A DNA stretch of 17,067 nt from Azolla caroliniana (Eukaryota; Plantae; Polypodiophyta): assembly GCA_043228905.1 (NCBI GenBank), contig JBHGNT010000709.1, forward strand, positions 1 through 17,067, read 5' to 3'. A program made the position numbers and the translations under genes. The notes under the pieces were generated by a model. It was not told the origin of the DNA. It saw only the letters and a program-made list of their open reading frames with translations, and made no database searches. Positions 1 through 17,067 of the stretch are shown here, one piece after another; positions within the stretch are counted from its first letter, which is position 1; each line of letters opens with the position of its first letter.

Positions 1-453
1 GTACTCCTCCTCCTCGCGCGAGAGCTTGTCGAGCAACATAACATTTATACATACATAGGTAAATGTGCGCACTCGCGCGTGCGCGTAGGGGTGTGCGGGC
101 ACGTGCACATTAAACTAGAACGCGCTAGTGCCGAGACACTAAGCACGCGGAGGCTACTGCGGGACGAGTGGTGGCTCCCGAGTGTGCTACATCGATGAAC
201 GTAGATAGACCGGTGTCCGTACTCGCTCGTTCGGACGGACGAGGGGTTGGTAACGACGACGACAAGGAAAGCTAACCGGACTACCACACTAGGAGTGTCC
301 TATCGGGCAAGTGTGGAAGCAAGTTCACATTCGCCGCGTGTACAAGTTGACCTTAGCCTTAGCCGTTGCCGTGGCGTGTGCGGTATGGGTGTCCTGCTTT
401 GATGTTTTCTTTTCCGTTTGGGTGGTTTGCGGTCCCTATAGGCAAATTCTATG

Positions 454-515
454 CGTTGGTGCTCGTGTTTACGTTCGTGTTGGAGGGACGTTGGTGCTCG
501 TGTTTACGTTCGTGT
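454..515. repeat. 27-bp perfect direct repeat in the 3' flank of the gene, in every unit
   Basis: cgttggtgctcgtgtttacgttcgtgt at 454-480 and 489-515, separated by an 8-bp spacer. Confidence 0.9.
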
Positions 516-614
516 GGGTGTAATGCGCGATTGGGGAGACGCACTTGTTCGTAAACACTTACGAGAAATTAGAGAGAGACCACGAGAATAATTTGAACAA
601 GGTTTATGTACTAT

Positions 615-1385
615 TTAGAAGCGACGAATACAAGCACGAGGGCGAAGATCGCACTGTTGGAGTAGGCGGGAGGCGGCGACGCCTAGAGCTCTTTCCTCGT
701 CATCGGCCTTGAATTGGCGACGTTGTTGACGTTCGTCCTCTTGTCGTCGAGACATGCGGTGGCGGCGTTCGTCACCCTCTCGTCGCTCACGGCTGCTATC
801 TCTCTCGCGCTCCTCGTCCTCTTCCTCCCAGCTACGGTGTTCCCTTGATTGTTGGCCATGGCGTCGGCCTTCATCATTGCGTCGTTCCTCCTCGTCAGCA
901 TACAAGGCATCACGTAGGCGATCGCATCGATCTTCGGCGGGGATTCGTTCGACGTTCCTGCAGCACCGTTCCGAGGGTCTTGAGTATCGAGTGTTTTCGA
1001 TCCATGGGGAGCGACGTCCTTGTTCACCTTCCTCTCTTTCGGAGCGCTCTTGTAGCTCTCGGATCTGCTTGTCGATGAAATCACCGCACTCTCGCCTCAG
1101 TTCCTCGTCACGTGGCTCATCGCGACCACGGCTACGACGTTCCCTTTCCTCTTCGGAGTCTCTCTTGTTGTCTCTGTAGCGGCGCCCCTCCTCAAGGAAC
1201 CCCTCACGACGTCGCTCGCACTCCCCCTCTCGGCGTCGATCGCGCCTCTCCTCGTCAATGTCTCCCTCACGACGTCGATCGCGTCGCTCCTCTTCACGGT
1301 CCCGCCCTACAGACCTAGCATTGGCCGCGGTACACGCGGCGAGCATGATCACGGCCATGAGGAATACGGAAGTAAGCTTTGCCAT
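615..1385 (-). CDS. Arg/Glu-rich 2S-albumin-like (prolamin superfamily) secretory storage protein precursor, 256 aa, copy 1
   Basis: Signal peptide MAKLTSVFLMAVIMLAACTAANA. Motifs LRRECGDFIDKQ (C100), ERCCRNVERIPAEDRCDRLRDAL (C141, C142, C154) and ASRLLQQCDLRPRAC (C245, C252) match the 2S-albumin helical scaffold. Plant-like start context GCAATGGC, with TATA and RY boxes upstream. Confidence 0.85.
   Translation of the reverse strand: MAKLTSVFLMAVIMLAACTAANARSVGRDREEERRDRRREGDIDEERRDRRREGECERRREGFLEEGRRYRDNKRDSEEERERRSRGRDEPRDEELRRECGDFIDKQIRELQERSEREEGEQGRRSPWIENTRYSRPSERCCRNVERIPAEDRCDRLRDALYADEEERRNDEGRRHGQQSREHRSWEEEDEERERDSSRERREGDERRHRMSRRQEDERQQRRQFKADDEERALGVAASRLLQQCDLRPRACIRRF
1200..1292 (-). 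repeat. Intragenic peptide repeat EERRDRRREG x2 plus a partial ERRREG (aa 32-62)
   Basis: EERRDRRREG at aa 32-41 and 45-54 (13-aa period) and ERRREG at 57-62. At DNA level ccctcacgacgtcg occurs twice in this region. Confidence 0.85.
1317..1385 (-). other. Predicted ER signal peptide (aa 1-23), present in every copy
   Basis: Basic N-terminus (MAK), hydrophobic core VFLMAVIMLAAC and a small-residue A-N-A cleavage motif before R24. Confidence 0.85.
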
Positions 1386-1451
1386 TGCGATTGTCCTTAT
1401 GATCCCGGTGCTTGTCTCCTAATGGATTGTATTGACATTGCTCCCTCCACC

Positions 1452-1462
1452 TTTAATATATA
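1452..1462 (-). promoter_or_regulatory. TATA box (TATATATTAAA), repeated every 1640 bp
   Basis: Plus-strand tttaatatata lies about 70 bp upstream of the ATG. An initiator-like TCA near 1433 on the minus strand sits about 29 nt downstream of the TATA. Confidence 0.75.
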
Positions 1463-1464
1463 CA

Positions 1465-1495
1465 CATGGCCATGCAATCAGAGCACATGCATGTC
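1465..1495. promoter_or_regulatory. RY elements / legumin-box-like motif (B3-domain ABI3/FUS3/LEC2-type sites), repeated in every unit
   Basis: CATGGCCATGCAA at 1465-1477 and a perfect CATGCATG at 1486-1493, immediately upstream of the TATA box. RY elements are typical of seed storage protein promoters. Confidence 0.75.
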
Positions 1496-1516
1496 ACTCA
1501 CCACTCCCATTACCAT

Positions 1517-1583
1517 AACGTGTGTGTCCTGCGTACAACTCTTGCCCAAGACCCATACCAACTAGTCCACCCTCCCACACGTC
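1517..1583. promoter_or_regulatory. ACGT-core ABRE-like motifs, repeated in every unit
   Basis: AACGTGTG at 1517-1524 and CACACGTC (GACGTGTG on minus) at 1576-1583, just upstream of the RY boxes. These motifs are short, so support is moderate. Confidence 0.45.
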
Positions 1584-1739
1584 TAGGCTAGTCCTAGGTG
1601 TCGTATTGTCACCAGACAATCTGGGCGCAACCTGTAGCGGGTACTCCTCCTCCTCGCGCGAGAGCTTGTCGAGCAACATAACATTTATACATACATAGGT
1701 AAATGTGCGCACTCGCGCGTGCGCGTAGGGGTGTGCGGG

Positions 1740-1745
1740 CACGTG
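1740..1745. promoter_or_regulatory. G-box CACGTG about 355 bp upstream of the ATG (also at 100-105 and every +1640)
   Basis: gcacgtgc palindrome in the spacer. Confidence 0.4.
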
Positions 1746-2254
1746 CACATTAAACTAGAACGCGCTAGTGCCGAGACACTAAGCACGCGGAGGCTACTGC
1801 GGGACGAGTGGTGGCTCCCGAGTGTGCTACATCGATGAACGTAGATAGACCGGTGTCCGTACTCGCTCGTTCGGACGGACGAGGGGTTGGTAACGACGAC
1901 GACAAGGAAAGCTAACCGGACTACCACACTAGGAGTGTCCTATCGGGCAAGTGTGGAAGCAAGTTCACATTCGCCGCGTGTACAAGTTGACCTTAGCCTT
2001 AGCCGTTGCCGTGGCGTGTGCGGTATGGGTGTCCTGCTTTGATGTTTTCTTTTCCGTTTGGGTGGTTTGCGGTCCCTATAGGCAAATTCTATGCGTTGGT
2101 GCTCGTGTTTACGTTCGTGTTGGAGGGACGTTGGTGCTCGTGTTTACGTTCGTGTGGGTGTAATGCGCGATTGGGGAGACGCACTTGTTCGTAAACACTT
2201 ACGAGAAATTAGAGAGAGACCACGAGAATAATTTGAACAAGGTTTATGTACTAT

Positions 2255-3025
2255 TTAGAAGCGACGAATACAAGCACGAGGGCGAAGATCGCACTGTTGG
2301 AGTAGGCGGGAGGCGGCGACGCCTAGAGCTCTTTCCTCGTCATCGGCCTTGAATTGGCGACGTTGTTGACGTTCGTCCTCTTGTCGTCGAGACATGCGGT
2401 GGCGGCGTTCGTCACCCTCTCGTCGCTCACGGCTGCTATCTCTCTCGCGCTCCTCGTCCTCTTCCTCCCAGCTACGGTGTTCCCTTGATTGTTGGCCATG
2501 GCGTCGGCCTTCATCATTGCGTCGTTCCTCCTCGTCAGCATACAAGGCATCACGTAGGCGATCGCATCGATCTTCGGCGGGGATTCGTTCGACGTTCCTG
2601 CAGCACCGTTCCGAGGGTCTTGAGTATCGAGTGTTTTCGATCCATGGGGAGCGACGTCCTTGTTCACCTTCCTCTCTTTCGGAGCGCTCTTGTAGCTCTC
2701 GGATCTGCTTGTCGATGAAATCACCGCACTCTCGCCTCAGTTCCTCGTCACGTGGCTCATCGCGACCACGGCTACGACGTTCCCTTTCCTCTTCGGAGTC
2801 TCTCTTGTTGTCTCTGTAGCGGCGCCCCTCCTCAAGGAACCCCTCACGACGTCGCTCGCACTCCCCCTCTCGGCGTCGATCGCGCCTCTCCTCGTCAATG
2901 TCTCCCTCACGACGTCGATCGCGTCGCTCCTCTTCACGGTCCCGCCCTACAGACCTAGCATTGGCCGCGGTACACGCGGCGAGCATGATCACGGCCATGA
3001 GGAATACGGAAGTAAGCTTTGCCAT
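2255..3025 (-). CDS. 2S-albumin-like Arg/Glu-rich storage protein precursor, copy 2
   Basis: Translation identical to copy 1. Confidence 0.85.
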   Translation of the reverse strand: MAKLTSVFLMAVIMLAACTAANARSVGRDREEERRDRRREGDIDEERRDRRREGECERRREGFLEEGRRYRDNKRDSEEERERRSRGRDEPRDEELRRECGDFIDKQIRELQERSEREEGEQGRRSPWIENTRYSRPSERCCRNVERIPAEDRCDRLRDALYADEEERRNDEGRRHGQQSREHRSWEEEDEERERDSSRERREGDERRHRMSRRQEDERQQRRQFKADDEERALGVAASRLLQQCDLRPRACIRRF

Positions 3026-3894
3026 TGCGATTGTCCTTATGATCCCGGTGCTTGTCTCCTAATGGATTGTATTGACATTGCTCCCTCCACCTTTAATATA
3101 TACACATGGCCATGCAATCAGAGCACATGCATGTCACTCACCACTCCCATTACCATAACGTGTGTGTCCTGCGTACAACTCTTGCCCAAGACCCATACCA
3201 ACTAGTCCACCCTCCCACACGTCTAGGCTAGTCCTAGGTGTCGTATTGTCACCAGACAATCTGGGCGCAACCTGTAGCGGGTACTCCTCCTCCTCGCGCG
3301 AGAGCTTGTCGAGCAACATAACATTTATACATACATAGGTAAATGTGCGCACTCGCGCGTGCGCGTAGGGGTGTGCGGGCACGTGCACATTAAACTAGAA
3401 CGCGCTAGTGCCGAGACACTAAGCACGCGGAGGCTACTGCGGGACGAGTGGTGGCTCCCGAGTGTGCTACATCGATGAACGTAGATAGACCGGTGTCCGT
3501 ACTCGCTCGTTCGGACGGACGAGGGGTTGGTAACGACGACGACAAGGAAAGCTAACCGGACTACCACACTAGGAGTGTCCTATCGGGCAAGTGTGGAAGC
3601 AAGTTCACATTCGCCGCGTGTACAAGTTGACCTTAGCCTTAGCCGTTGCCGTGGCGTGTGCGGTATGGGTGTCCTGCTTTGATGTTTTCTTTTCCGTTTG
3701 GGTGGTTTGCGGTCCCTATAGGCAAATTCTATGCGTTGGTGCTCGTGTTTACGTTCGTGTTGGAGGGACGTTGGTGCTCGTGTTTACGTTCGTGTGGGTG
3801 TAATGCGCGATTGGGGAGACGCACTTGTTCGTAAACACTTACGAGAAATTAGAGAGAGACCACGAGAATAATTTGAACAAGGTTTATGTACTAT

Positions 3895-4665
3895 TTAGAA
3901 GCGACGAATACAAGCACGAGGGCGAAGATCGCACTGTTGGAGTAGGCGGGAGGCGGCGACGCCTAGAGCTCTTTCCTCGTCATCGGCCTTGAATTGGCGA
4001 CGTTGTTGACGTTCGTCCTCTTGTCGTCGAGACATGCGGTGGCGGCGTTCGTCACCCTCTCGTCGCTCACGGCTGCTATCTCTCTCGCGCTCCTCGTCCT
4101 CTTCCTCCCAGCTACGGTGTTCCCTTGATTGTTGGCCATGGCGTCGGCCTTCATCATTGCGTCGTTCCTCCTCGTCAGCATACAAGGCATCACGTAGGCG
4201 ATCGCATCGATCTTCGGCGGGGATTCGTTCGACGTTCCTGCAGCACCGTTCCGAGGGTCTTGAGTATCGAGTGTTTTCGATCCATGGGGAGCGACGTCCT
4301 TGTTCACCTTCCTCTCTTTCGGAGCGCTCTTGTAGCTCTCGGATCTGCTTGTCGATGAAATCACCGCACTCTCGCCTCAGTTCCTCGTCACGTGGCTCAT
4401 CGCGACCACGGCTACGACGTTCCCTTTCCTCTTCGGAGTCTCTCTTGTTGTCTCTGTAGCGGCGCCCCTCCTCAAGGAACCCCTCACGACGTCGCTCGCA
4501 CTCCCCCTCTCGGCGTCGATCGCGCCTCTCCTCGTCAATGTCTCCCTCACGACGTCGATCGCGTCGCTCCTCTTCACGGTCCCGCCCTACAGACCTAGCA
4601 TTGGCCGCGGTACACGCGGCGAGCATGATCACGGCCATGAGGAATACGGAAGTAAGCTTTGCCAT
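3895..4665 (-). CDS. 2S-albumin-like Arg/Glu-rich storage protein precursor, copy 3
   Basis: Translation identical to copy 1. Confidence 0.85.
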   Translation of the reverse strand: MAKLTSVFLMAVIMLAACTAANARSVGRDREEERRDRRREGDIDEERRDRRREGECERRREGFLEEGRRYRDNKRDSEEERERRSRGRDEPRDEELRRECGDFIDKQIRELQERSEREEGEQGRRSPWIENTRYSRPSERCCRNVERIPAEDRCDRLRDALYADEEERRNDEGRRHGQQSREHRSWEEEDEERERDSSRERREGDERRHRMSRRQEDERQQRRQFKADDEERALGVAASRLLQQCDLRPRACIRRF

Positions 4666-5534
4666 TGCGATTGTCCTTATGATCCCGGTGCTTGTCTCCT
4701 AATGGATTGTATTGACATTGCTCCCTCCACCTTTAATATATACACATGGCCATGCAATCAGAGCACATGCATGTCACTCACCACTCCCATTACCATAACG
4801 TGTGTGTCCTGCGTACAACTCTTGCCCAAGACCCATACCAACTAGTCCACCCTCCCACACGTCTAGGCTAGTCCTAGGTGTCGTATTGTCACCAGACAAT
4901 CTGGGCGCAACCTGTAGCGGGTACTCCTCCTCCTCGCGCGAGAGCTTGTCGAGCAACATAACATTTATACATACATAGGTAAATGTGCGCACTCGCGCGT
5001 GCGCGTAGGGGTGTGCGGGCACGTGCACATTAAACTAGAACGCGCTAGTGCCGAGACACTAAGCACGCGGAGGCTACTGCGGGACGAGTGGTGGCTCCCG
5101 AGTGTGCTACATCGATGAACGTAGATAGACCGGTGTCCGTACTCGCTCGTTCGGACGGACGAGGGGTTGGTAACGACGACGACAAGGAAAGCTAACCGGA
5201 CTACCACACTAGGAGTGTCCTATCGGGCAAGTGTGGAAGCAAGTTCACATTCGCCGCGTGTACAAGTTGACCTTAGCCTTAGCCGTTGCCGTGGCGTGTG
5301 CGGTATGGGTGTCCTGCTTTGATGTTTTCTTTTCCGTTTGGGTGGTTTGCGGTCCCTATAGGCAAATTCTATGCGTTGGTGCTCGTGTTTACGTTCGTGT
5401 TGGAGGGACGTTGGTGCTCGTGTTTACGTTCGTGTGGGTGTAATGCGCGATTGGGGAGACGCACTTGTTCGTAAACACTTACGAGAAATTAGAGAGAGAC
5501 CACGAGAATAATTTGAACAAGGTTTATGTACTAT

Positions 5535-6305
5535 TTAGAAGCGACGAATACAAGCACGAGGGCGAAGATCGCACTGTTGGAGTAGGCGGGAGGCGGCGAC
5601 GCCTAGAGCTCTTTCCTCGTCATCGGCCTTGAATTGGCGACGTTGTTGACGTTCGTCCTCTTGTCGTCGAGACATGCGGTGGCGGCGTTCGTCACCCTCT
5701 CGTCGCTCACGGCTGCTATCTCTCTCGCGCTCCTCGTCCTCTTCCTCCCAGCTACGGTGTTCCCTTGATTGTTGGCCATGGCGTCGGCCTTCATCATTGC
5801 GTCGTTCCTCCTCGTCAGCATACAAGGCATCACGTAGGCGATCGCATCGATCTTCGGCGGGGATTCGTTCGACGTTCCTGCAGCACCGTTCCGAGGGTCT
5901 TGAGTATCGAGTGTTTTCGATCCATGGGGAGCGACGTCCTTGTTCACCTTCCTCTCTTTCGGAGCGCTCTTGTAGCTCTCGGATCTGCTTGTCGATGAAA
6001 TCACCGCACTCTCGCCTCAGTTCCTCGTCACGTGGCTCATCGCGACCACGGCTACGACGTTCCCTTTCCTCTTCGGAGTCTCTCTTGTTGTCTCTGTAGC
6101 GGCGCCCCTCCTCAAGGAACCCCTCACGACGTCGCTCGCACTCCCCCTCTCGGCGTCGATCGCGCCTCTCCTCGTCAATGTCTCCCTCACGACGTCGATC
6201 GCGTCGCTCCTCTTCACGGTCCCGCCCTACAGACCTAGCATTGGCCGCGGTACACGCGGCGAGCATGATCACGGCCATGAGGAATACGGAAGTAAGCTTT
6301 GCCAT
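5535..6305 (-). CDS. 2S-albumin-like Arg/Glu-rich storage protein precursor, copy 4
   Basis: Translation identical to copy 1. Confidence 0.85.
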   Translation of the reverse strand: MAKLTSVFLMAVIMLAACTAANARSVGRDREEERRDRRREGDIDEERRDRRREGECERRREGFLEEGRRYRDNKRDSEEERERRSRGRDEPRDEELRRECGDFIDKQIRELQERSEREEGEQGRRSPWIENTRYSRPSERCCRNVERIPAEDRCDRLRDALYADEEERRNDEGRRHGQQSREHRSWEEEDEERERDSSRERREGDERRHRMSRRQEDERQQRRQFKADDEERALGVAASRLLQQCDLRPRACIRRF

Positions 6306-7174
6306 TGCGATTGTCCTTATGATCCCGGTGCTTGTCTCCTAATGGATTGTATTGACATTGCTCCCTCCACCTTTAATATATACACATGGCCATGCAATCA
6401 GAGCACATGCATGTCACTCACCACTCCCATTACCATAACGTGTGTGTCCTGCGTACAACTCTTGCCCAAGACCCATACCAACTAGTCCACCCTCCCACAC
6501 GTCTAGGCTAGTCCTAGGTGTCGTATTGTCACCAGACAATCTGGGCGCAACCTGTAGCGGGTACTCCTCCTCCTCGCGCGAGAGCTTGTCGAGCAACATA
6601 ACATTTATACATACATAGGTAAATGTGCGCACTCGCGCGTGCGCGTAGGGGTGTGCGGGCACGTGCACATTAAACTAGAACGCGCTAGTGCCGAGACACT
6701 AAGCACGCGGAGGCTACTGCGGGACGAGTGGTGGCTCCCGAGTGTGCTACATCGATGAACGTAGATAGACCGGTGTCCGTACTCGCTCGTTCGGACGGAC
6801 GAGGGGTTGGTAACGACGACGACAAGGAAAGCTAACCGGACTACCACACTAGGAGTGTCCTATCGGGCAAGTGTGGAAGCAAGTTCACATTCGCCGCGTG
6901 TACAAGTTGACCTTAGCCTTAGCCGTTGCCGTGGCGTGTGCGGTATGGGTGTCCTGCTTTGATGTTTTCTTTTCCGTTTGGGTGGTTTGCGGTCCCTATA
7001 GGCAAATTCTATGCGTTGGTGCTCGTGTTTACGTTCGTGTTGGAGGGACGTTGGTGCTCGTGTTTACGTTCGTGTGGGTGTAATGCGCGATTGGGGAGAC
7101 GCACTTGTTCGTAAACACTTACGAGAAATTAGAGAGAGACCACGAGAATAATTTGAACAAGGTTTATGTACTAT

Positions 7175-7945
7175 TTAGAAGCGACGAATACAAGCACGAG
7201 GGCGAAGATCGCACTGTTGGAGTAGGCGGGAGGCGGCGACGCCTAGAGCTCTTTCCTCGTCATCGGCCTTGAATTGGCGACGTTGTTGACGTTCGTCCTC
7301 TTGTCGTCGAGACATGCGGTGGCGGCGTTCGTCACCCTCTCGTCGCTCACGGCTGCTATCTCTCTCGCGCTCCTCGTCCTCTTCCTCCCAGCTACGGTGT
7401 TCCCTTGATTGTTGGCCATGGCGTCGGCCTTCATCATTGCGTCGTTCCTCCTCGTCAGCATACAAGGCATCACGTAGGCGATCGCATCGATCTTCGGCGG
7501 GGATTCGTTCGACGTTCCTGCAGCACCGTTCCGAGGGTCTTGAGTATCGAGTGTTTTCGATCCATGGGGAGCGACGTCCTTGTTCACCTTCCTCTCTTTC
7601 GGAGCGCTCTTGTAGCTCTCGGATCTGCTTGTCGATGAAATCACCGCACTCTCGCCTCAGTTCCTCGTCACGTGGCTCATCGCGACCACGGCTACGACGT
7701 TCCCTTTCCTCTTCGGAGTCTCTCTTGTTGTCTCTGTAGCGGCGCCCCTCCTCAAGGAACCCCTCACGACGTCGCTCGCACTCCCCCTCTCGGCGTCGAT
7801 CGCGCCTCTCCTCGTCAATGTCTCCCTCACGACGTCGATCGCGTCGCTCCTCTTCACGGTCCCGCCCTACAGACCTAGCATTGGCCGCGGTACACGCGGC
7901 GAGCATGATCACGGCCATGAGGAATACGGAAGTAAGCTTTGCCAT
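7175..7945 (-). CDS. 2S-albumin-like Arg/Glu-rich storage protein precursor, copy 5
   Basis: Translation identical to copy 1. Confidence 0.85.
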   Translation of the reverse strand: MAKLTSVFLMAVIMLAACTAANARSVGRDREEERRDRRREGDIDEERRDRRREGECERRREGFLEEGRRYRDNKRDSEEERERRSRGRDEPRDEELRRECGDFIDKQIRELQERSEREEGEQGRRSPWIENTRYSRPSERCCRNVERIPAEDRCDRLRDALYADEEERRNDEGRRHGQQSREHRSWEEEDEERERDSSRERREGDERRHRMSRRQEDERQQRRQFKADDEERALGVAASRLLQQCDLRPRACIRRF

Positions 7946-8814
7946 TGCGATTGTCCTTATGATCCCGGTGCTTGTCTCCTAATGGATTGTATTGACATTG
8001 CTCCCTCCACCTTTAATATATACACATGGCCATGCAATCAGAGCACATGCATGTCACTCACCACTCCCATTACCATAACGTGTGTGTCCTGCGTACAACT
8101 CTTGCCCAAGACCCATACCAACTAGTCCACCCTCCCACACGTCTAGGCTAGTCCTAGGTGTCGTATTGTCACCAGACAATCTGGGCGCAACCTGTAGCGG
8201 GTACTCCTCCTCCTCGCGCGAGAGCTTGTCGAGCAACATAACATTTATACATACATAGGTAAATGTGCGCACTCGCGCGTGCGCGTAGGGGTGTGCGGGC
8301 ACGTGCACATTAAACTAGAACGCGCTAGTGCCGAGACACTAAGCACGCGGAGGCTACTGCGGGACGAGTGGTGGCTCCCGAGTGTGCTACATCGATGAAC
8401 GTAGATAGACCGGTGTCCGTACTCGCTCGTTCGGACGGACGAGGGGTTGGTAACGACGACGACAAGGAAAGCTAACCGGACTACCACACTAGGAGTGTCC
8501 TATCGGGCAAGTGTGGAAGCAAGTTCACATTCGCCGCGTGTACAAGTTGACCTTAGCCTTAGCCGTTGCCGTGGCGTGTGCGGTATGGGTGTCCTGCTTT
8601 GATGTTTTCTTTTCCGTTTGGGTGGTTTGCGGTCCCTATAGGCAAATTCTATGCGTTGGTGCTCGTGTTTACGTTCGTGTTGGAGGGACGTTGGTGCTCG
8701 TGTTTACGTTCGTGTGGGTGTAATGCGCGATTGGGGAGACGCACTTGTTCGTAAACACTTACGAGAAATTAGAGAGAGACCACGAGAATAATTTGAACAA
8801 GGTTTATGTACTAT

Positions 8815-9585
8815 TTAGAAGCGACGAATACAAGCACGAGGGCGAAGATCGCACTGTTGGAGTAGGCGGGAGGCGGCGACGCCTAGAGCTCTTTCCTCGT
8901 CATCGGCCTTGAATTGGCGACGTTGTTGACGTTCGTCCTCTTGTCGTCGAGACATGCGGTGGCGGCGTTCGTCACCCTCTCGTCGCTCACGGCTGCTATC
9001 TCTCTCGCGCTCCTCGTCCTCTTCCTCCCAGCTACGGTGTTCCCTTGATTGTTGGCCATGGCGTCGGCCTTCATCATTGCGTCGTTCCTCCTCGTCAGCA
9101 TACAAGGCATCACGTAGGCGATCGCATCGATCTTCGGCGGGGATTCGTTCGACGTTCCTGCAGCACCGTTCCGAGGGTCTTGAGTATCGAGTGTTTTCGA
9201 TCCATGGGGAGCGACGTCCTTGTTCACCTTCCTCTCTTTCGGAGCGCTCTTGTAGCTCTCGGATCTGCTTGTCGATGAAATCACCGCACTCTCGCCTCAG
9301 TTCCTCGTCACGTGGCTCATCGCGACCACGGCTACGACGTTCCCTTTCCTCTTCGGAGTCTCTCTTGTTGTCTCTGTAGCGGCGCCCCTCCTCAAGGAAC
9401 CCCTCACGACGTCGCTCGCACTCCCCCTCTCGGCGTCGATCGCGCCTCTCCTCGTCAATGTCTCCCTCACGACGTCGATCGCGTCGCTCCTCTTCACGGT
9501 CCCGCCCTACAGACCTAGCATTGGCCGCGGTACACGCGGCGAGCATGATCACGGCCATGAGGAATACGGAAGTAAGCTTTGCCAT
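8815..9585 (-). CDS. 2S-albumin-like Arg/Glu-rich storage protein precursor, copy 6
   Basis: Translation identical to copy 1. Confidence 0.85.
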   Translation of the reverse strand: MAKLTSVFLMAVIMLAACTAANARSVGRDREEERRDRRREGDIDEERRDRRREGECERRREGFLEEGRRYRDNKRDSEEERERRSRGRDEPRDEELRRECGDFIDKQIRELQERSEREEGEQGRRSPWIENTRYSRPSERCCRNVERIPAEDRCDRLRDALYADEEERRNDEGRRHGQQSREHRSWEEEDEERERDSSRERREGDERRHRMSRRQEDERQQRRQFKADDEERALGVAASRLLQQCDLRPRACIRRF

Positions 9586-10454
9586 TGCGATTGTCCTTAT
9601 GATCCCGGTGCTTGTCTCCTAATGGATTGTATTGACATTGCTCCCTCCACCTTTAATATATACACATGGCCATGCAATCAGAGCACATGCATGTCACTCA
9701 CCACTCCCATTACCATAACGTGTGTGTCCTGCGTACAACTCTTGCCCAAGACCCATACCAACTAGTCCACCCTCCCACACGTCTAGGCTAGTCCTAGGTG
9801 TCGTATTGTCACCAGACAATCTGGGCGCAACCTGTAGCGGGTACTCCTCCTCCTCGCGCGAGAGCTTGTCGAGCAACATAACATTTATACATACATAGGT
9901 AAATGTGCGCACTCGCGCGTGCGCGTAGGGGTGTGCGGGCACGTGCACATTAAACTAGAACGCGCTAGTGCCGAGACACTAAGCACGCGGAGGCTACTGC
10001 GGGACGAGTGGTGGCTCCCGAGTGTGCTACATCGATGAACGTAGATAGACCGGTGTCCGTACTCGCTCGTTCGGACGGACGAGGGGTTGGTAACGACGAC
10101 GACAAGGAAAGCTAACCGGACTACCACACTAGGAGTGTCCTATCGGGCAAGTGTGGAAGCAAGTTCACATTCGCCGCGTGTACAAGTTGACCTTAGCCTT
10201 AGCCGTTGCCGTGGCGTGTGCGGTATGGGTGTCCTGCTTTGATGTTTTCTTTTCCGTTTGGGTGGTTTGCGGTCCCTATAGGCAAATTCTATGCGTTGGT
10301 GCTCGTGTTTACGTTCGTGTTGGAGGGACGTTGGTGCTCGTGTTTACGTTCGTGTGGGTGTAATGCGCGATTGGGGAGACGCACTTGTTCGTAAACACTT
10401 ACGAGAAATTAGAGAGAGACCACGAGAATAATTTGAACAAGGTTTATGTACTAT

Positions 10455-11225
10455 TTAGAAGCGACGAATACAAGCACGAGGGCGAAGATCGCACTGTTGG
10501 AGTAGGCGGGAGGCGGCGACGCCTAGAGCTCTTTCCTCGTCATCGGCCTTGAATTGGCGACGTTGTTGACGTTCGTCCTCTTGTCGTCGAGACATGCGGT
10601 GGCGGCGTTCGTCACCCTCTCGTCGCTCACGGCTGCTATCTCTCTCGCGCTCCTCGTCCTCTTCCTCCCAGCTACGGTGTTCCCTTGATTGTTGGCCATG
10701 GCGTCGGCCTTCATCATTGCGTCGTTCCTCCTCGTCAGCATACAAGGCATCACGTAGGCGATCGCATCGATCTTCGGCGGGGATTCGTTCGACGTTCCTG
10801 CAGCACCGTTCCGAGGGTCTTGAGTATCGAGTGTTTTCGATCCATGGGGAGCGACGTCCTTGTTCACCTTCCTCTCTTTCGGAGCGCTCTTGTAGCTCTC
10901 GGATCTGCTTGTCGATGAAATCACCGCACTCTCGCCTCAGTTCCTCGTCACGTGGCTCATCGCGACCACGGCTACGACGTTCCCTTTCCTCTTCGGAGTC
11001 TCTCTTGTTGTCTCTGTAGCGGCGCCCCTCCTCAAGGAACCCCTCACGACGTCGCTCGCACTCCCCCTCTCGGCGTCGATCGCGCCTCTCCTCGTCAATG
11101 TCTCCCTCACGACGTCGATCGCGTCACTCCTCTTCACGGTCCCGCCCTACAGACCTAGCATTGGCCGCGGTACACGCGGCGAGCATGATCACGGCCATGA
11201 GGAATACGGAAGTAAGCTTTGCCAT
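10455..11225 (-). pseudogene. Copy 7 of the 2S-albumin-like gene with a premature stop (R34*)
   Basis: Plus strand reads gcgtcactcc at 11121-11130 versus gcgtcgctcc in the other copies. G>A at 11126 changes minus-strand codon 34 from CGA to TGA (11124-11126). The ORF track shows only a 96-aa remnant. Confidence 0.8.
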
Positions 11226-12094
11226 TGCGATTGTCCTTATGATCCCGGTGCTTGTCTCCTAATGGATTGTATTGACATTGCTCCCTCCACCTTTAATATA
11301 TACACATGGCCATGCAATCAGAGCACATGCATGTCACTCACCACTCCCATTACCATAACGTGTGTGTCCTGCGTACAACTCTTGCCCAAGACCCATACCA
11401 ACTAGTCCACCCTCCCACACGTCTAGGCTAGTCCTAGGTGTCGTATTGTCACCAGACAATCTGGGCGCAACCTGTAGCGGGTACTCCTCCTCCTCGCGCG
11501 AGAGCTTGTCGAGCAACATAACATTTATACATACATAGGTAAATGTGCGCACTCGCGCGTGCGCGTAGGGGTGTGCGGGCACGTGCACATTAAACTAGAA
11601 CGCGCTAGTGCCGAGACACTAAGCACGCGGAGGCTACTGCGGGACGAGTGGTGGCTCCCGAGTGTGCTACATCGATGAACGTAGATAGACCGGTGTCCGT
11701 ACTCGCTCGTTCGGACGGACGAGGGGTTGGTAACGACGACGACAAGGAAAGCTAACCGGACTACCACACTAGGAGTGTCCTATCGGGCAAGTGTGGAAGC
11801 AAGTTCACATTCGCCGCGTGTACAAGTTGACCTTAGCCTTAGCCGTTGCCGTGGCGTGTGCGGTATGGGTGTCCTGCTTTGATGTTTTCTTTTCCGTTTG
11901 GGTGGTTTGCGGTCCCTATAGGCAAATTCTATGCGTTGGTGCTCGTGTTTACGTTCGTGTTGGAGGGACGTTGGTGCTCGTGTTTACGTTCGTGTGGGTG
12001 TAATGCGCGATTGGGGAGACGCACTTGTTCGTAAACACTTACGAGAAATTAGAGAGAGACCACGAGAATAATTTGAACAAGGTTTATGTACTAT

Positions 12095-12865
12095 TTAGAA
12101 GCGACGAATACAAGCACGAGGGCGAAGATCGCACTGTTGGAGTAGGCGGGAGGCGGCGACGCCTAGAGCTCTTTCCTCGTCATCGGCCTTGAATTGGCGA
12201 CGTTGTTGACGTTCGTCCTCTTGTCGTCGAGACATGCGGTGGCGGCGTTCGTCACCCTCTCGTCGCTCACGGCTGCTATCTCTCTCGCGCTCCTCGTCCT
12301 CTTCCTCCCAGCTACGGTGTTCCCTTGATTGTTGGCCATGGCGTCGGCCTTCATCATTGCGTCGTTCCTCCTCGTCAGCATACAAGGCATCACGTAGGCG
12401 ATCGCATCGATCTTCGGCGGGGATTCGTTCGACGTTCCTGCAGCACCGTTCCGAGGGTCTTGAGTATCGAGTGTTTTCGATCCATGGGGAGCGACGTCCT
12501 TGTTCACCTTCCTCTCTTTCGGAGCGCTCTTGTAGCTCTCGGATCTGCTTGTCGATGAAATCACCGCACTCTCGCCTCAGTTCCTCGTCACGTGGCTCAT
12601 CGCGACCACGGCTACGACGTTCCCTTTCCTCTTCGGAGTCTCTCTTGTTGTCTCTGTAGCGGCGCCCCTCCTCAAGGAACCCCTCACGACGTCGCTCGCA
12701 CTCCCCCTCTCGGCGTCGATCGCGCCTCTCCTCGTCAATGTCTCCCTCACGACGTCGATCGCGTCGCTCCTCTTCACGGTCCCGCCCTACAGACCTAGCA
12801 TTGGCCGCGGTACACGCGGCGAGCATGATCACGGCCATGAGGAATACGGAAGTAAGCTTTGCCAT
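12095..12865 (-). CDS. 2S-albumin-like Arg/Glu-rich storage protein precursor, copy 8
   Basis: Translation identical to copy 1. Confidence 0.85.
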   Translation of the reverse strand: MAKLTSVFLMAVIMLAACTAANARSVGRDREEERRDRRREGDIDEERRDRRREGECERRREGFLEEGRRYRDNKRDSEEERERRSRGRDEPRDEELRRECGDFIDKQIRELQERSEREEGEQGRRSPWIENTRYSRPSERCCRNVERIPAEDRCDRLRDALYADEEERRNDEGRRHGQQSREHRSWEEEDEERERDSSRERREGDERRHRMSRRQEDERQQRRQFKADDEERALGVAASRLLQQCDLRPRACIRRF

Positions 12866-13734
12866 TGCGATTGTCCTTATGATCCCGGTGCTTGTCTCCT
12901 AATGGATTGTATTGACATTGCTCCCTCCACCTTTAATATATACACATGGCCATGCAATCAGAGCACATGCATGTCACTCACCACTCCCATTACCATAACG
13001 TGTGTGTCCTGCGTACAACTCTTGCCCAAGACCCATACCAACTAGTCCACCCTCCCACACGTCTAGGCTAGTCCTAGGTGTCGTATTGTCACCAGACAAT
13101 CTGGGCGCAACCTGTAGCGGGTACTCCTCCTCCTCGCGCGAGAGCTTGTCGAGCAACATAACATTTATACATACATAGGTAAATGTGCGCACTCGCGCGT
13201 GCGCGTAGGGGTGTGCGGGCACGTGCACATTAAACTAGAACGCGCTAGTGCCGAGACACTAAGCACGCGGAGGCTACTGCGGGACGAGTGGTGGCTCCCG
13301 AGTGTGCTACATCGATGAACGTAGATAGACCGGTGTCCGTACTCGCTCGTTCGGACGGACGAGGGGTTGGTAACGACGACGACAAGGAAAGCTAACCGGA
13401 CTACCACACTAGGAGTGTCCTATCGGGCAAGTGTGGAAGCAAGTTCACATTCGCCGCGTGTACAAGTTGACCTTAGCCTTAGCCGTTGCCGTGGCGTGTG
13501 CGGTATGGGTGTCCTGCTTTGATGTTTTCTTTTCCGTTTGGGTGGTTTGCGGTCCCTATAGGCAAATTCTATGCGTTGGTGCTCGTGTTTACGTTCGTGT
13601 TGGAGGGACGTTGGTGCTCGTGTTTACGTTCGTGTGGGTGTAATGCGCGATTGGGGAGACGCACTTGTTCGTAAACACTTACGAGAAATTAGAGAGAGAC
13701 CACGAGAATAATTTGAACAAGGTTTATGTACTAT

Positions 13735-14505
13735 TTAGAAGCGACGAATACAAGCACGAGGGCGAAGATCGCACTGTTGGAGTAGGCGGGAGGCGGCGAC
13801 GCCTAGAGCTCTTTCCTCGTCATCGGCCTTGAATTGGCGACGTTGTTGACGTTCGTCCTCTTGTCGTCGAGACATGCGGTGGCGGCGTTCGTCACCCTCT
13901 CGTCGCTCACGGCTGCTATCTCTCTCGCGCTCCTCGTCCTCTTCCTCCCAGCTACGGTGTTCCCTTGATTGTTGGCCATGGCGTCGGCCTTCATCATTGC
14001 GTCGTTCCTCCTCGTCAGCATACAAGGCATCACGTAGGCGATCGCATCGATCTTCGGCGGGGATTCGTTCGACGTTCCTGCAGCACCGTTCCGAGGGTCT
14101 TGAGTATCGAGTGTTTTCGATCCATGGGGAGCGACGTCCTTGTTCACCTTCCTCTCTTTCGGAGCGCTCTTGTAGCTCTCGGATCTGCTTGTCGATGAAA
14201 TCACCGCACTCTCGCCTCAGTTCCTCGTCACGTGGCTCATCGCGACCACGGCTACGACGTTCCCTTTCCTCTTCGGAGTCTCTCTTGTTGTCTCTGTAGC
14301 GGCGCCCCTCCTCAAGGAACCCCTCACGACGTCGCTCGCACTCCCCCTCTCGGCGTCGATCGCGCCTCTCCTCGTCAATGTCTCCCTCACGACGTCGATC
14401 GCGTCGCTCCTCTTCACGGTCCCGCCCTACAGACCTAGCATTGGCCGCGGTACACGCGGCGAGCATGATCACGGCCATGAGGAATACGGAAGTAAGCTTT
14501 GCCAT
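13735..14505 (-). CDS. 2S-albumin-like Arg/Glu-rich storage protein precursor, copy 9
   Basis: Translation identical to copy 1. Confidence 0.85.
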   Translation of the reverse strand: MAKLTSVFLMAVIMLAACTAANARSVGRDREEERRDRRREGDIDEERRDRRREGECERRREGFLEEGRRYRDNKRDSEEERERRSRGRDEPRDEELRRECGDFIDKQIRELQERSEREEGEQGRRSPWIENTRYSRPSERCCRNVERIPAEDRCDRLRDALYADEEERRNDEGRRHGQQSREHRSWEEEDEERERDSSRERREGDERRHRMSRRQEDERQQRRQFKADDEERALGVAASRLLQQCDLRPRACIRRF

Positions 14506-15374
14506 TGCGATTGTCCTTATGATCCCGGTGCTTGTCTCCTAATGGATTGTATTGACATTGCTCCCTCCACCTTTAATATATACACATGGCCATGCAATCA
14601 GAGCACATGCATGTCACTCACCACTCCCATTACCATAACGTGTGTGTCCTGCGTACAACTCTTGCCCAAGACCCATACCAACTAGTCCACCCTCCCACAC
14701 GTCTAGGCTAGTCCTAGGTGTCGTATTGTCACCAGACAATCTGGGCGCAACCTGTAGCGGGTACTCCTCCTCCTCGCGCGAGAGCTTGTCGAGCAACATA
14801 ACATTTATACATACATAGGTAAATGTGCGCACTCGCGCGTGCGCGTAGGGGTGTGCGGGCACGTGCACATTAAACTAGAACGCGCTAGTGCCGAGACACT
14901 AAGCACGCGGAGGCTACTGCGGGACGAGTGGTGGCTCCCGAGTGTGCTACATCGATGAACGTAGATAGACCGGTGTCCGTACTCGCTCGTTCGGACGGAC
15001 GAGGGGTTGGTAACGACGACGACAAGGAAAGCTAACCGGACTACCACACTAGGAGTGTCCTATCGGGCAAGTGTGGAAGCAAGTTCACATTCGCCGCGTG
15101 TACAAGTTGACCTTAGCCTTAGCCGTTGCCGTGGCGTGTGCGGTATGGGTGTCCTGCTTTGATGTTTTCTTTTCCGTTTGGGTGGTTTGCGGTCCCTATA
15201 GGCAAATTCTATGCGTTGGTGCTCGTGTTTACGTTCGTGTTGGAGGGACGTTGGTGCTCGTGTTTACGTTCGTGTGGGTGTAATGCGCGATTGGGGAGAC
15301 GCACTTGTTCGTAAACACTTACGAGAAATTAGAGAGAGACCACGAGAATAATTTGAACAAGGTTTATGTACTAT

Positions 15375-16145
15375 TTAGAAGCGACGAATACAAGCACGAG
15401 GGCGAAGATCGCACTGTTGGAGTAGGCGGGAGGCGGCGACGCCTAGAGCTCTTTCCTCGTCATCGGCCTTGAATTGGCGACGTTGTTGACGTTCGTCCTC
15501 TTGTCGTCGAGACATGCGGTGGCGGCGTTCGTCACCCTCTCGTCGCTCACGGCTGCTATCTCTCTCGCGCTCCTCGTCCTCTTCCTCCCAGCTACGGTGT
15601 TCCCTTGATTGTTGGCCATGGCGTCGGCCTTCATCATTGCGTCGTTCCTCCTCGTCAGCATACAAGGCATCACGTAGGCGATCGCATCGATCTTCGGCGG
15701 GGATTCGTTCGACGTTCCTGCAGCACCGTTCCGAGGGTCTTGAGTATCGAGTGTTTTCGATCCATGGGGAGCGACGTCCTTGTTCACCTTCCTCTCTTTC
15801 GGAGCGCTCTTGTAGCTCTCGGATCTGCTTGTCGATGAAATCACCGCACTCTCGCCTCAGTTCCTCGTCACGTGGCTCATCGCGACCACGGCTACGACGT
15901 TCCCTTTCCTCTTCGGAGTCTCTCTTGTTGTCTCTGTAGCGGCGCCCCTCCTCAAGGAACCCCTCACGACGTCGCTCGCACTCCCCCTCTCGGCGTCGAT
16001 CGCGCCTCTCCTCGTCAATGTCTCCCTCACGACGTCGATCGCGTCGCTCCTCTTCACGGTCCCGCCCTACAGACCTAGCATTGGCCGCGGTACACGCGGC
16101 GAGCATGATCACGGCCATGAGGAATACGGAAGTAAGCTTTGCCAT
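15375..16145 (-). CDS. 2S-albumin-like Arg/Glu-rich storage protein precursor, copy 10
   Basis: Translation identical to copy 1. Confidence 0.85.
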   Translation of the reverse strand: MAKLTSVFLMAVIMLAACTAANARSVGRDREEERRDRRREGDIDEERRDRRREGECERRREGFLEEGRRYRDNKRDSEEERERRSRGRDEPRDEELRRECGDFIDKQIRELQERSEREEGEQGRRSPWIENTRYSRPSERCCRNVERIPAEDRCDRLRDALYADEEERRNDEGRRHGQQSREHRSWEEEDEERERDSSRERREGDERRHRMSRRQEDERQQRRQFKADDEERALGVAASRLLQQCDLRPRACIRRF

Positions 16146-17014
16146 TGCGATTGTCCTTATGATCCCGGTGCTTGTCTCCTAATGGATTGTATTGACATTG
16201 CTCCCTCCACCTTTAATATATACACATGGCCATGCAATCAGAGCACATGCATGTCACTCACCACTCCCATTACCATAACGTGTGTGTCCTGCGTACAACT
16301 CTTGCCCAAGACCCATACCAACTAGTCCACCCTCCCACACGTCTAGGCTAGTCCTAGGTGTCGTATTGTCACCAGACAATCTGGGCGCAACCTGTAGCGG
16401 GTACTCCTCCTCCTCGCGCGAGAGCTTGTCGAGCAACATAACATTTATACATACATAGGTAAATGTGCGCACTCGCGCGTGCGCGTAGGGGTGTGCGGGC
16501 ACGTGCACATTAAACTAGAACGCGCTAGTGCCGAGACACTAAGCACGCGGAGGCTACTGCGGGACGAGTGGTGGCTCCCGAGTGTGCTACATCGATGAAC
16601 GTAGATAGACCGGTGTCCGTACTCGCTCGTTCGGACGGACGAGGGGTTGGTAACGACGACGACAAGGAAAGCTAACCGGACTACCACACTAGGAGTGTCC
16701 TATCGGGCAAGTGTGGAAGCAAGTTCACATTCGCCGCGTGTACAAGTTGACCTTAGCCTTAGCCGTTGCCGTGGCGTGTGCGGTATGGGTGTCCTGCTTT
16801 GATGTTTTCTTTTCCGTTTGGGTGGTTTGCGGTCCCTATAGGCAAATTCTATGCGTTGGTGCTCGTGTTTACGTTCGTGTTGGAGGGACGTTGGTGCTCG
16901 TGTTTACGTTCGTGTGGGTGTAATGCGCGATTGGGGAGACGCACTTGTTCGTAAACACTTACGAGAAATTAGAGAGAGACCACGAGAATAATTTGAACAA
17001 GGTTTATGTACTAT

Positions 17015-17067
17015 TTAGAAGCGACGAATACAAGCACGAGGGCGAAGATCGCACTGTTGGAGTAGGC
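17015..17067 (-). CDS. 3' end of copy 11 (…RLLQQCDLRPRACIRRF*), truncated by the window edge
   Basis: Sequence identical to 615-667. The array continues beyond the window. Confidence 0.8.
   Translation of the reverse strand, partial: LLQQCDLRPRACIRRF

Follow-up and report, generated by a model that had tools for sequence, protein, structure and literature searches.

Upkeep in the manner of ribosomal DNA (rDNA) would not be expected for a protein-coding gene of a plant, which raises the question of what a 17,067-bp stretch of DNA (the window, analysed here as a whole) made up of near-identical copies of a single gene represents. The reading that we favor, with a probability of roughly 70%, is a likely chromosomal array in which a complete gene, encoding a 2S-albumin-like protein rich in arginine, is present in an estimated several hundred copies; the protein probably serves as the nitrogen reserve of spores. 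The host is likely a fern, probably a water fern, and thus seed-free, which makes a spore reserve more likely than a seed one.

Autocorrelation across the window gave a period of 1640 bp at 99.99% self-identity and 10.41 copies, bearing out a preliminary description of at least 10.4 such units. The units run head-to-tail, ten in full plus 667 bp, and ORF and motif mapping confirmed the proposed content of each: a promoter, an intronless 256-codon open reading frame (ORF) on the minus strand (615–1385, then +1640n) and a 3' flank. Alignment of the units, in agreement with the first count by eye, yielded zero indels and exactly one variable column, a G>A substitution at 11126. This CpG transition changes codon 34 of copy 7 from CGA to TGA, and the resulting stop makes that copy a nonsense allele. 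The array pattern is far beyond chance and is also found in independent data. The other ORFs of the unit are off-frame or antisense shadows, and no Rfam family was found in bases 1–3400 at E ≤ 1. Tandem Repeats Finder, whose period limit of 500 leaves it blind to the 1640-bp unit, reported a weak 19-bp internal repeat.

Two related contigs, L002 and L003, extend from the coding sequence (CDS) across the spacer and on into the promoter or CDS that follows, at coverages of 596 and 441. Compared with the window they stand at dS of 0.160 and 0.174, with dN/dS of 0.20 and 0.12 and spacer identities of 72% and 66%, respectively. Reading frames are open in all three versions, the number of Arg/Glu repeats varies freely between them (protein lengths of 256–295 amino acids), and the head-to-tail layout and unit order are common to versions 0.16–0.17 dS apart. 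By these comparisons the coding sequence is under purifying selection across the three versions, and the dN/dS range of 0.12–0.20 departs from the lack of coding constraint of a non-coding satellite. Homogeneity within a lineage far exceeds identity between lineages and the spacers are the most diverged part, as in rDNA and histone arrays. Because diverged relatives share this head-to-tail, high-depth architecture, the sequences indicate old, rDNA-like concerted evolution with lineage-specific versions and not a one-off burst. Of the two origins first put forward, concerted evolution is thus upheld (diversity of 1.2e-4 among the window's units against dS of 0.16–0.17 between versions), and a very recent one-off amplification is not supported, because relatives at that distance have the same architecture.

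Table 1. Features of the window, with conservation in the related versions L002 and L003
Feature	Position	Strand	Basis
Head-to-tail array, 1640-bp unit, 10.41 copies, open at both window ends	1..17067	.	autocorrelation
CDS copy 1, 256-aa Arg/Glu-rich 2S-albumin-like precursor, intronless	615..1385	-	ORF, profile, alignment
Predicted signal peptide of copy 1, codons 1–23, hydrophobic core ending A-N-A; identical in L002 and L003	1317..1385	-	by eye
Copy 1 TATA box, -77; conserved in both related versions	1452..1462	-	
RY-like site TGCATGGCCATG, the second of its kind, -91; conserved in both related versions	1465..1476	-	
RY element CATGCATG, -108; conserved in both related versions	1486..1493	-	
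G-box block TGCACGTG, -362 (G-box at -360); TGCACGT kept in L002 and L003	1740..1747	-	
869-bp spacer: copy 2 3' flank and copy 1 promoter/leader; middle diverges between lineages	1386..2254	-	
CDS copy 2, intact	2255..3025	-	
CDS copy 3, intact	3895..4665	-	
CDS copy 4, intact	5535..6305	-	
CDS copy 5, intact	7175..7945	-	
CDS copy 6, intact	8815..9585	-	
CDS copy 7, broken, stop at codon 34	10455..11225	-	
CDS copy 8, intact	12095..12865	-	
CDS copy 9, intact	13735..14505	-	
CDS copy 10, intact	15375..16145	-	
CDS copy 11, 3' end only, cut by window end	17015..17067	-	

A maturation-type promoter with RY and G-box motifs is present and conserved in the window, L002 and L003 (Table 1). These two motifs mark the targets of ABI3, and the link between RY and ABI3 reaches ferns (PMC3458547). 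Probable transcript evidence comes from two runs of a relative, X19 and X20, that are guessed to be RNA and for which the tissue is not given: in X20, 278 contigs fell on the gene with a summed depth of up to 1.7e5, and in X19, from the same study, 4 contigs did so at depths of 8–29. They match the L002 array variant at 22 of the 25 sites listed. One contig from the relative spans 874–1399 without a joint and, together with the 256-codon open frame, indicates that the gene is intronless. The contigs of both runs leave the spacer at 1445–2211 uncovered, although contigs cannot show an absence, and one X19 contig stops some 47 bases short of the ATG, although contigs cannot show a start; neither observation is given weight here. 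A further run guessed to be RNA, X23, yielded no contig on the unit, and among the runs listed none of RNA came from the window's own organism, results that speak neither for nor against expression.

These observations bear on an alternative that we consider unlikely, namely a mostly silent macrosatellite in which the unit has spread as a neutral repeat, with only a few of its copies expressed and no function for their number. Such a repeat could explain the depletion of CHG (observed/expected 0.70 in the CDS and 0.44 in the spacer), as methylation would give, but CpG is not depleted (observed/expected 1.24). The window's one variant is a stop that arose by a CpG transition, but the consensus is open and under purifying selection in three versions. 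Satellites too evolve in concert (PMC8122249); the best-conserved parts of the spacer are the promoter motifs (94% at −119 to −70, against 46–62% in several middle blocks), and the relative's abundant contigs, guessed to be RNA, match the array variant.

The window protein is 256 amino acids long and 26% arginine; nitrogen accounts for 22% of its mass, and arginine supplies 58% of that nitrogen. It matches the prolamin superfamily profile PF00234 at 21.7 bits, equal to the curated cut-off of 21.7, and the L002 and L003 proteins fall just under it at 19.0 and 19.3 bits. Six of the family's eight cysteines are conserved (100, 141, 142, 154, 245 and 252), whereas the full eight-cysteine 2S albumin motif is broken at two places: the CXC pair reads D-R-C, and the first cysteine is not conserved. 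In 2S albumins the two absent cysteines form a disulfide pair. As the motif is incomplete, we file the protein as 2S-albumin-like and not as a 2S albumin, so that the original likening to 2S albumin genes holds (PF00234 at its cut-off) without full membership.

The N-terminal hydrophobic residues 7–17 and the A-N-A were, by eye, invariant in the three versions. Castor 2S albumin (PDB 1PSY) aligns weakly (E 3) over the linker and CC region, where E-N at 130–131 matches its own E-N, and atlas neighbors at 0.79–0.82 were the Globulin 1 and 2S albumin clusters, a lead only. AlphaFold2, run twice on 4-row alignments, reached pTM values of 0.23 and 0.31, too low to show the disulfide-held four-helix bundle of 2S albumins. 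Homologue searches returned one diverged 190-amino-acid paralogue and one 45-amino-acid fragment, and no named fern homologue; residues 95–256 had no match at E ≤ 10 among 702 candidates, and the exact sequence was absent from the protein collection searched. Pfam rows for Conotoxin and PFF1_TM, far below cut-off and lying over the signal peptide, were rejected.

A protein made for defence or desiccation protection, and not mainly as a nutrient store, is improbable. Its best PDB sequence matches are to a ragi amylase/trypsin inhibitor (E 0.17–0.9), and 2S albumins can be antifungal (PMC6563476), but these matches are non-significant and confined to the shared CC stretch. Also in favor of a protective role, fern spore storage-like proteins have been linked to desiccation (PMC12598765), and the low-confidence models render the E/R-rich parts as long single helices; against it, the freely varying number of Arg/Glu repeats fits a bulk product and not a binding site, and the nitrogen-extreme composition likewise speaks for a store.

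The array also recurs outside the window. Half or more of its words were present in 18 of the 24 runs listed, from 13 studies; leaving aside a possible source study, these comprise 4 studies and 8 leaf-metagenome studies, the latter perhaps from one campaign. A separately assembled contig, L001, matches the window at 100% identity along 2057 bp and wraps round at a period of 1640, with a coverage of 657. A 15-bp in-frame insertion reaches the full depth of the main family in X1, X4 and X13 and is absent in X17, L001 and the window. We estimated copy number, among the matches listed, by dividing the depth of unit-identical contigs by that of diverged low-depth ones, obtaining 759 (X13), 718 (X17) and 401 (X14) in three deep runs and 119 in the shallow run X1 with its single comparator. 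The low-depth yardsticks are not established as single-copy in any of these runs, and contig depth is no copy number in itself. These ratios suggest about 400–760 copies per genome in the three deep runs, uncalibrated on single-copy genes.

Just as improbable as a protective role is an origin of the copies as extrachromosomal circles or rolling-circle concatemers, or as recent bursts that each lineage underwent on its own, starting from a single-copy gene. The collapsed contigs L001–L003 are formally circular, and no read or contig anchors the window's array to a chromosome flank; but depth ratios are alike in three studies, the same layout and unit order hold at 0.16–0.17 dS, the unit carries no origin or mobility gene, and no relative was confirmed among pattern matches in viral (0 of 76) or prokaryote (0 of 88) collections. 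That a gene of one or two copies was multiplied by an artefact of assembly, amplification or concatemer formation might be argued from polishing, which could exaggerate near-perfect identity, and from the absence of the copy-7 variant among the variant matches listed. As regards high copy number this reading is refuted by depths in independent runs that range from thousands to 25,000, by independent contigs that cross the unit junction, and by assembly of the unit even in leaf-metagenome runs of small size, such as X4 with 40 Mb of contigs. The high copy number first described is thus real, its scale is an estimated hundreds and not ten, and the exact ten in the window is an assembled count.

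For a chromosomal reserve-protein array we propose the following mechanism. Unequal exchange and gene conversion would spread new variants along the array, in the manner of rDNA, and ABI3/bZIP-type factors binding RY and G-box would switch the copies on at spore maturation. The precursor would enter the ER, be cut after Asn in the linker and be stored. A megaspore has a single nucleus, and in the least tested step of this scheme copy number would be kept because that one haploid nucleus must lay down a large reserve fast, a job that seeds would share among many cells. The array would then act as gene dosage for filling the megaspore, raising protein output. The sporocarp is a resting stage that contains nutrient reserves, and development of the gametophyte follows its detachment (PMC8386757).

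More tentatively, at somewhat less than even odds, heterosporous water ferns may have fixed in the germ line an rDNA-like array of 400–800 copies of a seed-type storage gene to fill a giant single-nucleus megaspore. To our knowledge, this would, if the 400–800-copy reading is true, be the most highly repeated protein-coding gene in a land plant. It would predict parallel reserve-gene amplification in further heterosporous lineages, namely Salvinia, Marsilea, Selaginella and Isoetes, as well as a loss of that amplification when seeds came to distribute storage among many cells.

We found no description of such an array in the openly accessible literature searched; short-read assemblies reduce an array of this kind to a single gene and would therefore have overlooked it. 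The array offers a protein-coding test case for concerted evolution, with a dN/dS read-out that rDNA lacks, in which hundreds of Pol II genes apparently evade repeat silencing. In a 2025 review, nitrogen-rich proteins in the spores of seed-free plants are named as a question still open (PMC12598765), to which the array supplies a concrete gene, promoter and copy-number prediction. Should the host be Azolla, a fern under domestication via spores, the locus would also be a marker and a strong candidate for a spore-specific promoter.

Among known systems, the protein and its gene resemble 2S albumins (castor RicC3, PDB 1PSY) and matteuccin in the signal peptide (predicted here), the intronless gene, the C...CC...C...C...C skeleton, the linker Asn (placed by the weak alignment), the RY/G-box promoter and the Arg/Glu richness. 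2S albumins occur in fern spores, matteuccin being that of the ostrich fern (Rodin and Rask 1990, cited in PMC4973428). Unlike 2S albumins, the array protein is without the first cysteine and the first of the CXC pair and has long Arg/Glu/Asp repeat inserts (256–295 amino acids), and its gene exists in hundreds of homogenised copies, whereas Arabidopsis has a handful (four SESA genes; PMC3458547).

In organization the array resembles rDNA, 5S and animal replication-histone arrays, which likewise hold whole transcription units head-to-tail in hundreds of copies, homogeneous within a lineage and with spacers diverging between lineages. Animal replication-histone gene arrays evolve in concert, as does rDNA (for the latter, PMC8133586). 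The difference lies in the product: here a Pol II gene, probably tissue-restricted, encodes a secreted reserve protein and not a housekeeping RNA or chromatin protein. Wheat gliadins (up to about 150 copies) and maize zeins form tandem storage gene clusters. Ceratopteris has a block of 36 aerolysin-like and 21 PAD genes (PMC9477723), and Cycas a vicilin-like tandem array (PMC9023351). All of these are likewise tandem protein-coding genes, some for storage, but they comprise tens of diverging copies, whereas the present array has about ten times as many copies as the fern blocks and is identical to the level of its spacers. Gene-bearing macrosatellites (D4Z4/DUX4 and the ELOA3 cluster; PMC10664989) share a kilobase-sized, CpG-rich unit with an intronless ORF; the array differs from them in its plant host and its purifying selection across lineages. 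It is also far older than EPSPS amplification. The latter is driven by herbicide. Amplification of oocyte rDNA and Drosophila chorion genes is somatic and transient, and probably shares with the array the purpose of supplying numerous templates so that one bulk product can be made within a short time; the array, in contrast, is present in leaf-sample DNA and so looks inherited.

Self-alignment of the window revealed a pure tandem array without indels, in which each unit carries an intronless open reading frame of 771 bases on the minus strand and a spacer of 869 bases. Alignment of all units bears out the near-identity proposed in the preliminary description: a single column varies, where a CpG transition turns codon 34 of copy 7 from CGA to TGA, leaving nine of the ten complete copies intact. 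About 5% of all CpG transitions in the unit (computed) would make such a stop, so the variant could be a base error or a real mutation of the methylation type; the variant rows listed for the runs aligned to the window do not include it. Each gene has 16 CGA Arg codons and is therefore prone to methylation-driven nonsense changes. No RNA family was found in the unit.

Features of the array and of related metagenome contigs (L002–L004)
Feature	Position	Strand	Detail
Tandem array	window 1–17,067		period 1640; 10 full units + 667 bases
Gene copy 1	window 615–1385 (+1640n)	minus	256-residue precursor
Direct repeat, 3' flank of each gene copy	window 458–519		31 bases, near-perfect; L003 and L004 have own duplications in the matching region
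Insertion site in other samples	window 1215 (+1640n)		15 bases, in frame
Stop gained, copy 7	window 11126	
RY	−108 from ATG		
Second RY-like site	−91 from ATG		
TATA	−77 from ATG		
G-box	near −360 from ATG		
Arg/Glu repeat expansions	L002:1–175; L003:790–930		lineage-specific; 30-base and 15–21-base units
Gene end (3') plus spacer, another array family	opening part of L004:1–1317		87% to L003, which is from the same assembly; coverage 332
Candidate array edge or insertion junction	L004, near base 600		conserved G-box block, then ~700 bases of AT-rich DNA (34% GC, no long ORF)

Among the runs listed, 18 of 24, from 13 studies, hold at least half of the unit's words; setting aside a possible source study, what remains is 4 studies plus 8 on leaf metagenomes, the latter perhaps from a single campaign. 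A metagenome search confirmed 4 of 146 pattern hits, and L001, a separately assembled contig, matches the window without a difference over 2057 bases, wraps at a period of 1640 and has a coverage of 657. Individual deep runs amount to 394–607 Mb of contigs. Among the listed pieces, unit-identical or near-identical contigs reach depths of 6,800–7,400 in run X13, versus 8–19 for diverged paralogues; unit-like contigs reach 22,000–25,000 versus 32–49 in X17 (where 25,000 recurs and could be a cap) and 4,300–5,600 versus 9–21 in X14. Median ratios on these pieces (28 of 479 and 21 of 421, second-family contigs left out) are 759, 718 and 401 for X13, X17 and X14, with ranges spanning 206–886 and comparators that are possibly not single-copy; in the shallow run X1 a lone comparator contig yields 119, and X4, having none, was left out. 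We estimate that the array comprises several hundred copies, or ~0.7–1.2 Mb.

Diverged versions from relatives, L002 (unit ~1730, coverage 596, its repeat count uncertain because the contig was read circularly) and L003 (unit 1857, coverage 441), lead from the CDS via the spacer to the promoter or CDS of the following copy and are thus head-to-tail too. Relative to the window, L002 and L003 show dS of 0.160 and 0.174, dN/dS of 0.20 and 0.12, and spacer identities of 72% and 66%, whereas diversity within the window is 1.2 × 10−4. Low within-array against high between-lineage divergence defines concerted evolution in the portions consulted of PMC8133586 and PMC8122249, and the contrast between these sequences is best read as such. 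Of the two origins first proposed, concerted evolution is thereby favored and a one-off recent burst disfavored, the relatives' units being head-to-tail too. The Arg/Glu expansions in L002 and L003 lie after the CC region and ahead of the C-terminal cysteine region, and lengthen the protein to ~292–295 residues.

Turnover is ongoing, as two differences vary between samples: in X1, X4 and X13 the insertion reaches the full depth of the main family, and X17, L001 and the window lack it; a C>T in the spacer has full depth in X4 and X13 but is missing from X1 and from most of the X17 depth. The 15-base indel, fixed array-wide in opposite states (unit 1640 or 1655), could serve directly as a marker to type strains and to date homogenization. 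X1, X4, X13, X14 and X17 each contain a second, diverged, high-depth but less abundant family (~1/3 of main depth in X13, ~1/4 in X17), with L003 letters at 11 of 14 listed sites in X13. This may reflect two arrays per genome or a hybrid origin, so part of the "lineage" differences may lie between two loci or subgenomes, each family still being homogeneous inside.

The promoter elements ascribed to each unit were confirmed, and L002 and L003 both retain RY, RY-like site, TATA and G-box, whereas the middle of the spacer has decayed; identity to L002 is 94% at −119 to −70 versus 46–62% in several mid-spacer blocks. RY plus G-box is the signature of ABI3 targets, and the RY–ABI3 link reaches ferns, according to the part of PMC3458547 consulted. 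X19 and X20, two runs of one study on a related organism, are only guessed to be RNA: 278 contigs lie on the gene in X20 (summed depth up to 1.7 × 10^5, the whole run having 5 Mb of contigs) and 4 in X19 (depth 8–29). Of 25 listed sites, their letters agree with L002 at 22 and with L003 at 10. Transcripts of an array-type copy thus seem to be very abundant in one tissue or stage of the relative, a hint only, given how poorly contig depth measures abundance.

The precursor opens with a candidate signal peptide, judged by eye, and its mature part of 233 residues contains 66 Arg, 48 Glu and 23 Asp; nitrogen was computed at 22% by mass, 58% of it in Arg. The protein matches the prolamin-superfamily profile PF00234 exactly at cut-off, and its protein-atlas neighbors (globulin-1, 2S albumin and prolamin clusters, scores <0.9) provide a lead only. 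A 78-residue core aligns weakly to ragi inhibitor and to castor 2S albumin (1PSY), the latter with the linker E-N and CC motif in register. Six cysteines are common to all three array versions; the window, L002 and L003 lack the initial Cys of the 2S albumin motif and the leading Cys of CXC. In 2S albumins these two form one disulfide, so their loss would be a tidy pair. Two structure predictions from four-row alignments gave no usable fold. Judged by sequence, the product belongs to the prolamin superfamily and is 2S-albumin-like, not a proven 2S albumin. A 190-residue paralogue, P0001 (54% identity across its first 98 residues, unrelated beyond), is probably a frameshifted, dispersed orphan copy, and the low-depth diverged contigs suggest further ones.

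Building on the observed unit structure, uniformity of copies, high depth, lineage-specific versions, purifying selection and conserved promoter, we propose that unequal exchange and conversion would homogenize the copies, which would be activated at spore maturation, their precursor entering the ER and undergoing Asn cleavage before storage. The megaspore has a single nucleus; most speculatively, many copies would provide dosage for filling it before its gametophyte forms. In the sections consulted, fern spores contain 2S albumins (PMC4973428), sporocarps are resting stages with reserves whose gametophyte forms after detachment (PMC8386757), and fern genomes average 12 Gb, with small ones in Salviniales and many Sola elements in Azolla (PMC6786969). 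The strongest of four rivals is a mostly silent macrosatellite, against which the retained promoter and the transcript hint weigh; next comes a defense or desiccation role for the product, and third, extrachromosomal copies. An artefact, against which the separately assembled L001 speaks, ranks last.

Full-text literature searches, with subscription papers and bioRxiv supplements outside their scope (which may bear on novelty), returned no description of such a storage-gene array. The words "storage" and "albumin" are absent from the main texts of PMC6786969, PMC8386757, bioRxiv 10.1101/2023.02.19.528669 and PMC9477723, and among the hits listed in the consulted supplements of PMC6786969 they occur only within an orthogroup table. 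Fern tandem blocks have 21–36 copies in the part of PMC9477723 consulted, whereas the present array has an estimated several hundred. What is new here is an array that shares the style of rDNA but whose unit is a storage-protein gene.
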